Translations under genes and position numbers: made by a program
Assembly (NCBI GenBank): GCA_050251015.1
Contig: JBFWNO010000001.1
Location: 80,645-144,644, forward strand
Direction of reading: 5' to 3'
From: Planctomycetota bacterium
GTDB lineage: Bacteria > Planctomycetota > JBFWNO01
DNA length: 64,000 nt
Notes under the pieces: generated by a model
What the model saw: the letters and a program-made list of their open reading frames with translations, nothing else
Databases searched by the model: none
Told to the model about the DNA's origin: nothing
Shown here: positions 1-64,000 of the stretch, one piece after another
Layout of the letters: the number at the start of each line of letters is the position of its first letter
Numbering within the stretch: the stretch's first letter is position 1

Positions 1-2
1 CC

Positions 3-1628
3 TTCATCCTCCGCTACAGGACCTGGCAACCCTGGGCTTTGATGGCCGGCGGTGGATGTCTGGCCAGTCTTTTCGGAGCCGCCCTTCTCCGGCTTTCAGG
101 GCAGGGTCTCTTGGTGGAACAGATGGTCACCAGCCGCACCCGCGAATTGGTGGCAGCCAGGGCCCAGGCCGAGCGGGCTGCCAGGAGCAAGATGGACTTC
201 CTGGCCAACATGAGCCACGAGGTACGCACGCCCATGAATGCCATCCTCGGGATGTCCGACATGCTGGCCGAGTCCCCGCTCAACGAGGAACAGCGCAACT
301 ACGTGAGCGTGTTCCGCCGTGCCGGCGAAGACCTTTTGGAACTGATCAATGACATCCTGGATATGGCCCGGGTGGAAGGCGGCAGTCTGACCCTCAACCC
401 GCAAAGCTTCAACCTGCGCGAATGCATAGCCTCAGCCATGGCTCTCATGCGCCCGAAGGCCCTCAAGAAGGGCTTGGTCATCACCCACCACGTGGAAGCC
501 GGCGTTCCGGAATGGGTTCTGGGCGACCCCCTGCGGCTCCGCCAAATCCTCCTGAATCTGTTGGGAAACGCCATCAAGTTCACGGAACGCGGGGCGGTCA
601 AGCTCCATGTGGAACCGGAGTCGGGCAGTCCCAGGTTGCATTTCAGCATCCAAGATACAGGTGTAGGGTTCGACCCCCGCGAGGCCTCCAGACTGTTCAC
701 CCGCTTCAGCCAGCTCGATTCCCATTCATCCGACCAGCGCGGCAGCAGCGGTCTGGGCCTGGCCATCTGCAGTCACCTTGTGGACCTGATGCAGGGAAGA
801 ATCTGGGCCGAAAGCGCCAAGCAACTGGGAAGCACCTTTCATTTCACGGCCCTCCTCCCCCTCACCTCCAAACCCCAGGAAACCGAGAAGCCCGAATCCG
901 CGGTCCCCACGGCAACCAGGGAACTGGGCAGGTCCCTGAGAATCCTGGTGGCTGAGGATAATGAGGACAACCGCCTGTTGGTCCAGGCTCTCCTCAAGGG
1001 TTTCCCCGTGGATCTGACCTTCGCCTTTGACGGACTCAAGGCTGTGGAGGCTGCCCAGACCTCCTTCTTCGACATGATCTTCATGGACATCCAGATGCCC
1101 GTTCTCGACGGCCTTTCGGCAACTCGCCGCCTGCGTTCGATCGAAGCGGAATCAAAAAAGGCCAGGATCCCCATCGTGGCGCTCACCGCCCACGCCATGG
1201 AAACCAGCCTGAACGATTCCATTGCCGCGGGATGCGATGCGCACCTGACGAAGCCCGTGTCGCGCGAGCAGATCTTGGCCTCCATTCTTCAGCACACCGG
1301 CGTGGCTCTCCAGCGATTTGAATCCTCGCCTGCGCCCATGGCGCGACCAGAAGTCGAGGGGATTGCCGATCTTGTGCCCACCTTCCTGGGAAACCGCCGC
1401 AAGGAGATTCCGGTGCTCAGGGATCACCTGGCGGCCCGCCGCCTCCCCGACATCGCCAAGATAGCCCACAACCTCAAGGGATTGGGTGCGGGTTACGGGT
1501 TCCCCTCCATCAGCGACCTCGGCAGGCGGCTGGAGACCGCCGCCAAGGCGGACGACCCGGCGGCCTGTGGCAAGTTTGTCGAGGAGCTGGCCGCCTACCT
1601 CGACACGATCAGCCCAGTATCCTCTTGA
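3..1628 (+). CDS. hybrid sensor histidine kinase/response regulator with C-terminal HPt domain (probably 5'-partial)
   Basis: H-box FLANMSHEVRTPMNAI; ATPase boxes LLNLLGNAIKFT, DTGVGF, GSSGLGLAI; receiver domain ILVAEDNEDN...FMDIQMPVLDG...TKP; HPt-like HNLKGLGAGYGF. The frame is open from nt 3 up to the TTG/ATG at 39/42. Confidence 0.9.
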   Translation, partial: FILRYRTWQPWALMAGGGCLASLFGAALLRLSGQGLLVEQMVTSRTRELVAARAQAERAARSKMDFLANMSHEVRTPMNAILGMSDMLAESPLNEEQRNYVSVFRRAGEDLLELINDILDMARVEGGSLTLNPQSFNLRECIASAMALMRPKALKKGLVITHHVEAGVPEWVLGDPLRLRQILLNLLGNAIKFTERGAVKLHVEPESGSPRLHFSIQDTGVGFDPREASRLFTRFSQLDSHSSDQRGSSGLGLAICSHLVDLMQGRIWAESAKQLGSTFHFTALLPLTSKPQETEKPESAVPTATRELGRSLRILVAEDNEDNRLLVQALLKGFPVDLTFAFDGLKAVEAAQTSFFDMIFMDIQMPVLDGLSATRRLRSIEAESKKARIPIVALTAHAMETSLNDSIAAGCDAHLTKPVSREQILASILQHTGVALQRFESSPAPMARPEVEGIADLVPTFLGNRRKEIPVLRDHLAARRLPDIAKIAHNLKGLGAGYGFPSISDLGRRLETAAKADDPAACGKFVEELAAYLDTISPVSS

Positions 1629-1977
1629 TCTCCATCAGGAGCTTGTCGAACTCGAGGGGTTTGAGCAGGTAATTGTCGCAACCTTTCGAGTATCCCGTGA
1701 GCATGTCCCAATCCTCGCTGCGGGCCGTGAGAAAGAGGATGGGGGTGGAGGCATGGTCACGGGTTTCGCGGATCTTCTGGCAGGTCTCGAAACCATCCAT
1801 CACCGGCATCATCACGTCGAGGATCACAAGATCGGGCTTGGTGCCCTTCTCCAGTTTTTCCAGGGCATCGGCTCCGTGGATAGCCTCCTCCACCTCAAAT
1901 CCCGCCTTCCGGAGCCTGAGGGCCACGATACCCCTAAGGTCATTTTCATCATCCACCAACAAGATGCGCTGGGCCAT
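1609..1977 (-). CDS. single-domain response regulator (CheY-like receiver)
   Basis: 122 aa; LLVDDENDL...DLVILDVMMPVMDG...FLTA...LLKP. AAGGAG lies upstream of the ATG. The 3' end overlaps the kinase 3' end by 20 nt (convergent). Confidence 0.9.
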   Translation of the reverse strand: MAQRILLVDDENDLRGIVALRLRKAGFEVEEAIHGADALEKLEKGTKPDLVILDVMMPVMDGFETCQKIRETRDHASTPILFLTARSEDWDMLTGYSKGCDNYLLKPLEFDKLLMEIKRILG

Positions 1978-1988
1978 CGGGTTCTCCT

Positions 1989-2399
1989 TCAGATTGTCTG
2001 CCCCGGGGGCTCGTCGCGGGGCACTTCCACCCAGTTGCCGCGCTTTGCCCTCAGGATAATGTTTGAGTACAGGTCCTCATTGACCTTGAAGATTTCCACA
2101 CCCATGCCTTCCTGCCCGGCCTCGTGGGAAATCCAGGTGACCCTCGCCAGGGCCTTGACCTCGCGGTTTTGGGCCTCGAAGGCGAAGATGATTTCCAGGA
2201 CGGTTTCGGGGGGCAGGAGATCGTGCGTGTTGATGAACACGCCCATCTCGGAGACGTTGCTGGCCTTAGCCGTGTAGGTGCTGAAGGATTTCTGTTCCTT
2301 CTGGGCCCCTGAAAGATCGAGCTTGCGGAAGCGGATCCCCACGTTGCCGGGAAACCGCTTGAAGCGCCTCTTCTCGTTGTCGAACACGCTGTCAGTCAT
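1989..2399 (-). CDS. PilZ domain protein (c-di-GMP receptor type)
   Basis: 136 aa; carries RRFKR (RxxxR) and NVSEMG ((D/N)xSxxG) motifs. Lies 8 nt downstream of the birA stop. Confidence 0.8.
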   Translation of the reverse strand: MTDSVFDNEKRRFKRFPGNVGIRFRKLDLSGAQKEQKSFSTYTAKASNVSEMGVFINTHDLLPPETVLEIIFAFEAQNREVKALARVTWISHEAGQEGMGVEIFKVNEDLYSNIILRAKRGNWVEVPRDEPPGQTI

Positions 2400-2407
2400 G
2401 GATGGCC

Positions 2408-3124
2408 CTATTGTAATGAAGGCCAGTGCTCGCGGAGCTGGCTGGCCCTCAGGATGGCCCGACCCGCCGCACTGGTGAGCGACACTTCGTCGCTTCTCAG
2501 GGAGACCCCCGTGATCCTGCCCCTAAACGCCGCGGAACCTTCGGAGAGGTCTGTCTCGCGGCCATGCCACAGCTCGATCCACCGGGCTTCAAGGCGCCCT
2601 TCATCCCAGATAGAGATCGTGGCAAGTCGGCTCACAATGGACTCGGCCCAACCCATGAGATCGGCTTCGGTCGATGCCAAGGACAGGTGTCCAGACCCGG
2701 CGGGCCACGGTGCGTTTCCGATGTTCAACCCCAATCCCAGCACCACCCCCCCGTCCACAACCTCGCCAAGGATGCCGCCCAGCTTGAGGCCATCACGCTC
2801 GATGTCATTGGGCCACTTCAACGAAGCAGCCAATCCCCGATTCCGGATCTCCTCGACCACGGCCACACCCATGGCCAGAGACCAGCCCAGCACCCGCTTG
2901 CACATCGGTACCTTCACGCTCATATACAGGCCGCCGACAGGAGAGATCCATGTGTGATCGGAGCGTCCCCTTCCCCCCGTCTGGCTCAGGGCCATGATCC
3001 ATTCACCCGTGAAGGAGGGTCTTTCCTTGAGCCAGTCACTGGTGCTGGAAAGCTGGGCGAACACCCTGCCAGGAAGAGGGTCCCAGGGGGGACTCAGGGG
3101 TTCCTTGGTGTACACTTGGCCCAT
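2408..3124 (-). CDS. birA: biotin--[acetyl-CoA-carboxylase] ligase, group I (no HTH domain)
   Basis: GRGRSDHTWISPVGGLYMS and KWPNDI motifs. GAGGG lies 7 nt upstream of ATG 3124. Alternative starts are at 3151 (ATG) and 3175 (TTG). Confidence 0.85.
   Translation of the reverse strand: MGQVYTKEPLSPPWDPLPGRVFAQLSSTSDWLKERPSFTGEWIMALSQTGGRGRSDHTWISPVGGLYMSVKVPMCKRVLGWSLAMGVAVVEEIRNRGLAASLKWPNDIERDGLKLGGILGEVVDGGVVLGLGLNIGNAPWPAGSGHLSLASTEADLMGWAESIVSRLATISIWDEGRLEARWIELWHGRETDLSEGSAAFRGRITGVSLRSDEVSLTSAAGRAILRASQLREHWPSLQ
3111..3116 (+). promoter_or_regulatory. candidate -10 box (TACACT) for a leaderless transcript of the 3123 gene
   Basis: The hexamer lies exactly 6 nt upstream of ATG 3123 and there is no Shine-Dalgarno sequence. 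The same geometry recurs at 12303, 17108, 17175, 30608, 30631, 55250, 63679 and 63719. Confidence 0.4.
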
Positions 3125-3587
3125 GAAAACGCCCTCACTGTTCGGAGCCATTGCCCTGAGGCTCAACCTGGTCAACGAGCTTCAGCTCAACCAGGCCCTC
3201 GAGGACCAGACTCGCCGGCGATCAGCCGGAAAGCCCGGGCTCCTGGGGGAGATTTTACGTGAACGGCACGCCCTCACCGAGGAAGGACTCAGGAAGGTGC
3301 TCGAGGTGCAGAAATCGGTTGAGCTGGCGCTCGAGGATACTCTTTTCGGCGAACTAGCCATCAGCCACGGCTTCATCACGGCCGCCCAGCTCGACAAGAG
3401 CCTGGCGCGCCAACGGGAAGACGGCTTCAGGCAGAGGATTGGCTCCCTTCTGGTGGCAGCGGGCTCCCTGGAACCCGGTCGACGCGATGCCATCCTCGCG
3501 GCCCAGTCGCGCCTCCGGGACAAGCTCGCCGCCTCCACCGGCATCCTCCCCAAGCCGGTGTTGCCGACCAAGCGCCTCCGCCGTTAG
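3123..3587 (+). CDS. stand-alone protein made of four T2SSE_N/MshEN-type 24-residue repeats (putative c-di-GMP binding)
   Basis: 154 aa. Repeats are LFGAIALRLNLVNELQLNQALEDQ, LLGEILRERHALTEEGLRKVLEVQ, LFGELAISHGFITAAQLDKSLARQ and RIGSLLVAAGSLEPGRRDAILAAQ. No ATPase domain is present. Confidence 0.65.
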   Translation: MKTPSLFGAIALRLNLVNELQLNQALEDQTRRRSAGKPGLLGEILRERHALTEEGLRKVLEVQKSVELALEDTLFGELAISHGFITAAQLDKSLARQREDGFRQRIGSLLVAAGSLEPGRRDAILAAQSRLRDKLAASTGILPKPVLPTKRLRR

Positions 3588-6500
3588 CGGGCCGGCGGAG
3601 CAGCCTCCAGCACGATGGCGCCCTTGGCCCCGGCCTCGACGAGGATGGCGAAGCGTTCGATCTCGCCCTGGGACTCGGTGCTCACCGAGGCGTAATCGAA
3701 GCGGCCGCGGATGTCGGTGTTGCCGTCTTTGTGGAAGACCACGCGGCCATCCTTCAGGCGGGCGTAGACCTTCACATAGGCGGCCGGCACCAGCTTGCCG
3801 TCGGCCAGCGTCTGCACCCGCAGGTGCCCGGCCCTGTCCATCACCTGCACATTGAGATCGTGGCGGCTGAACATGGCACTGGAGGAAAGGCCTCCCGACA
3901 CCGCTTCCACCATCAACGGACGGTTGCGCAAGGCTTCCGGGACTTCCACTTCGCGCCGTCCGTCCGTGAGCTCAGTCTCCACCACATGGCGTGCGGCCAC
4001 ATGGGAGAAGCAACCCGAGGCTGCCCGCACAAAGGGATTGATGGAGAACATCTGCTCCAGATCCACCTCATGGAAGCTCAAGCGGCACTTCTCAAGGGAC
4101 TTCGAGGTGAGAACAAGCTTGCCTTCCTCGCTGGTCAGCGCCAGAAGGGGCTGACTGTTCCCCAGGGCCTCGTTACCACTTCCCTCCACGATCTGACCAC
4201 TCGCTTCGTCCAGGTGGCGGAGAGCCTCGACAAAACGCGTCCTCCAAAGCTCCACCGGATAGTCCTTGTAGCCCTCCGCAATCTCGCGGGCCTTCCCAAA
4301 TTCGCCACCATAGATCGATGCGCACACAGACATGTAGTCGTGCTGCAGCCCCATGCCATCACTGCGGGGGATCTTGGCAAAAAACGCTAGGGCCTCCTCG
4401 ATCCTGTCCTGGAGGAAGAGGAAATAGACCAACGTCATGGAGTCCGCTGCCGTGGGGACCTGGCGATGGGCCAGGGCCTCCAGGAAACTGCGGTACTGGG
4501 TCATGATGGCGGCATTGGTGATCTTGCGGACAGCCCCGAACCGGTAGGTCCTGGCGTTCACCAGGGGATCAAACTCGGTGTGCACCCTGAATCTCCGCTC
4601 CAGGGGGTCCACACTCAAAAGTTCGCATTCAAACAGGGGGCCCACTGCCGAGGCCATCGTGGAGTTTTCCAGGTAGGTCTTCATCCTCTTCCTGTCATCA
4701 TGCTTGAAGGCGTAAGCCCACAACGGCGCTGTGTAGACCATGCGCTTCTCCAGGGCCTCGATGATGTCCTCGTAATCGCCCTGATCCCCAAGCCGGAAGG
4801 CGATCCGATCAAGGTTGATCTCCATCAGGTTGTGATCGTTGATGAAATCCACCACGTCACCTGTCGACCCTTCCTGGGAAACATAGTCCCAGCTGTTCTT
4901 GTCGGCCTCAGCGGCTTCGGAGCGGACCTTCAGCTCCATGCCGTTGGTAGAAGCCGAATACTCCGAGCGGCAGGAGACCTGAGCTCCGCCCTGCGCGAAC
5001 GATCCTGCTTCGGGAAAGTAGAAGTGCAGATCCACGGCAACCGTGGCGTGGGCTTCCAGTACCAGGGTCCGGCGTAGGGTGGGGCGGCAACCACTGACAG
5101 GCAGTGATCCACGAGGGATTTGGGCTAAGACACCAAGGGTCAGCCTTCGGCTTGAGGGGTTGGTGATCACCACCTCGCAACCGTAGACCTTGCCCGCCTG
5201 GAGGTCGCCCTGGACAAAGTTGTCGACTTGCTCACCGTTTTCGCGGCGATAACGCTCCATGGCCGGATAGATGTTCTGGCCCACAAGCACCTGCGGGCCC
5301 TTGGAATCGCCATCCGCCGGACGATTTTCCTCAACGAGGGCCACCAGGGGTGAACCGGCCTTCAATGTGTAGCGCCGACCTTCACCAGCCTCCTCATGCT
5401 TCTCGGCCTTCTCAGGGAGTCCAAGCACGGAAAGAGCCAGCATCATCTCCGTGAAGTTGCCGGCTGCCTTGTCGAGGTGCGACGACAGGAAAGGAATTCC
5501 TGCAGGGCTCGCGGCATAGTCCAGCCAGAAGTCGTCGACACCGACCAAATCGGCTCCTTGTTGGTCGGGACGGAGATGATGGTAGTTGTTTTCAATCCAG
5601 GCCTTCGTAGGTTTGAGAGCCAGATAGACAGCCGCCCTAGCCCTGGAACTCTCGTATGCCTCATTGTCGTCCTTGGTGTCCATCGATGAAACATTGTCGA
5701 AATCAGCCATGGACGCGCTGTCTCCGTTTTCCGCCTCATTGGCCGGGTTGGGAGCCGGTGCCGCTTCCTCAAGGCTTCTCATGGCTTTCATTTCCTCACG
5801 GCCCATCCACTGGTTGGCATGGCTCTTGGCTTTCTTGAAGGCCGACACCTGTCCCGGGGCACCGGGATCCCCGGCAAGTTCCGAGGCGAAACCCTTTTCG
5901 AAAAAGGCGTCAAGGGTTTCGGTTTCCGGAGGCATCAGATCCAGGGTGTCACGGAGGAGTTTTGTGATCTCGTTCCGGCCAAGTTTCCTGGCCAGAAGGA
6001 TCTTTTCGACCGCATTGAGGCGCGAGAACTCGAAAGGCTCGAGATACCTCGCCAGGTCTTCGCCCAAAAGCCAGCGGTCCATGAAGGTCCTGTCCTTCTT
6101 GCACGTCAGGAAAGGCTTGACGACTCCGTTGAAGAATTCCGGATCTTTTTCATGGATGAAGAAATTGAGTTCATGGCAGGCATGCTTGGAGTAGAGGTCC
6201 TTCTTGGATGTGGCATCTAGGCCATTCCATTGGGTGATGAAGCGGAATTCACCGAGCATCGCGTTCCCTGAAAGGGACATGAAAAGGCTGTGCACGCTTT
6301 CCAGGGAGTCATACATCCTGAAGTCCGATGACGTCACATCGGCGATTTCCAGATTGTCCCCTCCTTTGAGGGTGCGGAGTTCCCTCACCCCCACGACCTT
6401 GGCGCCCGGCTCAAGGGCCACAGCCAGTCGCCTATCGCGAAGAGCGATGGATGTGGCCGGCAACCTTGCCGACCTGTATTGAGTGCCTTCCCTTGAGCAG

Positions 6501-9500
6501 GCCGCCACCTGCACATGGGTCCTTTGGCCGAAATCCTTCAGCGGGATCCTGATTTCTCCCGACTCGTTGGGACGGAGGTTGGCGAGAACTAAAGCGGGTT
6601 GGGCGAGAAAATTGTAATTGGGTGCCGAAACCAAACCCATGTCGTCGCCTCTTCCACCACCACCCGATCTTCTTTCCAAACTTTGTCTTCCACCACGGCG
6701 ATTGCCGCCGTAGGCCCCGGCACCGGCTCCTTCCTGGGCAAAGGTCTGGGTGTCGACAAGTTCCATGGGGACAAGCAAGAGGCTGGGTCGGGGGATCATC
6801 AAGCCGGGATAACGGGTCACGGACTGCCGATCAAGAATGTAGCGAACCTCATCGCCAAGGGGAACATTGGGGCTGAACTCGTTTCCGACAAGATCCTCGA
6901 CAACCCCCGAAGGGGCAGTGAACCCCGACCGCAGGTTGGAGAAGACAGTGGAAGGCGTTGCAAATGTCGAAGCAATGATGTGCACTCGACTGTCATCCGA
7001 GGCATGAGTCAACCTGACAACCAAGTCATCCCCATCCGGTGACACCGAGGCCAGTCCCAAGGGATGGGCCTGTGAAAGACCCAGGGTGCGTCGCTGGCCT
7101 ACAACGGCCTGGCCCACTTGGGCCCCCTTCTCAACGCGCACAATGAGCTGACCTCTCCTTGAGACAAGGTGATAGTCGCCCGCCGCGAGATTCTTGAGGG
7201 TCAGGATCCCATCCTGCAATGACAGATTTTCCGTCAGATTCTCGTGGTGCAGATTGGAGCGCAAAGAGAAGAGGGCTAGGGATTCGTCGGCAATCGTGCC
7301 GGCAGCCCAAGGCAGTTCCACATCGCCCTCGACACCGTGGATCGACGGTGGCAGTTCCGTGGCCCCTGACTCCCAGAGTGTGAAGGAATGGTCCCCCGAA
7401 AACCTGTCGGACCCCACAACCAGACTGCGAACCCCGGGAAGACCGCCCAGGTTCACGGCCCCAGTGGCATCTGTTTGCAGATGGACATCCTGGGTGTATG
7501 CCAGACCCTTCACCTGAACCTGCAAACGCAGGGTGCGGTGGGCAATGGGCTCGCCATTTTTGCCTGTCACCAGGATCTTGGCCCCCTCGCGGGTCAAGCG
7601 AAGGTGGGGAGCTTCCACACTGAGCGTGGCATCAATGTCATTGAAGGTGCTCATGTGGGAGCTTGAGACGTTCACGGGAACATCATCAAGAAGACGTTCC
7701 ACCTTTCCCGACAGGGTGACCTCCATGGTGCGGAGACCCAAAGGAACCTTGATCCTGTGCACAAGCTCCCCTGCGGTGCTGAGCACCAAGTCTCGGGCAA
7801 CACTGGTCACTGTTGTGCCGTCGATCAGGCCCATATTGATCGTGAGCTCAGGGCTTTTCAAGGCTGCCAGGGAGTGGCGCCTCTGGCCCGCCCAAAGGTT
7901 GGGGCGCACCAGAATCTCACCCTCGCGGCCTTCCAGGAAGCTTTCGCGCTCGACTTCAACACCCAGGTCCAAACGGAAATTCTCTTGCCGGCGCTCCAGG
8001 GTTGTGAGGGCGGCAAAGCCCCCCTCAAAAAGGATCAGAGGCTCCTGCTTGCCCACGGGGGCGAAAGGAATCAGGATATCCCCTTTGTCGTCGGGCAGGT
8101 ATTCCTTGCCCCCCACATGGGCCCGCGCCGACTTCAGCAGGACACCCTCCTCATCGACCACGCGCAGGATCTGTCCCGCCGTTGAATCGCCTTCCACACA
8201 GCGAAGCCTTCCTTTTTGCACCAGGACCCGGCTCTTGATGCCCGAACCGATGAATTCGACGATCCACACGCCGCGATTTTTCATTTCCGGGAACTCGAAG
8301 GTCCTCAGTTCCTGAATGTAAGGTCCTTCGGTGCCCTTCTCTGTGCGGGCTGAAGGACTGACGAGCCCGTCAAGGTTGATGGAGGTGTCGATCTCCTGGC
8401 CCGTGTCCTTGTAGTAACCCAGGGTATTGATTTCGTAGACCCTCACCAGAAGGCGGTCGACATTCTTGAGCAACACCTTTAAGGAGGGTGTTTCGGAGGG
8501 CGCGAACCTCAGAGGGTTTTCGCGCGAAAAATGGATCGACACGGAATTCTTCAGCGCCTCCATGGCGCCTGGCGTAAGCCAATCCGACCATGACGAGGGT
8601 TCGTCACCGGCCAGGATCCGTCCCTCGGCCACGCAGGCCCTCACGAAATCCTCGGTCAGATAGCGGGCATAGGAGCCGACCTTGTCACGTGAATCGGCCA
8701 GGCGGTGGAGCATTTCACGGATCAAGGTTGCCTCACCGAGACCGGGTTGAGGTACGCAAGACTCCCCTGAATACCTGTTGGAACGGACCCCTTCGGCCTG
8801 TCTCTTGGCGAATTCACTCAAGTGAGGCCTGTAACGAGGCAGGTTGAGATATTCGACAAATAGTTCCTGGTCGGCTTTTCCCTCGGCCAAATCCAGGAGC
8901 AGGATATTCATGAGGATGCGGGCCTTGAGCTCGGAAAAGGCCGGGCCTAGTTGTGCGGAAAACTCGCGTAAGCGGCTCAAGTGCTGGCGTTGGGTGGATG
9001 GTTCAAGGGGGTCCTCAGATTCCGTCGGCGACAACCGGCGAACGACCGCCTCGACATAGCCTTCATAGCCCATCAACGCGGGATGCCGCTGGGCCAGATC
9101 CCGCAATTGGGTCAGGGTCAATTCATTGTGAACGGGTCTGGCTCCAAAGGTGACGCCTCCCTGAGGATCACTGAGGTCGACCACAATGAGGTCGAGAAGC
9201 CCATCGACATCGGGGCGCTTGAGCCGCTGGAGAAGGTTGATCCTCTGCTCTCTGGTGAGGTTCCTCTTCACCAACGCCGGCAACATCTCATCGGAGAAGG
9301 ACGCCAGACTCAGGCGATCGCTGCTGAGCTGCCTTTCCGTGATGCGCTCCACGTCGAGGATGTCATGGGGCAGGGTGTTGGGATATTGGTTGGGGCGTGT
9401 GGACTGTTCCTTTTGGTGGTTGAATCTCAAGCCAAGCCGCTCCGTCAGAAAGCGGAGCGCGGTTTCCTTGTTGTCGCCATAAGTCCCCAGCACCTGACGG

Positions 9501-9778
9501 TTCTTCATCACCTGCCATGAACCCGTCTCCCCCAGGGTTCTCTTCCAAGATTCCAGGGTTTCGGCGGACTTGTCCCATGAACCGGCCTGCTGCTGGTAGA
9601 GGACGTGGTAATAGAAATAGGGTTCCGTTCCTGGAACGAGCTTCCGGAGGGTCTGCTCGCGTTGGGCGCTCATGGCGTATTCCTCGACGAATCCGATCTC
9701 CTCGGAATTGCCGGCGAGCAACGCCGGGAGGGAGATCAGGGATGTCATCAGGATCCGGCGGAAGCTGTATCGGCTCAT
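3584..9778 (-). CDS. giant secreted protein of unknown family (2,064 aa)
   Basis: Uninterrupted 6,195-nt ORF with AAGGAG 7 nt upstream of the ATG. Signal peptide MSRYSFRRILMTSLISLPALLAG/NSEE. No recognisable catalytic or adhesin-repeat motif. Confidence 0.85.
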   Translation of the reverse strand: MSRYSFRRILMTSLISLPALLAGNSEEIGFVEEYAMSAQREQTLRKLVPGTEPYFYYHVLYQQQAGSWDKSAETLESWKRTLGETGSWQVMKNRQVLGTYGDNKETALRFLTERLGLRFNHQKEQSTRPNQYPNTLPHDILDVERITERQLSSDRLSLASFSDEMLPALVKRNLTREQRINLLQRLKRPDVDGLLDLIVVDLSDPQGGVTFGARPVHNELTLTQLRDLAQRHPALMGYEGYVEAVVRRLSPTESEDPLEPSTQRQHLSRLREFSAQLGPAFSELKARILMNILLLDLAEGKADQELFVEYLNLPRYRPHLSEFAKRQAEGVRSNRYSGESCVPQPGLGEATLIREMLHRLADSRDKVGSYARYLTEDFVRACVAEGRILAGDEPSSWSDWLTPGAMEALKNSVSIHFSRENPLRFAPSETPSLKVLLKNVDRLLVRVYEINTLGYYKDTGQEIDTSINLDGLVSPSARTEKGTEGPYIQELRTFEFPEMKNRGVWIVEFIGSGIKSRVLVQKGRLRCVEGDSTAGQILRVVDEEGVLLKSARAHVGGKEYLPDDKGDILIPFAPVGKQEPLILFEGGFAALTTLERRQENFRLDLGVEVERESFLEGREGEILVRPNLWAGQRRHSLAALKSPELTINMGLIDGTTVTSVARDLVLSTAGELVHRIKVPLGLRTMEVTLSGKVERLLDDVPVNVSSSHMSTFNDIDATLSVEAPHLRLTREGAKILVTGKNGEPIAHRTLRLQVQVKGLAYTQDVHLQTDATGAVNLGGLPGVRSLVVGSDRFSGDHSFTLWESGATELPPSIHGVEGDVELPWAAGTIADESLALFSLRSNLHHENLTENLSLQDGILTLKNLAAGDYHLVSRRGQLIVRVEKGAQVGQAVVGQRRTLGLSQAHPLGLASVSPDGDDLVVRLTHASDDSRVHIIASTFATPSTVFSNLRSGFTAPSGVVEDLVGNEFSPNVPLGDEVRYILDRQSVTRYPGLMIPRPSLLLVPMELVDTQTFAQEGAGAGAYGGNRRGGRQSLERRSGGGGRGDDMGLVSAPNYNFLAQPALVLANLRPNESGEIRIPLKDFGQRTHVQVAACSREGTQYRSARLPATSIALRDRRLAVALEPGAKVVGVRELRTLKGGDNLEIADVTSSDFRMYDSLESVHSLFMSLSGNAMLGEFRFITQWNGLDATSKKDLYSKHACHELNFFIHEKDPEFFNGVVKPFLTCKKDRTFMDRWLLGEDLARYLEPFEFSRLNAVEKILLARKLGRNEITKLLRDTLDLMPPETETLDAFFEKGFASELAGDPGAPGQVSAFKKAKSHANQWMGREEMKAMRSLEEAAPAPNPANEAENGDSASMADFDNVSSMDTKDDNEAYESSRARAAVYLALKPTKAWIENNYHHLRPDQQGADLVGVDDFWLDYAASPAGIPFLSSHLDKAAGNFTEMMLALSVLGLPEKAEKHEEAGEGRRYTLKAGSPLVALVEENRPADGDSKGPQVLVGQNIYPAMERYRRENGEQVDNFVQGDLQAGKVYGCEVVITNPSSRRLTLGVLAQIPRGSLPVSGCRPTLRRTLVLEAHATVAVDLHFYFPEAGSFAQGGAQVSCRSEYSASTNGMELKVRSEAAEADKNSWDYVSQEGSTGDVVDFINDHNLMEINLDRIAFRLGDQGDYEDIIEALEKRMVYTAPLWAYAFKHDDRKRMKTYLENSTMASAVGPLFECELLSVDPLERRFRVHTEFDPLVNARTYRFGAVRKITNAAIMTQYRSFLEALAHRQVPTAADSMTLVYFLFLQDRIEEALAFFAKIPRSDGMGLQHDYMSVCASIYGGEFGKAREIAEGYKDYPVELWRTRFVEALRHLDEASGQIVEGSGNEALGNSQPLLALTSEEGKLVLTSKSLEKCRLSFHEVDLEQMFSINPFVRAASGCFSHVAARHVVETELTDGRREVEVPEALRNRPLMVEAVSGGLSSSAMFSRHDLNVQVMDRAGHLRVQTLADGKLVPAAYVKVYARLKDGRVVFHKDGNTDIRGRFDYASVSTESQGEIERFAILVEAGAKGAIVLEAAPPAR

Positions 9779-9802
9779 GAGTTCACTCCTTAACGATTCA
9801 AT

Positions 9803-9828
9803 GGGGGGGCGCAGGGAATATCCCCCCC
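9803..9828 (-). promoter_or_regulatory. G7-N12-C7 hairpin in the leader/promoter region of the giant gene
   Basis: GGGGGGG (9803-9809) and CCCCCCC (9822-9828) form a perfect 7-bp G:C stem, 25-50 nt upstream of ATG 9778. Confidence 0.4.
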
Positions 9829-9949
9829 TTCCTTACTTCTAGACGTCCAAGATGGCGGCAAGTTTCAGAATGTCTCGAATTTTACAACGGGGCGATTTTG
9901 GTGGTGCGAAAAATCGTGTTTTCGTTTATATTGCCGCGTCCTGAAGGTG

Positions 9950-10025
9950 CCCTCTTAGCTCAGTTGGTCAGAGCAGCTGACTCTTAATCAGCGGGTCCAA
10001 GGTTCGAGTCCTTGAGGGGGCACCA
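9950..10025 (+). tRNA. tRNA-Lys (anticodon CTT), CCA encoded
   Basis: Hand fold: D arm GCTC/AGTTGGTCA/GAGC; anticodon arm GCTGA-CTCTTAA-TCAGC; T arm CAAGG-TTCGAGT-CCTTG; discriminator A followed by CCA. The 3' acceptor strand appears 1 nt short (see findings). Confidence 0.85.
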
Positions 10026-10048
10026 ATTATCTTCCCGGGAAGACTCCT

Positions 10049-10939
10049 TCACCTGAGTGGGTGTGTTCGGCCCAGGATTCTGTCCTGCAGGCGTTGGTTC
10101 AGCGGGTTCCAACCATCGTAATGACCCCAGTCCACCAACTGCTCCTCCCTGAGCGGCTCGTCGGACAGATCCAACAGCTCCACTCCCCCCTCATTCAGCC
10201 TGTGGCGGACCAGGAGCAGGTTGTCCTCCACACAGGAACCTCTTGTTTCCCTGAATTCCGCAGTGACAGGAAGGATCACCACCTTCAGGGAGCCACCGCA
10301 TTGCAACTGGCCTCGGTTCCACTCGACCAGCTTGTGTAAATCGGATTCAAGGGAAGTCTCCACGCCCCTGGTGCGCATCTTCTCAATCAAGTGCTGGATC
10401 TCTCTCGACCGCTTCAGCCCGCGATCGGGAATCGACTTGCGGCCAAGGAGTGTCAGGCGCATGGATTCCTCCTCTGAACCCAAGGGCCCCGGGAGGACGC
10501 TGTGCATCGCAAGTCTCCACAATTCCCTGCGCGCTTCCAGCCATACGGCATCACCGCATGGTGTGGGCACCACAGGACCCAACAGCATCTGCGGATCGAT
10601 GAGGAAAATCCAACGGAGGCCGCCCGGGGGCATCCAGGGGTCCAGTACCAGGGGCCGCCCATAGGGGTAGTAGAGGGCCAGTCCGGTCGGGCCCAATACA
10701 GAAGGAGGAAACAAGCTGTTGCCAATGGAACTGCCGAAGATCCAGGGATCCCCTGGAGCCGCTTGATGCCGAGGGGCCTCCACACGCATGAAGGCCAGCC
10801 GATTGACGCCGTAACTCCAGTGGCGTCCCGTCGAGAGAGATCCAATGTCTTCACGCTGGAGCCACCACTCGACAGGGGCAGCCACATACACCACCACACC
10901 CAGGAGCAACGACAACAACATGGCTTGGAGCGATTTCAT
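10049..10939 (-). CDS. membrane-anchored SGNH/DltD-AlgX-like partner of the MBOAT acyltransferase
   Basis: 296 aa. Its ATG overlaps the MBOAT stop (TGATG). N-terminal TM segment MKSLQAMLLSLLLGVVVYVAA. SGNH-like block I FGSSIGNS and block V DWGH. The longer 533-aa ORF-track model is a frame shadow. Confidence 0.6.
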   Translation of the reverse strand: MKSLQAMLLSLLLGVVVYVAAPVEWWLQREDIGSLSTGRHWSYGVNRLAFMRVEAPRHQAAPGDPWIFGSSIGNSLFPPSVLGPTGLALYYPYGRPLVLDPWMPPGGLRWIFLIDPQMLLGPVVPTPCGDAVWLEARRELWRLAMHSVLPGPLGSEEESMRLTLLGRKSIPDRGLKRSREIQHLIEKMRTRGVETSLESDLHKLVEWNRGQLQCGGSLKVVILPVTAEFRETRGSCVEDNLLLVRHRLNEGGVELLDLSDEPLREEQLVDWGHYDGWNPLNQRLQDRILGRTHPLR

Positions 10940-12303
10940 CAGAAACGGAAATAGATGTGGGGGGATTCGCTGAAGAATGCCAGGATGTAAACAAGGCCGA
11001 GGGTGCAAAGCGGGTAGCGCCATCGCGGGGATGCCACCAGGCGATCCCAAATTCCCTCGCCAAAAAGTGCCGCGGCCCCGTGGCCGATAAGGGCAGCGCC
11101 CAGGAGCACCAGAACCATGACAAATTCTGGAGTGGCCACGCCTGCGCCCTGCACAGGCATCATGGCTGCCTTGATGATCTCCTGGGCTCCCGAGACACTG
11201 CCCGCCCTGAAGGGGACAAACAGCAGGGCGGCGATTTGGAAAGTCGCCAGCCGACCCAGCACCGGCATGGACAACAGCGAGGAAAAGGGGCCCCATCTTT
11301 CCGTGGCCAAAAGAATCCCGTGAAGAAGTCCCCAAAGGACAAAGGCGTTGGCGGCGCCATGCCACAACCCCCCCAGCATCATGGTGACGACCAGGGTAAG
11401 GGCCACCTTCAGTCGCGAACCCCGCGAACCCCCAAGTGGGATGTAGATGTAATCGCGGATCCACAGGGAGAGCGTGATGTGCCAACGACGCCAGAAGTCG
11501 CGGAAGCCGCGCGCCAGGTACGGCCATTGAAAATTCACGGGAAGGTTGATGCCCATCATCCGTCCCAATCCGAGGGCCATGGTGGAATAGCCGCTGAAGT
11601 CGAGAAAGATCTGCAGGGCATAGGCCCACACCACCACCCAGGCCTGCCATCCCTGATACACACCGGAATGCGCATGGGCGTCATTGACCACCAGGCCCAG
11701 CGAGTTGGCTGCGGTTTTCTTCACCGCACCCCAGAGAAAGAGGGCAATGCCGGATTCAAGGGCAAGACTTCCAAAGATGATCCTCTTCCGCAGTTGGGGC
11801 AAGAGCACCGAGCCTCGAACAATAGGGCCGGCCACCAACTGGGGAAAAAAACTGATGTAAAGAAGGAACTCGCGGAAACCCCGGCAGGGAGGCAACGCAC
11901 CTTTCCAGACGTCCACGCTGTAACTGACGATCTGAAATGTGTAAAAGCTCACCCCCACCGGAAGGATCCATGAAGGGGAATCCAGCCAGGCGTCCCATCC
12001 TGTGAGCCTGTGAAGCAGGCCCCCAAAATACGCGGCATACTTCACGGTCACCAGCACCGCAAGGCTGCCACTCACGCTCAGGGCCAGGGCGCAGCGGCTT
12101 CGGTGTGGCCCGAAGGACCCGGCCCACAGGAATGCCCAAAGGCCGCTGACCACCAAAAGGAGAACCGAGAGAGGCTCGTGCCAACCATAGGCCACCAGGC
12201 TCAACCCCAGAAGGATGTCCCTCTGCCAGGGGCCCAGTGACAGGAAGACCAGCGGCAACCCCAGAGCCAGAAGAAGGACGAACTCGGGGGAAAGAAAACC
12301 CAT
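10939..12303 (-). CDS. MBOAT family O-acyltransferase (AlgI/DltB-like)
   Basis: 454 aa, polytopic. Hallmark FWRRWHITLSLWIRDYIYIPLGGSR plus LWHGA. Confidence 0.9.
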   Translation of the reverse strand: MGFLSPEFVLLLALGLPLVFLSLGPWQRDILLGLSLVAYGWHEPLSVLLLVVSGLWAFLWAGSFGPHRSRCALALSVSGSLAVLVTVKYAAYFGGLLHRLTGWDAWLDSPSWILPVGVSFYTFQIVSYSVDVWKGALPPCRGFREFLLYISFFPQLVAGPIVRGSVLLPQLRKRIIFGSLALESGIALFLWGAVKKTAANSLGLVVNDAHAHSGVYQGWQAWVVVWAYALQIFLDFSGYSTMALGLGRMMGINLPVNFQWPYLARGFRDFWRRWHITLSLWIRDYIYIPLGGSRGSRLKVALTLVVTMMLGGLWHGAANAFVLWGLLHGILLATERWGPFSSLLSMPVLGRLATFQIAALLFVPFRAGSVSGAQEIIKAAMMPVQGAGVATPEFVMVLVLLGAALIGHGAAALFGEGIWDRLVASPRWRYPLCTLGLVYILAFFSESPHIYFRF

Positions 12304-12309
12304 GGCTCC

Positions 12310-12315
12310 AGTCTA
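12310..12315 (-). promoter_or_regulatory. candidate internal -10 box (TAGACT), 6 nt upstream of the MBOAT ATG
   Basis: The minus strand reads TAGACT-GGAGCC-ATG within the 26-nt gap after the kinase gene. Confidence 0.3.
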
Positions 12316-12329
12316 TGACGTTGGAGGCC

Positions 12330-13652
12330 TCACCCCAAGGCCCGCCTGACCCACCTCCTCCAACTTGCAAAACTCAGGTCTAGAGCTGTGTCGACCTCGG
12401 GGGGCATCAAGATTCCCAGCAAGGGGGGCAGGGAAACACCGCAGGTGACAAGAAGACCCCGCAAGGTCAGTTCCGGGTCATCCGCGACCAGGAAGCTCCG
12501 TGATATGCAGCGCCTCAAGGCCTCCCTGATATGGGCGTCGCGCGAAAGGCCTCCCGAGAGGAGAATTGACCCGTTGCCTGGGAGAGATTCCAGGATCTCC
12601 CTGACCCGGAACGCCAGGCCCTGGGCCAAAATCATCCTGAAGTCCTCACCCGTGAGCCGGGAACCACGGGGGGAAAACAGGGGGCCCACACCCGGACGCC
12701 ACCAAGGGGCACCAACGGCCCCGAAGTCGGGGAGACCAAATTCTGGCTCACTCTCGTCACCCCTTGATGATCCATCCGGGGCCTGGGTGAGACTGAAGGA
12801 GGTGGCGATTCCGTTGATTGTGCCCTCGGCCATCCAGGGAACCCGCTCCCCGCGTTTGCCCAAATGCGAGAGAAGGAGTCCCGAGCCCATCCGGGGCCTT
12901 GATGCCGTTCGTGACAGCACAAACCCCCCGGTACCCAGATTCACCAGGCAGGGTGCGGCGCGATGATCGAGTCCCAGGGCCGCAGCACTTTGGTCGGCGA
13001 GCATGGCCAGGATTTCGCCACGCTGATGCCTCCAAGGGCCTGGCCCCACACTGGGAAGAAGGGAGCGAGGCACATCAAAGAAATGAAGAAGATCCTCATC
13101 CCAATCCTCATCATCAAGATTCCACAAGGATGTCCTCTGGGCCTGGGTGGGATCCATCACATGGAGCTCACCTCCTGAAATCAGGATGGCGAAATAGGTG
13201 TCCAGGGTCCCAAACCGCAGTTCTCCATTCCCTGCACGGCGTCGGAGATCCGGCCTTTCCCCCCACAGACTGGCCAATTTGGGCCCCACATAATGCGGTG
13301 ACAACACGAGGCCTGTTCTCCGCCTCACCCAGGACTCGGCCTCCCGACGGCTGGAGCACCAGGCGGCAGCCCTGGTGTCCTGCCAGCTAACCAACGGTGT
13401 CACCGGCGCAAGTGTGGAGGCCTCCCACAGCAAAAAGCTTGAGCGCTGCGTGGCCATGGCGAGGCTCCCCTCCCACGGGCCCAATAGGCGACGGGCCCGC
13501 TTCCAGAGATCCAGGGGCTCATGGGTGACCCGTAACCCCCGACGAAAAGGGGGCGGTAGAGAATCCTGGCTCAGAGTCGGGGGAAATCCGTGTCGATGAC
13601 GAAGCGCCCGAAAGGATGTACTCCCGAGATCGAGTGCCAGCAAGCCCGTCAT
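12330..13652 (-). CDS. FGGY-family carbohydrate kinase (glycerol kinase-like)
   Basis: ALDLGSTSFRAL, GTLDTYF, NLGTGGFV and GGLSRD motifs. ATG 13652 forms an ATGA overlap with the glpD stop. Confidence 0.75.
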   Translation of the reverse strand: MTGLLALDLGSTSFRALRHRHGFPPTLSQDSLPPPFRRGLRVTHEPLDLWKRARRLLGPWEGSLAMATQRSSFLLWEASTLAPVTPLVSWQDTRAAAWCSSRREAESWVRRRTGLVLSPHYVGPKLASLWGERPDLRRRAGNGELRFGTLDTYFAILISGGELHVMDPTQAQRTSLWNLDDEDWDEDLLHFFDVPRSLLPSVGPGPWRHQRGEILAMLADQSAAALGLDHRAAPCLVNLGTGGFVLSRTASRPRMGSGLLLSHLGKRGERVPWMAEGTINGIATSFSLTQAPDGSSRGDESEPEFGLPDFGAVGAPWWRPGVGPLFSPRGSRLTGEDFRMILAQGLAFRVREILESLPGNGSILLSGGLSRDAHIREALRRCISRSFLVADDPELTLRGLLVTCGVSLPPLLGILMPPEVDTALDLSFASWRRWVRRALG

Positions 13653-15220
13653 GGGCAAAGCAGGGTCGCCACTTCACTCTCGCGGCGCGGGGTGTCCCAT
13701 CCCAGCTCCCGGCCCATCAAGGCGCTGGCTCGCTCAAGAATGTCGCGGGACAGGGGTCTCAACAGACTCAGGGGCAGGCGACGACGGAGGGCGTCCTCCA
13801 GACTGAGCGCCCGTTCATGGCGGGCGGCCATCAGCAGATCACCGAGGACATAGGGCTCGGCAGGGTGGATCCTCGCGGCCAGGCCGGAATCGTCCTTGAT
13901 GATCTGTAGGAAATGTCGGACCTTGGTGCCGTAACGAGACACGGCGATCCCCGCGGAGGCTGCGTCCAAGCCCGCCTCGGCCAATTCGGCCACCCTTTCC
14001 GCCCGCCACGGCTTCCAGGGCGCCGAAGGCGCCCAGGGAAAAGGCTGGCTGTGCGTCGAGCAGGGCCGGCAGGTGAGCCCCCCTGCCTTGACCATGGCAT
14101 CCACAGCCAGGCGAGCTTCTTCCCTCGCTGCCGTGAGCTTGCCACCTACCGTGGTGAACAGTCCCGGCTCGGGACCCAGAAGTTCCCACTCCCTGCTGAG
14201 AGAACTTTCGGATTTCTTGTCGGCCTCGCGCAGAACCCTGACCCCCGCAAAACTTCCCCTGACTTGCGAGCGTTCAAAAGGTCGGCGCAACTTTGAGCCG
14301 GCTTCCTTCAGGAGGTAGTCCACATCCTCTTCCAGCACCTCCACACTAGAGGGGTCGCCACGCCACAACGTGTCCGTGGTGCCCACAAGGGTGGAACCAT
14401 GCCAGGGGATCAGGAAGAAAATGCGGCCGTCCTGGCCCGCCATCAGGAGGGTGGCGTGATCCGTCTCAAGGGACGGCAACACCAGATGGACTCCCTTGGT
14501 TAGTCTCACTCCATCGGCGCGGCAACCTGCGCTTCCAGGTCGGGCCCAGGGTCCGGTGGCCGAGAGGGTGATCGCGGCTCGGATATCAAAGGCGTCTCCG
14601 CTCAGCCCATCCACGCATCGGGCGCCGATCACCCGCGAACCCTCGCGCAGGAAACCCGACGCCTTCACCCTGCTGGCCACAACCGCTCCGGCTTCTGCGG
14701 CGCCCAGGGCCAGTTCAAGGGTCAGCCTGGCATCATCGGTCTGGGCATCCAGGTAACTGAACCCCCCCACCAATTGATCCGGGTTGAGGTAAGGGTAGCT
14801 TGAGAGCAGTTGTTCCCTGGAATAACGCCGATAGCCCTGCCCTTTGGGGAAGCCGGCAAGGGCGTCATAAAGTGTCAGTCCCGCCATGAGCGTAAGGGAC
14901 GACACTCTGGACGTATCGTACAAGGGCAGGGCGAAACGCAGTGGTTTCACCCGGTGAGGGGCCAGCCTCATCAAGAGGGCGCGTTCCTGAAGGGAGCGGC
15001 GGACCACCCCCAGGTGGAAGTGTTCCAGATACCGGAGACCTCCATGGATGAGTTTGGAGCTGGCACTGGAGGTTCCTGAGGCGAAGTCGCTCTGTTCCAC
15101 GAGGGCCGTCCTCAGGCCACGCTTCGCGGCATCCAGCGCTGTCCAGGCTCCGGAAATGCCACCCCCGATAATCAGCAGGTCGAAAGACCCCTCAAGCTCC
15201 TTAAGCTCGGATCGCATCAA
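13649..15220 (-). CDS. glpD: FAD-dependent glycerol-3-phosphate dehydrogenase
   Basis: DLLIIGGGISGAWTALDAAKRG...ASGTSSASSKLIHGGLRYLE; 523 aa. Confidence 0.9.
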   Translation of the reverse strand: MMRSELKELEGSFDLLIIGGGISGAWTALDAAKRGLRTALVEQSDFASGTSSASSKLIHGGLRYLEHFHLGVVRRSLQERALLMRLAPHRVKPLRFALPLYDTSRVSSLTLMAGLTLYDALAGFPKGQGYRRYSREQLLSSYPYLNPDQLVGGFSYLDAQTDDARLTLELALGAAEAGAVVASRVKASGFLREGSRVIGARCVDGLSGDAFDIRAAITLSATGPWARPGSAGCRADGVRLTKGVHLVLPSLETDHATLLMAGQDGRIFFLIPWHGSTLVGTTDTLWRGDPSSVEVLEEDVDYLLKEAGSKLRRPFERSQVRGSFAGVRVLREADKKSESSLSREWELLGPEPGLFTTVGGKLTAAREEARLAVDAMVKAGGLTCRPCSTHSQPFPWAPSAPWKPWRAERVAELAEAGLDAASAGIAVSRYGTKVRHFLQIIKDDSGLAARIHPAEPYVLGDLLMAARHERALSLEDALRRRLPLSLLRPLSRDILERASALMGRELGWDTPRRESEVATLLCP

Positions 15221-16008
15221 ATCCCTCCCCCTCTTGGGGGGAGGGTCTGGGCGGGGGGCTCAACAAGTGGCAACTTCTCCACCAGCCACTGCACTCTGTC
15301 ACTCATCACGGCCTGGGCCCCAAATTGAAGCGCTGTTTCAAGTTGGGCCTCACGGTTGACCGTCCAGCACCAGAGGGGCACCCCGGCCTCGCCGGCAAGA
15401 TCGGCCACCCTTTGATCAAGAATGTCCACGTCTGTGCTCAGGGCCGCAAGGCGGGGCAGAAGATTCATGAGGGCGTTCAGAGTCTTTGAGTCTTTGGGGT
15501 ACTCCTCGATATTGAGCACGATCCGGTGCTCCTCCTCTTCCTGCGCGCCCTCAAGGGCCTCAGAGTGGAAACTCAGGAACCATGTGCTCAGTTCCAGCTT
15601 TTCTCGCCTCACGGCGCGAGCAGCCACTCTCCCAAGCTCCCTGAGGCGGGGATCGCCACGACCCTTGATCTCCAGGAGGATCTGGGTTTTTCTTCCATAG
15701 GCACCAAGGAGCTCGTCGAGGGTCAGGGGCTTCTCGCTACGGAACTTGGGGCTGAACCACGAGCCCGCATCCAGCGACTTCCAAGTGGGGCCATCCACTT
15801 CCCGCACCTTCCTGTCTTTGAGACCAAACTTGTCGAGCGTCTTGTCGTGGTAGATAGCGATCACCCCATCAGAGGTCATCTGCAAATCCGTCTCGAAGCC
15901 GTCCACGCCCGTCGATAGGGCCGCGTCAAAAGCGGCGCGGGTGTTCTCCGGAAATTGCTCACTGAAGCCCCGATGGGCAATGCGCAGAATGGCGGGTCGC
16001 TCTCTCAT
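15217..16008 (-). CDS. glycerophosphodiester phosphodiesterase
   Basis: IAHRGFSEQFPENT and GFETDLQMTSDGVIAIYHDKTLD (GDPD motifs). ATGA overlap with glpD. Confidence 0.9.
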   Translation of the reverse strand: MRERPAILRIAHRGFSEQFPENTRAAFDAALSTGVDGFETDLQMTSDGVIAIYHDKTLDKFGLKDRKVREVDGPTWKSLDAGSWFSPKFRSEKPLTLDELLGAYGRKTQILLEIKGRGDPRLRELGRVAARAVRREKLELSTWFLSFHSEALEGAQEEEEHRIVLNIEEYPKDSKTLNALMNLLPRLAALSTDVDILDQRVADLAGEAGVPLWCWTVNREAQLETALQFGAQAVMSDRVQWLVEKLPLVEPPAQTLPPRGGGI

Positions 16009-16010
16009 GA

Positions 16011-16163
16011 CTACAGGTTCTCTTCGATCCAGATCTCGACGGAACGAAAAAACCCTGAGGGATCCTTGATGGTGTAGAAGAACATCACCGACAGGATCAC
16101 CAGCACAAGAAGTGCCGCAAAGGAAAAAATCAATACCTTGGCCGGGGATTCCTCAGGAAGCAT
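16011..16163 (-). CDS. 50-aa single-pass membrane micro-protein (absent from the ORF track)
   Basis: MLPEESPAKVLIFSFAALLVLVILSVMFFYTIKDPSGFFRSVEIWIEENL. The ATG directly abuts the nadA stop and the stop lies 2 nt before the phosphodiesterase ATG. Confidence 0.55.
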   Translation of the reverse strand: MLPEESPAKVLIFSFAALLVLVILSVMFFYTIKDPSGFFRSVEIWIEENL

Positions 16164-17108
16164 CTATCCCAGCTCCAACATGCGCTCGAGGGGCCGGCGG
16201 GCACGGGCCATCAGCTCGGCATCCATTTCGAGACGCGGTGCCAGGTCGCGCAGGCACAGGTAGAGTTTTTCAAGTGTGTTTTTTTGCATGTGGGGGCACC
16301 GGTTGCAGGCGCAACCCTCATCTGTGGGAAGCTCATAAAAAGTCTTGCCCGGGCTGGAGCGTCTCATCTGGTGCAGGATGCCGGCCTCGGTGCCAATGAT
16401 GAACTCGGTGGCGGGATCCTCACGCGTGAACTTCAGAAGGGCTGAAGTGGAGCCAATGAAATGGGCATGCTTGAGAAGCCGCGGCTCGCATTCGGGGTGG
16501 GCGATCACGCGGGCTCCGGGATGCTCGGCCATGAGTTGCACAAGGGCCTTTTCGCTGAAGATCTCGTGCACGATGCAGGTCCCCTGCCAGAGCGTCATCT
16601 CGCGTCCTGTCTTCTTGACCAGCCAGGCCCCCAGGTTCCTGTCGGGCGCAAAAAGGATGGGCTTCCCCTGAGGAATGGATCGGATCACCCTCTCAGCGTT
16701 ACTCGAGGTGCAAATGATGTCGCTGAGGGCTTTCACTTCGGCCGAACAGTTGATGTAACTGACCACAGCGTGATCAGGATTGTGGCGCTTCCAGGCCGCC
16801 AACTGGCTGGCCGGGCAGGAATCGGCCAGGGAACAGCCCGCCTCCATGTCAGGAATCACCACAATCTTCCCAGGGTTGAGGATCTTGGCTGTCTCGGCCA
16901 TGAAGTGCACGCCACAAAAGACGATGACATCGCCCGTGGCCTTTTGGGCGCACTGGGCAAGATAAAGACTGTCGCCGAGTTCATCCGCCAGGTCCTGGAT
17001 CTCGCTATCCTGGTAATAATGCGCCAGGATGATGGCGCGGCGCTCCCTTTTGAGGCGCCTGATCTCGGCTTCCAGGTCGAGATCCAGGGCTGAAAGGGCG
17101 GTGGCCAT
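16164..17108 (-). CDS. nadA: quinolinate synthase
   Basis: IILAHYYQDSEIQDLAD, VFCGVHFMAETAKIL; 314 aa. Confidence 0.95.
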   Translation of the reverse strand: MATALSALDLDLEAEIRRLKRERRAIILAHYYQDSEIQDLADELGDSLYLAQCAQKATGDVIVFCGVHFMAETAKILNPGKIVVIPDMEAGCSLADSCPASQLAAWKRHNPDHAVVSYINCSAEVKALSDIICTSSNAERVIRSIPQGKPILFAPDRNLGAWLVKKTGREMTLWQGTCIVHEIFSEKALVQLMAEHPGARVIAHPECEPRLLKHAHFIGSTSALLKFTREDPATEFIIGTEAGILHQMRRSSPGKTFYELPTDEGCACNRCPHMQKNTLEKLYLCLRDLAPRLEMDAELMARARRPLERMLELG

Positions 17109-17115
17109 GGGGGAA

Positions 17116-17124
17116 ATTCTAGCA
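17116..17124 (-). promoter_or_regulatory. extended -10 (TGCTAGAAT), 7 nt upstream of the nadA ATG (leaderless-type)
   Basis: The minus strand reads TGCTAGAAT-TTCCCCC-ATG. No Shine-Dalgarno sequence. Confidence 0.5.
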
Positions 17125-17162
17125 AAGTGCGCCCTTCAACCCTCCATCGCAAAAACACGGAC

Positions 17163-17168
17163 TATAAT
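17163..17168 (+). promoter_or_regulatory. -10 box TATAAT, 6 nt upstream of ATG 17175 (leaderless-type)
   Basis: TATAAT-GAAAGA-ATG. Confidence 0.5.
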
Positions 17169-17174
17169 GAAAGA

Positions 17175-18209
17175 ATGAAGAGACCCATTTGGGCCTTGGC
17201 CATTCTCACGGGCATCATTTCGTTGACCCTCCATGCGGAAGAGGACCCATGGGGCAATCCCGTGCCCCAGCAGGAAAATCCGGAACCGCAGAAACAAAAT
17301 CCGCAGAACGAGATCCAAGCCCTGCAACAGGCCCTCTTGAATCCGGACGGACTGGCACAACTTCTGGGCAAGCCCCTTCTTGAGGCCAAAAGCGAACACT
17401 TCCGCATCATCAGCATGCTATCGGACTCTGACAACAGGGCCATCCTTGAGCACACTGAGAAGGCCGTAGCCGAGCTTGGAAAGATCCTGCAGGATCCTGA
17501 CATCTTCGCCACCGTTCCCGACAAACTTGTCTTTCTCATTCTCGACAGCCGGGAAGCCTATGAAACCTATGTGAAGACCATGGTGAAGGCCCAGGTCTCC
17601 GATGAAGTCAATGCCGGCCTCCTGCTGCGAGCTGCAGGGTTTGCCATTCCCACCCAATCCGAGATTTTCAAGATCAACCAGCTCCACCCCCAGGCCCCGC
17701 GGGTGCACAACTGCGGGTTTGTGGCCCATGGAGCCGTGACCCACTTCCTGGAAGCCTGGAAGAATCCTGGCAAGGGATCCAAGCCCCTGCCCGCCTGGTT
17801 CAGGGTTGGGGCCGTGTTGCTTGTGGATATGAAAATCTCCGGCAACGGCGGCTACTATGAGATCGCCTACGGCAAGGCGGATTCCAAGGATGAATACCGT
17901 GATGTGTCCAAGAGGGAGGACTGGCTCAGGCTCTACAAGGATGCCAAGGAACCCCTGTCCCTTGAAAAGGTGATCAACACTTCCTTTGCCGCCTTCACCC
18001 ACGAGTGTCGGGCCATTTCCTGGATGGCCTGCGAGACCCTACTCGAAAGCAAAAAAAAGGGCATCATGGCCGAGCTGACCGAAAAGTTCCGCACGGCGGG
18101 TGACTACGAAACCTGCCTCACCGAGGTCACGGGCTGGAACTACAAGAAGTTTTCCAGCCGGATGGCTGACTGGGTGAATTCCCAGAAGATCGCCAAAGAA
18201 AAGAAATAA
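17175..18209 (+). CDS. secreted hypothetical protein
   Basis: Signal peptide MKRPIWALAILTGIISLTLHA/EE followed by a Gln/Pro-rich linker. The ORF-track start at 17127 would read through the TATAAT box. Confidence 0.7.
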   Translation: MKRPIWALAILTGIISLTLHAEEDPWGNPVPQQENPEPQKQNPQNEIQALQQALLNPDGLAQLLGKPLLEAKSEHFRIISMLSDSDNRAILEHTEKAVAELGKILQDPDIFATVPDKLVFLILDSREAYETYVKTMVKAQVSDEVNAGLLLRAAGFAIPTQSEIFKINQLHPQAPRVHNCGFVAHGAVTHFLEAWKNPGKGSKPLPAWFRVGAVLLVDMKISGNGGYYEIAYGKADSKDEYRDVSKREDWLRLYKDAKEPLSLEKVINTSFAAFTHECRAISWMACETLLESKKKGIMAELTEKFRTAGDYETCLTEVTGWNYKKFSSRMADWVNSQKIAKEKK

Positions 18210-18221
18210 ACCCACGGGTTT

Positions 18222-19241
18222 ATGAAGGGTCTTTTCCTCATCCAGGGAACCGAGGTGCCCTCCAGCCGTTACCGTGTCCTGCAGTTCCTCAACACCTGGG
18301 AATCCGCCGGCCATGTATCCCGCGTGTTGAGTTTGGACAGCGCCCTGGAACACTGGAAGGGCACTGTAGAAGAGGCCCGCGGCAGCCATGTGGTTTTTCT
18401 CCACCGCAAGCGTCTGTCCCCAGGAAAGATCAGGGACTTGGGGGCGGGAGGGGCCCGACTTGTCTACGATGTGGATGACGCCGTGATGTTCCGAGATGCC
18501 CTGAAGCCCGGCCGATCCCGCAGTGTCCTTCGCCAGTGGCGCTACGACCGCACAACATCGGCCGTTGACCAGGTGATCGTGGGTAATTCCTTCATCGCCA
18601 AGCACACACCCGGCGCCAGAAACCTTGCCATCCTGCCGACCCTGATCGACCTGTCGAGATATCCCCCAAGGCCAACCGGCTCCGCGCCATCCCTCTTCCC
18701 CACCCTGGTGTGGATTGGCGATGGCGGATCCCTGCACTACCTTGAAAAGCTGGGCCCTGTTCTCGATGAAGTGAGCCGCCGTGTCCCTCATGTATGTCTG
18801 AAAGTGATCTGCAACCGTTTCCCCAAGTTTGAGTCCATGCCTGTGATTGAGGTTCCCTGGAGCGCCGCCACGGAGGTGGGTGAATTGGCCTCCAGCGATG
18901 TCGGGCTTATGCCTCTCGGCGAGGATCCCTGGTCGCAGGGGAAGTGCTCTCTCAAGTTCCTCCAATACCTCGCGGCGGGCATCCCCGGTGTGGTGACCCC
19001 GGTGGGACTCAACGCCGACATCCTGGGCGGGGCCGACTGCGGCCGTGGGGCCCGCACACCGGAAGAGTGGGTCGGCCATCTCACCACCCTTCTCCAAGAT
19101 CGCGAGCTCTGCCGGAGTCTTGGAGCCAAGGGACGCGCACTCGTGGAGCGGGACTATGCCCTAGAAGCACGGGCCGGGGAATGGGTCAGCCTTGTTTCCG
19201 GTTCACTCCAGCAGGGTCAGATCCCCGTAGGAATAAAATAG
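18222..19241 (+). CDS. glycosyltransferase, GT-B fold (GT1/GT4-like)
   Basis: 339 aa. The C-terminal half carries SSDVGLMPLGEDPWSQGKCSLKFLQYLAAGIPGV. Confidence 0.75.
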   Translation: MKGLFLIQGTEVPSSRYRVLQFLNTWESAGHVSRVLSLDSALEHWKGTVEEARGSHVVFLHRKRLSPGKIRDLGAGGARLVYDVDDAVMFRDALKPGRSRSVLRQWRYDRTTSAVDQVIVGNSFIAKHTPGARNLAILPTLIDLSRYPPRPTGSAPSLFPTLVWIGDGGSLHYLEKLGPVLDEVSRRVPHVCLKVICNRFPKFESMPVIEVPWSAATEVGELASSDVGLMPLGEDPWSQGKCSLKFLQYLAAGIPGVVTPVGLNADILGGADCGRGARTPEEWVGHLTTLLQDRELCRSLGAKGRALVERDYALEARAGEWVSLVSGSLQQGQIPVGIK

Positions 19242-20213
19242 GTATCCCATCCCCGCCGCCTCGCCGTAGGCCTTAAGCAGCCTTTGGCGGCCGCTGAAAG
19301 CCGCGGCCAGGAGTAGAAGCGAGCTTCGGGGAAGGTGGAAGTTTGTCAGCAAAAGGTCCGTCCAGCGAAACCGGAACGGACTCGTGATGGTGAGCGCAAT
19401 GTCGCCATCAAGGCTCCTGGCGCCGGGTCGTCGCGCCAGGGCCTCAAGCACACGGCAGCTTGTGGTGCCGACGGCAGCAACCCTTCGCCCTCTTCCACGG
19501 GCCTGCTGGATGGCGTCAAGGGTCTCGGGGGACACGCTGGCGGATTCTCCCAGCACACGATGCGCCAGGGGATCGGCGGCTCTCACGGGAAGGAAGGTAC
19601 CAGGACCGACATGCAGGGTGAGGCTCACGAGGCTGTGTCCCGCCCCCTCTAGTCGGCGGCGCAGGCCCTCGTGAAAATGCAGGCCGGCCGTGGGAGCAGC
19701 CACAGCACCCTCACGGCGGGCGTAGCTGGTCTGATAATCATCCTCGTCCTCTGGCAAAGGCCCCCTGCCGAAATACGGGGGAATCGGAAGCTCGCCCTTT
19801 GATGCCATGATTTCGCGTGGATCCGATGCCCCGAAATCAAGGATGGCGAAACCATCACTCTCGCGTTGCTGGAGCTTGACCCTGGATCCCGCAAGATCAA
19901 AGTCCTCGCCCTCCTTCACCGACCCGCCCAGCAACACTCTCCACAGGGAAGATCCCACGGGAGACAGGACGAGGGCCTCCACCGCACCCCCCGAATCACG
20001 GCGCCCCCTGAGGCGGGCCTTCACCACTCGGGTGTCATTGAGGACAAAGAGGGTCTTGGGCGGTACCAATTCGGGAAGGTCATCGGCCCGATGATGCGTG
20101 GGCTGACCATGATGGGGAAGCCTGAGCAGGCGCGTGACGCTACGGTCCCGGCGAGGATGACGGGCCACGCTCCCCTCGGGAAGGGGAAAGTCGTAGCCCT
20201 CTATGCCGATCAC
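19203..20213 (-). CDS. queA: S-adenosylmethionine:tRNA ribosyltransferase-isomerase
   Basis: YDFPLPEGSVARHP, FVLNDTRVVKARL, GELPIPPYF, YQTSYA...APTAGLHF, TNFHLPRSSLL. GTG 20213 forms a GTGA overlap with the scpB stop. Confidence 0.9.
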   Translation of the reverse strand: MIGIEGYDFPLPEGSVARHPRRDRSVTRLLRLPHHGQPTHHRADDLPELVPPKTLFVLNDTRVVKARLRGRRDSGGAVEALVLSPVGSSLWRVLLGGSVKEGEDFDLAGSRVKLQQRESDGFAILDFGASDPREIMASKGELPIPPYFGRGPLPEDEDDYQTSYARREGAVAAPTAGLHFHEGLRRRLEGAGHSLVSLTLHVGPGTFLPVRAADPLAHRVLGESASVSPETLDAIQQARGRGRRVAAVGTTSCRVLEALARRPGARSLDGDIALTITSPFRFRWTDLLLTNFHLPRSSLLLLAAAFSGRQRLLKAYGEAAGMGYLFYSYGDLTLLE

Positions 20214-20881
20214 GCTGTCAGCGAGGAATCCGGGCCCGGAAGAGCCTTGAGGTCTGCAAGACCGAAAGTCTCGAGGAATTTCTGCGTGGTGCCATACAAG
20301 AGGGGCCGGCCCACGGTCTCGGCCTGGCCCGTGATCTTCAGGAGTCCCTTTTCCAGGAGGCTCTTCATGAGTGGACCCGAGCTCACGCCACGGATCGCAT
20401 CCACCTCCGCACGAGTGATGGGCTGGCGATAGGCCACGACCGCCAGGGTTTCCAAGGCCGCCTGCGACAACCGGGTCTCCGTTTTGTGTTTGAACAGCCG
20501 CCTGATCCATGGCGAAAATTCGGGAAGCGTCATCAGAAGCCAGCCTCCGCCCACCCTTTCAGCCCTCACACTGGCACCTCGGGCCTCAAGGTCGGCATTC
20601 AGGGAAGCCACCAAGGTGCCCATATCCTCGATCTCGGCACCTCGAAGAAGATGCCGCAACCGTTGCGATGTCAGGGGCTCGCGGGTGCTGAACAGCAGGG
20701 CCTCAAGAATGGGCTTGGGATTTTGGAGCAGTTTCTCCAAGACAACGGGGTCGTCCTCGGAGGGAAGATCCGCTTCCTGGGGTTCCACCAGTTCAAGGGG
20801 GCTCTCGGGGATGGCCTCATTATTGGCAGGGTCTTCCTTGGGCATGACTCCAGTGTCGCCTTGAGGAAGGGCTCCGGTCAA
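20210..20881 (-). CDS. scpB: segregation and condensation protein B
   Basis: ILEALLFSTREPLTSQRL and LSQAALETLAVVAYRQPITRAEVDAIRGV...GRPLLYGTTQKFLETFGL. The start may instead be ATG 20845. Confidence 0.85.
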   Translation of the reverse strand: MTGALPQGDTGVMPKEDPANNEAIPESPLELVEPQEADLPSEDDPVVLEKLLQNPKPILEALLFSTREPLTSQRLRHLLRGAEIEDMGTLVASLNADLEARGASVRAERVGGGWLLMTLPEFSPWIRRLFKHKTETRLSQAALETLAVVAYRQPITRAEVDAIRGVSSGPLMKSLLEKGLLKITGQAETVGRPLLYGTTQKFLETFGLADLKALPGPDSSLTA

Positions 20882-20917
20882 GCGGGAAGGTGAGTAAAAT
20901 ACCCTTTCTTCTTATAT

Positions 20918-21466
20918 ATGCTCAAGGCCCTGACCATTCTCAACCTCTTTCTTGGAACCAGTTCCCTGGCCCTGTATGCCAGACTGGCCGGGGCCTCGGC
21001 CCTGAATCCGCCCTCCCAGGATGCCATGATCCTGCTGGCAGTGGGTGTGGCAGGCTTGGGGGCAGCGGCAGGGGCCCTCAAGCGCACCTCCATTTTTATG
21101 CATGGCCTGGCCATGTGCCTCTTCATGGCCTTTGCCATGGGTGGTGAATCCACAGGTCAGGCTTCGGGTGAGCTCAAGGGATTGTTGGGACGTCTGCCCT
21201 CCAAGGATGGCATCCTTCCCCTGGCCGGCATGGTCCTGGCCGGGCTCGCTTCCCTGATGGATGTCCGCACCATGAAGGCCCGCCGCACCAAGACACCGAC
21301 CCCCCCCGATGACATCCCGCAGGCCCCCAAACCTGCACAGGCCCCGGCTCAGGCCGCGCCTGAAACCAAGGTGGTGCGCTGCACTTGCGGCAAGCCTCTG
21401 AGGGTATCCGTCAAATCCAAGAGTGCCCGTTGTCCTTCATGCCAATCCGTGCTGAAGCTGTCGTGA
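20918..21466 (+). CDS. membrane protein with C-terminal zinc-ribbon (CxC...CxxC)
   Basis: Four hydrophobic segments, a Pro/Ala linker, then VVRCTCGKPLRVSVKSKSARCPSCQSVL. Confidence 0.65.
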   Translation: MLKALTILNLFLGTSSLALYARLAGASALNPPSQDAMILLAVGVAGLGAAAGALKRTSIFMHGLAMCLFMAFAMGGESTGQASGELKGLLGRLPSKDGILPLAGMVLAGLASLMDVRTMKARRTKTPTPPDDIPQAPKPAQAPAQAAPETKVVRCTCGKPLRVSVKSKSARCPSCQSVLKLS

Positions 21467-21861
21467 GCCCCTTGAAGGCCTGCGGCTGGATCCTGGATTG
21501 GAAGGGACGAACCCTCCTCCTGCGCAATGCTCTCCGCCAGGAATGGGGCCTCCCCAAGGGGCATGCCGAACCCGGCGAAACCGAAATGCAGACTGCCCTG
21601 CGCGAACTTCATGAGGAAACGGGAATGACGAAAGACAACCTTGCCATCGATCCGGATTTTCGGATCGTGGAAACCTACGGCGTCTGGACAAAGCCTGGAT
21701 TCCGCCGCGAGAAGAGCTGCGTGTATTTTCGGGCCCGTTGCCGCCGATCCGAGGTCACGCTCAGCCCGGAACATGACGAACATCGTTGGGCCACGGCCCC
21801 CGACATCGTGCGCAGTGTGAAGCATCCGCAACTGCGCAAGGCCATTTTGGGGGCCCGATGA
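21463..21861 (+). CDS. NUDIX hydrolase
   Basis: Nudix box GLPKGHAEPGETEMQTALRELHEETGM. GTG 21463 forms a GTGA overlap with the upstream stop. Confidence 0.85.
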   Translation: MSPLKACGWILDWKGRTLLLRNALRQEWGLPKGHAEPGETEMQTALRELHEETGMTKDNLAIDPDFRIVETYGVWTKPGFRREKSCVYFRARCRRSEVTLSPEHDEHRWATAPDIVRSVKHPQLRKAILGAR

Positions 21862-23003
21862 ACGGCCTGGAGATCCCACTTTCTATTCCCGATGCTTCCC
21901 TTCCAATGTCCCTGGCTGCCGGCACCCTTGTGGGTGCCTTGCTGGCATCCCTGAGGGTCAGAGTGGCCACCTGCCTCTTCGCGTCCACCGTCCTCAGCCT
22001 CCTCCTGCTCACTCGTGTCACGGACAACTGGAAGTTGTCCACTTTGATCTCGGGATTGGAGACCACTGTATTTCTTGTCGATCGGGCCATCCTGGAAATG
22101 GAAACTCTCTGGATTGCCGCTCTTCTTGCGGGAGCTGAAGTAATCAGGCGCGTCCTGAGAGCCGCGGTCCCCGGCCAGGGCTCCAGCGTGCCCGGCATCC
22201 TGATGGGCTACCTTGTGAGGCCCCTCTCTCTAGCCGCGGAAGCTCCCGCAGGCACCCTGCCGGAAGAAGCGGCAAGACACCGGTGGCTGGGGAGTGCCCT
22301 TGCTCCGGTGGCCCCCTCCCTCCCTTGGGTGGCCTCAACCTCCATCATCACTGGCCTGGCTCCTTCGCTTATCCTGGGTCAGTTGTGGCCCCTGCCTGTC
22401 GCCGTCCTGTGCGGAGGTCTGGTCCTGCTCAGGAACTGCCAAGGGGGTGGGGGCCTGAACAAGGCGGCACTCAGACTCCTGATTCCTGCCCTGGCCATGC
22501 TGGCCCCCGCCCTTTTCCTCGACACCCAACCTTACATCCTCTGTCTGGTGGCCCTTGCGTTTGTGATGGGCTTTTTGCCAATGCGCAAGAAGGCCGGAGC
22601 CCTCTGGATCCCACGACCTGATGTCACTGCCATGCTGGTGATGGCCTGCGCCCTCTCCAGCCTTTCCGCATATGGCGACCTCGCCGCCAGCGGATCTCGG
22701 TTGGCGCTTCCCAGGATTGTGATGGAGTCCGTCATGAGTCTGGGCGGCATCTGGGTCCTGGGGGCTTGGTCGCTCTTGCTGGGTCTTGTGGGGGGATCCT
22801 TTGCGTATGCCTGGTTCGCCCTGCTTCCCTTTGCCCATGCTCTCCCGGATTCCACCGGGCTTTTGGTTGCCTCGGCATGTGCCTTCACAGGTAGCCGCCT
22901 CTCACCTGTGGGCCTCCTCAGGGATTCGGCCACCCCGTCCCTCGCTATCAGGTTGGCACTGCCAGCCATCGTCACCCTCATCATCATCTGGTATCTCTCC
23001 TGA
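21858..23003 (+). CDS. polytopic membrane protein, unknown function
   Basis: 381 aa. ATGA overlap with the Nudix stop. Many hydrophobic helices. Confidence 0.65.
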   Translation: MNGLEIPLSIPDASLPMSLAAGTLVGALLASLRVRVATCLFASTVLSLLLLTRVTDNWKLSTLISGLETTVFLVDRAILEMETLWIAALLAGAEVIRRVLRAAVPGQGSSVPGILMGYLVRPLSLAAEAPAGTLPEEAARHRWLGSALAPVAPSLPWVASTSIITGLAPSLILGQLWPLPVAVLCGGLVLLRNCQGGGGLNKAALRLLIPALAMLAPALFLDTQPYILCLVALAFVMGFLPMRKKAGALWIPRPDVTAMLVMACALSSLSAYGDLAASGSRLALPRIVMESVMSLGGIWVLGAWSLLLGLVGGSFAYAWFALLPFAHALPDSTGLLVASACAFTGSRLSPVGLLRDSATPSLAIRLALPAIVTLIIIWYLS

Positions 23004-23015
23004 AAGGACGTTCCC

Positions 23016-23579
23016 ATGATCCGTTCCACCGACATCCGTAAAGGTCTGGCTCTCCGCATCGAGGGTGTTTCCGGTCTTGTGGTCGAGGCCCAGCACCGTA
23101 CCCCCGGCAACAAGAGAGGCTTCATGCAGGTCAAACTGAAGAGCTTTGACAACGGGGCCTTCTATTCCTACAAGATCCCCTCCGGCGACAACGTCGAGAA
23201 GATTGATGTGGAAACGCGTGCCGCCCAGTACCTGTACCGTGACGGAAACGCGCATGTCTTCATGGACAGCGAGAACTACGAACAGTACCCCCTCAATGGC
23301 GATGCCATCGAGGGCGTGCTCCCTTACCTGGTGCCCAACTCCCCCGCCAATCTGGTGGTGCTCGACGGAAAACCCGTGGGCGTGGAATTGCCCTCGAGCG
23401 TGGTGCTCAGCGTCACGCACACCGAAGACGTGGCCCGTGGCGACACAGCCAACAACCTGACCAAGGAAGCCCAGCTTGAAACGGGCATCAGCATCAAGGT
23501 GCCCGCCTACATCAAGACGGGCGAAAGGGTGAAGGTGAACACGGAAACTGGTGAGTTCCTGGAAAGGGCCAAGTCGTGA
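23016..23579 (+). CDS. efp: elongation factor P
   Basis: Full-length similarity to EF-P (...VKLKSF..., GDTANNLTKEAQLETG, VPAYIKTGERVKVNTETGEFLERA). AAAGGA lies upstream. Confidence 0.9.
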   Translation: MIRSTDIRKGLALRIEGVSGLVVEAQHRTPGNKRGFMQVKLKSFDNGAFYSYKIPSGDNVEKIDVETRAAQYLYRDGNAHVFMDSENYEQYPLNGDAIEGVLPYLVPNSPANLVVLDGKPVGVELPSSVVLSVTHTEDVARGDTANNLTKEAQLETGISIKVPAYIKTGERVKVNTETGEFLERAKS

Positions 23580-24046
23580 AGTTGTGGGTTCTCCCGTTTC
23601 TCCTGGCCTCCTGCATGACAGGGGATGTCGAGCTTTTCGAGCCGCAAACGGGTCGGAGGCTGGCTACGTTCTCGGTGGAACCCTGCATCAACCTCACCGA
23701 TGAGGATGGGGCACCCCTGGAACTTGAAAGAAGCGTCCGCGAACTTTTGCGCCAGCGTTACCGCCTCGAAACGGTGCCCGAACAGGGAGATATCCGTCTT
23801 CGCCTGACGCTCAGGCTCCTGCGCCGGGGAACACTCAGGCAATCCAGCGATGCCCAGCTTGAACGCCGCGTGATCGCACAGGCGGAACTGGAATGGCTTC
23901 GGGAAGACGGCTCGGTGCGCCGTCATTCCATGAAACTCATCAGCGAACCTTACATCGACAGGGCTTCAGGCGACCTTGAAGCCATCCAGAATGTGTTGCT
24001 AGCCAGGTTGGCCGACAGCCTAGTGGTGGACCTATTAGAACCCTGA
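23576..24046 (+). CDS. lipoprotein (possible LptE analogue)
   Basis: GTG start in a GTGA overlap with the efp stop. Lipobox LLASC. Lies directly upstream of the LptD-like gene. Confidence 0.6.
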   Translation: MKLWVLPFLLASCMTGDVELFEPQTGRRLATFSVEPCINLTDEDGAPLELERSVRELLRQRYRLETVPEQGDIRLRLTLRLLRRGTLRQSSDAQLERRVIAQAELEWLREDGSVRRHSMKLISEPYIDRASGDLEAIQNVLLARLADSLVVDLLEP

Positions 24047-26373
24047 TCCTGGGTCTGATCGTGCTGCTGGCGGCCTGCTCCGATCAGGAGCGTTTGCCCG
24101 AGCTCCCCGAGCCTCCTCCCGGCAAGGCCACGCACCTGGCACAGGATGTGGATCTTGTCGACGGCTATGTGAGCGGATGTCCTTACGAGGAACCACATTT
24201 CAAGATCACCTTTGGCAGGCTTCGCTACCGGCATTTCAAATCACTCGGCACTACCGAACCTGTCACGTCAGACCTGCCCGAGCCCAAGCCTCTCGATCCT
24301 CCCGGACCCCGCGATGTCGAGGGTGGAGGCGGGGCCCTGGAAATGATGACCGCAGACCTCGACAACTTGGGCGTCTCGGGTCCGCGTGCTGAATGGGATC
24401 TGGAGGGCAAGGCCCTGATCTTCGCCTATGGAGTGACCGCAGAGGGCGCCGACAACCTGCGTCTGCACGCCGACAGCGGCATTTGGTGGCATGAGGACAG
24501 GGTCCTCTACATGGAAGGCCATGTCGAATTCCACACCGATGACTGGGATGTGGTGTTCGATTCCCTCATTCTCGATCTGAAGGACGGGTCCGGTCGAGGG
24601 ATCAATCCGCGTTTGGTGATCCGGAATCCCTCGGGACTCCTCGGACTGGGCCGCGGCTCGTTGATGCAGAGCGTGGTGCGGGCCCGCGAATTGGTGTTCC
24701 ACCCACGCCATCCTGTGGCGCTGGATGACTCCAGGCCCAAGGCCGAGTTCCTCACCGAAGAGGGGGAGGCCCACCTGGGATCCCTCCCCATCTTCAACCT
24801 TCCCGAAAAATACACCGGAGACTCGCTGGATCTTTTTGATGGCGCCAAGGCTGGGAAAAACACGCGCCATGGCGTCTATTTCTTCGGCCGGCTGAACCTG
24901 CTCAACCGCACGATCAGGATCGGTAATGCCAACATCCGGGCCAGGATGATGGCCAGCGAAAACTGGTATGAGAAGCGGGGATGGGCCCAGAGCATCGATG
25001 GGAAGTATTCCATGACCCTGGGAGCGGGCGAGGGACGGGGAAAACTGAGCTTCTTCGGCATCCATGACAAGGACAGGGACCGCAAGGTGCCCCTCTACGG
25101 GAACAAAGACCGCTTCTGGGCCCACTGGATCCACCGCGGGGAAACCCGCAGGACATGGGATTGGAATTTTGAGCTCTCGCGTGAGAGCGACCCGCTGGTA
25201 CGCTCAGACTTCGACCGCAAGGTGTTCCGCCAGGACAAACCGTACCAAAACCGTCTGTTCCTGGCCCACAAAGGCCCCCACCACCGGCTGAGCCTGCTCA
25301 CCCAAGTCCGGGCCGAGGATTTTTACCGCGAGGTGGATTACCTTCCCTCGATCCAATGGGAGCAGGTCCAGCAACCGGTGGGGAGCTTTGTTCTGGATGG
25401 GCGCATCCAGGCCGCCAATGCCCGCATCAACCACGCCAAGCCCCGGCATGGCGAGGCCCCCAGCATCCGTGCCCTCCGACTGGATGTGGACGAACAATTT
25501 TCACTGCCCGTTCCCGTCGGGGCCTTCCACCTGGAACCCTATCTCACGGGCAATGCCACAGCCTATTCCCGCAAGGCCGACAACAACCATGATGTCCAGC
25601 GTTCGCAAGGTGGCGTGGGCATGGTGGCTGCAACCCGTGTCACGAGGGGAGTCTACAGGTTTCTTCCCAGGATCGATGCCAAGCGCCTCTTCACCCCTTC
25701 GGTGAGGGCCGATGAACTTCCCCAGATCGACGAAGTGGACTCGCGCAAAGCCAGGGAAACCGTGGACTTTTCGTGGAAGCACCTGATGCGCTCGCACCTG
25801 GGCAGCAAGCCCATGGACCTTTGGGATCTCGACCTCCGGATCACAGGCTTCCCCCATCGCGACAGGGACAACAACGGCAAGGCCTGGTCGGACCTCTACA
25901 AGAGGCTGAACATGAGGCCCCACACCAAGCTGAGCGCCTTCGTCGACAGCCGCTTCGATATGATCGATCAGAAATACCGCCTCTTCAACGGCGGCTTCAC
26001 CATCAACCCCGACAGCAAGGTGGACATCGGTACCGGCGCGGATGGCCGAGAGATCTTCACCGGGGACCCCTCCAACCCGACCCAGGGTGAAGGACCCCTG
26101 GAATCGTGGGCCTTCACTTTTGAAACCCGCTACACCGAGGACAGTCCTGCGGTGTATGTCGGCCAGATCGATCTGATCCCCCGCGACAAGTGGCGCGTCA
26201 GCTATGCCCAGGAGTGGCGGGCCTCGCCAGGGCCCACGATCATTCTCCACCGCGTCTATGTCGACCGCGACCTGCATGATTGGACCCTCAGTTTCGACTA
26301 TGAAATCGACTCCATCGACAGCACCCAAAGCCTTGCGGTCAATCTTTCCCCCCACGGGTGGGGACGGTTCTGA
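24034..26373 (+). CDS. outer-membrane beta-barrel protein, LptD/OstA-like (tentative); start unresolved (ORF-track start is 24061)
   Basis: ~775 aa. SDPLVRSDFDRKVF resembles the LptD SDxxYxxDF region, and the protein ends in an aromatic residue (GWGRF). The in-frame upstream codons give the lipoprotein signal RTLILGLIVLLAAC. Confidence 0.5.
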   Translation: MRTLILGLIVLLAACSDQERLPELPEPPPGKATHLAQDVDLVDGYVSGCPYEEPHFKITFGRLRYRHFKSLGTTEPVTSDLPEPKPLDPPGPRDVEGGGGALEMMTADLDNLGVSGPRAEWDLEGKALIFAYGVTAEGADNLRLHADSGIWWHEDRVLYMEGHVEFHTDDWDVVFDSLILDLKDGSGRGINPRLVIRNPSGLLGLGRGSLMQSVVRARELVFHPRHPVALDDSRPKAEFLTEEGEAHLGSLPIFNLPEKYTGDSLDLFDGAKAGKNTRHGVYFFGRLNLLNRTIRIGNANIRARMMASENWYEKRGWAQSIDGKYSMTLGAGEGRGKLSFFGIHDKDRDRKVPLYGNKDRFWAHWIHRGETRRTWDWNFELSRESDPLVRSDFDRKVFRQDKPYQNRLFLAHKGPHHRLSLLTQVRAEDFYREVDYLPSIQWEQVQQPVGSFVLDGRIQAANARINHAKPRHGEAPSIRALRLDVDEQFSLPVPVGAFHLEPYLTGNATAYSRKADNNHDVQRSQGGVGMVAATRVTRGVYRFLPRIDAKRLFTPSVRADELPQIDEVDSRKARETVDFSWKHLMRSHLGSKPMDLWDLDLRITGFPHRDRDNNGKAWSDLYKRLNMRPHTKLSAFVDSRFDMIDQKYRLFNGGFTINPDSKVDIGTGADGREIFTGDPSNPTQGEGPLESWAFTFETRYTEDSPAVYVGQIDLIPRDKWRVSYAQEWRASPGPTIILHRVYVDRDLHDWTLSFDYEIDSIDSTQSLAVNLSPHGWGRF

Positions 26374-27296
26374 TGGATTGCACGGCTCTCTTGGTGAACT
26401 GGAATGGGCGCCACCTCTTGCCCGAAGCTCTCGAGGCACTCCCCCGCAATCTCCCGGTGATTGTGGCCGACAACGGCTCCACCGATGGCTCCGTGGAATG
26501 GCTTGAGGCCAGGAGCCCGGCCATCAGGCTCCTGAAGTTCGGGCAAAACCTTGGTTTTGCAAAGGCCAACAACCTCGCCCTTGGCTCCGTCACCACAAGA
26601 CGCGTCCTGCTGATCAACACCGATGCCCGCCCTGCTCCCGGGGCCCTGGAATCCGCCCTCGACTACATGGAGGCCCATCCGGGAGTCGCCATGGTCGGCG
26701 CACGGCTCTTGCATGAGGACGGGCGCGACCAGAATTCAGTCACGCCGCGCGTGGATCTCTGGAGCGAATGCCTCAACCGCAACCTGGTCTCCTGGTGGCG
26801 GGGCGAGCGGCGCAAGGGGCTGGACGCGCCGGTGCCGGTGGATGCCGTGGTGGGTGCCGCGATGCTCTGTGACACGGCCGCCCTCAGGTCGGTGGGCGGC
26901 TTCGATGAGGACTACTTTTTTTTCTTCGAGGAAACAGATCTCTGCTGGCGCTTGCGCAAGACCGGCCATGGCGTGATGCACTTGCCCTTGTTCCGCGTAA
27001 CCCACTTGGGCGGGGGCAGCGCTTCCAGAGTGCGCTTTGAAAGCCGGGCGGAATTCCACCGCTCCCGGGAACTCTTTTTCCTCAAGCACCATGGGACCTC
27101 TGCCGCCAAGACCCTCCACCGCTGGCAATGGAGGCGCCTGAAGGCCACGCGGCTGGCCCAGCGACTGGGTCGACTGCTCAGCGCCGGTCTCTGGATCTCG
27201 AAACGCCACCAGCTCATCAAGGAACTGGACCAATGGTATGCCCTCGGGTGCCCCTCCGATGTTGGACTCCCTCGGGGTGCTAGGATGGCATCATGA
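26373..27296 (+). CDS. glycosyltransferase family 2
   Basis: LLVNWNG...VIVADNGSTDGS...NLGFAKANN...DEDYFFFFEETDLCWR. TGATG overlap with the upstream stop. Confidence 0.85.
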   Translation: MDCTALLVNWNGRHLLPEALEALPRNLPVIVADNGSTDGSVEWLEARSPAIRLLKFGQNLGFAKANNLALGSVTTRRVLLINTDARPAPGALESALDYMEAHPGVAMVGARLLHEDGRDQNSVTPRVDLWSECLNRNLVSWWRGERRKGLDAPVPVDAVVGAAMLCDTAALRSVGGFDEDYFFFFEETDLCWRLRKTGHGVMHLPLFRVTHLGGGSASRVRFESRAEFHRSRELFFLKHHGTSAAKTLHRWQWRRLKATRLAQRLGRLLSAGLWISKRHQLIKELDQWYALGCPSDVGLPRGARMAS

Positions 27297-29197
27297 GTCG
27301 GGGCCCTTCCGCAGGCAAGGTCTTCATGAGGCTATTGGGCATCGCCTGGCCCTACCGCTTCCAGGCCATCACGGGCCTTTTGCTCTTGGGGATCACCGCC
27401 TCTCTGATGGGCTTCATGGCCACCCTCTTCAAACCCATCGTGAACATGGCCACCCTGGCCGACCATGCGGGGGAGCGCTCCTGGCTTCGCTTGATCGAGG
27501 CTGCGGGCTGGCTCGAGGCCCTGGGAGTGCCAGCCCGCGATTGGGGCCGCGCCATTGTCCTGTCGATGCCCGAGTGGCTGAACCTCGGTTTCAAACCCAC
27601 AACCCTGCTGTTGTGCCTGGTATCCACCGGTGTACTCTGCGCCCTGGGTGTCGGCATCACCCAGTACCTGGGGTATGTGATCACCCACAGGGTGGCCCTA
27701 AGGGCCCTTACGGATGTGCGCTCCAGGTTCAATGCCATTCTTCTCGGTCAACGCTTCGAATTCTTCGACCGCTATCGGCCCGGCGAACTCATGAGCAAGG
27801 TCCAGAATGACCTTGAAACCATGTCCCTTGCGTTGATCTTCATCTTCAACGAAGCCCCTAAGGAACTGGTGCAGATCCTGGTGGGCGTGCCCCTGGCCGT
27901 CTGGCAGGCCCCCTATCTGGCCGCAGGCCTCCTGGTGCTTCCGGCCTTTGTGGTGCCCCTCAGGCGCTTGGGCAAACACATCAAACGCTCCAGCAGGCAC
28001 ACCCTCGAGATGCGCGCCGACCTGACCGATGTGATGCACCAGCAATTCGGAGGAATGCGCGAGATCAAGGGCTTCCGCCTCGAACGTCTCAGGCAATCCC
28101 ACTTCGAGACCTCCAACGAGAGCGTCTTCGACGGACTCATGGGCGTCGTGGGGGCGCGTGGGAAAAGCCGGGCTCTGGTGGAAGGTGGCGGGCATCTGGT
28201 GGTGATGGGCGTGGTGGTGTTTGCCGTCTACCTGGCCATCAAGAAGGGCTACACCTTCGGCGAGTTTTCCTCGTTCATGGCCATCATTGCCACCCTGGTC
28301 TGGCAACCCCTCCGATCGCTCAGCAATGCCTACAACAATTTTCAAAATGCCCTTCCCGGAGCCATCAATGTGCTGGAGATCCTCGATCATCCCGACACCA
28401 CACCCGAACCTGCATCACCCAAGCCCTTCCCTTCCAGGATCGAGAGTGTGGAATACGCCAGGGTGGGTTATTCCTACGGAGGTGGTCCGAGTGTGCTCGA
28501 GAATGTGAGCTTCAGGGTTGGCGAGGGGCGAGTGGCAGCGCTGGTGGGGCACACCGGCAGCGGGAAGAGCACGCTGATGGACCTTCTGCCACGCTTCCGC
28601 GATTGCAAATCCGGATCAGTACTCATCAATGGCGTCGATGTGAGGGACTTCTCTGTGGCTGACCTCCGCGATCATGTGGCCTATGTGGGCCAGGATCCGT
28701 ACCTCTTCAATGCCAGCGTCAGGGACAATCTTCTGCTAGGCCTCCACTCCGCCATGTCAAAGCAGGGTGGCAAGATCCCGGACGACCTCCTCTGGTCGGC
28801 CCTCCAGAAAGTGCGGCTGGCCGATTTCATCCGCGCCAAACCCGAGGGCCTGGATTTCATGGTGGGCGAACGCGGGGGCTCCCTCAGCGGAGGCCAACGG
28901 CAACGCCTGGCCATCGCCAGGGCCATCCTGAAGGATGCCCCCATCCTCATCCTCGACGAGGCCACCAGCTCCCAGGATTCTGTCACCGAACGCGAAATCC
29001 AGGAATCGCTCGACGTGTTGATGAAGGGACGGACGACCTTTGTCATTGCCCACCGCCTGGCCACCGTGCGTCATGCCGACATCCTGTTGATCCTCAGGGA
29101 CGGACGCCTGGTGGAAACGGGCACTCATGATGAATTGTTGAAGTCGGCAGGGGAATACGCGCGCCTTCACACCACGCAATTCGCCGGAAAATCCTGA
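27293..29197 (+). CDS. ABC transporter permease/ATPase, MsbA-like lipid exporter
   Basis: Six-TM N-terminal domain. Walker A GHTGSGKST, signature LSGGQRQRLAIARA, Walker B ILILDEATS. ATGA overlap with the upstream gene. Confidence 0.85.
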   Translation: MSRGPSAGKVFMRLLGIAWPYRFQAITGLLLLGITASLMGFMATLFKPIVNMATLADHAGERSWLRLIEAAGWLEALGVPARDWGRAIVLSMPEWLNLGFKPTTLLLCLVSTGVLCALGVGITQYLGYVITHRVALRALTDVRSRFNAILLGQRFEFFDRYRPGELMSKVQNDLETMSLALIFIFNEAPKELVQILVGVPLAVWQAPYLAAGLLVLPAFVVPLRRLGKHIKRSSRHTLEMRADLTDVMHQQFGGMREIKGFRLERLRQSHFETSNESVFDGLMGVVGARGKSRALVEGGGHLVVMGVVVFAVYLAIKKGYTFGEFSSFMAIIATLVWQPLRSLSNAYNNFQNALPGAINVLEILDHPDTTPEPASPKPFPSRIESVEYARVGYSYGGGPSVLENVSFRVGEGRVAALVGHTGSGKSTLMDLLPRFRDCKSGSVLINGVDVRDFSVADLRDHVAYVGQDPYLFNASVRDNLLLGLHSAMSKQGGKIPDDLLWSALQKVRLADFIRAKPEGLDFMVGERGGSLSGGQRQRLAIARAILKDAPILILDEATSSQDSVTEREIQESLDVLMKGRTTFVIAHRLATVRHADILLILRDGRLVETGTHDELLKSAGEYARLHTTQFAGKS

Positions 29198-29290
29198 TAA
29201 GACGGGCGTTTTTCCGGTCATTTTTTCGTTCAATTTTCCCCTTCTGTCATGCTAGGATGTGACCTGGTTTTAACCAAAACAGGAGAATCT

Positions 29291-29617
29291 ATGATCAAGA
29301 GCAAACTTATCGTCCTCGGTCTCGTGGCCGCCCTCAGTGGCTGCTTCGGTGGTGGCGCTCGTATGAGCGGCAATGAGTGGACCGCGGATGGCGGCACCTT
29401 CAACCTCTTCACCTTCCACTGGGACCTGAAGACCGGTTTCGGCAACGACATCAGCGCCCTCAAGGTCGCCCAATCGAACGTTCCCTCCGGTGCCAAGATC
29501 ACCAACGTGTCGACCAACGCCCACTGGCGCAGCATGGGGTTCCCCTGGGTCATCATGGGCCTTTGGAACGAGTACATTATCGGCTTCAACTACGCCCAAA
29601 TCGGCGGCACGAAGTAA
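29291..29617 (+). CDS. small lipoprotein (Bor/TRL-like)
   Basis: AGGAG lies 6 nt upstream. MIKSKLIVLGLVAALSGC lipobox; 108 aa. Confidence 0.7.
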   Translation: MIKSKLIVLGLVAALSGCFGGGARMSGNEWTADGGTFNLFTFHWDLKTGFGNDISALKVAQSNVPSGAKITNVSTNAHWRSMGFPWVIMGLWNEYIIGFNYAQIGGTK

Positions 29618-29645
29618 GACTCCCCTCGAGGGAAGAATCTTTTCT

Positions 29646-29688
29646 AAACCCGCGCGGGGGGGATCCCTGCGCGGGTTTTTTCTTTTTC
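29646..29688 (+). terminator. rho-independent terminator
   Basis: AAACCCGCGC...GCGCGGGTTT stem followed by TTTTTTCTTTTT. Confidence 0.75.
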
Positions 29689-29763
29689 AGCAAGGAACCT
29701 TGAAGCTACAATCACGAGGCCGGCCATGGTGGCCGAGCCTTGCAACGCTCTAGAAAGGTTTCC

Positions 29764-30096
29764 ATGTTCAAATCCATCTTGTCTCTCGGTCTCGCCACTC
29801 TTCTTGCCACGGGTTGCACCTCCACCGAGGATTGCGGCAACGGCAATGGCACCATCGGTGGCAAGACCCACCTCAACACCACCGGCTTTGGTTTCAAGCT
29901 GCTTTTTGGCAATGAAATCGGCATGAGTGCCGAAATCAAGGATGCTGTGGATGCCACAGCGGCTGTGGCCAAGGAAAAGGGTGCCTCCAATATCCAAATC
30001 GTCCAGTCAAGCTCCACCAACCTCTGGTGGGTCCTTTTCCCCTTCACCTTGGTGATCAACCCCGTGATCACCAACGTGGCGGCCGACGCCAAGTAA
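29764..30096 (+). CDS. small lipoprotein, distant paralogue of 29291-29617
   Basis: MFKSILSLGLATLLATGC lipobox. Shares FGN(D/E)I and GA..I..V..S.TN..W with the neighbouring lipoprotein. Confidence 0.7.
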   Translation: MFKSILSLGLATLLATGCTSTEDCGNGNGTIGGKTHLNTTGFGFKLLFGNEIGMSAEIKDAVDATAAVAKEKGASNIQIVQSSSTNLWWVLFPFTLVINPVITNVAADAK

Positions 30097-30137
30097 TTTC
30101 TTCTCCCTGCGTTTCATCGCCTGAGAGATGCTCAAGA

Positions 30138-30174
30138 GACCCGCGCGGGAAAACCCTGCGCGGGTCATTATTTT
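30138..30174. terminator. hairpin terminator between convergent genes
   Basis: GACCCGCGC...GCGCGGGTC stem followed by ATTATTTT. The arms are nearly identical to those of the 29646 terminator. It abuts the stop of the minus-strand gene. Confidence 0.6.
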
Positions 30175-30608
30175 GAGCCCAGACCTCCCGCAATGCGCCG
30201 GGCTTCTTCCCCGGTCAATTCGCCAATCCAGAGCCGGCCGTCCTCGATGGGTTCTCCGATCTCAGGCGTGACCAGCACCACGCCATCCACGACAATCGCC
30301 AACTGACGGCCCTTGTTCGACCGTGTGATCTCGGCCAGCTTGCGGGTCCCCTCCTCGTTCAGCTTGATGTCGACGCCATCGACATCCGACACGGCGGAAG
30401 CCACTTCGGAAGAACCGAATAACATGGCTCGCTCAAGGAGAACCAACTCGCCGCCCCGCGTTGATGATCTCACCTTGTCGGCTGAAATCTCAGTGGCCAC
30501 CAGGCGGAATTCCATCCTGACGGGCGCGTGCTGTTGGGTTCCCGACGGAGTGTCGGAGGCCCCGCAGGCCCCCAGGAAAACCAGGGCGAGGATCGAGATG
30601 ATTTTCAT
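30168..30608 (-). CDS. lipoprotein with a SecD-P1-head-like C-terminal segment
   Basis: MKIISILALVFLGAC lipobox. LAIVVDGVVLVTPEIGEPIEDGRLWIGELTGEEARRIAGGL resembles the SecD periplasmic domain. Confidence 0.6.
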   Translation of the reverse strand: MKIISILALVFLGACGASDTPSGTQQHAPVRMEFRLVATEISADKVRSSTRGGELVLLERAMLFGSSEVASAVSDVDGVDIKLNEEGTRKLAEITRSNKGRQLAIVVDGVVLVTPEIGEPIEDGRLWIGELTGEEARRIAGGLGSK

Positions 30609-30614
30609 TCCCCC

Positions 30615-30624
30615 ATGCTATCAT
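30615..30624. promoter_or_regulatory. overlapping divergent extended -10 boxes (TGCTATCAT on +, TGATAGCAT on -)
   Basis: Each box is followed by exactly 6 nt and an ATG (30631 on +, 30608 on -). The whole intergenic region is only 22 nt. Confidence 0.5.
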
Positions 30625-30630
30625 GAGCCC

Positions 30631-31254
30631 ATGACGGCGGTGGCTGACGAGCTCTGTCTATCCTTCAACACCAACCTGAGCCCCAGGGACCTTGTGTCGG
30701 CCGTGTTCGAGGATGTGTTCGAGGGATGGTTTCACCCCGCCTGCCTGGCCACCGACGGTGGCGACATTCTTTCGGGGTCCGTGGCGGACGACACCATGAT
30801 GGACGGCCGGGGGATCCTGCCCCTTGATGGTGAGGAACAGAAGGGGACCCAGAGCTTCCTATTGCCCAAACTTTCCCTGCTGGAGGCCCAGGCCTCCCTG
30901 CTGGACCATCTGGCCCTGCACAAGGGAGGTTTTCTGGAGGTCTCCTGCATCGGCTCGGTGGGATCGGGTTTCCGGACTCTGGTGCAAGGGCAATGGCGCC
31001 CACGATTGTCGCCGGGTTTCTTCTTCACCAAGGATCATACGGTGTTCACCGTCAGCCTTTTCAATTCAGCCTGGCTCCATGACAACACCGATATTGGGGT
31101 GTTGGCTGAGAGGCTGGCCTCACTGGCCCGCTCCCTTGGCGATTCCCTTCTGGGAGCCGTCGATTTCGAGAGCTCGGGAACCTTTCAGCGCGAGGAGGAT
31201 GCCTGGAGAACCTGCTTTGCCGGGTTGCCCCTTTCCGGCAAGGAGTTCCGTTGA
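30631..31254 (+). CDS. hypothetical cytoplasmic protein
   Basis: 207 aa from MTAVADEL. The upstream part of the 313-aa ORF is antisense to the lipoprotein gene. Confidence 0.55.
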   Translation: MTAVADELCLSFNTNLSPRDLVSAVFEDVFEGWFHPACLATDGGDILSGSVADDTMMDGRGILPLDGEEQKGTQSFLLPKLSLLEAQASLLDHLALHKGGFLEVSCIGSVGSGFRTLVQGQWRPRLSPGFFFTKDHTVFTVSLFNSAWLHDNTDIGVLAERLASLARSLGDSLLGAVDFESSGTFQREEDAWRTCFAGLPLSGKEFR

Positions 31255-31664
31255 GGCTCCTGGCCGCCGCGCTTCTCCTCCTTTCATCATGTGCCGCGTG
31301 GACGTGGCATGGTAAGGAACTTGCCCTCGAGATTTGCGACTCGCCAAGTGAAAGGGCCCGCGGACTCAGGGGACATCCCCCTCTGGAAGGCAACCAAGGT
31401 CTCCTCTTCGTCTATCCCGAGCCCAAGAAGTGCTCCTATTGGATGAAGGATGTGCCCTACCCCATCGACCTGGCCTTCATCGATGCCAAAGGGGTTGTGC
31501 TTGAGATCGTCGACATGAAGGCCCTGGATGAGACCCCCGTGAGCAGTCCCTCGGCTGTCCGCTTTGTCCTTGAAATGCGCCAGGGCTGGTTCCGTGAGCA
31601 GGGTCTTGAGAAGGGGGCCGTCTGGAAGGAGCTGGCCGCGATGGACTGGACGCATGCGCAATAA
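31251..31664 (+). CDS. DUF192 family protein
   Basis: TTG start in a TTGA overlap, with AAGGAG 6 nt upstream. GLLFVYPEPKKCSYWMKDVPYPIDLAFIDAKG...VLEM. Confidence 0.75.
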   Translation: MRLLAAALLLLSSCAAWTWHGKELALEICDSPSERARGLRGHPPLEGNQGLLFVYPEPKKCSYWMKDVPYPIDLAFIDAKGVVLEIVDMKALDETPVSSPSAVRFVLEMRQGWFREQGLEKGAVWKELAAMDWTHAQ

Positions 31665-32070
31665 ACCCCTGATGATGTCGGCCATCGCCATGTTGGTGGC
31701 CCTGATGGGTGGCGTCATTGCCAAGCAGATGGGCATGAGCCGGATCCTGGGGGAGTGCTCCAATCTCGCCAAGCTTCTGGGTCGTGATGAGGGTCTGGGG
31801 GATCTGAAGGTCACCCCTCTTTCCGATTCCGACAAGGGTAAGGGCCTGTACATCAGCTTCACGGCCCCCCGTCCACCCGCAGACTGGGAAGCTGGCAAGG
31901 AAGATTGGGTCTTGTCTCAGATGGAGCATATGGCCATCAAGGCCGTTCTGCTTAAAGGGTTACCCGCCCATTATTTGATTCTGGAATCCTCAGGTCTAAA
32001 ACTGCACGTTAAATCCACTCAAATATCCGCACATTTTCCTGAATTATCCTCTTCTCCTTCAGATTCCTGA
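31654..32070 (+). CDS. membrane-anchored hypothetical protein
   Basis: MRNKPLMMSAIAMLVALMGGVIA anchor; 138 aa. Overlaps the preceding gene by 11 nt. Confidence 0.5.
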   Translation: MRNKPLMMSAIAMLVALMGGVIAKQMGMSRILGECSNLAKLLGRDEGLGDLKVTPLSDSDKGKGLYISFTAPRPPADWEAGKEDWVLSQMEHMAIKAVLLKGLPAHYLILESSGLKLHVKSTQISAHFPELSSSPSDS

Positions 32071-32071
32071 G

Positions 32072-32100
32072 TTGAGGTCGAACAGGGAGAGGGATATAAT
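32072..32100 (+). promoter_or_regulatory. sigma70-type promoter of rplS
   Basis: TTGAGG, 17-nt spacer, TATAAT. A 33-nt leader with GGAGG precedes ATG 32134. Confidence 0.55.
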
Positions 32101-32133
32101 GCTCAGCCCTTTTGCAGGGCCGTGGGAGGAATT

Positions 32134-32538
32134 ATGAAACTGATCGACATCGTCGAAAGCAAGCGTTTGCGCAATCCGGGATCCTTCCAGGTTGGTGACA
32201 CCGTGGATGTGCACGTCAAGATCATTGAAGGCAACAAGGAACGCATCCAGCTGTTCAGCGGCGTGGTCATTTCGCGCCGTGGTAAGGGCCTCTCAGAGTC
32301 CTTCAAGGTCCGCAGGATCGTGGCCGGCGAAGGCGTGGAACGCTCCTTCCCCCTGCATTCACCCCGCATCGACAAGATTGAAGTCCGCAAGAAGGGCCGC
32401 GTCCGCAGGGCGAAGCTTTACTACATGCGCGACCGCAGTGGCAAGAGCACGCGACTCAAGGAGATCATGGGCCTTGAGGATGAGGCCAGTGTGGCCGCTC
32501 CCGCCCAGCCGGAAGCCGTCGTCGCTTCGGGATCGTAA
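32134..32538 (+). CDS. rplS: 50S ribosomal protein L19 (with short acidic C-terminal extension)
   Basis: [44 protein letters not shown]...[11 protein letters not shown]. Confidence 0.95.
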
Positions 32539-32553
32539 TTCCCGCATTGTCCA

Positions 32554-32916
32554 TTGGGAGATCCCCTCGGCGACCACGGCGAAAACCTGGCCGCGGAACA
32601 TCTCCAGCAATCCGGCGTCGAGATCCTCGAGCGCAATTGGCGTTGCTCTCTTGGTGAGATCGACCTGGTGGGCCGCCATGGTGATTGCCTTGTCTTTGTC
32701 GAAGTCAAGACGCGCCGACACATGGAGGCTGGTCATCCCCTTGAAGCCATCACGGCCCGCAAGATGCGCCAAGTGATCCGCTGCGCCAAGGCCTGGCTTC
32801 AGGACCATCCCTCCACCGAACTTCAACCTCGTTTTGACGCTGTGGGCATTATCCTGGGCCAGGGTCCCCCGCAGATAGAATGGGTGCAGGGCGCATTTGG
32901 AGAGGACGGATGCTGA
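32554..32916 (+). CDS. yraN: YraN family (UPF0102) endonuclease-like protein
   Basis: GENLAAEHLQQSGVEILERNWRCSLGEIDLVGRHGDCLVFVEVKTRR; TTG start. Confidence 0.8.
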   Translation: MGDPLGDHGENLAAEHLQQSGVEILERNWRCSLGEIDLVGRHGDCLVFVEVKTRRHMEAGHPLEAITARKMRQVIRCAKAWLQDHPSTELQPRFDAVGIILGQGPPQIEWVQGAFGEDGC

Positions 32917-34280
32917 TCGATTCACACTCCCACTTGAATTTCCCGGAAGCCTTCCCCGACCTGGCGGCGGTGAAGCGCTCGATGGACCAGGCGGGTGTCG
33001 AGGCCGCTGTGGTGGTGGGCACGGGCATCGACAGCTCCCGGAGGGCCTCGGCATTGTCCTGCGCCTGGATGTTTCCCACCGCCGGCATCCATCCAAACGA
33101 GACCTCCTTTGATGACTCACCGGCACAGTGGCGCGAGCTCGAATCCCTGGCTGCCGATGCGGCCTGCGTGGCGGTGGGGGAAACCGGGCTCGACGGCCAC
33201 CACAAGGATGTTCCCTTTGAGACCCAGAAAATTCGCTTCAAGAAGCAGATGGGGTTGGCCCGTGATCGCGGACTCCCGCTGATCGTCCACTCCCGCGAAG
33301 CCGGCGAGGAGACGCGCGCCATGCTCCGCGCCGAGGGGCGCGGGCTGAGCGGTGTTCTCCATTGCTTCGACGGCCATGAAGCCCTGGCCCGCGAGGCCCT
33401 GGACATGGGTTGGTATATCTCCCTGGCCGGCAACATCACATTCAAGAATGCCCAGCCCCTGCAGGATTGCGTCCGCCGCCTCCCTGGCGACCGTTTTCTG
33501 GTGGAGACCGATGCTCCCTTCCTTTCGCCGCACCCTCACCGGGGGAAGCCCAACGACCCCTCCCTGATGGTGCACACGGCCTCCAAACTGGCCGAGCTCA
33601 GGGGCCTGAGCACCGGCGACATCACCCGCATCACCCGACGCAACACCATCAACCTCTTCCGCCTGCCGCTAGCCTTGGAAGGCGTGAGCCTGGTGTATCC
33701 CATCCGTGACAGTCTTTATATCAACCTCACCCGCCGATGCAGCGCTCGGTGCACCTTCTGTCCCCGCGAGGACAACCCCGTGGTCAAGGGCCACGATCTG
33801 GGACTCACGCGCGACACGGAACCGGGGGCCGACGATGTGATCCGCGCCATGGGCGACCTGGGGCAATGGAAAGAGGTGGTTTTCTGCGGCTTTGGCGAAC
33901 CCACACTCAGGCTGGAGGAGCTCAAGATCGTGGCCCGCCATGCCAAGAAGGCGGGAAAGCGGGTCCGCCTGAACACCAACGGCCACGGCAGCCTGATCCA
34001 CCGCCGCAACATCGTGCCCGAGCTTGTCGGCCTGGTGGATTGCGCCAGCATCTCGCTGGATGCCCCCGATCCCGCCTCCTATATGGAAATCGTCAGACCG
34101 GCCCACAGAGAAAAGGCCTTCCCTGGACTTTTGGAATTCGCCAGGGAATGCCGCCGGCTTCTTCCGGAGGCCGTTCTCAGCGTCGTCACGGTTCCGGGCC
34201 TCGACCTGGAGGCCTGCAGGGCCCTGGCGGCCAGGGAAGGGCTCCCTCTCCGGGAACGCCCCTACAACGAGGTGGGCTGA
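32910..34280 (+). CDS. TatD-family hydrolase fused to a TatD-associated radical SAM domain
   Basis: N-terminal part: IDSHSHL, GIHPNE, GETGLD, VHSREA, HCFDG, ETDAPFL. C-terminal part: CSARCTFC (CxxxCxxC) and FCGFGEP. GGAGG precedes ATG 32910. Confidence 0.8.
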   Translation: MLIDSHSHLNFPEAFPDLAAVKRSMDQAGVEAAVVVGTGIDSSRRASALSCAWMFPTAGIHPNETSFDDSPAQWRELESLAADAACVAVGETGLDGHHKDVPFETQKIRFKKQMGLARDRGLPLIVHSREAGEETRAMLRAEGRGLSGVLHCFDGHEALAREALDMGWYISLAGNITFKNAQPLQDCVRRLPGDRFLVETDAPFLSPHPHRGKPNDPSLMVHTASKLAELRGLSTGDITRITRRNTINLFRLPLALEGVSLVYPIRDSLYINLTRRCSARCTFCPREDNPVVKGHDLGLTRDTEPGADDVIRAMGDLGQWKEVVFCGFGEPTLRLEELKIVARHAKKAGKRVRLNTNGHGSLIHRRNIVPELVGLVDCASISLDAPDPASYMEIVRPAHREKAFPGLLEFARECRRLLPEAVLSVVTVPGLDLEACRALAAREGLPLRERPYNEVG

Positions 34281-34281
34281 C

Positions 34282-35223
34282 ATGATCGTTGTGCTCACAG
34301 GGGGGGCCGGTTTTATCGGCAGTCACATCGCTGAGGCCCTTGTGGCCAGGGGCGACACAGTGAGGGTGATCGACAACCTCAGCTCAGGGCGGCTTTCGAA
34401 CCTTGATCCCGTGAAGGGGAAGGTCCGGTTCATCCAGGGCAGTTGCGGCGACGAGAAACTGATGATGGAGGCCCTGGAGGGCGCCGATGCCGTGGTGCAC
34501 CAGGCCGCCCTCACCAGCGTCCAGCGTTCCATGAGGTCGCCCCTTGAAACGTTTCGCGAAACACTGGCCGCTTCGGTGACCACCCTGGAGTGTGCCAGGC
34601 TGCGGGGCGTGAAGCGCTTTATCTATGCAGCCAGCTCCAGCGCCTATGGCAATGCCCAGGTGGAGCGCAAGCACGAGGGGCTGTATCCGGCCCCGCTGTC
34701 CCCCTATGCGGCCTCCAAGGTGTCCCTGGAGATGTTCGCCCAATCCTACTCAAGGGGTTTCGGGTTGATGACCGTGGGGCTCCGTTATTTCAACGTCTTC
34801 GGACCGCGCCAGGATCCGAGCAGCGAGTATGCCGCCGTGATTCCCCGCTTCATCAAGCTGATGCTTGCCGGCAACCCCCCTGTGATCACCGGTGACGGGG
34901 ACCAATCCCGCGACTTCACCTTCGTGCGCAATGTGGTGGCGGCGAATCTCCGGGCCCTGGAAATTCCCCTGGAGCCCACCGGGTTCGTGGCCAATGTGGC
35001 CACAGGCAAGAAGGTGACCCTCCCGGAACTGGTCGAGGGATTGAACAAGGTGTCGGGCCTCCGCCTCAGCCCCCAGTTCGGACCTGCCAGGCCCGGGGAT
35101 GTCCGCCATTCCCTGGCCGATCTCCGCCACGCCCAGGATGTGCTGGGATACAAGCCCCAGGTGGACTTTCTCGAGGGCCTCGCGGAAACCTGGAAGCACT
35201 ACAAGGAAGCGTCCTCCGCATGA
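34282..35223 (+). CDS. NAD-dependent nucleotide-sugar 4-epimerase (WbpP/TviC-like SDR)
   Basis: LTGGAGFIGSH, SSSAYG, YAASK, RYFNVFGPRQDP. Confidence 0.85.
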   Translation: MIVVLTGGAGFIGSHIAEALVARGDTVRVIDNLSSGRLSNLDPVKGKVRFIQGSCGDEKLMMEALEGADAVVHQAALTSVQRSMRSPLETFRETLAASVTTLECARLRGVKRFIYAASSSAYGNAQVERKHEGLYPAPLSPYAASKVSLEMFAQSYSRGFGLMTVGLRYFNVFGPRQDPSSEYAAVIPRFIKLMLAGNPPVITGDGDQSRDFTFVRNVVAANLRALEIPLEPTGFVANVATGKKVTLPELVEGLNKVSGLRLSPQFGPARPGDVRHSLADLRHAQDVLGYKPQVDFLEGLAETWKHYKEASSA

Positions 35224-36857
35224 CAACGTTGGCCGAACTGCTGGAAGCCAAGATCAAGGCCTTCCTGGTCAAACGCCAGAGACCCTCCGACACCCCCCAC
35301 CTTATCCGTCAGGCGCTTCGGGCCCTGGACACCTTCTTCTGGAAAAAGGCTGACAAGATCATCGAAGACAGGGCCCCCGAGAGGGGCTGGCAGCTGACCC
35401 TCAACTCCGAGGAAAAACTCCTGATCAACATGGGTGTGGTGACCCGTGAATTGGTGGGCGAGCCCGACGAATTCTTTGAGCGGCTCCTGTTCGAGATGCA
35501 GGGTGATGTCAGCGGCCACACCATCTTCCATGTGGACGAGTGGCTCCAGCACCGGTGGTCGATCGACAGCGCCCTGCAGGATGCCGAGAACGCCCAGACT
35601 CCCGTTTCTTCCTTCCGCAGCAACCCTGCCTACCAGCAGAGCTTCGAGGCCAGGGCCAGGGCCTTTCTGCAGATCCGGCACCTGGTGGCCACGCTGCCCG
35701 GCGTGACACCTGACCTGATGAAGACGCTCGATGACGGCCGACTGGCCCGCCATCTCGAGGACATCCACCATACCCAGGTCTCGGGCCTGGCCCCCCTCAC
35801 GGAAGCCGACAGGAAGCTTCAGATTTTCCACGACACGCTCTTCCGCCGTGTCCGCGAGAGGTGCACAACCAAGTCCATGCAGGATGCTTATAAGGAATGG
35901 GTCACATGGGATGAAAGGGTCCGGCACCTCGTAATCGAGGATTCCCGCGACGCCAAGGTCGAGAACAAGATGCGGGTTGAAACGAAGGCCCTGGAATCCT
36001 CCAGCCGGTTCCAGATGTCGCGGAACCTCCGGCTTTTGAAGAACCTCATTCCCTTGGGTGTGACCGGTACGCGCCTTCCCCTACCTTTTTCACCCCTTTT
36101 TGCGGACACCAACCGCACCACCAAACCCAGCCTCCTTCGCCTCTGGAAGGGACTTCTGGAATGCGACCCCACCCTTCCGGGGGAACCTGACATCCTGATC
36201 GCCCCCTATGCTGGAAGCGGTTTTTTCGAATGGGACCACAATACCCTGGTGGTCCCGGTGACCACGGAACACTCCATGGGGGCGGCCTTTGTTCAGGCCG
36301 TAGCCAGTTACCGGATCATGACGGACTCCCTGAACTTCGACGGGCGACTCAAACGGGCCTGGGCCGCCCGTTTTGGCAAAGAGAATTTCAACCGCAATTT
36401 CGCCGAAAACTACCACAATTGGGTCCTGGGAGTGGGTCTGGGCCGCCGTCTGGCCATGGAAAGGGAGCCCTTCAACTTCTTCATGGATCACATCGCCCCC
36501 AAACCCTCCCAGGGTCTGGGGCGCCAGAAGATCCTCAATCTCGACAACGATAACCAGCTGGCCCTCCTCCGGGACCTCCGGGGCAGGATGAACTCCCACA
36601 AGGCCAGCTACCAGGACATCCTCGACATGGCCACCATCCAGTGGCGCCGGCACAACTGGATGTCGGCTCTCGAGTTTCTGGAACAGGCCTGGAAGCTGGA
36701 GGCCCACGATCCGCGTCTTTCCTTTTCTTACGCCTACCTTTCGCATAAACTTAACCGCCAGAACGCACGCATGCTCTACGAACAGGTCATCGAACATCAT
36801 CCCAAAACCCTGTGGCGCGTGTACGCCGAGATTCAATTGGAGGGCGACAAGCTGTGA
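35220..36857 (+). CDS. hypothetical protein (545 aa), no recognisable domain except a possible C-terminal TPR-like helix pair
   Basis: ATGA overlap with the epimerase stop and GTGA overlap into speA. Confidence 0.6.
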   Translation: MTTLAELLEAKIKAFLVKRQRPSDTPHLIRQALRALDTFFWKKADKIIEDRAPERGWQLTLNSEEKLLINMGVVTRELVGEPDEFFERLLFEMQGDVSGHTIFHVDEWLQHRWSIDSALQDAENAQTPVSSFRSNPAYQQSFEARARAFLQIRHLVATLPGVTPDLMKTLDDGRLARHLEDIHHTQVSGLAPLTEADRKLQIFHDTLFRRVRERCTTKSMQDAYKEWVTWDERVRHLVIEDSRDAKVENKMRVETKALESSSRFQMSRNLRLLKNLIPLGVTGTRLPLPFSPLFADTNRTTKPSLLRLWKGLLECDPTLPGEPDILIAPYAGSGFFEWDHNTLVVPVTTEHSMGAAFVQAVASYRIMTDSLNFDGRLKRAWAARFGKENFNRNFAENYHNWVLGVGLGRRLAMEREPFNFFMDHIAPKPSQGLGRQKILNLDNDNQLALLRDLRGRMNSHKASYQDILDMATIQWRRHNWMSALEFLEQAWKLEAHDPRLSFSYAYLSHKLNRQNARMLYEQVIEHHPKTLWRVYAEIQLEGDKL

Positions 36858-38815
36858 CGGACCCGGTATCGATCAACCGCGCTCTCTTCCGCCCCCACCA
36901 ATGGGGCAGGCCGGTGATGGATATCAACTCCCAGGGTCAGGTGGTGGCGAAGCTCGAACATGGTGAGGTTCCGCTCATCGATGTCGTTAAGAGGTTGCGC
37001 GGTTTCGGTTATGACCTTCCCGCAGTCATCCGCTTCCCCGAGCTGATCACCCGGCAGGCCACCAATCTTCACGAGGCCTTCGAGAAGGCCATCCGCGAAA
37101 GCGGCTACTCGAATCGCTACACAGGCCTGTATCCGCTGAAAGTTAATCCCATGGCCCATGTGGCCAAGACCATCCTCAAAACCACGCCCTTCGGACTGGA
37201 GGCCGGCAGCAAGGCCGAGCTGGTGGAGGCGCTCAGTCTGGCCATCCCGGCCGGCCGGCCCGTGCTGGTCAACGGTCACAAGGATGCCGTGATGATGCAG
37301 GCCATGCTCGAGTGCTCCCACCTCGGACACCGGGTGATCCCCATCATCGAGAAGTTCCACGAGGTGGAAAGGCTCTTCACCGTCGCACGTCGCCTGAAGA
37401 TCAAGCCACGCTTCGGCGTCAGGGTGCGCCTTCACGCCCGCGGCAGCGGCCGCTGGGAGGATTCGGCCGGCGAGCGCGCCAAGTTTGGGCTCAATTCCTT
37501 TGAGATCCTCCAGCTGGTGGAATACCTGAAGAAGGAAAACGCCCTCGACTGCTGGGAACTCCTGCATTTCCACATCGGCTCCCAGGTCACCGAGGTCCGC
37601 CCCATCTCGCAGGCCATCAACGAGGCTGCCCGGATCTTCTGCCAGCTCCACAAGATGGGCGTGGGCCTGACCAGCATCGATGTGGGCGGCGGCCTGGGCG
37701 TGGACTATGACGGCAGCCGCGGCGGCAGCGATTCCTCGCTCAACTACTCCATTGGGGAATACGCCAATAACATTGTCTACACCCTCCATGAGGTCTGCAA
37801 GGAACAGGGGATTCCCGAACCCGAGATCCTCAGTGAGAGCGGGCGTTTTCTAGTGGCCAACCACGCACTGCTCATGATCGAGGTGCTAGGCCGCAACAAC
37901 GTGCTCGACGTCCCCTTCCCCGAAGCCCGCCCTGGCGAGCACCGCCTGGTGACCACGCTCCGCGGCATTGTCTCGGACCTGGGAGCCGAGAACGTGAGGG
38001 AATCCCTGCACGATGCCCGCGCCATTAAGGAGGACGCCCTGAGGCTCTTCGAACTGGGACACTTCGACCTCATCGACAGGAGCGCGCTCGAAAATCTCTA
38101 CTGGCTCGCGGCCCGCAAAGCCCTCGACTTCCTCAAGGGACCCGAGCTCGAGAAGCTCCAGACTGAAAGCTCCGACCAGGTGCTGGTGAACTTCTCGCTG
38201 TTCCAGAGCCTGCCCGACTACTGGGCCGTGGACCACAACTTCCCCATCATGCCCATCGACAGGCTGGATATCCCTTGCACGCGTGAATCAACCCTCATTG
38301 ACATCACATGCGACAGCGACGGCAAGATCTGCAACTTCATCCGTGGCGAGGGCAACAATGCCGAACGCTCCTCATTGCCCCTGCATCCGGAAGGCGCCGG
38401 AAGCGACATCCTCGGCGTGTTCCTGATCGGCGCCTACCAGGACATCCTGGGGGACCTCCACAACCTTTTCGGGCCCCTCAACGAGGTGGAGGTGACCTGG
38501 AAGAAGGGCTCCAAGGACTACAACGTGGGCAAGATCGACCGCGGCACCAATGTGCGAGAGACGCTGGAGCTCATGCACCTCGATCCCGACACCCTGATGG
38601 ATGACCTCCTCAAGATCCTGGGCTCCAAGTGCTCGGGCGAGGAGCACGAGAACCGCGTGGTGAAGCATTTCCGCCGCATGCTCAACGACACCACCTACTT
38701 CGACGTGCGCCCTGCCGGGCTTTCAGACAACAAGAAGTCCGAACAACACAAGTCGGCGGCCGACAACGGCGTTATCGAGAGCTTCCACGGCTCGGCTGGA
38801 CCGGGGCACAGCTAA
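36854..38815 (+). CDS. speA: biosynthetic arginine decarboxylase
   Basis: YTGLYPLKVNP (PLP Lys), HFHIGSQ, IDVGGGLGVDYDG, full-length SpeA-like. GTG 36854 forms a GTGA overlap with the upstream stop. Confidence 0.9.
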   Translation: MTDPVSINRALFRPHQWGRPVMDINSQGQVVAKLEHGEVPLIDVVKRLRGFGYDLPAVIRFPELITRQATNLHEAFEKAIRESGYSNRYTGLYPLKVNPMAHVAKTILKTTPFGLEAGSKAELVEALSLAIPAGRPVLVNGHKDAVMMQAMLECSHLGHRVIPIIEKFHEVERLFTVARRLKIKPRFGVRVRLHARGSGRWEDSAGERAKFGLNSFEILQLVEYLKKENALDCWELLHFHIGSQVTEVRPISQAINEAARIFCQLHKMGVGLTSIDVGGGLGVDYDGSRGGSDSSLNYSIGEYANNIVYTLHEVCKEQGIPEPEILSESGRFLVANHALLMIEVLGRNNVLDVPFPEARPGEHRLVTTLRGIVSDLGAENVRESLHDARAIKEDALRLFELGHFDLIDRSALENLYWLAARKALDFLKGPELEKLQTESSDQVLVNFSLFQSLPDYWAVDHNFPIMPIDRLDIPCTRESTLIDITCDSDGKICNFIRGEGNNAERSSLPLHPEGAGSDILGVFLIGAYQDILGDLHNLFGPLNEVEVTWKKGSKDYNVGKIDRGTNVRETLELMHLDPDTLMDDLLKILGSKCSGEEHENRVVKHFRRMLNDTTYFDVRPAGLSDNKKSEQHKSAADNGVIESFHGSAGPGHS

Positions 38816-39867
38816 AACGCCCACCCGAAACTGAAAGCTCCGAAAATGCTTTCTTCCTCCTGGCCGTGGAATTCTTTTGTCCGATACACGGAAGTGTAGC
38901 TTAGGCGGACTTCTTTGTAGGTCAGTGAAAAACCCAGGCTCACATCCGCCACGAACGGATTTTTTTTCACGCGATAGCTGTTGGCGAAGGTGTTCCCATC
39001 AAGAAATATGTTGCGGGCAATGGCCCGGCCTTCAAGCCCGACAAACACGTCCAATCCCATTTTGTCTGCCGGCAGAAAGTATCCCGTCCCCGGCATGGCG
39101 GGCCGGGCTAGCAGGGGGGTATCATGCCAACGGTTGTCGGATAGAGAATACTTCAGGACACCACCCGCATTGATGTAGGTGTAGATATTGCCAACCGAAG
39201 CCCCCAGATGGGGAGTAAAGACAAAGGTCGCCTCCCCCCATTCTGACTGCCACACCCCGGGCCACCTTCTTTGCTTCGACAGAACCAATCCCACTTCGTC
39301 GTTCAACTGGCCGTCCCATCCCAGCGGCGTGGGGCTATCGATGACCTTGTGGATCTGCTTTTGCAAGGCCTCCCCACGGGCGGATGGCCCGACCACCCCA
39401 ATCATGATCTCATACTCATCCAGGTGATCGCCTGTCAGCGTGGCCATGGAAACGGCACCGTAAAAAAAAGCGGCCCAGGGCCTGTCATTGATATTGATGG
39501 TTTCAGATTGGATATCGACGGGGGTGTAGAGGTTGTGTCCCAGGGAATAGGCCAGGGTGGTGCTGTCATTCAAACCCAGAAACGAAAGCTTCTTCTGCAC
39601 GCCCTTGGAAACGGTCGGCGGGCGCTTACCCACCTCGAACCAGCTTAAGCGTACGCCGTTGGTGTAACTGTGGTCGTTGCCTGAGGCGAACAGATCATTC
39701 TCAGTCGTGATGGTGAAATATGTTCTGTTGGGACCGTTCATGATTTCTTCTGGCAACTGGCCTTCAATCTGATCCTGCGAGTGCATCTGAGCGCATAAAA
39801 ATCCAAACCCCAGAGCGCCGAGTGTCGTCATGAGCTGGCGACGGCGCGTTTTAATAAACAGAATCAA
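38812..39867 (-). CDS. lpxR: lipid A deacylase LpxR family outer-membrane protein
   Basis: FTITTENDLFASGNDHSYTNGVRLSW and C-terminal ...FSFGWAF. The TTG 39867 start gives signal peptide MILFIKTRRRQLMTTLGALGFGFLCAQ. Alternative start is ATG 39831. Confidence 0.7.
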   Translation of the reverse strand: MILFIKTRRRQLMTTLGALGFGFLCAQMHSQDQIEGQLPEEIMNGPNRTYFTITTENDLFASGNDHSYTNGVRLSWFEVGKRPPTVSKGVQKKLSFLGLNDSTTLAYSLGHNLYTPVDIQSETININDRPWAAFFYGAVSMATLTGDHLDEYEIMIGVVGPSARGEALQKQIHKVIDSPTPLGWDGQLNDEVGLVLSKQRRWPGVWQSEWGEATFVFTPHLGASVGNIYTYINAGGVLKYSLSDNRWHDTPLLARPAMPGTGYFLPADKMGLDVFVGLEGRAIARNIFLDGNTFANSYRVKKNPFVADVSLGFSLTYKEVRLSYTSVYRTKEFHGQEEESIFGAFSFGWAF

Positions 39868-39926
39868 GTCAAATCAACGAACACTCTCCAATGCATACTC
39901 GTCTCCAATCCAATGCGATGGAACAT
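39864..39926 (-). CDS. 20-codon upstream ORF coupled (TTGA) to the lpxR TTG start
   Basis: GAGGAGGAG lies 4-6 nt upstream of the ATG. Peptide is MFHRIGLETSMHWRVFVDLT. Its TGA overlaps TTG 39867. Confidence 0.4.
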   Translation of the reverse strand: MFHRIGLETSMHWRVFVDLT

Positions 39927-40204
39927 TCAACTCCTCCTCTCTCTTAACGATCAAAGATGGCGTGCGCTGTTGGCACGAACCATGGCTTGCGGCATTTGGG
40001 CCTCTCATCGAATCGATGGGCCACTTGCATTCTACAACCTGTGGCACATTTGCCTATTTCAATCTCCAACCATCATCACGTCACCTGGCACGAGAACGCC
40101 GCTTTGTTCCACGCTGATTGCAACGTATCGGCTCCATATCGACCAGCAAGTTCTACCACAATGACGGTAGTCAGATTTTGATTCTTATTTTTAATGCTTC
40201 GATC

Positions 40205-41272
40205 TTAATTCCCCCAGTACCCCTTCTTCGAATGCATCGGCCAGGCAAACATGGCGATGAGGGCGGCGAGATTGAGGTAGAGGAAGGGTTGCACCAGGTG
40301 GGTCTTGGGGCGCCAACCCAATTTGAAGCCGATGAAGACCCCGGCACCCAGGAAGATGAGCGGGAAAATCCAGCCCCAGACCACCAGCGTGAGGATCAGA
40401 AATAAAAGGGTCAAGACGGGCAGGAACAGGCGCAGCCACTTGTGGCTCCAGAGCGCCAGGCGCGCCGTGCCCCCCTTGGGCCGGGGATAGCGCTTGCCCC
40501 CGAAGAGGATCTGCCAGTTGCCGCTCAAGGTGCGGATCTTGCGGATGAGTTCGGCCTTCCATTCGATGCTCCGCGGATCATCGACGATCAAGTCGGAATC
40601 AATGTCCACCAGCGCTCCCTTAGAGAGGATCATCAACCCCAGGGCCATGTCATCGCAGAGACAGTTGTCGGGGAGAGCCTCCCAGTAGCGCGTCTTCAGC
40701 GCACAGCAGGCGCCAGTGAGACCCATGCAGAAACCCTGGCGTCCCTCGGCATCGCGCAGCCTCCACTCCTGCTCCCAGTAGGCCGTGTCGGTTCCGGGGA
40801 TCCTCAGGCGCGCACTGATCCCCCCGAGGAAGTCGTCATGCAGGCGGTCCTTCAGGGCGAGCACCGTGTCCTCGCCCACGCTCTGGCGGACATCCATGAG
40901 CACCACGGCTTCCGTCTTCACCTTGGAGCGGGCCTTGTTCAGGGCCTTGGACTTCCCCCCCCTCGGTTGGGAGATCACCTCCAGCCTGGGATCCTTGAGA
41001 GAGGAGAGAAAGGCCATGCTTCCATCCTCGCTCCCGTCATCGATCACCACGACCTTCTTCAGCGTGGAATTTCTGTAAGACAGGATCTCGCCCATTTTTC
41101 TCTTGAGGTCTTCACCCCCGTTGCGGCTGACCACCACGATGGAGTAATTCACCATGGGGGAGCGCCCGTAATCACGGCGTGGGTACTTGCCGCAACGCAT
41201 GGCCATCCACAGGGGATAGCCCTTCAGGGCATAAAACAGCAGCGCGCCGGTGATCAGCCACAACCAGACCAT
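40205..41272 (-). CDS. membrane-embedded glycosyltransferase family 2
   Basis: N-terminal TM, then YSIVVVSRNGGEDL...VVVIDDGSEDGS, C-terminal TM helices; 355 aa. Confidence 0.8.
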   Translation of the reverse strand: MVWLWLITGALLFYALKGYPLWMAMRCGKYPRRDYGRSPMVNYSIVVVSRNGGEDLKRKMGEILSYRNSTLKKVVVIDDGSEDGSMAFLSSLKDPRLEVISQPRGGKSKALNKARSKVKTEAVVLMDVRQSVGEDTVLALKDRLHDDFLGGISARLRIPGTDTAYWEQEWRLRDAEGRQGFCMGLTGACCALKTRYWEALPDNCLCDDMALGLMILSKGALVDIDSDLIVDDPRSIEWKAELIRKIRTLSGNWQILFGGKRYPRPKGGTARLALWSHKWLRLFLPVLTLLFLILTLVVWGWIFPLIFLGAGVFIGFKLGWRPKTHLVQPFLYLNLAALIAMFAWPMHSKKGYWGN

Positions 41273-42741
41273 CAGCCCTGCCCCGTCTTGGGGAACAACT
41301 CTTTTTCAACTTCGGCCGGCGTGATCCGGGGTGACTCCAGGGTGCCACCGGTGCCGGTGCCGCGGAACACAGTCACCAGGGTGCGCAGAAGGATCTTGAT
41401 ATCCAGAAGCAGGGAATAGTTGCGGATGTAATACACGCTGAGGAAGCTTTTCTCATAGAAGGAAAGGCGGTTCCTTCCATGCACCTGAGCCAGGCCCGTC
41501 ATGCCCGGCAAGACGTTGAGGCTGATCTTCTCCCATTCATCGAATCCGGAGGCCACCATGGGGATCACTGCCCGCGGGCCGATCAACGACATCTGACCCA
41601 ACAGCACATTCGCAAGCTGGGGGAGCTCGTCGATCGACCAGCGCCTGAGAAAGGAGCCGACTCGGGTGATCCTTGGATCGTTGTCGCGGGTCAGGTTGCC
41701 GTGCGCATCCGCGCCCTGAACCATGGTGCGGAACTTGAAGATCCGGAAGGGTTTCCCGTAGCGTCCCACCCTGGGCTGGGTGTACAGGGGCGCCCCCCTT
41801 GAATCGAGCATGATCAGGGCCATGATGAGGATCCAAAAGGGAGTCAGAGTCACCAAAAGAAGCAAGGCGCCGGCATAATCCATGGCCATTTTCAGGAAGA
41901 GATTCCATCCGGTGATCCGGGGCTCCGAATAAGTGAGCATGGGCACGAAGTTGATCAGGTCAATCCGGCTCTTGCTGGCCATCAGGTCGAGGTACGAGGG
42001 TAGGATCTTGTATTCCGCCCCGGCCCTTTCGCAATGCTGGATCACCGCAAAGAGGTCGTCCTGGCTCACACCTTGGGTACTCACCAGCACCACGTCCGCC
42101 GCCGTCTGCTCAAGGACCTCGGGAAAAAGACCGGTGTCGATATGCGCCGCGACCCCCGCCAACCTCTGCTTCTGGTTGTCGAAGGTCGCCACAATCTGGT
42201 AGGTGGGGTTGCGGTTGCCCATGATCCTCCCGAGGATCTCGTCATTGATGGCATGCAAACCGACCAGAATCATGCGCTGATAGCGAGGCCGGGTAAGGAA
42301 TTCCCTTTCAAAACACAACCTGAGCAGAAGGCGCCATCCACTGAGGAACAGGCAGGCCATTGGCACCAGGTAGATGAACGACGAGGCGGGCCAGGAGTAG
42401 ATGAAGGTGCGACCGGCCACCTCGGCCCGGAAGACGTAGGTGGCCAACAGAAGCAGGATGTCCGCCAGCACAACCGAGCGGAAGATCAGATGGTAATCCT
42501 CGACCTTGGCCCGCGACCAAGCCACGCGGTAGACGCCGCTTCCCAGGAGGGCCAGGGCGGGCAGGAAGATGCAGAAGCGGGTCATGTCATGCAGGGCGTG
42601 CATGTCATCGAAACCAATAATGCGGCCCTCGTTCACCCAGTAGGGCAGGGCAAAGGAGACCACCAACGCGGCGTTGAACATGGCCACGTCGAGGGCCAGG
42701 TACAGCATGGCGACCAGGATCGTCACAAAGCCTTTGCCCAC
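41272..42741 (-). CDS. polyprenyl-phosphate hexose-1-phosphate transferase (WcaJ/EpsB-type priming sugar transferase)
   Basis: PRVGRYGKPFRIFKFRTM...DPRITRVGSFLRRWSIDELPQLANVLLGQMSLIGPRA. Five N-terminal TM helices. Confidence 0.9.
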   Translation of the reverse strand: MGKGFVTILVAMLYLALDVAMFNAALVVSFALPYWVNEGRIIGFDDMHALHDMTRFCIFLPALALLGSGVYRVAWSRAKVEDYHLIFRSVVLADILLLLATYVFRAEVAGRTFIYSWPASSFIYLVPMACLFLSGWRLLLRLCFEREFLTRPRYQRMILVGLHAINDEILGRIMGNRNPTYQIVATFDNQKQRLAGVAAHIDTGLFPEVLEQTAADVVLVSTQGVSQDDLFAVIQHCERAGAEYKILPSYLDLMASKSRIDLINFVPMLTYSEPRITGWNLFLKMAMDYAGALLLLVTLTPFWILIMALIMLDSRGAPLYTQPRVGRYGKPFRIFKFRTMVQGADAHGNLTRDNDPRITRVGSFLRRWSIDELPQLANVLLGQMSLIGPRAVIPMVASGFDEWEKISLNVLPGMTGLAQVHGRNRLSFYEKSFLSVYYIRNYSLLLDIKILLRTLVTVFRGTGTGGTLESPRITPAEVEKELFPKTGQG

Positions 42742-42764
42742 CTCGTTGCCCCTTCTGGAATCCG

Positions 42765-43457
42765 TCAGGATTCGTTGAGCGTCATTTTATGATAGAGGCC
42801 ATCCCCGATGAGGAGCTTCCCGGCTGATTTCACGGCGTAGACCATGGAGCGGACCCTGTCGCCCCGGCCCCTTGAAAGTTCGACCAAAAACCCGGGTTTG
42901 GCCTCCCGGCCCACCAGATCCCGTCCCTTGAGCTCCAGTGAGGCGAAGGTTTCCCGCCAATGACCCGGCTGACTGGTCCACAGCCTTTTGATTCCCAGAT
43001 CCCCGAAGACATGGAGGGCCGCCACATCGTAGCGGCCGCCCGGCAGCGAGGCCTCCTCCACCTTTGTACCGGTGAGTGATGTCAGGATCTGGAGCCCGGC
43101 CTGCAATTCCTCATTGAGCTCCCGGATCCCCATTCCCCTGAGAAAGCGGTGGGTGTGTCCATGAAGACCGATGAGATGGCCCCGTTGCTGGAGTTCCTTG
43201 ATTCTCTCACTTGAAAGGTGTCCCGGTCGGCCCAGCCATCCTGTGGTGATGAAAAACCTGCCCTTGAGTCCCACGGCCTCCAGATCGGAAGCCGCATCCA
43301 GGACATCCTGCCGGCCGTCATCAAAGGTCACCTCCAGTTCACTGCAGCTCCCGTCCTGGTTGTTCAAGTCGGCAATGGCCCGGCAGTGTTGTTGAAACAG
43401 ATCGCGACTGATGCCGTAGCGCCCCGGGCCGAAATGGTGGTACATGAGGCCTCTCAT
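42765..43457 (-). CDS. polysaccharide deacetylase (NodB-type)
   Basis: LMYHHF...VTFDDGRQD...FFITTGW...LIGLHGHTH. ATGA overlap with the upstream gene. Confidence 0.8.
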   Translation of the reverse strand: MRGLMYHHFGPGRYGISRDLFQQHCRAIADLNNQDGSCSELEVTFDDGRQDVLDAASDLEAVGLKGRFFITTGWLGRPGHLSSERIKELQQRGHLIGLHGHTHRFLRGMGIRELNEELQAGLQILTSLTGTKVEEASLPGGRYDVAALHVFGDLGIKRLWTSQPGHWRETFASLELKGRDLVGREAKPGFLVELSRGRGDRVRSMVYAVKSAGKLLIGDGLYHKMTLNES

Positions 43458-44527
43458 GCCACGTTCCTGAAGGAGAGGGCCTCGCGGTAGACTCGGTCGT
43501 AAGAAGCCGCCATGTCCTCGGCAAGAAAACGCATGGCATGGGCCCGACACCTCTCACCCAAGGTGCGCGCCAATCCCGGATCACGGGCCCAGGCCGCGAG
43601 GGTCGAGGCCATGGTCTCGGCGGCCCCTGCCGGCTTCACAAGGTGCCCCTGGCCCAGGCCTTCAAGCAGATCCCTGTTCCCGGGAATGTCGGTGGCCAGC
43701 ACCGGGAGCCCTGAGCGCAGGGCCTCCAGGAGAGCCAGGCTGAAGCCCTCGCGGACACTGGTGGACACGACCGCATCGCAGGCCGAAAGAGCCGACATCG
43801 GGTCCTTTTGGTGGCCGGCGAGAAAAATCTTCGTCCCCCGGAGAGGCTCCAGAGCCGGACCCTCGCCCATCCAGACAAATTTCAGGATGTCCACCTTTGC
43901 TGCCTGCGCCACTTGGAGAAAGAGTGCGGGGTTCTTCTGGGCCACGCCACGGCCCAGGGCCCCCACCACAAAGTCCCCGGGGCCATAGCCCCAGGCCTTG
44001 CGGATGTCCGCCCGGACCCTGGGATTGGGTATCCGTGAGGATCCATTGGGGATCAAGGCCGTCCTTCCCTCGCGGAGACCCCAAGGTTTGCGGAGCTCAA
44101 GGCTGGCCCGGGTGACGCCCACGGTGCACTCGGGCAGTGGAGCCAGAAGGCGTTCGGCTCCCAGCCTCCATCCCCCGATCCAATCGTCCACATTCTGCAC
44201 CCCTAGCACGCAAGGGATGTCGGTGAGCCATGACGCAAGGCGGCCCCACAGGCCACCGGTGAACAGGTGCAGATGCAGGACATCGGCCTTCATCCTGACC
44301 AATTCACGGCAAAGACGGGGAAGCAGGAGCGCATCAAAGCCCGCCTTCTTGCCCAGGGCAACCACCCGGATCCCGGCTTCTTTCGCCTCGGCCGCCAGTG
44401 CGCCCTCGCCCGCGAGGCAGAGGATTTCGTGCCGGACGGAGGCCGAGGGCCTCAATCGGATGATGTCCAGCAGCACCCTCTCGGCTCCGCCTGCATCGAG
44501 GCTTTCAATGATGTGAACGATGGTCAT
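43454..44527 (-). CDS. glycosyltransferase family 4
   Basis: IIESLDAGGAERV...SVREGFSLALLEALRSGLPVLATD. Confidence 0.85.
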   Translation of the reverse strand: MTIVHIIESLDAGGAERVLLDIIRLRPSASVRHEILCLAGEGALAAEAKEAGIRVVALGKKAGFDALLLPRLCRELVRMKADVLHLHLFTGGLWGRLASWLTDIPCVLGVQNVDDWIGGWRLGAERLLAPLPECTVGVTRASLELRKPWGLREGRTALIPNGSSRIPNPRVRADIRKAWGYGPGDFVVGALGRGVAQKNPALFLQVAQAAKVDILKFVWMGEGPALEPLRGTKIFLAGHQKDPMSALSACDAVVSTSVREGFSLALLEALRSGLPVLATDIPGNRDLLEGLGQGHLVKPAGAAETMASTLAAWARDPGLARTLGERCRAHAMRFLAEDMAASYDRVYREALSFRNVA

Positions 44528-45747
44528 GCCTTCAGATCGTTGAAATGAGTTGCCAATCGTTCAACGCAGGATTTTCTTTCATATCTCTCCATTGTGACAG
44601 CTCTTCCGCCTGTTCCTAATTGTTTGAGCAAATTTTCATTCGCCTTGAGCTGAGCCAGGGCCTCTCTCAGGCTCGTCACGGAACCTGGCTCCACCAGAAG
44701 ACCGCTCACCCCCTGAACGATGGCCTCAGGCGCCGCGGCGTCGTTCGAAGCGATCACGGCGCAGCCGGCGGCCATAGCCTCCAGGAGCGCGTTGGGCAGG
44801 CCGTCGCTGTCGCCACGTTCATTGCGGATGAAGGGGAGGGCAAAGATGGGGTGTTGGGGATAAAGGGACAGGACCTCGTGATGCGGAAGGCGGCCGGTGA
44901 AGGTGATGCGATGGCGGAGACCCAGGCGGGTGGCCTGGGCCTCAAGGGCCGCCCTCTCGGGCCCATCACCCACAAATGTCCAGGTCCAGTCCCCTTCCAG
45001 TTTTGCTAGGGCCTCCAGCAGGATGTGAAAGCCCTTGGTGGGCACCAGGCGGCCGACGCTGAGGCCTTTGAGCTCCCTTTGTTCAAGCCCCTCACCCTGA
45101 CCTCCCCCCAAGAGGGGGAGGGAATCGGATGGGATGGCCACGCCATGCGGGCAGACAACGGGTTTGCGCAGGCCGGCAGCAGCCAGGCGGTTGGCGTTGA
45201 ACTGGGTGCAACTGAGAACCTCAGCAGCCTCGTCGAGTTTGTGTTGGAGGAGGGGCCAGGTGGAAGAAAGATTCTCGCCGTGCACCACCATCACATAGCC
45301 GGGGCCCCCAAGGCGGCGGATCATCCAGGCGATTGTGGAGGGGACATTGGTCCAGTGGGCCAATTGCAGGATGCGCTGTTCGGGGTCCGCTTGCTCCGGG
45401 CCATGCTGTCGTGTGAACTGATGATAAGCCTGGCAGGCCAGGGGCCAGACAACGAAACTTTTCAGCCGTTCAAAACGGCGGGCGCAATCCCTGAACCCTC
45501 CCCAAAGATCGCGCAGGATCCCCACCATCGCCGACGTCCGGGATAGACAGCAAACCCAGAACATGAGGAGGGCGGAAGGCGACCACCAGCGGTGCCATTG
45601 GACATAGGGCGGGCGCAGGCCGTCGCCACCCTTGAGAACATGCACTGTCGAACCAGGATGCTGTTCGATCAGATGCTCCGTCTCGCCCTGGATGAAGGTT
45701 TCGTAGGGTTCCGGATACTGGCTGGTCCAGACGGCAAGCCTCACCAT
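44524..45747 (-). CDS. glycosyltransferase family 4 (WcaL-like)
   Basis: GRLVPTKGFHILLEAL...DSDGLPNALLEAMAAGCAVIASN. Start is either ATG 45747 or GTG 45744 (GTGA overlap). Confidence 0.85.
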   Translation of the reverse strand: MVRLAVWTSQYPEPYETFIQGETEHLIEQHPGSTVHVLKGGDGLRPPYVQWHRWWSPSALLMFWVCCLSRTSAMVGILRDLWGGFRDCARRFERLKSFVVWPLACQAYHQFTRQHGPEQADPEQRILQLAHWTNVPSTIAWMIRRLGGPGYVMVVHGENLSSTWPLLQHKLDEAAEVLSCTQFNANRLAAAGLRKPVVCPHGVAIPSDSLPLLGGGQGEGLEQRELKGLSVGRLVPTKGFHILLEALAKLEGDWTWTFVGDGPERAALEAQATRLGLRHRITFTGRLPHHEVLSLYPQHPIFALPFIRNERGDSDGLPNALLEAMAAGCAVIASNDAAAPEAIVQGVSGLLVEPGSVTSLREALAQLKANENLLKQLGTGGRAVTMERYERKSCVERLATHFNDLKA

Positions 45748-47315
45748 AGGAAAACCTGCCACAGGGCCTCAAAAGATTCCCGGCTCAAGGGCTGCTCTTG
45801 CACGCGGCCCAGGACCTCGCGCAAGGAGATCCGGCGATCATCGCTAACCTGGAAATCGGGAAGCCTGAGATCCAGGCTCCTGGAGCTTTCGGGAACCCAC
45901 ACCCCCAACAACCCCGAGCCTCCGACCCTCACAAATCCGTGCCTGCGAGGCCAAGTCTCGGACTTGGGCAAGAGGATCATCCGGATGTCGTGAACCCGGA
46001 GCACCTCCTCTCGGCGCCGGGGTTCCAGACCCGCCAGGGCATTCTCCATCTTGTGGCTGCGCCAGTGGCTGATGAGCGGATCGGGGCCCACCCCAAAGCT
46101 CTCAAAGGGCATGTGTTTTTCCCGCGTCTCGCCGCGGATCTTGTCGGGCGGGGAAACCTGGTCCACCCACATCGGTGGGGCGAAGGCCCCCGTTCGCAGG
46201 GCCACATGGCGGCCCAGATAGGCATGGCCGGGGGCACCCTGGCCGATGATCACCCCAGCCTCATTGCCAAAGATGCGCCGGGCTTCCCTCACACAGGACA
46301 CGGCATAACTCCTCTCAGCCTGAAGGCCCGCGTTGAGTGCCCGTTCGGGATGGAAAAGCGCCGCCATTTGCACCACCACCACCAAGGAGAGCAGGATCCT
46401 GGGCGCCCCCGCCACCAAAGCCGGCAGGAGGAGGATAAGGGGCAACACCAGATTCCTCTGCCCAAGGGCCGTCCCCAAACCCGAGATGGTGGTCACCAGA
46501 TAGAGAAGGATGATGAATATCCATGTGGCCCGCGGCAGATGCTTCAGCCCGCGACGGAAAAAGGGAAGCAGGAAAATCCACAGGGGCGCGGCCATCACAG
46601 CCAAAACAAAAAAGACGAGCATCCTTGGCAGACCCCCGCCTCCGAGTTCCATTCTTGTGGCATCCTTCATGGGCACGGAGAAGACCAGGAGCAGGTGGCC
46701 GTTCACCAGCTGATGCAAGATCCAGGCCAGAGGTGCGACCGCAAGACCGAGAGCCAGGGGCCGCCAACCGGCGCCCTGCCGGTGGCAACGCACCACTGAG
46801 GCTACACCCAACACGGCGGTCAGAATCCACCCCTCGTACCGCGTCAGGCACACCAGGGCCGAGCAGAACATCAAACGCCAGGGATTGTTGTTCAGGTACC
46901 CCGACATCATCCCAAGCGATAGGGCCCAAAACAGGGGTTCCGCAAGGCCGGAAACGCCGGGGTAGAGCGCCCAGGGAAGCGTAGCCGAGGCAAGCAAGGC
47001 CCAGGCCTGCCTTGCCGGCGGCAGGGAAGCCAGGAGAGGCCGCACAAACAGGGGAAGACAGGCCGACAGCAGGATGTTGATGGCCAGACCCGCGGTCAGG
47101 GCCTCCAACCCGGTGATCCGGGCCACACCACCGGTCAGGATCATGGGCAGGGGCAACCAGGGTATCTGGGCCGAAATGAAGGGGACACGGGCCCATTCTT
47201 GGGCCAGCAGTAGGCGGGTCGCACAATCATCACTGAAGGCGGCGTATGCGGGAGCCAGAAGGGTCAAGGCTCCCAGTCGCCCGAGCACCAACACCCAGGG
47301 CAGGTAGCGGTTCAC
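45741..47315 (-). CDS. polytopic GT-C-like membrane protein with C-terminal soluble domain (tentative)
   Basis: ~10 TM helices, with FSDDCATRLLLAQEW after TM1 (DD/DE-type first-loop motif). ~180-aa hydrophilic tail. GTG 47315 forms a GTGA overlap with the radical SAM stop. Confidence 0.45.
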   Translation of the reverse strand: MNRYLPWVLVLGRLGALTLLAPAYAAFSDDCATRLLLAQEWARVPFISAQIPWLPLPMILTGGVARITGLEALTAGLAINILLSACLPLFVRPLLASLPPARQAWALLASATLPWALYPGVSGLAEPLFWALSLGMMSGYLNNNPWRLMFCSALVCLTRYEGWILTAVLGVASVVRCHRQGAGWRPLALGLAVAPLAWILHQLVNGHLLLVFSVPMKDATRMELGGGGLPRMLVFFVLAVMAAPLWIFLLPFFRRGLKHLPRATWIFIILLYLVTTISGLGTALGQRNLVLPLILLLPALVAGAPRILLSLVVVVQMAALFHPERALNAGLQAERSYAVSCVREARRIFGNEAGVIIGQGAPGHAYLGRHVALRTGAFAPPMWVDQVSPPDKIRGETREKHMPFESFGVGPDPLISHWRSHKMENALAGLEPRRREEVLRVHDIRMILLPKSETWPRRHGFVRVGGSGLLGVWVPESSRSLDLRLPDFQVSDDRRISLREVLGRVQEQPLSRESFEALWQVFLW

Positions 47316-48472
47316 TCGTAGCTGTAGAGCCCGCAGCAACGCATGCATCCCGGCCAGACACCCTCATCCCGGAGGGCGACACGGAATGCCATTGCGGTCT
47401 TGGAGTTCCACACCTCGCCAAATGATTGCGTGCGGAGATTGCCCCAGCGGCTGTCGAGGCATGGGATGACATCACCATTGGGAAGGATGCGGGTGTTCAT
47501 CCACGGGGAAAGGCAGTGGGCGGAGGGGCGCACCACATCCATACTCCGCGTGTAATAGGAGCGGATGCCATCTTCGTCGATGTCGGGCAGGAATTTCACA
47601 TCCACCCTGTCCCTTAGGGGCGATGTACGGATCCTCTCGAGATCGGCGGTCACCTTCCCGATATCGAGCCCCTCAAGCGCCCTGAGGTTCTGGACTTCGG
47701 CCGGCGCAATGTGTCCCCACAGGGCGTTATGTTTTTTCACCATCGGCTCGTCCCAGTACCACAGGTGTGAGAAGATCACGCGGTGCACCCCCCGGGATAC
47801 GGCATACTCGAGGATCTCATGGAGTCGCCCCTGGTTGCGCGAGGTGATGGTGACATTGAATTGGATGGAGGGAGTTCCCGACTGGGAGGCCACCTTCTCC
47901 CGCTGAACGGCCGACAATGCCGCATCAAGGCGGGCAAAGCTGCCCTCCTTGCCCCGCACATGGTCATGGACAGCACCCACTCCATCAAGCGAAAGGGTGA
48001 GCGTGTTCAATCCGCTCGTCACCACTTCCGCCGCCTTGGCTTCCAGGAGCATGCCGTTGCAGGTCATGGTGGTCACCAAACCCTCGCGGCGACAGGCCCT
48101 GATAAAGGGAAGAGACAGGGGTGAAATCAGGGGCTCCCCACCGGTGAGGGCGATCGAGGGCTTGAAGGCAGCCACTTCCCGGGCCACCCGCTCCAGGTCG
48201 GTCAGGGTCAATAATTCCTCCTGGCGGTAGTGTTCAGCCCGGGCTGTGGCCAAGGGGGCATCGGTCCCGTAAAGATCGCACATGTAGCACGAAAGATTGC
48301 ACAGGTGTGTGATCTCAAACGTGAGATTCACGGGCCAGAAGGCCCGGCCCGAAGACAACAGCATCTTGTCCAACGGAACTTTGTTGCGCAATTTCTTGCG
48401 CACCTTTTGCAGGAGGTTGTCCCTGTCGTACCTCCAAAGTCCGACAGCCCTCGCCAGCTGGGCCTTCAACAT
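47312..48472 (-). CDS. radical SAM enzyme with C-terminal SPASM/twitch-like Cys cluster
   Basis: CNLSCYMC (CxxxCxxC), GGEPL, then CLSPWMNTRILPNGDVIPC (Cx12Gx4C) and CMRCC. Confidence 0.85.
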   Translation of the reverse strand: MLKAQLARAVGLWRYDRDNLLQKVRKKLRNKVPLDKMLLSSGRAFWPVNLTFEITHLCNLSCYMCDLYGTDAPLATARAEHYRQEELLTLTDLERVAREVAAFKPSIALTGGEPLISPLSLPFIRACRREGLVTTMTCNGMLLEAKAAEVVTSGLNTLTLSLDGVGAVHDHVRGKEGSFARLDAALSAVQREKVASQSGTPSIQFNVTITSRNQGRLHEILEYAVSRGVHRVIFSHLWYWDEPMVKKHNALWGHIAPAEVQNLRALEGLDIGKVTADLERIRTSPLRDRVDVKFLPDIDEDGIRSYYTRSMDVVRPSAHCLSPWMNTRILPNGDVIPCLDSRWGNLRTQSFGEVWNSKTAMAFRVALRDEGVWPGCMRCCGLYSYE

Positions 48473-49554
48473 CCGAAGGCCTCCCTGTAGGCGGATCGTT
48501 TGGCGCCGGCCATGGCCTCAAGGGAGTAACGCTCCCAGGCTCTGCTTTTGGCTTCTCGGCCCATACGTTTCCTCCCTTCAGCATCTTCAACCATGTGCAA
48601 CAAACCTTGGGCCATTGTAGGGGCAGACGGGGATGGGAGGAGCAAACCGGTGATTCCATCCTCAATGCACTCGAGATTGCCGTCAGTGCCCAGGGCCACA
48701 GGGGGCAACCCCGCTGCCATGGCCTCTAAGATGGCATTGCTCATGGCCTCGCTCTGCGAAGGATGAATGGCAAAGTCGTATCCCTGCAAACGGCCGGGGA
48801 CCCTGTCGGCGCTACCGGCAAAACGGACGACATCACCAAGATTCAGCCGCGCCACGACCTGCTCCAGTGCGGGTCTCAGGGGCCCCTCTCCATAGAACGT
48901 GACCGCAAGCTTTGAGATCAGCTCCTGGGATGTCGCCAGGGCCTCCAGGAGGAGAGCGTGCTGTTTCACGGGCTTGAACGCCGACACCACAACCGCATTG
49001 ATGCGCCCCGGGACCGGGGGCAGGGCGGAAGACACAGGTTCAAAATCCGCAGGGTCCAGGCTGTTGGGAACGAGACGGATCTGATCCGGAGACACCCCTT
49101 CGCGCTGGGTCAGGTCATCGGCCACGGCCTTTGAATTCGCCAGGTGAAGACGGTAACGCCTGTTGGCCAGCTTCTTCAGCATCAAGTGCCGAGGCTTCCT
49201 CCACAGGCATTTCTCCCGTGGTGATGAAATCATTGGGATTCCCCCCGAGCAAACCGCCGAAGCCAGGTGGGCCGTGAACATGAGCGCCTCCACCCCCGCG
49301 GGATTGATATGACGTATCAAGCGATGCAGGCCAGCGAGCGTCTCGAGCCCTCCTGCATCATAGATGCGGTTCATGGCATAGCGGTGCAGAACCGCACCCG
49401 TCCCTATCACTTCCAAATCCCAGGAACCTGGCCCCTCAAGACAGGCGACATGAAACTCGTAGTCACTCCCCATCGACCGCAAGGTGTGCAGGACGTGCCT
49501 TTGAGTGCCCGCCCGGATCATCTTGTCGAGAACAAGAAGGATGACGGGCTTCAC
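48466..49554 (-). CDS. glycosyltransferase family 4
   Basis: PSQSEAMSNAILEAMAAGLPPVA. GTG 49554 forms a GTGA overlap with the upstream stop. Confidence 0.85.
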   Translation of the reverse strand: MKPVILLVLDKMIRAGTQRHVLHTLRSMGSDYEFHVACLEGPGSWDLEVIGTGAVLHRYAMNRIYDAGGLETLAGLHRLIRHINPAGVEALMFTAHLASAVCSGGIPMISSPREKCLWRKPRHLMLKKLANRRYRLHLANSKAVADDLTQREGVSPDQIRLVPNSLDPADFEPVSSALPPVPGRINAVVVSAFKPVKQHALLLEALATSQELISKLAVTFYGEGPLRPALEQVVARLNLGDVVRFAGSADRVPGRLQGYDFAIHPSQSEAMSNAILEAMAAGLPPVALGTDGNLECIEDGITGLLLPSPSAPTMAQGLLHMVEDAEGRKRMGREAKSRAWERYSLEAMAGAKRSAYREAFGC

Positions 49555-51122
49555 CGCACCCAAGCTTTCCGCCGCCGTTCGATCTCTTGAAGGTACCGCC
49601 GCTCCCTCTCCATGACATCCAGCTTGAGCACAACGGCCGTCATGATCCAGTGAAGCAGGATGATCTCGTTCGAATTCATCCTGCTGCCGAAAAAATTGGA
49701 GATGAAGATCCCTGTGAGACCGGCCAGATACCCGATCGCAATGACCCGGTGCACGGGGTCGTCGGTGATCCAATACACCCGCATGGCGATCAGGGCGCAA
49801 ATGGCCATGATGAGCCACAGGCTCAAGAGCGCGATGATGCCACATTCCACCAGGATCAGGAGCCATTGGTTATGGGCATCGACGAACATCACCTTGGGAT
49901 GCCTCCCAAGGATTTCATAGGGAAACCGTCCAATGCCCACGCCAAACATCAGGGCTGTAGCATCCTCGCGAACCCGGGTGATGCCGGCCTGCACGATATA
50001 CCATCGGCTCATGGCTGATTGGTCGAGATCCATCTCTCCTTCCTGGCCGGCGGGAGCCACAAACGCCTCATGCGGGACATCGCTGAAAATCCTGTGGTAG
50101 CTCTCATAAAGACGCGGCCCCAGGACCTTTTCAGGGAATGCAAAGACACTCAATGCCACAAAGAGCAAAACGGGGATGCTCTTGAGCCTGAAGGTGAAAA
50201 TGATGAACACCAGCAGCCCGCAATAAAATCCCAGGAGTCCCCCGCGGGAGAAGGTGACCCGGATCGATTGGATGCAGAAGAGGAAGAGGAGCCCTGCCAC
50301 CCAGCCCCACCATTTTTTCCAGTTCGCCGCAGCCACGGCACCCAGATAAAACGCGTAACTGCAGAAATAGGTGGCTAGCTGGTTGGGCTGATCTGTCAGT
50401 ATCGTGATCTTGTTCTTGTCCATGTTCGAACGGGTGCCGCCGCCGATGTCCATGTAGTACTGCTTCACCCCCATCACTCCCGCGGCCCCCACGACGCATA
50501 CCAAAGCCAACAGAATGAGTTGCACCTGCTTCTTGTCCTTGATGTTGTTGACAAAGATCAGGTACACAAGAAAGGGCTCCAGGAGCCTCTTGTAATCGGT
50601 GATGACCCGCATGGGGTTGAACACCGCGAAGCTTTTGAACTCGCTGCGGATCAGAGCGGAGCCGAGAATAAGGATGTAGACAATCACTAGGAGGTCAATG
50701 GCAAAGAATCTCACCACGGTTTCCCCCCGGGTGAAGGTGCGGGAAAGCCAGCCGCCGATGAGCAGGACGATCAGGATATTGGTGAGATTGAACATCGGGA
50801 TGCGGCCCCCGAAATCTCCAGGAAGGACCTTTTGAAATGAAACATAGACAGCAAACAGGTAGAGAACCTGCTGGATGTCGACGTTGAGGAGGTAGATGAT
50901 GATCACCAGGAAAATCATCCCCAGCAGGGCCGTGGCCCCGCCCCCGATCTCCGGATCCTTGAACCAGAAGATGAAGTTGCTGAGGACCGACGTGGCCAGC
51001 ACGATCATCGCGTGGGGTCTTAGCTCCTCTCTCTTGTGGATGAAGGATATGTAGATCAACCCCATGAGGCCGATGACGGACCATCCCAGGATGGGACCCG
51101 TGGCGAGGGCCAGGAGATTCAC
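49551..51122 (-). CDS. O-antigen ligase/polymerase family (Wzy_C) membrane protein
   Basis: TFSRGGLLGF, GVGIGRF, DAHNQWLLILVECGIIALL; >=10 TM helices. GTG 51122 forms a GTGA overlap. Confidence 0.8.
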   Translation of the reverse strand: MNLLALATGPILGWSVIGLMGLIYISFIHKREELRPHAMIVLATSVLSNFIFWFKDPEIGGGATALLGMIFLVIIIYLLNVDIQQVLYLFAVYVSFQKVLPGDFGGRIPMFNLTNILIVLLIGGWLSRTFTRGETVVRFFAIDLLVIVYILILGSALIRSEFKSFAVFNPMRVITDYKRLLEPFLVYLIFVNNIKDKKQVQLILLALVCVVGAAGVMGVKQYYMDIGGGTRSNMDKNKITILTDQPNQLATYFCSYAFYLGAVAAANWKKWWGWVAGLLFLFCIQSIRVTFSRGGLLGFYCGLLVFIIFTFRLKSIPVLLFVALSVFAFPEKVLGPRLYESYHRIFSDVPHEAFVAPAGQEGEMDLDQSAMSRWYIVQAGITRVREDATALMFGVGIGRFPYEILGRHPKVMFVDAHNQWLLILVECGIIALLSLWLIMAICALIAMRVYWITDDPVHRVIAIGYLAGLTGIFISNFFGSRMNSNEIILLHWIMTAVVLKLDVMERERRYLQEIERRRKAWVR

Positions 51123-52117
51123 GGCGCTTTTCCGCAAGACAGGGCGGACAACACATTCCAAAACCTGCCCCTGTTCCCTGGACTAAGAATTTCCAGGGCC
51201 CTTTCCCTGGCGATGCGACCGCGCTTGACGGCCTCAGATGGATAGGCCAGCATAGATTCGAGCGCATGGGTCCAGGCTCCCACATCATGAGGAGGCAGGA
51301 TCTGGTCGGGCGGGAGGATGTCGCCCTCGCCCCCGCACCGGCTGGCCATCACGGGACGGCCCAACAGGCAGGCTTCCGCCACCGTTCGACGGAACCCCTC
51401 AGCCTTTTCCGAGAGGTCGATGATCACGCGGCATTGTTTCATCAGATCCAGGGGATTCTCGACATGTCCAAGAAACTCAATCCTTCCACCCAAGCCCAAT
51501 TGTTGGGCCATTGATTCCAGGGCAGGTTGGGTTGACGTCTGGTCGGGAAGACTGCCCCCCACAATCTTCAGCTTCCAGGGAGCCTTCACCCCAGCTAGAG
51601 CGCGCAGGGCTACGTCATGGCCCTTGCCCGGCTTGAGCAAGCTGAAGATCCCCACCACGTTGTCGTCGGGCATGGGATGGTAGCCGGGATCATCCATGGG
51701 ATGACGTACCACCACCTTTGGAACGCGCGTCGAAAGCAGGCGGCTGTGCACATCCGACAGCAGGATCAGGGCATCAAGGGCCCCCTGTAGACAGCGTTCG
51801 ATCCTGCGCAAGGGTCTCACAGAACGCATGTGGGAAGCAACGGGAATCCCTTCCCAGGCGGCCGCTAGCAGGACCGCCCAGGCCTCGATGGGGGCGTTGT
51901 TGATGTGCAAGACATCGATGTTGTTGCGTTGGATCAGCCTCCAGATAGCCAGGGGATTCTGGGTGGATTGGTTGAACTCCGAGCTGGAGCCGTCCTTCCA
52001 AGTCCTTTCCAGAGCCAACGTGATGGACCTCACCCCGGAAGGGGCGGGCAGGAGTTGGCGAAGGCTCTTGAGCGAACCGCCCAGGCCGGTTGAATTCTCG
52101 ACGTGCAGGACCTTCAT
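51119..52117 (-). CDS. glycosyltransferase family 4-like
   Basis: MKVLHVENSTGLGGS...EGFRRTVAEACLLGRPVMAS. ATGA overlap. Confidence 0.75.
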   Translation of the reverse strand: MKVLHVENSTGLGGSLKSLRQLLPAPSGVRSITLALERTWKDGSSSEFNQSTQNPLAIWRLIQRNNIDVLHINNAPIEAWAVLLAAAWEGIPVASHMRSVRPLRRIERCLQGALDALILLSDVHSRLLSTRVPKVVVRHPMDDPGYHPMPDDNVVGIFSLLKPGKGHDVALRALAGVKAPWKLKIVGGSLPDQTSTQPALESMAQQLGLGGRIEFLGHVENPLDLMKQCRVIIDLSEKAEGFRRTVAEACLLGRPVMASRCGGEGDILPPDQILPPHDVGAWTHALESMLAYPSEAVKRGRIARERALEILSPGNRGRFWNVLSALSCGKAP

Positions 52118-52794
52118 CTCCCTCCACCCAACGACAGGGAAAGAGTGACTTTGAACATGTAGAACACACTGTCGAGCGTGTTGATGGAGCTTTTCCCCCC
52201 CTCCCTCCTGGACATGGATACTGCCATTTCCCGGACTGGCAGACGTCTCCGGGCCAGGAGCAGATGCGCCTCGACCTCCGGATAATCCAAGGGATAACGG
52301 CGGGCAAAGAGGGCGATGGCCCTCCTGTCGCAGATCCTGAACCCACTGCTGGGATCCGTCACCCCAGGGCATCCCAGGAGAGCCAGAAGCAGGGAAAAGT
52401 AGCGGGAGCCCAGGCGACGCGGCACACTGCTCTTGTAGCCGCTATCAACAAGGTAACGCGAACCCACCACACAGGCCTGGCCCTCGAGGGCATTGACCAT
52501 CCTGTCGATCGCAGACGCCGGATGTTGGCCGTCGGCATCGAATTGCAGGGCCCAATCGTAGTCCTCTCGGGCGGCAAGGATGTATCCCGTCTGCACGGCC
52601 GCACCAATCCCCAGGTTGAAGGGCAACGAAACCACCCTGGCCCCGGCGGCCCTGGCCAGCCTGGCCGTGGCATCCTTCGATCCGTCATCCACCACCAGCA
52701 CATCACTGCCAGCGGGCCTTGATTGCAACCTCGCCAAGGTCGAGGTGATGGAGGCCTCCTCATTGAAGGCGGGGACGATGATCAGTCCGCGCAC
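52114..52794 (-). CDS. glycosyltransferase family 2 (polyprenyl-phosphate sugar synthase-like)
   Basis: IIVPAFNEEASI...VLVVDDGSKDAT...QFDADGQH...DPSSGFR. GTG 52794 start. Confidence 0.8.
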   Translation of the reverse strand: MRGLIIVPAFNEEASITSTLARLQSRPAGSDVLVVDDGSKDATARLARAAGARVVSLPFNLGIGAAVQTGYILAAREDYDWALQFDADGQHPASAIDRMVNALEGQACVVGSRYLVDSGYKSSVPRRLGSRYFSLLLALLGCPGVTDPSSGFRICDRRAIALFARRYPLDYPEVEAHLLLARRRLPVREMAVSMSRREGGKSSINTLDSVFYMFKVTLSLSLGGGR

Positions 52795-53144
52795 GGGGGA
52801 ACCGCTTTCCCCTGGCGGAGGGCCTGCTCCTGGGCCAGTCGGGTGACCTGCCTGCTCAGGCGTGTCACGGCCACCGCCAGGTGCAGGGTGACAAGGGACA
52901 GGGCGAAGACCAGCATGAACAGGATCAGCGTGGGGGAATAGCCGATCCCCAGGGCCCCTGCCAGGCGGTCCATGGCACCAGGCCATACGATGAACGTGGT
53001 GCAGGTGGCCCAGCCTCCGAACCACACCAAGGCGTAGGACGCCTTGAGCCACCCCTGACGCACCAAGGCCGCCAGGAGCAGGAAGGTGGCCATCGAGAGA
53101 AGACCCGCCCAACCCTGGACACGGCCCTTGTCGGCCACGGCCAT
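52782..53144 (-). CDS. DUF2304 family small membrane protein
   Basis: Two or three TM segments followed by the C-terminal helix LHLAVAVTRLSRQVTRLAQEQALRQ. Alternative starts at 53180 and 53183. Confidence 0.65.
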   Translation of the reverse strand: MAVADKGRVQGWAGLLSMATFLLLAALVRQGWLKASYALVWFGGWATCTTFIVWPGAMDRLAGALGIGYSPTLILFMLVFALSLVTLHLAVAVTRLSRQVTRLAQEQALRQGKAVPPCAD

Positions 53145-53154
53145 CAGGAAGGCT

Positions 53155-53928
53155 TCATCCAAGGATGGAATAGCCTCCATCAACCACCAAGGTGTGCCCG
53201 TGAATCATGGTCGCCAGGGATGAGCACATGAACAGGGCGGTGTCGGCCACATCATCAGGATCGACAAGCCTTCCTGCCGGGGTGACACTGGCGCAGTGGC
53301 CCAGCATTTCTTCGCGGTTGGGGAAATGCTTGAGGGCATCGGTGTCAACCACGCCACTTGAAATGGCATTGACCCGCACACCGCGGGGAGCCAATTCCAT
53401 GGCCAGGTGCCTGACAAGACTTTCGAGGGCTGCCTTGGAAGCCCCCACCGCGGCATAATTCTTGATGGCTCGCACGGCCCCCAGTGAGGAAATGGCCAGG
53501 ATCACGCCCTCGTTCTTGGGGAAAAACTTCAGGGCTTCTCTCGAGAGAGGAATCAAAGCCCCGGCATTGATGTCCATTGTCCAGTTCCAGTGCTTGCGGG
53601 TCAGGTCGGTGGCCGGCCTGAGGACGCCGGAAGCGGCGTTGCTCACAAGAATGTCGAGGCGGCCATATTCCTTGCCGATCAGATCGAAGATCCTCACCAA
53701 ATGATCCTCGTCGGCGACATTCGCCTTCACGATGTGCCCAGAGCTGCCGGCCTTCTTGACCAGGGCCAGCGTCTCCTCAGCGCTCTCGGCATCTCGGAAA
53801 TAATTGATCACGATCTTGGCCCCCGATTCGGCAAGACGGCAGGCCACGGCCCTGCCAATGCCCCGGCTTCCTCCTGTGATCAGGGCCACCTTCCCCTTGA
53901 GATTGATGTTCGTGTCTTTAGATTTCAT
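53155..53928 (-). CDS. fabL: SDR enoyl-[ACP] reductase FabL-like
   Basis: ALITGGSRGIGRA...IVINY...VSNAASGVLRP...HWNWTMDINAGAL...SSLG...NY..VG.SKAALE...DTDALKHFPNREE...TPAGR is collinear with Bacillus FabL as I recall it. Confidence 0.7.
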   Translation of the reverse strand: MKSKDTNINLKGKVALITGGSRGIGRAVACRLAESGAKIVINYFRDAESAEETLALVKKAGSSGHIVKANVADEDHLVRIFDLIGKEYGRLDILVSNAASGVLRPATDLTRKHWNWTMDINAGALIPLSREALKFFPKNEGVILAISSLGAVRAIKNYAAVGASKAALESLVRHLAMELAPRGVRVNAISSGVVDTDALKHFPNREEMLGHCASVTPAGRLVDPDDVADTALFMCSSLATMIHGHTLVVDGGYSILG

Positions 53929-53949
53929 GGGTTCCTTTCAGCAAACCAA

Positions 53950-55251
53950 CTACGATGGCCTGCGAATTTCCAACACAAAGTCGCCGCGAGCCTGGACATC
54001 GTCCCAGATCTCCATGCCCGCGTTGTCCTCGAGATCCGGTCCGACGCACCAGAGGACAAGCCTGTCTCCATCGATCCTGAATCCGTAGTCCCCTCCTGTG
54101 AAGGGATCCGTGAGTTGGCCTGGAACCGTCACCGTCCGTCCCTTGCCGCAGGTTTGCTGGCAAAGGATCGTGTTGTCTTTGAGTTCCTTGAAACTGGTGG
54201 GCCATTCCTTGCGGTTGAACCTCACAAAGACTAGGGTCTGGGCATGCAATTGCATCAACTCCAGACGCATGCGCATCCAAGCGTCGATGAGCTGAAATTG
54301 GAGACCCGTGGGATAGCCCTTGCCGAGGCCAAAATATTCTTCGCAGAATTCGGCGGATCCCTTCCACTTGGCCGAGAAGGCTGACCACGAACGGTCATGC
54401 AACAACTCGTGGAGAGGCCTCTCCATCAAAGACCTCTGGGAATCCAGGATCTCCCGGCCCTTTGACAACAGGCTGGGATAAGACGGCTGGCTCATGCGAT
54501 CCGCCATCGAATCCTCGGGGTTGGGAGCCAACCACTGCAGGGTCCTCAGATCGAGGTACCTCGCCATCCGTCCGTGGGCCAGAGAAGGTTTTGCCAGGGT
54601 CGCAGCCGACCAGGACAACTCAACAATGCACTCCTGGAGGACCCTTTCGCTCATCTTCGGAGCGATCCTGTTGAAGAGGTGGTAGGCCCTCTGCTGGATG
54701 AGATGGGCCAGCTTGGCATCGTTGAGCAGGCCGTCAGAGGCCAGGATGGTGGCCAACCTCAGGGCCTGCAGGCATCTCCGGGCCGACTGCTCGAGACGGC
54801 CTTGGACTTCTTCATTGGCGGCGTCGACCAAAAGCAGATAACTGAGTTTCATCAGACCGTCGGGTCGTTCGGGATCATCAAGGTCATCGGCCCTCAAGGC
54901 ATAGCCTTTGGACAGGACGGCTTTTTCAAGACCCTCCAGGGCATCCCTGTTCTGTTCCAGCCATTGGATGAAGTGTTCCTTGCGCTTGGGGAATCCCTGG
55001 AGGCAGATTTGGTCTCCAGCGTTGAGGTGATCGGGAAAGGGTGTCACCTTTTCCGCCAGGGCCTTCAAGCGCAGGGCGGCGTTGTCAACGGCGGGGAGGC
55101 TGTTCATCGGCAGCTGGGCTTCCCGAATCGCCTTGATCATGGCTTCTTCGCTGTACCCGGAATCGAGGCAACCCGCCAAAAAGAGGACGAGCAGTGCGGG
55201 GGTAAGCCGGCGACGGAGGACGGAGTTTCTCGTGTTAAGATGATTCGTCAT
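53950..55251 (-). CDS. lipoprotein, unknown function (helical; pseudopilin-like C-terminal motif)
   Basis: MTNHLNTRNSVLRRRLTPALLVLFLAGC lipobox. The C-terminus reads DPFTGGDYGFRIDGDRLVLWCVGPDLEDNAG. Confidence 0.65.
   Translation of the reverse strand: MTNHLNTRNSVLRRRLTPALLVLFLAGCLDSGYSEEAMIKAIREAQLPMNSLPAVDNAALRLKALAEKVTPFPDHLNAGDQICLQGFPKRKEHFIQWLEQNRDALEGLEKAVLSKGYALRADDLDDPERPDGLMKLSYLLLVDAANEEVQGRLEQSARRCLQALRLATILASDGLLNDAKLAHLIQQRAYHLFNRIAPKMSERVLQECIVELSWSAATLAKPSLAHGRMARYLDLRTLQWLAPNPEDSMADRMSQPSYPSLLSKGREILDSQRSLMERPLHELLHDRSWSAFSAKWKGSAEFCEEYFGLGKGYPTGLQFQLIDAWMRMRLELMQLHAQTLVFVRFNRKEWPTSFKELKDNTILCQQTCGKGRTVTVPGQLTDPFTGGDYGFRIDGDRLVLWCVGPDLEDNAGMEIWDDVQARGDFVLEIRRPS
55233..55241 (+). 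promoter_or_regulatory. extended -10 (TGTTAAGAT), 8 nt upstream of ATG 55250
   Basis: TGT-TAAGAT-GATTCGTC-ATG. It lies inside the divergent lipoprotein gene. Confidence 0.4.
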
Positions 55252-55873
55252 GAACCCCATGTCCGCATTCCGCCGTTTTGCCGCCATTTTTGCTGGAATT
55301 TTCCTCATTGTATCCTGTGGTGGCACCATCGATGCGAGAGTCGATTGCGACGACAAAACGCTCGTGATCCTGCCCTGTGCCGTGGAGGCCGAGGGTCAGT
55401 CGATGAACCATTTCAACTCCAAGATCGGGGATCGCATCGCCACTTTGGCATCCGGAATGGTTTCCTCCCATGAGGAAGACGCCAAGGTCTTGGAGCCCCA
55501 GGCCTTCAAGAAGGCCTTCAAGTCGGGTGTGCCGACACCATCCAAGATCGAAAAGATCTGCGGTGAACAGGGTGTCGATCTGGTTGTGATCAGCACCCTG
55601 ACCCAATGGAGGCTCAGGGACCCTAGGAATCCAGGATTGAATCAGGGGGAAGCGGGCCTGAATGTCTCTGTTGTCGACTCCAAGGGGCAGAATGTGTACA
55701 AGGGCCAGTTGATGGGCATCCAATTTCCCCTTGGTCTCAGTGAAGATCCCAATTTTGCGGTTCCCGGGCAAAGTTCATTGACCCTCACAGAGGAACAAGT
55801 CCGCAAGGGCTTGGAACAGTCCGTCGCCCGCGCCCTTGCGGAGTTGTTTTACGATCATGAGGCCCCAAAGTGA
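55250..55873 (+). CDS. lipoprotein, unknown function
   Basis: MNPMSAFRRFAAIFAGIFLIVSC lipobox; 207 aa. Confidence 0.7.
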   Translation: MNPMSAFRRFAAIFAGIFLIVSCGGTIDARVDCDDKTLVILPCAVEAEGQSMNHFNSKIGDRIATLASGMVSSHEEDAKVLEPQAFKKAFKSGVPTPSKIEKICGEQGVDLVVISTLTQWRLRDPRNPGLNQGEAGLNVSVVDSKGQNVYKGQLMGIQFPLGLSEDPNFAVPGQSSLTLTEEQVRKGLEQSVARALAELFYDHEAPK

Positions 55874-57177
55874 ACCTCCAGGACATTCGCAACAAATCCA
55901 TCACCATCGGCGTGATCGGCCTCGGGTATGTGGGGTTGCCCCTGATTCGCGAGTTCAACAAGGCGGGTTTCCGCATTGTGGGCTTCGACATCGACAAGAA
56001 AAAAGTGGCCTCGCTTAATGCGGGCCGGAGCTACATCGGTCACATCCCCCACGCGCTGATTCAATCGTTCCGGAAGGGTGGACGCTTCAGGGCTACGGCG
56101 GATTTTTCCGAGCTGCGCAAGGCCGATGCCATCATCATTTGCGTACCCACACCCCTGGACACACACCGGAACCCCGACCTTTCGGCGGTGGTGGGGACAG
56201 CCGAGACCATCTGCCGCTACCTTCGGAAAGGGCAGCTGGTCGTCCTTGAATCGACGACCTACCCAGGCACCACCGATGAGGAGTTGCGCTCGCGAATGGA
56301 AGCAGCGGGCTTCAAGGTCGGTCGCGATGTCTTCCTCGCCTTCTCTCCTGAGCGGGAGGATCCTGGAAACCCGAAATTCACCACCTCCACGATCCCGAAG
56401 GTGGTGGGAGCCGATGATCCCAAGTCCCTGGCCCTGGCTAAGGCCCTCTATGAAAACGTGGTGGTGAAAGTCCATCCCGTCTCGTCTACCAGGGCTGCGG
56501 AAGCCACAAAGATTCTCGAGAACATCTATCGCTGCATCAACATTGCGGCCATCAACGAACTCAAGATTATCTTCCACGCCATGGGAATCGACATCTGGGA
56601 GGTCATCGAGGCCGCGGCCACCAAACCATTCGGTTTCCAAAAATTCACGCCCGGCCCGGGACTCGGCGGTCACTGCATCCCCATCGACCCTTTCTACCTG
56701 AGTTGGAAGGCCAAGGAATTCAACCAGACGGCACGGTTCATCGAATTGGCCGGTGAAGTGAACTGCTCCATGCCTCATTGGGTGATCGAAAGGCTGGCCC
56801 AGGCCCTCAGCGAACAGGGCAAGCCCCTAAAAGGCTCGAAGATCCTTGTCTTGGGCATGGCTTACAAACCCGATATCGACGATGACAGGGAAAGCCCCAG
56901 CCGGGAGCTCATCCAGATCCTGATGGAGCGCGGGGCCAAGGTTTCATACCACGATCCCCATGTCCCCCATTTCAAGGGTTCACGCCACTACAGCTTCACT
57001 TTGAGGTCGACCCCCCTCACGGCACGCCGTTTGCAAAGTGTCGATGCGGTGTTGATTTCCACGGATCACACCCGGGTGGATTACGACTTGGTCGTCCGCC
57101 ACGCCAAGCTGGTTGTGGATACAAGGAATGCGACAAAACATGTGCGAAAAAACCGCCAAAAAATCGTCAAATCCTGA
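55870..57177 (+). CDS. nucleotide-sugar dehydrogenase (WbpA/TviB-like UDP-GlcNAc 6-dehydrogenase)
   Basis: IGVIGLGYVGLPL, GGHCIPIDPFYLSWKA. GTGA overlap with the upstream stop. Confidence 0.8.
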   Translation: MNLQDIRNKSITIGVIGLGYVGLPLIREFNKAGFRIVGFDIDKKKVASLNAGRSYIGHIPHALIQSFRKGGRFRATADFSELRKADAIIICVPTPLDTHRNPDLSAVVGTAETICRYLRKGQLVVLESTTYPGTTDEELRSRMEAAGFKVGRDVFLAFSPEREDPGNPKFTTSTIPKVVGADDPKSLALAKALYENVVVKVHPVSSTRAAEATKILENIYRCINIAAINELKIIFHAMGIDIWEVIEAAATKPFGFQKFTPGPGLGGHCIPIDPFYLSWKAKEFNQTARFIELAGEVNCSMPHWVIERLAQALSEQGKPLKGSKILVLGMAYKPDIDDDRESPSRELIQILMERGAKVSYHDPHVPHFKGSRHYSFTLRSTPLTARRLQSVDAVLISTDHTRVDYDLVVRHAKLVVDTRNATKHVRKNRQKIVKS

Positions 57178-57676
57178 GGGCTTCACCCTGATTGAACTGA
57201 TGATCGTGGTGGCCATCATCGCCATCATCAGCGCCATTGGCATCCCTTCGTTGATCCGCTCAAGGATGGCTGCTAATGAAACTTCGGCTGTGGCCAGTCT
57301 GCGGATGCTTGTGACAGCGCAGACGATGTACCACACCACCAACGTGCAGTATGCCGACCGTCTATCCAACCTCTATAACTTTGAGCTGATCGACAGCAGC
57401 ATCCTGGAGGCTGATGGAACAACCGGAACCGCCTCCAGCACAGCAAAAAGCGGTTACTACCTCGCTTCGAACACCAATTACTCCATGAACGGTTTTATGT
57501 TCATGAACGCACCGGCGAACTACAACACGTCAGGAATTTTCACTTATTTTGTGAATGCTGCCGGGGCCCCCTACAAGGTCAACATGGCCAGCGATACAGC
57601 CACCATCATTGATGCCTATGATGATGCTAATGATTGGGATTCCAACGTGGGGAATTGGATGGCGGCGCAAGACTGA
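57140..57676 (+). CDS. type IV pilin-like protein (prepilin N-terminal methylation domain), copy 1
   Basis: Leader MCEKTAKKSSNPEG followed by FTLIELMIVVAIIAIISAIGIP (G-1, F+1, E+5). Overlaps the dehydrogenase 3' end by 38 nt. Roughly 48% GC, estimated from a single hand-counted 60-nt line. Confidence 0.8.
   Translation: MCEKTAKKSSNPEGFTLIELMIVVAIIAIISAIGIPSLIRSRMAANETSAVASLRMLVTAQTMYHTTNVQYADRLSNLYNFELIDSSILEADGTTGTASSTAKSGYYLASNTNYSMNGFMFMNAPANYNTSGIFTYFVNAAGAPYKVNMASDTATIIDAYDDANDWDSNVGNWMAAQD
57194..57237 (+). repeat. 44-nt segment identical to 57881-57924 (pilin N-terminal helix)
   Basis: GAACTGATGATCGTGGTGGCCATCATCGCCATCATCAGCGCCAT occurs in both pilin genes. Confidence 0.9.
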
Positions 57677-57807
57677 GCAATTTTCCATTTGTTAAATAAT
57701 TTTTTTATATTTCTGAAAATTATTTCTTAACAACCCATTTATTTGTTTTTTTATTAAAAAAACCGTCTTTATTCCTTCATTTCACGTTTTTTTGCAGGAA
57801 ATTTGGA

Positions 57808-57823
57808 TGGCATGCCACTTGTA
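57808..57823 (+). promoter_or_regulatory. sigma54-like -24/-12 element upstream of pilin copy 2 (imperfect)
   Basis: TGGCATG-N4-TTGTA versus consensus TGGCACG-N4-TTGCW. GG-N10 spacing is correct but -12 reads GT rather than GC. Lies 28 nt upstream of ATG 57851 and is preceded by a very AT-rich stretch. Confidence 0.3.
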
Positions 57824-57850
57824 TCAGGGATCTGGTGAAAGGTACTTTTC

Positions 57851-58369
57851 ATGAAGAACAACAAAGGTTTCACATTGATCGAACTGATGATCGTGGTGGC
57901 CATCATCGCCATCATCAGCGCCATCGCCATCCCCAGTCTTCTCAAGAGCCGCATGGCCGCCAACGAAACGTCGGCCCAAGCCACTCTGAGGACTCTGAGC
58001 ACGGCCCAAACGATGTATCAGCGCACGCAACAAGCCTACGCTGACAACTACATCTACATGTACAGCACCGCCGACATCACCGACTCGAGCATTGCCAACT
58101 GCAATGCCCCCGCCGGCGTCACCGCGGGTGCCACAGCGAAGAGCGGTTATTTCATGTGCAGCAACACGAACTACACCGGTCAGAGCTTCATGATCATCAA
58201 CGCCCCCGCGAACTACAACTCGTCAGGCGTGTTCACGTTCTTCGTGAACGCTGCTGGCTCGGTCTACAAGGTGAACAACGCGGCTGACGCTGCGGCCACC
58301 TTGGCGGCCTATGACGATGCCAACGATTGGGATTCCAACGTCGGCAGCTGGACCAGCGCCGGCAACTAA
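57851..58369 (+). CDS. type IV pilin-like protein, copy 2
   Basis: Leader MKNNKG followed by FTLIELMIVVAIIAIISAIAIPSLL. Collinear paralogue of copy 1 over the whole length. Confidence 0.85.
   Translation: MKNNKGFTLIELMIVVAIIAIISAIAIPSLLKSRMAANETSAQATLRTLSTAQTMYQRTQQAYADNYIYMYSTADITDSSIANCNAPAGVTAGATAKSGYFMCSNTNYTGQSFMIINAPANYNSSGVFTFFVNAAGSVYKVNNAADAAATLAAYDDANDWDSNVGSWTSAGN
57881..57924 (+). repeat. 44-nt segment identical to 57194-57237
   Basis: See the partner repeat. Confidence 0.9.
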
Positions 58370-58395
58370 GCCTTACGGCTTGATTGTCTGATCAC

Positions 58396-58425
58396 GGCCC
58401 CCGTCGAAAGACGGGGGCCTTTTTT
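58396..58425 (+). terminator. rho-independent terminator
   Basis: GGCCCCCGTC-GAAA-GACGGGGGCC followed by TTTTTT. It abuts the stop of the convergent gene. Confidence 0.8.
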
Positions 58426-59482
58426 ATGCCGCAGGATTCCAGAGCGAATCACGCTTGAGGGGCCTGAAGCCGGCGGACTCGATATGGGTGCGAAGGGCCT
58501 CTTCCGTCATCATCGGGTGTAGGGCCCCGCTCTGGGAAACCACATTTTCCTCCATCATCGTAGATCCGATGGAGTCGGCACCGGAGCGAAGGGCCAGTTG
58601 GGCCACCTCCGGTCCCATCGTCGGCCACGAGGCCTGGATATGGTCGACATTGTCGAGGAAGAGCCGAGAGATCGCCAACGTTCTCAGGTAATCCCCGACA
58701 GGGACGGGCTCCCTCCTTTTGAGCATACGGCCCAGGGGATTGTCCAGGAGCATGGGCCACATGATGAAGGCGCTGAAGCCCTTTCGACCCAGCGACAGGG
58801 CCCTGTCTTGCTGGCGCCTCAATCGGTCCAGGTGTTCGAGTCGATTCTCCCAGGTCTCATCCACACCAATCACCATGGATGCCGAGGTGGACAATCCAAG
58901 GGATTGGGCCTCATCCATAATGCCCAGCCACCTGTCGGCACTGATCTTCTTCCTGGAAATACGCGATCGGATGCTGTCGACAAGAAGTTCGGCGCCACCG
59001 CCTGGAAGATAGGCCAAGCCCGATTTCTGCAGTTGGGCCAGGACCTCAAGACTTGACATCGACTCAAGGGTCGAAAGATGGTCAATCTCTGAAGGTGAAA
59101 GCGCATCGATCTGGATCGATGGGAATTCCTTCCTCATCCAGGAAAACAGCTCTTCGTACCAAGAGAGCCGCAACGAGGGATTGTGCCCTCCCTGCAACAG
59201 CACCCTGGACCCGCCAACCGCTTCCAGCTCACGGAGCTTTGAGGTGAGCGTCTGCCGCGAGAGAACGTAACCATCCGTCGAGCCGGGCCTGACAAAGAAA
59301 CCGCAGAACAGGCAGTCTGTGATGCAGATGTTGGAGTAGTTGATGTTGCGATCAACTAGGTAGGTGGCCACAGCGGGATCATTGTGCATGCAGCGAATGG
59401 CATGAGCGCGTGACATCAGCGAAAAATCGTCGCTGCTGCGAGCCAGTTCCAGGGCCTCCTGGAAACTCAACCTCGGGATCAC
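58424..59482 (-). CDS. MqnC/MqnE-family radical SAM enzyme (futalosine menaquinone pathway)
   Basis: NINYSNICITDCLFCGF (CxxxCxxC), LLQGGHNP, GGGAE. GTG 59482 forms a GTGA overlap with the upstream small ORF. The ORF-track start at 59620 is probably an over-extension. Confidence 0.75.
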   Translation of the reverse strand: MIPRLSFQEALELARSSDDFSLMSRAHAIRCMHNDPAVATYLVDRNINYSNICITDCLFCGFFVRPGSTDGYVLSRQTLTSKLRELEAVGGSRVLLQGGHNPSLRLSWYEELFSWMRKEFPSIQIDALSPSEIDHLSTLESMSSLEVLAQLQKSGLAYLPGGGAELLVDSIRSRISRKKISADRWLGIMDEAQSLGLSTSASMVIGVDETWENRLEHLDRLRRQQDRALSLGRKGFSAFIMWPMLLDNPLGRMLKRREPVPVGDYLRTLAISRLFLDNVDHIQASWPTMGPEVAQLALRSGADSIGSTMMEENVVSQSGALHPMMTEEALRTHIESAGFRPLKRDSLWNPAA

Positions 59483-59658
59483 TGCCACAGGGTCCCCACC
59501 AGACTGCCGATCGCCAGAACAATGGCGGCCAGGCGCATCCAAGGCGCCCAAGCGGACCGGCTCAGCGAGGAGGGCGCCTTCACCACTCTGTCGGCTCCCA
59601 GCCAAAGCCACCACGCACAAGATGCCAGGGCCAGGCCCACCAGCGGCATGTCAGCCAT
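59479..59658 (-). CDS. 59-aa two-TM micro-protein (absent from the ORF track)
   Basis: MADMPLVGLALASCAWWLWLGADRVVKAPSSLSRSAWAPWMRLAAIVLAIGSLVGTLWQ. The ATG lies 6 nt after the rplT stop and the TGA overlaps the Mqn GTG. Confidence 0.4.
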   Translation of the reverse strand: MADMPLVGLALASCAWWLWLGADRVVKAPSSLSRSAWAPWMRLAAIVLAIGSLVGTLWQ

Positions 59659-59664
59659 CGACTG

Positions 59665-60024
59665 TCACTTGGCCAGTTTGGCCTTGGCCATGCCCGCCAG
59701 CTTTGAGAAAACCTCCGGTTGATGGATGGCCACCTCGGAAAGCTGCTTCCTGTCCAGCTCGATGCCGGCCAGGGATAGCCCGCGGATCAAGCGGCTGTAA
59801 TTCAGCCCATTGGATTTGGCCGCGGCTGAAAGACGGATAACCCAAAGGGACCTGTAGACACGCTTCTTGAGCTTGCGTCCCGTGAAGGAATACTTCAGCC
59901 CCTTGTCTGTGGTGCTTTTGGCCTGATGGTAAAGCTTACCGCGGGCCCCGTAATTGCCCTTGGCTCTCTTGAGCACCTTCTTGCGACGTGCCCTGCCGGC
60001 GACTGATCCTGTGTTGCGTGTCAT
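59665..60024 (-). CDS. rplT: 50S ribosomal protein L20
   Basis: ARRKKVLKRAKGNYGARGKLYHQAK...RKLKKRVYRSLWVIRLSAAAK. Confidence 0.95.
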   Translation of the reverse strand: MTRNTGSVAGRARRKKVLKRAKGNYGARGKLYHQAKSTTDKGLKYSFTGRKLKKRVYRSLWVIRLSAAAKSNGLNYSRLIRGLSLAGIELDRKQLSEVAIHQPEVFSKLAGMAKAKLAK

Positions 60025-60033
60025 GTTCGACTC

Positions 60034-60258
60034 CTAGTAGTTGCCCTTGACGGCATTGCGATAGTATTTGGCAAGGCGGCCCCCGATCACAATCTTGCGC
60101 CTGAGCTGCCTGAGACGCTTGGGGCTCTTGCTGATAGCCAAGTGTCGCCTTCCGGGACGGCCCATCTTGACCTTGCCTGTGGCCGTGATCTTGACCCTCT
60201 TGGCAATGCCCTTGTGGGTCTTGGGCTTGATGCGCTTTTTCTTCTTTGGACTGGCCAT
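60034..60258 (-). CDS. rpmI: 50S ribosomal protein L35
   Basis: [30 protein letters not shown]; GAGGAG upstream. Confidence 0.95.
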
Positions 60259-60267
60259 GTTATCTCC

Positions 60268-60774
60268 TCAACGCTTTTTGGGTGCCATCAGCATGGTGAT
60301 TTTTTTGCCCTCGGAGAAGGCGTCTCTTTCCACCTTCGAGACATCCGACAAAGAATCCCGGAACTTGTTGATGACTTCCATCGCCAGGTCCTTGCGCATC
60401 AGCTCCCGGCCGTGAAGGGTCAGGGTGAGCTGGAGTCTGTGACCTGCCGCCAGGAACCTTCTGGCCTGGTCGGACTTGATCCTGAAGTCATTGTCCTCGA
60501 TCTTGAATCTCAACCTGATTTCCTTGAGCTCCCCGGTATGGGTTTTCTTCTGCTTGTGCTTGTTCTTCTGTTCGAACTTGTACTTGCCGTAATCCATCAC
60601 CTTGCACACGGGAGGCTTTGTCTGGGGACTAACCTCCACAAGGTCAAGATTCGATTCCTTGGCGAAGCGGATGGCCTCCAGCCTTTCCACCACACCCTTC
60701 ATGCTGCCATCTGCAGCGACCAGTCTTACGGGCGAAGCCTGGATCTTTTCATTGACTCGAAGCTCTGTGGAAAC
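60268..60774 (-). CDS. infC: translation initiation factor IF-3 (start codon unresolved, non-canonical)
   Basis: RVNEKIQASPVRLV...LDLVEVSPQTKPPVCKVMDYGKYKFE...HGRELMRKDLAMEV...MLMAPKK. AAGGAGG lies at 60786-60780. The only in-frame ATG (60858) lies inside tRNA-Val. Confidence 0.9.
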   Translation of the reverse strand, partial: VSTELRVNEKIQASPVRLVAADGSMKGVVERLEAIRFAKESNLDLVEVSPQTKPPVCKVMDYGKYKFEQKNKHKQKKTHTGELKEIRLRFKIEDNDFRIKSDQARRFLAAGHRLQLTLTLHGRELMRKDLAMEVINKFRDSLSDVSKVERDAFSEGKKITMLMAPKKR

Positions 60775-60813
60775 TGTTCCCTCCTTCTTGCGATTTTTTT
60801 CCGCCGTGTCATT

Positions 60814-60890
60814 TGGTGGGTGATACTGGACTTGAACCAGTGACCTCCACGATGTCAACGTGGCACTCTAGCCAGCTGAGCTAATCACCC
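60814..60890 (-). tRNA. tRNA-Val (anticodon GAC), CCA encoded
   Basis: The reverse complement folds as GGGTGAT/TA/GCTC-AGCTGGCTA-GAGT/G/CCACG-TTGACAT-CGTGG/AGGTC/ACTGG-TTCAAGT-CCAGT/ATCACCC/A/CCA. Confidence 0.9.
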
Positions 60891-60995
60891 TTATTTTAGG
60901 GCGGAAAAGCATATCTTAGGGGTGGGGTGCGGGTCAATCCAGACTTGCTTGAAATATTCCCTCCATCAAAATGCTCAACTCCCGTTCTCTCCCCT

Positions 60996-61003
60996 GCCGA
61001 TAC
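60996..61003 (+). promoter_or_regulatory. sigma28-like -10 element (GCCGATAC) upstream of the FlgM-like gene
   Basis: Matches 7 of 8 positions of GCCGATAA. A weak TCAA lies 17 nt upstream, and ATG 61051 is 48 nt downstream. Confidence 0.25.
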
Positions 61004-61050
61004 CCATTCCAGAGAGTTTCTTTGCAAGAGAGCAAGAGAGGGAGAATGCC

Positions 61051-61215
61051 ATGTCTGAACGGAAAACCTCCGTACACCATCCCCGTCGGGATGGGCAAAT
61101 GTTGCGCACTGATAAAGTCGATCATTTAAAATCCATGATCAATTCAGGGCGTTACGACGTTTCCGAGAAATTTGAAAAGATCATCGACACTTTTGTGCGG
61201 GAATTTGTGCGGTAA
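61051..61215 (+). CDS. FlgM-like anti-sigma-28 factor (54 aa, tentative)
   Basis: GAGGGAG upstream. The C-terminal KVDHLKSMINSGRYDVSEKFEKIID fits the FlgM pattern KV..lK..I..G.Y.V. Confidence 0.45.
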   Translation: MSERKTSVHHPRRDGQMLRTDKVDHLKSMINSGRYDVSEKFEKIIDTFVREFVR

Positions 61216-62496
61216 GTGCTTCTTCCCCTCATCTGCCTGATCGTTGCCGTTGAGGGAGTGGGCTGGCGCCTCTTTGATGAAGCCGGGGTGTACAGCCCGG
61301 CTCTTCCACCGGCGTTGGGCATGGCTCCCTTGGGCTACCTGACCGTCTGGGGAACCTACCTTTTCATCCTCGGTATCCTGACCACCCTGTGCTCAAGGAT
61401 TCCTCGTTGGAGGCATCCCGCCTTTGTGGCCAGCCTTCATCTATTGTCCTGCGGGATGTATTTGTGGTTTCTTCCAGGGGGGCAATGGTTTCCGGATTAT
61501 CTGTGGTCTCGGGGCCTCACCTGGAGATTTCTGTGGGAAATGACCACACTAGCCCCCTACTTGGCGGGTGAGCTCCTCATCCTGCGCCGCCCTGGATGGC
61601 CCCCTCCCCATCGACCATGGCTTCACTGCCTGAGACATTTGGGATTCATGCTGCTTCCCTACCTGATGGGCCAGCTTCTTTATGAGGGCGCCTGCCAACT
61701 TGCCGGCGATGCCCTTTCTTGGCCTCCCCTGTCCTTTCCCGTTTCATTGGCCCTGATGTCGATCATCGTGCTCCTCATGCCTTCCGCCGCACGGCTGATG
61801 ATCCCCACGCGCCCCATGGAAGCGGGTCCTTTGCGAGAAATGTTCTCATCACAGATGTCGGGTTTGGGCATCTCCTTCAACAACATCCTGCTCTGGAACG
61901 CCGGACCCACCCAAGCCAATGCGGCTGTGCTTGGCATGCTTCCACCGTTGCGCTTCCTGCTGGTGACGAAGCCCTTGCTCGACGCCTTCGACGACGAGGA
62001 GCTCCGCCTGATCCTCTGGCATGAGTTGGGGCATGTATTTCATCGTCATTTATGGATCTATTACATCTTCTTCATGGCTACCGGCGGTGCCTCCGTCCTC
62101 GCCTACGAGGCCTTTTCCATGCACCCCACATGGTGGGTGTCGCTCGGCACCATCCTGGCCTGGGCCATGTTGTTTTCCTTCCTCTCGAGAAACCTTGAAC
62201 GGCAGGCCGACCTGTTTGCCCTCAGCAGGGAAAAGAAACGCGGCGATTATGCCCGCGTGCTCCTGAAGTTGTCCGAGGTGTCGGGTATTCCCGAGGGCTT
62301 CCGCAGCCTGACCCATGGTTCCATTCGTTCGCGAGTTATGGCTCTTGAAAGCTTGGGATCATCGGCACATAAGGCCTTCCGGTTCCACCGCCGGATACGG
62401 ATCCTGGTCTTCGCATGTCTCCTGCTTTTGGCTGTCGAAACATCCTGGTGGCTGTTTCACCATGCCAAGGAATTCATGACGATTTGGGCTTCCTGA
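61216..62496 (+). CDS. M48 family membrane metalloprotease
   Basis: ILWHELGHVFHRH (HExxH) embedded in a polytopic membrane protein, followed by ERQADLFAL. Confidence 0.8.
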   Translation: MLLPLICLIVAVEGVGWRLFDEAGVYSPALPPALGMAPLGYLTVWGTYLFILGILTTLCSRIPRWRHPAFVASLHLLSCGMYLWFLPGGQWFPDYLWSRGLTWRFLWEMTTLAPYLAGELLILRRPGWPPPHRPWLHCLRHLGFMLLPYLMGQLLYEGACQLAGDALSWPPLSFPVSLALMSIIVLLMPSAARLMIPTRPMEAGPLREMFSSQMSGLGISFNNILLWNAGPTQANAAVLGMLPPLRFLLVTKPLLDAFDDEELRLILWHELGHVFHRHLWIYYIFFMATGGASVLAYEAFSMHPTWWVSLGTILAWAMLFSFLSRNLERQADLFALSREKKRGDYARVLLKLSEVSGIPEGFRSLTHGSIRSRVMALESLGSSAHKAFRFHRRIRILVFACLLLLAVETSWWLFHHAKEFMTIWAS

Positions 62497-63679
62497 GCTT
62501 CCCGAACAAGCCACCACCCTTCGACGCTCCTCCCAGCTTGTTGGCACAAGCGGCAAAGGCTTCGGCCACGTCCCTCGCCTGAGGCGGCCTGTCGGATGGT
62601 TTTTTCTCGAGCATGCTCAGCAGCAGGGTCTCCAGGTCATCGGGTATATCCTCGTTCAGGATGGAGGGTGCGGTCGGAGCGATTTTCAGGTGAGCCTTGA
62701 TGATGTCCTGAGCCGTTTTCCCCCGGAACAGTGTTTGACCCGTCATGGCGTGGTAAGCCGTGGCCCCCAGGGCGTAGATGTCCAGGCGTCCATCCGAGGG
62801 ACGCGCCAGGATCTGCTCCGGGGCCATGTAATGAGGAGTTCCCAGAACCTTGCGCTTGCCATCATTGGACTCGTGGGGAACCGGGCTTTCTCCGATGCTG
62901 AAAGCAATCCCAAGATCGGCGAGCTTCACATCCTTGTTCGCCGTCAGCATGATGTTGTCGGGCTTGATGTCCCGGTGGATCACACCGTGGGTGTGGGCAT
63001 AATGCAGGGCCTGTCCCACCTTTGAAAACACCTGGCACAGGGCCTGAAGCGGTGCCGGTTCCCCTCCCTGCTGCCAGGAAGCCATCCATTCCTTGAGCGT
63101 TTGACCGTCGACATATTCCATCGAGAAGTAAACGATCCCTTCCTCGGTCTGGCCCACATCGTGAACGTGGATGATGTTCGGATGGTTGAGAGCCCCGGCA
63201 CGCCGGGCTTCCGTGATGAACCGCTCGACGGTAGCCGCGTCCTTCTTCATCCTTTCGGAAAGAATTTTGATCGCCACGATCCTGTCGAGGGATTTCTGGT
63301 GCGCCCTGTAGACCTCCCCCATTCCACCCTCTCCGACCTTCTCGAGAAGTCGGTAACCCGAAAAATCCTTTCCTACCAGGGCCCCTGCGGCGGAGGCCGT
63401 GAACTTCAGGAGGGTCTGGCCTACCTCCAATTCATCGTCAAAGTTCAGCCCCCCCTGCTTGCAGGGAACCCCGTTGATCTTGATTCCATTCTTGGAACCC
63501 AAATCCTCAATTTTCCAGACTCCGTCCTTCGCCGAGAGCTTGGCATGCTGGCGGGAAGCCAGAAGGTCGGGAATGGGGACCTTGTTCTGGCTGGACCGAC
63601 CAACAACAATGTCCTCGTTGTCTTTGAAGTCGTATTCCCGGCCCTTGGAGGGGCCGCTGAGGATGATCAGGCGAGGCAT
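62474..63679 (-). CDS. FHA domain-containing Ser/Thr protein kinase
   Basis: N-terminal FHA domain (VVGRSSQN...LASRQHAKL...[12 protein letters not shown]). Kinase motifs [34 protein letters not shown]. Confidence 0.9.
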
Positions 63680-63686
63680 GTTGAAA

Positions 63687-63695
63687 ATTGTAACA
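63687..63695 (-). promoter_or_regulatory. extended -10 (TGTTACAAT), 7 nt upstream of the kinase ATG (leaderless-type)
   Basis: The minus strand reads TGT-TACAAT-TTTCAAC-ATG. Confidence 0.45.
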
Positions 63696-63706
63696 ATCAA
63701 CGCCGC

Positions 63707-63712
63707 TATAAT
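63707..63712 (+). promoter_or_regulatory. -10 box TATAAT, 6 nt upstream of the apt ATG (leaderless-type)
   Basis: TATAAT-CTCAGC-ATG; no Shine-Dalgarno sequence. Confidence 0.5.
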
Positions 63713-63718
63713 CTCAGC

Positions 63719-64000
63719 ATGCCTGTTTCAAACCTGAACCTGAAGTCTTTCATCCGCGATGTTCCCAACTTCCCAAAACCGGGGATTGTCTTCAAGGACA
63801 TCACCCCCCTCCTGGGGAACAAGGACGCTTTGGCCTACTCCCTCGATACATTGGCTGGCGCCTTCAAATCCAAGGGCGTCACCGCTGTCGCAGGAGCTGA
63901 AGCCAGGGGTTTTTTGCTCGGGCCCGGACTGGCCGAGCGACTGGGCACTGGTTTTATCCCCATCCGCAAGCCGGGCAAGCTTCCGCACGTCAAGTTGTCG
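63719..64000 (+). CDS. apt: adenine phosphoribosyltransferase (3'-partial at window edge; not in the ORF track)
   Basis: [37 protein letters not shown]...[33 protein letters not shown]. Confidence 0.9.

Follow-up and report, generated by a model that had tools for sequence, protein, structure and literature searches.

Cyclic di-GMP (c-di-GMP) signalling networks are said to be rich in enzymes for the synthesis and breakdown of the messenger, and short of known receptors. Small receptors that stand alone are easily missed by annotation. A 64,000-nucleotide stretch of a Planctomycetota genome (contig JBFWNO010000001.1; hereafter, the window) contains a gene for a protein of only 154 residues, which is almost entirely made up of four tandem copies of a 24-residue motif. 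An initial annotation assigned these motifs to the MshEN type and read the product as a small c-di-GMP adaptor. The locus thus poses the question whether a protein with so little else in it may serve as a c-di-GMP receptor in its own right, or whether it has retained the fold and lost the ligand.

The gene itself is real and conserved, since an identical protein is annotated as "hypothetical protein" (AB7F75_00380) in a Planctomycetota MAG at NCBI, homologues occur at 75%, 68% and 49% identity, and most substitutions between the gene and its homologues fall in third codon positions. A longer version that starts at ATG 2994 (197 aa) was rejected, because the homologue P0002 begins with MKTPSLFG, as does the 154-residue protein, and because the extension overlaps the coding region of the adjacent BirA-like gene. 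A shadow ORF on the opposite strand (3182-3571, minus) was likewise rejected as non-coding, as conservation and third-position bias both sit in the plus frame. A scan of positions 2700-3900 for promoter and terminator consensus sequences found nothing.

The protein has a predicted mass of 17 kDa and a pI of 10.6. No signal peptide or transmembrane segment is apparent, and the ORF contains no ATPase, no Walker motif and no other domain. In two AlphaFold2 (AF2) models, the pLDDT falls below 50 from residue 140 or 145, respectively, which delimits a basic C-terminal tail; relatives that stand alone repeatedly have tails that are basic or rich in Lys and Pro. The best explanation, as far as the models go, is that the gene encodes a small, basic and presumably cytoplasmic (MshEN_N)2 protein with a tail that is predicted to be disordered. 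The features of the locus are summarised in Table 1.

Table 1. Coordinates of the tandem MshEN_N gene, the elements of its product and the divergent neighbours (window positions).
Feature	Position	Strand	Evidence
REC-only response regulator, 122 aa, downstream of PilZ	1609..1977	-	Pfam Response_reg 2.4e-27
Single-domain PilZ protein, 136 aa	1989..2399	-	Pfam PilZ 9.2e-07, 29.6 bits
BirA-like biotin-protein-ligase gene, divergent	2408..3175, start uncertain	-	Pfam BPL_LplA_LipB 4.3e-14
Stand-alone tandem MshEN_N gene	3123..3587 incl. stop codon	+	ATG to TAG, 154 aa; ORF list and sequence
Motif 1, residues 6-29, LFGAIALRLNLVNELQLNQALEDQ	3138..3209	+	Gly3, Leu17, Leu21, Gln24 retained
Motif 2, residues 40-63, LLGEILRERHALTEEGLRKVLEVQ	3240..3311	+	Gly3, Leu17, Leu21, Gln24 retained
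Predicted continuous 29-residue helix, residues 53-81	3279..3365	+	DSSP identical in both AF2 models
Motif 3, residues 74-97, LFGELAISHGFITAAQLDKSLARQ	3342..3413	+	Full consensus but Leu at position 1
Motif 4, residues 105-128, RIGSLLVAAGSLEPGRRDAILAAQ	3435..3506	+	Sole motif with position-1 Arg
Basic C-terminal tail, predicted disordered, residues 140-154, GILPKPVLPTKRLRR	3540..3584	+	pI 12

The assignment of the motifs to the MshEN_N type is supported by profile searches. The protein matches NCBIfam NF053729 ("c-di-GMP_motif, MshE-related"), the curated 53-residue profile for the tandem motif, with an E-value of 1.3e-16 and 60.1 bits (cut-off 38). The match falls into three stretches, of which residues 75-128 align end to end with model positions 2-53. 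Sequence matches in the PDB are confined to the N-termini of PilF, PilB and MshE, and residues 75-125 align with MshE 10-59, motif 3 corresponding to MshE residues 10-32. Pfam T2SSE_N (PF05157), which the initial annotation had also proposed as a check, gave no match even at E<=1. Its own profile test thus half failed. The missing T2SSE_N match is expected, because the protein has the N-terminal subdomain only. It is therefore not a full MshEN/T2SSE_N protein: there is no PF05157 domain with its C-terminal α/β subdomain (MshEN_C/T2SSE_N1) and no fusion to a GspE/PilB-type ATPase. Weak, sub-threshold Pfam matches to DUF4388 and FumaraseC_C recur in relatives; they seem to be cross-matches of the motif and were discarded as domain assignments.

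The four motifs and their spacers of 10, 10 and 7 residues are plainly present in the sequence, and Gly3, Leu21 and Gln24 occur in all four. The motifs do not arise by composition, as none of 200,000 composition-preserving shuffles had at least two matches to the initial pattern or to a looser one, and no further frame in the window that spans 60 aa or more from stop to stop matches the motif pattern. The consensus proposed at the outset is matched at every position by motifs 1 and 3 only. Motif 1 has Leu instead of Arg at position 1 and Asn (N15) instead of Gly at position 10. In motif 2, Leu again occupies position 1, H49 the Gly position 10 and R46 a hydrophobic position. In motif 4, S115 takes a hydrophobic position, and R121, which is invariant in the three closest homologues, replaces the first Leu (position 17). 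The full MshEN consensus for each member of a motif pair is RLGxx(L/V/I)(L/V/I)xxG(L/V/I)(L/V/I)xxxxLxxxLxxQ. Even the relaxed pattern that Wang et al. used with PHI-BLAST, [RKPN]hGxxhhxx[GAS]hhxxxxhxxxhxx[QNKRYWST], is passed by none of the four.

These deviations raise the possibility that the protein is a degenerate MshEN_N scaffold, which has kept the fold and lost nucleotide binding, like the N-domains of XpsE/GspE or PilF GSPII-A, and now acts as an interaction or oligomerisation module. In MshEN, the Arg at position 1 stacks on a guanine, and its exchange for Ser in motif II of an engineered PilF9-65 abolished binding (PMC12002112). Here, three of four motifs lack this Arg. R121 falls on the equivalent of MshE Leu54, one of three leucines that pack on the guanines, and single mutations of conserved hydrophobic residues lower the affinity of MshEN more than 10-fold. 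Motifs 1 and 2 lack Gly10, the relaxed pattern fits none of the motifs, and each pair taken alone stays just below the NF053729 cut-off (32.9 bits for motifs 1 and 2, 34.2 bits for motifs 3 and 4), compared with 116 bits for P0006, a canonical tandem protein. Moreover, many MshEN domains have probably lost binding (Wang et al., PMC5013675).

The conservation of the wider subfamily speaks against decay. In an exhaustive search (E<=1e-10), a four-motif unit of about 130 residues was found in 285 protein clusters, alone or fused, most of which match query positions 5-135 in a single stretch. Among 144 independent four-motif units, conservation is highest at Gly3 and Gln24 of every motif, at 86-96% (G8 92%, Q29 88%, G42 89%, Q63 86%, G76 94%, Q97 96%), followed by the Leu21 positions, which are 64-83% Leu. 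These are the ligand-contacting residues of MshEN (PMC5013675; PMC12002112). The G11L/G40I variants of MshEN, which affect the equivalents of G8/G42 and G76/G107, show poor c-di-GMP binding or none. Since the Gln side chains touch the ligand there, maintenance of the fold alone explains poorly why Gly3 and Gln24 are best conserved in units that have otherwise diverged. Taking both sides together, we regard a scaffold without ligand as a tentative and somewhat unlikely explanation.

The same comparison puts the spacers into context. Their values are as initially given, and the claim that they are unusual has to be dropped. The canonical spacer between the motifs of a pair is 5 residues, against 10 (motifs 1-2) and 7 (motifs 3-4) here, and this criterion is not strict: spacers of 10/10/7-11 are typical of the large subfamily, and the solved PilB N-termini (5zfr, 5tsg) also have a 7-residue spacer. 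A 10-residue spacer separates motifs 2 and 3 in 112 of the 144 units, and the 154-residue protein combines the modal 10/10 with the second commonest motif 3-4 spacer, 7. With its single stretch of about 130 residues, its four Gly3/Gln24 pairs and these spacers, it falls squarely into the (MshEN_N)2 subfamily. Position 1 of motifs 1 and 3 is hydrophobic across the subfamily, position 17 of motif 4 is V (30%), R (23%) or L (15%), and Arg-Asp is frequent at positions 17-18 of this motif.

The four-motif unit is a widespread signalling module, which stands alone or forms the N-terminal input of FHA proteins, Ser/Thr kinases, FapA/DUF342 proteins and others. Of 65 long relatives that were scanned, 15 contain FHA, 9 Pkinase, 7-8 FapA and 2 STAS domains; amidase and TPR outputs also occur among fused relatives, and T2SSE is not among the 25 most frequent of the 35 families detected. 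Back-translated patterns found no close relative in GTDB representative genomes or in a first JGI metagenome scan, and the relatives that a second JGI scan yielded (L007-L010) were all more distant and for the most part fused. The protein and all ten relatives that were looked up are unnamed or annotated as "hypothetical".

Both AF2 models (pLDDT 84 and 91.6, the latter with a pTM of 0.78) predict seven helices and no β-strands, arranged as two four-helix bundles of two helix-turn-helix pairs each. The models are best explained if motifs 1 and 2 form one bundle and motifs 3 and 4 the other, and each bundle would then correspond to the tandem-motif four-helix bundle of MshEN_N. Motif 1 contributes helices 6-13 and 19-34, and motif 2 helix 41-47 and a second one that begins at residue 53. 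The latter runs on through the 10-residue linker, with its conserved E71-D72, into the first helix of motif 3, so that a single helix (pLDDT 94-98 in the second model) bridges both bundles. For both models, the top Foldseek matches in the PDB are MshE with c-di-GMP (5htl; 30% identity at 0.9-1.2 Å over 55-56 columns, probability 1.0) and PilF GSPII-B in its c-di-GMP-bound form; for the model with a pLDDT of 91.6, the best match is MshE, at 0.9 Å over 56 columns. 5htl and 8pdk-type chains together superpose at 0.9-2.5 Å over 54-62 columns. As the domain that matches is short, the E-values are weak (0.15-0.3).

The long helix has a bearing on binding, as it places the Leu-Phe-Gly of motif 3 within a confidently predicted continuous helix. 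In PilF GSPII-A, the pocket is blocked by helix α1, which is stably extended by one turn at its N-terminus, and this speaks for a scaffold that has lost binding. In contrast, the extended helix α1 of PilF GSPII-B unfolds upon ligand binding, so that a helical model of the apo form is compatible with binding as well.

We consider it most likely, at a probability of roughly one half, that the protein is a stand-alone c-di-GMP receptor built of two MshEN_N-type bundles. If it works as MshE does, one c-di-GMP molecule in extended form would be clamped per bundle, with leucine triads packing against the guanines, the backbone amides that follow the invariant Gly at position 3 bonding the Hoogsteen edge of the guanine, and the invariant Gln at position 24 bonding the ribose-phosphate. 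Occupancy of the sites may then alter how the protein engages a partner. That the protein binds the ligand, at a stoichiometry of at most two, and acts as an adaptor is inferred. The isolated 62-residue MshEN_N subdomain suffices for c-di-GMP binding, with a KD of 0.35 µM (Wang et al. 2016, PMC5013675), and as the protein stands alone, a small c-di-GMP adaptor is a reasonable reading of it. Judged from its residues, c-di-GMP binding is plausible but cannot be assumed, because of the three motifs without Arg at position 1 and the effect of the Arg to Ser exchange in PilF.

A related possibility is that the protein senses another messenger, for instance 3'3'-cGAMP or some other cyclic di- or oligonucleotide, and that its altered positions 1 and 17 and spacers retune the specificity. 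MshEN can bind cGAMP too, according to Wang et al. (PMC5013675), and the subfamily differs systematically from canonical MshEN_N at position 1, in the Arg-Asp of motif 4 and in its spacers (10/10/7-11 versus 5). We nevertheless consider such a shift improbable: nothing points positively to another ligand, the conserved Gly and Gln, which make the backbone and ribose-phosphate contacts, and the Leu cluster all serve guanine recognition in MshEN, and a PilZ gene nearby points to c-di-GMP.

This PilZ gene belongs to the only conserved genomic association of the tandem MshEN_N gene, which had been described as divergent from a PilZ-REC operon. Its immediate divergent neighbour is in fact the BirA-like gene, which scores 84 bits against TIGR00121 (cut-off 83.1) and has candidate starts at TTG 3175, TTG 3166, ATG 3151, ATG 3124 and GTG 3115; the PilZ and REC genes lie beyond it on the same strand. 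The divergent pairing with a BirA-like gene recurs at the homologous loci L002, L003 and L004. Downstream of the BirA-like gene, PilZ follows in L003 (90% identity) and also in L004, where the N-terminal 22 aa are visible (82%). The PilZ sequence contains RxxxR (R11-R15) and NxSxxG (N48-G53), and c-di-GMP signalling thus operates in this organism. In a regex scan, the window showed no GGDEF signature and two isolated EALAR strings only.

On its other side, the gene does lie stop-to-stop with a giant 2064-aa ORF (3584-9778, minus), the two stops overlapping in TTAG at 3584-3587. The giant ORF begins with a hydrophobic, signal-like segment and has no match in Pfam, NCBIfam or PDB sequences. If this adjacency were functional, the small protein could be a dedicated regulator or chaperone of the giant, putatively secreted protein. 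However, convergent genes are not co-transcribed, and the suggested co-occurrence of the two does not hold up. In L004 (49% identity), the downstream convergent gene encodes an aminotransferase and no giant homologue was detected on the contig; in the 3' flanks of L002 and L003, no convergent ORF end like the C-terminus of the giant overlaps the stop; and more distant stand-alone relatives have unrelated neighbours. The link was thus rejected as not conserved in L002, L003 and L004, and a role of this kind appears highly improbable. The 3' flank of L003 carries a GC-rich inverted repeat.

The receptor reading draws on the NF053729 match, the sequence and structural matches in the PDB, the AF2 fold, the conservation of Gly3, Gln24 and Leu21, the sufficiency of the 62-residue subdomain, the fusions to signalling domains, the local PilZ gene and the fact that Wang et al. 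recognised this architecture. It is weakened by the failure of all four motifs against the Wang pattern, by Leu at position 1 of motifs 1-3, by Arg121 in the place of Leu54, by the sub-threshold scores of the single pairs, by the position of motif 3 in a continuous helix and by the Foldseek E-values. A more speculative variant, to which we give little weight, is that the four-motif unit, with its 10/10/7-11 spacers and its rigid inter-bundle helix, forms a distinct two-site nucleotide switch and is more than a pair of MshEN_N domains. Here, binding at the half-site of motif 3 would require helix 53-81 to melt, and occupancy would turn a rigid dumbbell into a hinged one. In this planctomycete clade, c-di-GMP or another dinucleotide would thereby be coupled to the conserved BirA-like/PilZ pair, so that the messenger level might, for example, bear on lipid synthesis or on the biotinylation of proteins.

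Overall, the four-motif MshEN_N unit is a common, portable input module with a characteristic, non-canonical spacing. If binding holds true, annotation pipelines could label the subfamily, and the geometry of two bundles would offer a compact sensor with two c-di-GMP sites. If there is no binding, the subfamily would stand as a large case of MshEN_N domains that have decayed into scaffolds for interactions only. For the window itself the result is an ordinary one: a plausible putative receptor whose architecture has been catalogued before, rather than a novel type of system.

Indeed, the stand-alone (MshEN_N)2 architecture is not new, as Wang et al. catalogued it in 2016 with Cyanothece cce_1044 (Supplementary Table 4, Fig. 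3; PMC5013675). This protein (ACB50395, Cyanothece sp. ATCC 51142) has the same build, with about 145-154 aa and four 24-residue motifs in two MshEN_N units, and in both proteins the T2SSE_N1/MshEN_C subdomain and the ATPase are absent and the spacers exceed 5 residues. It comes from the Cyanobacteria and not from the Planctomycetota, it is absent from the 150 best matches listed and is not shown to be a close relative, and the 154-residue protein is set apart from it by its 10/10/7 spacers and the hydrophobic position 1 of motifs 1-3. A full-text literature search found no paper that characterises a stand-alone tandem MshEN_N protein. Vibrio cholerae MshE (5HTL) and Thermus thermophilus PilF GSPII-B (8PDK) share the tandem motif and the four-helix bundle at about 30% identity. 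In contrast to these, the protein described here has no C-terminal α/β subdomain or ATPase, joins two bundles by a long helix, has spacers of 7 and 10 instead of 5, and carries L74 and R121 at the equivalents of MshE Arg9 and Leu54.

As an N-terminal sensory module, the four-motif unit occurs in Geobacter lovleyi Glov_2742 [(MshEN_N)2-CheX] and Myxococcus xanthus MXAN_7396 [(MshEN_N)2-REC-cyclase], in which motif 1 reads F-G or L-F-G, as it does here; the MshEN-containing P. aeruginosa PA3740 is grouped with such multi-domain proteins with an MshEN_N input. As the 154-residue protein has no output domain, any output must pass through a separate partner protein. In this respect, the closest functional analogy is with single-domain PilZ adaptors, small stand-alone second-messenger receptors that bind their partners in a ligand-dependent manner, and whose β-barrel fold and RxxxR and D/NxSxxG motifs are unrelated to those of the helical MshEN_N bundles.

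The tandem MshEN_N gene encodes four 24-residue motifs separated by spacers of 10, 10 and 7 residues (table below), exactly as described in the initial annotation. Motifs 1 and 3 satisfy the consensus proposed there throughout. Motif 2 departs from it at R46 (for a hydrophobic residue) and H49 (for Gly), and motif 4 at S115 (for a hydrophobic residue) and R121 (for the first Leu). Chance does not account for the repeat: two or more matches arose in none of 200,000 composition-preserving shuffles of the protein, even with a loosened pattern, and none of the other frames of the 64-kb window matched. The gene itself is real. An identical protein is annotated as "hypothetical protein" in an NCBI Planctomycetota MAG, and homologues exist at 75%, 68% and 49% identity, one of which shares the MKTPSLFG start. 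Nucleotide differences from these homologues are enriched at third codon positions (64/115, 72/149 and 90/191).

Features of the tandem MshEN_N gene and its surroundings (window coordinates; motifs by residue)
Feature	Position	Strand	Remarks
Hybrid histidine kinase gene	39-1628	+	window left edge; C-terminal part of a 970-aa MASE1-CHASE-HisKA-HATPase-REC-Hpt protein (1977-4889 in locus L001)
REC gene	1609-1977	-	follows PilZ
PilZ gene	1989-2399	-	follows the BirA-like gene; RxxxR and NxSxxG readable in sequence
BirA-like biotin-protein-ligase gene	starts 3115-3175	-	Pfam BPL_LplA_LipB; TIGR00121 84 bits (cut-off 83.1)
Tandem MshEN_N gene	3123-3587	+	ATG to TAG, 154 codons
Motif 1	residues 6-29		LFGAIALRLNLVNELQLNQALEDQ
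Motif 2	residues 40-63		LLGEILRERHALTEEGLRKVLEVQ
Motif 3	residues 74-97		LFGELAISHGFITAAQLDKSLARQ
Motif 4	residues 105-128		RIGSLLVAAGSLEPGRRDAILAAQ
Giant ORF	3584-9778	-	2064 aa; convergent; stop overlaps the tandem MshEN_N stop

The proposed MshEN-type family was borne out by profile and PDB searches. The NCBIfam model NF053729 ("c-di-GMP_motif, MshE-related"; length 53, i.e. two 24-residue motifs and a 5-residue spacer; cut-off 38 bits) matches with 60.1 bits (E=1.3e-16), its positions 2-53 aligning end to end with residues 75-128. Scored singly, the motif pairs reach 32.9 and 34.2 bits, just under the cut-off, against 116 bits for a canonical tandem protein. T2SSE_N, the other profile expected, is absent from the Pfam search even at E<=1, because the protein lacks the C-terminal subdomain (T2SSE_N1 of Wang et al.). 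A PDB sequence search matched only the N-termini of PilF, PilB and MshE, pairing L10-G11 of MshE with F75-G76 and R38-L39-G40 with R105-I106-G107. Weak or precomputed Pfam matches to DUF4388 (PF14332) and FumaraseC_C (PF10415) recur on the MshEN_N motifs of the window protein and its relatives P0005-P0016. Such hits seem to stem from cross-matching of the helical motif and could lead automated annotation astray.

Two AlphaFold2 runs, with 10 sequences (pLDDT 84) and 35 sequences (pLDDT 91.6, pTM 0.78), gave identical secondary structure, with helices at 6-13, 19-34, 41-47, 53-81, 87-99, 106-112 and 118-139. Each motif is predicted to form a helix-turn-helix, yielding two four-helix bundles connected by the single continuous helix 53-81 and followed by a disordered basic tail from about residue 140-145. 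Foldseek ranked c-di-GMP-bound MshE (5htl) first in the PDB (0.9-1.2 Å over 55-56 columns, 30% identity, probability 1.0), followed by PilF GSPII-B chains with c-di-GMP. Owing to the shortness of the matched unit, E-values are weak (0.15-0.3). Together, profile match, PDB matches and predicted fold argue that the protein is a stand-alone tandem of the MshEN_N subdomain only.

Exhaustive HMMER searching of a set of 1.84 billion cluster representatives yielded 1871 clusters at E<=1e-3, of which 285 reach E<=1e-10; in most, a single stretch over query residues ~5-135 is matched. Short proteins (125-215 aa) make up about a quarter of the top 150; the remainder carry the four-motif unit N-terminally, sometimes internally, in long proteins. 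Pfam partners in 65 long members include FHA/Yop-YscD_cpl (15-16), protein kinase (9), FapA (7-8), amidase (3), STAS (2), TPR and zinc ribbons; the 25 commonest families, out of 35, include no secretion ATPase. The spacing, initially regarded as unusual, is typical. Among 144 full units, spacer 1-2 is 10 in 99, spacer 2-3 is 10 in 112, and spacer 3-4 is 7 in 36 and 11 in 53; solved PilB N-termini also have a 7-residue spacer. Such spacing thus marks out a large and coherent subfamily. Only motif 4 commonly has Arg at position 1 (56%); motif 1 has Leu, Phe or Val there.

Stand-alone four-motif proteins in the alignment of relatives (A3) bear short, varied C-terminal appendages (P0033, P0044, P0042, P0074, P0112, P0115, P0005, P0009, P0010, P0004, P0099), which are Lys/Pro-rich and basic, CxxC...CxxC zinc-ribbon-like, or hydrophobic and possibly membrane-anchoring. 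Residues 140-154 of the window protein are of the basic type. Such tails may set localisation or partner. At the metagenome locus of a more distant relative (L009), a 509-aa Ser/Thr kinase (3429-4958, +) combines an N-terminal four-motif unit and zinc ribbon with a C-terminal hydrophobic segment. Nearby, in a 781-aa protein (5598-7943, -), TPR-like repeats follow a canonical 5-spacer MshEN_N pair. The kinase and this protein adjoin a REC/winged-helix response regulator.

From sequence and model, we put the odds that the tandem MshEN_N protein binds c-di-GMP at roughly even. In MshEN, Gly3 backbone amides bond guanine N7/O6 and Gln24 bonds the ribose-phosphate. All four motifs retain both residues, which are the best conserved of the subfamily (86-96% in every motif of the 144 units); Leu21 is also kept in four motifs and Leu17 in three. 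However, none of the four motifs matches the relaxed PHI-BLAST pattern of Wang et al., position 1 is Leu rather than Arg in motifs 1-3, R121 stands where the Leu54 equivalent is expected, and neither motif pair alone reaches the NF053729 cut-off. PilF9-65 lost binding when position 1 of its motif II was Ser. In motif 3, moreover, Leu-Phe-Gly is buried in the confidently predicted helix 53-81. In PilF GSPII-A helix α1 is extended by one stable turn, which occludes the pocket; in GSPII-B, unlike GSPII-A, this extension is labile and unfolds upon binding.

The gene was initially placed opposite a PilZ-REC operon. PilZ and REC do lie on that strand, but the immediate divergent neighbour is the BirA-like gene, so that a biotin ligase gene sits between the genes of two predicted c-di-GMP receptors. 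Its candidate starts (TTG 3175, TTG 3166, ATG 3151, ATG 3124, GTG 3115) abut or overlap ATG 3123, and the palindrome CATG is common to ATG 3124 (-) and ATG 3123 (+). With virtually no intergenic DNA, each promoter must lie within the other gene; a consensus scan around the starts found no promoter. Each of the three related loci retrieved, L002, L003 and L004 (homologues at 75%, 68% and 49%), shows the divergent pairing, with PilZ after BirA-like in L003 and L004. This synteny spans appreciable divergence, since the L004 BirA-like protein is only 36% identical. Across the PilZ-BirA-like pair (L003 1-976, L004 3-801, window 1989-3175), BirA-like identity is 36-61%, and PilZ is much better conserved (82-90%, the L004 value of 82% resting on the N-terminal 22 aa). 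The hybrid kinase gene converges on this set of genes, with a GAF-PAS-REC protein located upstream, in an area rich in signalling genes. Distant stand-alone relatives neighbour REC, REC-SpoIIE or housekeeping genes.

The giant ORF begins with a hydrophobic, signal-like segment (MSRYSFRRILMTSLISLPALLAG...) and is an orphan, matching nothing in Pfam, NCBIfam or PDB chain sequences at E<=1 each. Its adjacency, initially taken to favour a small c-di-GMP adaptor, is not conserved: it is absent downstream of the L004 homologue, and neither L002 nor L003 shows a convergent ORF end that overlaps the stop. At L003 the stop of the homologue is immediately followed by a GC-rich inverted repeat (GCCTCGCG/TCGCGAGGC, 1437-1465), possibly a terminator-like hairpin, where the window instead has the giant ORF stop. 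Beyond the giant ORF are glycerol metabolism, NadA and QueA genes.

Taken together, a role as a small c-di-GMP adaptor is plausible by analogy, although neither spacer novelty nor the giant neighbour supports it. Interest lies instead in how large and coherent the four-motif subfamily is, in its non-canonical spacers and predicted long inter-bundle helix, and in the pairing with BirA-like/PilZ conserved within this clade. Ten stand-alone relatives looked up in public sources are unnamed or "hypothetical", and full-text literature searches found no later paper characterising a tandem stand-alone MshEN_N protein, nor is one among the entries of the binding table of Wang et al. (PMC5013675). The same 2016 study defined the motif, reported a c-di-GMP KD of 0.35 µM for an isolated 62-residue MshEN_N, and lists in Supplementary Table 4 (MshEN_N)2-CheX, (MshEN_N)2-REC-cyclase and a stand-alone "(MshEN_N)2", Cyanothece cce_1044 (PMC5013675). 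The stand-alone architecture was thus already catalogued, and the tandem MshEN_N protein is a divergent new instance of it.

Follow-up and report, generated by a model that had tools for sequence, protein, structure and literature searches.

The gene at 3584..9778 on the minus strand of the window (the whole 64,000-nucleotide stretch of the Planctomycetota bacterium contig JBFWNO010000001.1 that was analyzed) is best explained as encoding an exported bacterial CAGE, very probably a subunit of a predicted ~0.9 MDa homotetrameric hollow shell. The CAGE family has already been described, and the window protein is a known member, its sequence being identical to that of NCBI MGE4157536.1, an entry in the table of 3,521 CAGE homologues (Table S2) that accompanies the report on this family (bioRxiv 10.1101/2025.09.22.677704).

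Membership of the window protein in the CAGE family

The homology of the window protein to CAGEs of solved structure rests on the authors' BLASTP table, via the identical accession. In that table, MGE4157536.1 is compared with Dictyostelium XP_635154.1, giving an E-value of 7e-160, query cover of 0.92, maximum score of 560, total score of 691 and identity of 25.94% for a length of 2064 (bioRxiv 10.1101/2025.09.22.677704). The structure of the Dictyostelium CAGE protein was solved by cryo-EM, and the eukaryotic CAGEs (PDB 11KS and 11KT) are hollow, megadalton homotetramers, with four subunits surrounding a cavity of ~600 nm3 (bioRxiv 10.1101/2025.09.22.677704).

An exhaustive HMMER search recovered 4,615 cluster representatives at E ≤ 1e-3, nearly all of ~2,100 aa, and 1,783 at E ≤ 1e-30. 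Together with the Table S2 entry, this overturns the view in a first-pass annotation that the protein is an orphan. That annotation had named full-length matches to a functionally characterized family as evidence against its reading; a full-length family match exists, although the characterization of CAGEs is structural only. Across 211 full-length members, conservation reaches 95% or more at 131 positions. The window protein is divergent within the family, with a median identity of 34% to other members and substitutions such as KDGNTD for the consensus KDGYTD. A link proposed earlier with the gene at 3123-3587 found no support, as the neighborhoods of the homologues have nothing in common.

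At 2,064 aa, the window protein falls within the ~2,000-2,300 aa range of CAGEs, and near-full-length homology, similar size, domain order and absence of Pfam domains are all shared with Tetrahymena CAGE1 (I7MLD7) and Dictyostelium AbpF (DDB_G0291229, XP_635154.1). It differs from CAGE1 and AbpF in being 150-300 residues shorter, and is only ~26% identical to the Dictyostelium protein. Searches of Pfam, NCBIfam and PDB sequences (the PDB set without 11KS and 11KT) returned no match at E ≤ 1, in keeping with the lack of any previously defined Pfam or SCOP domain reported by the authors for CAGE1 (bioRxiv 10.1101/2025.09.22.677704). A Pfam scan of 35 family members (the window protein and 34 others) gave sporadic sub-threshold matches only. 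The earlier statement that no family signature is recognizable is therefore valid for curated Pfam and NCBIfam models, and a motif search of the protein likewise found no CxEQ, HExxH or RTX repeats, as had been claimed.

Domain organization and export signal

The N and C halves of the protein were modelled separately using AlphaFold2, with moderate confidence for the C half (pLDDT 69, pTM 0.45); the packing of domains against one another is not fixed by these models. The predicted domains follow the 15-domain list of CAGE1 one-to-one: two α domains, six β-sandwiches of which the last is split by a linker, a discontinuous α domain, a β domain, an α/α pair and a double β-sandwich. All coordinates below are on the minus strand.

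The N-terminal all-helical region spans aa 30-411 (aa 30-115 and 143-411, 8546..9691; pLDDT mostly 85-92) and corresponds to CAGE1 domains 1 and 2. It is followed by an array of macroglobulin/Ig-like β-sandwiches at aa 414-985 (6824..8539; CAGE1 domains 3 to 8a), modelled as all-β over 414-973 and assigned from AlphaFold2, Foldseek and hhalign, with approximate sandwich boundaries at 414-522, 525-596, 601-711, 722-800, 812-900 and 908-985. The middle of the protein, previously described as non-repetitive, is thus predicted to be a tandem array of about six sandwiches. A disordered linker (aa 986-1056, 6611..6823), placed by pLDDT below 50 and by alignments, lies inside the split β-sandwich. 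Family alignments show the stretch at 1004-1057 to be conserved in length (52-57 aa) and hypervariable in sequence. Within the linker is the Gly/Arg low-complexity insert with its RGD noted earlier, here refined to aa 1017-1046 (6641-6730) and modelled as disordered.

The C half begins with post-linker β segments (aa 1057-1156, 6311..6610, modelled as β at 1088-1156), which match CAGE1 domain 8b, the other half of the split sandwich, together with part of domains 9/10. The middle helical domain, assigned from the model and alignments (aa 1159-1302 and 1416-1451, 5426..6304), is the counterpart of CAGE1 domain 11, which is likewise discontinuous; it is interrupted at about aa 1303-1415 by a disordered, acidic, hypervariable insert. 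Next are predicted β domain(s) at aa 1462-1619 (4922..5395; CAGE1 domains 12 and 10b) and a helical TPR-like region at aa 1630-1859 (4202..4891; domains 13 and 14), for which weak TPR/ANAPC3 matches were seen in two of 13 homologues. The protein ends in two β-sandwiches at aa 1878-2059 (3602..4147; domain 15), assigned from the model and conservation, which contain the best conserved block of the family, YVKVYAR...KDG(Y/N)TDxRGRFDY. In outline, the models agree with the architecture first read from the translation (helical N-terminus, β middle, Gly/Arg insert, acidic linker, TPR-like helices and C-terminal β-sandwich).

A Sec signal peptide is predicted at aa 1-23 (9710..9778) from the N-terminus, MSRYSFRRILMTSLISLPALLAG/NSEE, the predicted cleavage site falling between G23 and E26, immediately ahead of the conserved EIGF. 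Judged by eye, a hydrophobic leader followed by the EIGF motif is present in all 13 aligned homologues, lending support to the signal peptide proposed earlier. Bacterial CAGEs mostly carry signal peptides of 21-22 aa according to DeepTMHMM, and are dominated by Planctomycetota (bioRxiv 10.1101/2025.09.22.677704). By eye, the leader of the window protein fits this pattern, and the protein is typical of the listed bacterial members in both phylum and signal peptide.

Integrity of the gene and alternative readings

The window gene is an intact, conserved gene of ~2,100 codons. The uninterrupted 6.2-kb ORF of the first-pass annotation, which named no strand, was confirmed on the minus strand as 2,064 codons from an ATG start plus a stop, and the Shine-Dalgarno sequence AAGGAG is read directly from the sequence at 9786..9791 (minus strand), 7 nt upstream of the ATG, as claimed. 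Since the source is a metagenome-assembled genome and chimeras are sometimes seen among giant ORFs, an assembly artefact, fusion or pseudogene was considered. The chance of so many stop-free codons at the composition of the ORF is ~1e-31, however, its third-position GC (GC3 0.71 versus GC2 0.43) has a normal coding skew, and the ORF aligns collinearly from end to end with over 200 independent homologues of matching length, leaving this explanation a negligible probability. Scarcely more probable is a secreted adhesin or surface protein restricted to this lineage and of a kind not yet described, with a functional RGD, a reading that builds on the undescribed function first suggested. The signal peptide, the Ig-like β-sandwich array and an RGD in a flexible loop are compatible with an adhesin, but the single GGRGDD/RGD falls within the low-complexity insert and is not kept even in a 75%-identical homologue. 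The protein also has thousands of relatives across Planctomycetota, Verrucomicrobiota, Thermodesulfobacteriota and eukaryotes, the eukaryotic members are intracellular cages, and inspection of the window protein found no transmembrane segment and, at its C-terminus, no signal for anchoring or for a secretion system.

A third alternative, improbable though less so than these two, is that the window protein is an extremely divergent, thioester-less A2M that would, like MagD/YfaS, inhibit proteases in the periplasm and use the Gly/Arg linker as bait region; CAGE would then be an A2M subfamily. The structural comparisons below favor this reading in part. The linker lies within a split β-sandwich, like the bait region in MG6; a GGGxGGK[FW]GGRxGGR motif is common to some CAGE linkers and the bait region of a planctomycetal A2M-like protein (P0015), although it is of low complexity, which inflates E-values; and two Balamuthia CAGE homologues are annotated in databases as MG2 domain-containing proteins. 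Against it stand the sequence models: PF01835 (MG2), PF07703 (A2M_BRD), PF00207 (A2M), PF07678 (TED) and PF07677/bMG10 gave no match at E ≤ 0.01 among the 35 members scanned, the closest A2M-type match being bMG3 in one member (E 0.088), while the positive controls P0015 and P0016 do match A2M-related models. In the conserved ACHELNFF, Leu occupies the place of the Gln of CxEQ, and the Cys is not invariant. The order of helical and β modules after the linker is unlike MG7-CUB-TED-CUB-MG8, global TM-scores are only 0.09-0.19, and no pbpC or mag-operon neighbor is present.

Resemblance to macroglobulins and complement proteins

Foldseek matched the N half to C3, C5 and CVF β chains, CD109, A2ML1 and TEP1 (E 7e-11 to 1e-8), over ~640 columns spanning the MG1-MG6 chains. 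The C half matched C5 and C3b α chains, E. coli ECAM, and Salmonella and human A2M (E 2e-6 to 1e-4), with a TM-score of 0.57 for ECAM NIE-MG1; alignment of the whole C half with C5 α chains gave a TM-score of only 0.09. The top matches were solely C3, C5, CVF, CD109, A2ML1, TEP1 and ECAM, with probability up to 1.0 and TM-scores of only 0.1-0.2. The first-pass annotation was thus right that CxEQ is missing, but a denial of any macroglobulin-like character would be too strong, as both halves match complement and A2M structures. The authors likewise found A2M as the top match for CAGE1 domains 4 and 6 (bioRxiv 10.1101/2025.09.22.677704).

Using hhalign, aa 407-774, comprising four consecutive sandwiches, aligned with residues 246-617 of P0016 (bMG3/MG2/MG3 region) at 94% probability, and the C-terminal module (aa 1813-2027) with P0016 2070-2347 at 93%. 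Foldseek for both halves and hhalign therefore point to an MG β-sandwich array like that of A2M/thioester proteins. Beyond sandwiches one to four and the C-terminal module, hhalign found no match: no significant thioester or CUB match was obtained, none to ECAM alone, and none to the TED region of any of ECAM, P0015 and P0016.

The window protein resembles the A2M/complement superfamily (human A2M, C3/C5, E. coli ECAM/YfhM, Pseudomonas MagD) in its run of MG-type sandwiches and in the flexible hypervariable segment at the bait-region position. Bacterial A2Ms are periplasmic, as we infer for the window protein, and human A2M is likewise a homotetrameric cage. The window protein differs in lacking A2M Pfam signatures and a detectable TED or CUB, in having an additional 380-aa N-terminal helical region and two more helical domains, and in cage architecture. 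Similar in plan are the planctomycetal TPR-A2M giants P0015 (JGI "alpha-2-macroglobulin", 2,738 aa) and P0016 ("MG2 domain-containing protein" of Paludisphaera borealis, 2,443 aa), with an N-terminal helical (TPR) region, MG domains, helices near the end and two β-sandwiches with TDxRG(R/V/I)F, as well as a segment rich in Gly and Arg where the bait lies. These differ from the window CAGE in having bona fide MG2, A2M_BRD, A2M and bMG10 Pfam domains with a TED-like region between. The findings added here to the known CAGE family are the complement/A2M structural matches, the hhalign links and the bait-like position of the Gly/Arg linker.

Proposed assembly and role

In the proposed model of an exported CAGE, Sec export and removal of the leader would be followed by assembly of four mature subunits of 226 kDa (fourfold, 905 kDa) into the hollow shell, presumably in the periplasm or paryphoplasm. 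The tetramer in bacteria is extrapolated from the eukaryotic homotetramers. The shell might be a container, its slits letting macromolecular cargo in or allowing it to be sequestered. Capture could resemble that by alpha-2-macroglobulin, without covalent thioester chemistry, a possibility suggested by the macroglobulin-like β-sandwich array and by the bait-like placement of the disordered linker. Since eukaryotic CAGEs are cytosolic or ciliary whereas bacterial members are exported, the two must differ in cargo. Of the eukaryotic partners reported (actin, Asf1, IFT proteins), none is known from the bacterial periplasm, and according to the authors Asf1 seems to be without homologues in gram-negative bacteria (bioRxiv 10.1101/2025.09.22.677704).

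A broader and rather unlikely proposal, though less so than any of the alternatives above, is that the CAGE family derives from an ancient branching of the macroglobulin (A2M/complement) lineage, and that the exported bacterial CAGEs are thioester-free periplasmic traps. In that case, the disordered linker of 52-57 residues that splits the sixth β-sandwich would act as a bait or gate; when it is cleaved or engaged, the tetrameric shell would shut on a protease or other cargo. If true, this would provide the first mechanistic hypothesis for the CAGE family and connect two kinds of tetrameric protein cage.

The most conserved polar cluster of the family lies in the middle helical domain, consisting of H1202, E1203, D1212, K1227, D1234, N1255 and E1258. 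We speculate that this invariant H-E...D...K...D...N..E cluster forms an assembly interface, or a putative unrecognized binding or catalytic site.

Identity of the window protein with a catalogued CAGE homolog

The giant ORF at window positions 3584..9778 lies on the minus strand and runs uninterrupted from an ATG start through 2,064 codons. A stop-free stretch of this length has a probability of ~1e-31 given the base composition, and GC3 (0.71) far exceeds GC2 (0.43), which bears out the intact giant gene proposed in the first-pass annotation, where the strand was missing. The Shine-Dalgarno sequence claimed there was also recovered, as AAGGAG 7 nt upstream of the ATG.

Searches of Pfam, NCBIfam and PDB sequences with the window protein returned zero matches even at E ≤ 1, and no match was obtained with a 13-sequence profile; the empty PDB searches are explained by the solved structures 11KS and 11KT still being absent from the libraries. 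A word-indexed homolog search gave 14 clusters, all of ~2,100 aa, at 31-35% identity except for one at 75%, and none with a Pfam domain. This result made the protein seem a near-orphan, an impression corrected by an exhaustive HMMER search, in which a profile of aa 25-1156 was compared with 1.84 billion representatives. At the thresholds E ≤ 1e-3, 1e-10 and 1e-30 it retrieved 4,615, 3,249 and 1,783 proteins, respectively, and nearly all of the best 150 of the 4,615 are ~2,100 aa long and match end to end. A full-length alignment of 211 members contains 131 positions that are ≥95% conserved.

P0001, with which the window product shares its entire sequence, is NCBI MGE4157536.1 ('MAG: hypothetical protein AB7F75_00385 [Planctomycetota bacterium]'), and this accession is a row in Table S2 of the preprint on the CAGE complex (bioRxiv 10.1101/2025.09.22.677704). 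The table lists it against Dictyostelium XP_635154.1 with a max score of 560, total score of 691, cover of 0.92, E-value of 7e-160, 25.94% identity and length of 2064 (bioRxiv 10.1101/2025.09.22.677704). The listing and the thousands of relatives contradict the designation as an orphan. Of the earlier interpretation, the lack of a curated signature and of a known function stands, but the family had already been described.

Two eukaryotic members, Tetrahymena CAGE1 (I7MLD7, 258 kDa) and Dictyostelium AbpF, assemble as homotetramers into hollow ~1-MDa shells that enclose ~600 nm3; the proteins are devoid of Pfam or SCOP domains, and an obvious enzymatic motif is absent according to the authors (bioRxiv 10.1101/2025.09.22.677704). 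More than two-thirds of the 3,521 reported homologs are bacterial, with Planctomycetota and Verrucomicrobiota most prevalent, and most bacterial CAGEs carry signal peptides of 21-22 aa (bioRxiv 10.1101/2025.09.22.677704).

One relative, P0014, has 1,289 aa and represents a fragment of a complete CAGE gene at positions 6790-14529 of its locus L003 (ENA ERZ26167977 ctg9170, 399 kb), where the gene is broken into at least four pieces in differing frames. The contig has 26% GC and a eukaryote-like look, with many short ORFs and a VWA-Vint protein nearby. Introns, or frameshifts introduced by long-read errors in a low-GC organism, could account for the fragmentation. A search seeded with P0014 gave bacterial relatives wherever the source was named.

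Domain architecture

The N-terminal sequence, MSRYSFRRILMTSLISLPALLAG/NSEE, resembles a Sec signal peptide; a signal peptide was also noted in the first-pass annotation, and such a leader directly precedes the conserved EIGF motif in all 13 aligned homologs. Tat export, hinted at by 'FRRIL', was set aside because the twin arginines are absent in the homologs. Apart from the leader, the protein has no hydrophobic segment, and a scan for CxEQ, HExxH and RTX repeats found none, in agreement with the earlier reading.

Two AlphaFold2 models, one per half, were each built from a 14-sequence alignment (aa 1-1030, pLDDT 81, pTM 0.72; aa 1031-2064, pLDDT 69, pTM 0.45). The models place helices at aa 30-115 and 143-411, about six β-sandwiches between aa 414 and 985, a disordered linker at aa 986-1056, and a β segment at aa 1057-1156. 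These are followed by a helical domain split by a disordered acidic insert (aa 1159-1302 and 1416-1451), a further β region (aa 1462-1619), TPR-like helices (aa 1630-1859) and two terminal β-sandwiches (aa 1878-2059). The domain layout sketched previously was accurate, except that the middle described as non-repetitive is modeled as a tandem Ig/macroglobulin-like array.

The published CAGE architecture comprises 15 domains, in the order of two α domains, six β-sandwiches (the last discontinuous), a discontinuous α domain, and then β, α, α and β (bioRxiv 10.1101/2025.09.22.677704). The modeled boundaries of the window protein map one to one onto the list for CAGE1. Together with the identity to an accession in the authors' BLASTP table, this match argues strongly that the window protein is an already catalogued bacterial member of the CAGE family. 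It consequently adds nothing new to the CAGE catalog, in which it is listed. The case illustrates that giant 'hypothetical' planctomycetal proteins lacking Pfam domains can carry the name CAGE-family protein.

Relationship to α-2-macroglobulin

In Foldseek searches with the N half, the 50 best matches were all complement/α-2-macroglobulin (A2M)-family chains, namely CVF, C3c/C3b, C5, C4, CD109, A2ML1 and TEP1 (E 7e-11 to 6e-8, probability 1.0), with ~640 aligned columns spanning whole chains of macroglobulin (MG) domains MG1-MG6, at low TM scores of 0.1-0.2. The C half matched C5/C3b α chains, E. coli A2M (ECAM), and Salmonella and human A2M (E 2e-6 to 1e-4), including the ECAM NIE-MG1 fragment at a TM score of 0.57. 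At the sequence level, the CAGE family profile weakly matched (E about 5e-4) two planctomycetal A2M-like giants, P0015 (2,738 aa) and P0016 (Paludisphaera borealis, 2,443 aa), which contain genuine MG2, A2M_BRD and A2M Pfam domains as well as TPR regions; P0016 has an additional weak bMG10 match. Using the 211-sequence CAGE profile as the hhalign query, aa 407-774 aligned with P0016 246-617, the bMG3/MG2/MG3 region (94% probability, E 1.4e-7), and aa 1813-2027 with P0016 2070-2347, the end of the TPR region plus two terminal sandwiches (93% probability). On this profile evidence, the window protein and the planctomycetal A2M-like proteins probably share a common ancestry in the β-sandwich array and the C-terminal module.

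Classification of the window protein as an A2M was nevertheless not adopted, for the following reasons. No A2M Pfam model matched any of 35 CAGE members at E ≤ 0.01 (one member gave bMG3 at E 0.088), the window protein contains no thioester motif, and the deep CAGE profile gave no hhalign match to a thioester (TED) or CUB domain, or to ECAM alone. The segment ACHELNFF was dismissed as a degenerate thioester, since it lacks the Gln and its Cys varies among members.

Cross-hits in hhalign also point to a possible internal duplication in the window protein: in P0015/P0016, the first β-sandwich pair (aa 430-550, nt 8129-8489) matches the equivalent of the C-terminal pair (aa 1871-2065, nt 3584-4166), and vice versa. 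Both pairs hold a strand of the 'KNV..L.VKVyEIN' / 'NL..V.V.YY.MD' type. Two Balamuthia mandrillaris CAGE homologs in Table S2, KAL6042135.1 and KAL6061513.1 (bioRxiv 10.1101/2025.09.22.677704), are labeled 'MG2 domain-containing protein' in GenBank; thus at least one annotation pipeline has assigned a macroglobulin domain to a member of the CAGE family.

The linker offers a further point of comparison. Between the conserved anchors PW and NLDF (aa 1004-1057) the 211 members have a near-constant 52-57 aa of hypervariable sequence, which in the AlphaFold2 models of the window protein is disordered and located inside a split β-sandwich, a position resembling that of the bait region in MG6 of A2M. 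In the window protein it includes a Gly/Arg insert (aa 1017-1046, nt 6641-6730, minus strand) containing the sole RGD, for which a functional role was rejected because it is not conserved. The motif GGGxGGK[FW]GGRxGGR occurs in 13-17 of the 211 members, depending on the pattern counted, and in degenerate form in the window protein. A near-identical string, GIGGGAGGKFGGRSGGRNR, is found at residue 1397 of P0015, between the A2M_BRD and A2M Pfam domains and hence in the bait region, and residues 1013-1045 of the CAGE relative P0064 share 58% identity over 33 aa with P0015 1388-1420. The uncorrected BLAST E-value of 5e-7 for the motif overstates its significance, as the segment is of low complexity, and we treat the apparent sharing of this motif between CAGE linkers and the P0015 bait region as a lead, not a finding.

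Conserved residues and proposed assembly

Two blocks stand out in the 211-member alignment. One belongs to the middle helical domain (aa 1201-1240) and falls within a polar cluster at aa 1196-1262 (window 5993-6193, minus strand), in which H1202, E1203, D1212, K1227, D1234, N1255 and E1258 are ≥99% conserved; the preprint does not appear to describe the H1202-E1258 cluster (bioRxiv 10.1101/2025.09.22.677704). The other is the C-terminal YVKVYAR...KDGYTDLRGRFDY. Such conservation may mark surfaces for assembly, or a site of binding or catalysis.

The mature subunit has a computed mass of 226 kDa, or 905 kDa for four copies. By analogy with the solved shells, the most likely mechanism is that the exported subunit would assemble into a hollow tetrameric container in the periplasm. 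Tetramers were seen for the eukaryotic proteins, and we consider cage formation by CAGE proteins in bacteria somewhat favored. A2M-like trapping by a bacterial CAGE, which the fold similarity and bait-like linker position would recall, appears unlikely. The family comprises thousands of genes in bacteria and protists, encoding a megadalton hollow assembly without known function, and Planctomycetota are its principal bacterial reservoir. The leads for the family are the probable kinship of the sandwich array and C-terminal module to A2M-like proteins, the bait-like linker and the conserved polar cluster.

Genomic neighborhood

The gene looks monocistronic. A scan of window 3300-10100 found no promoter or terminator above shuffled expectation, and the window neighbors are housekeeping genes (a BirA-like ligase, tRNA-Lys, MBOAT and glycerol-3-phosphate genes). 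No neighbor recurred among four homolog loci, nor between these and the window, so the idea of an operon was dropped; conservation of the neighborhood, including the gene at 3123-3587, had been suggested as a check, and the homolog loci hold no equivalent neighbor.

The convergent ORF 2994-3587 (+), with a likely start at 3123, overlaps the stop codon of the giant gene by 4 nt and, at its 5' end, runs into the BirA-like gene (2408-3175, minus strand). It has no Pfam match and contains repeated 'L..ALE.Q' helical motifs. The product of window 17127-18209 (+), 360 aa long and without a Pfam match, begins with a hydrophobic leader and is a further putative exported protein of uncharacterized type. 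A 533-aa ORF at 10049-11650 (-), also lacking a Pfam match, shares ~700 nt with the 3' portion of the MBOAT (AlgI/DltB-like) gene (10939-12303); the real start of the ORF is probably much further downstream, and the ORF product may be a partner protein of the O-acyltransferase.
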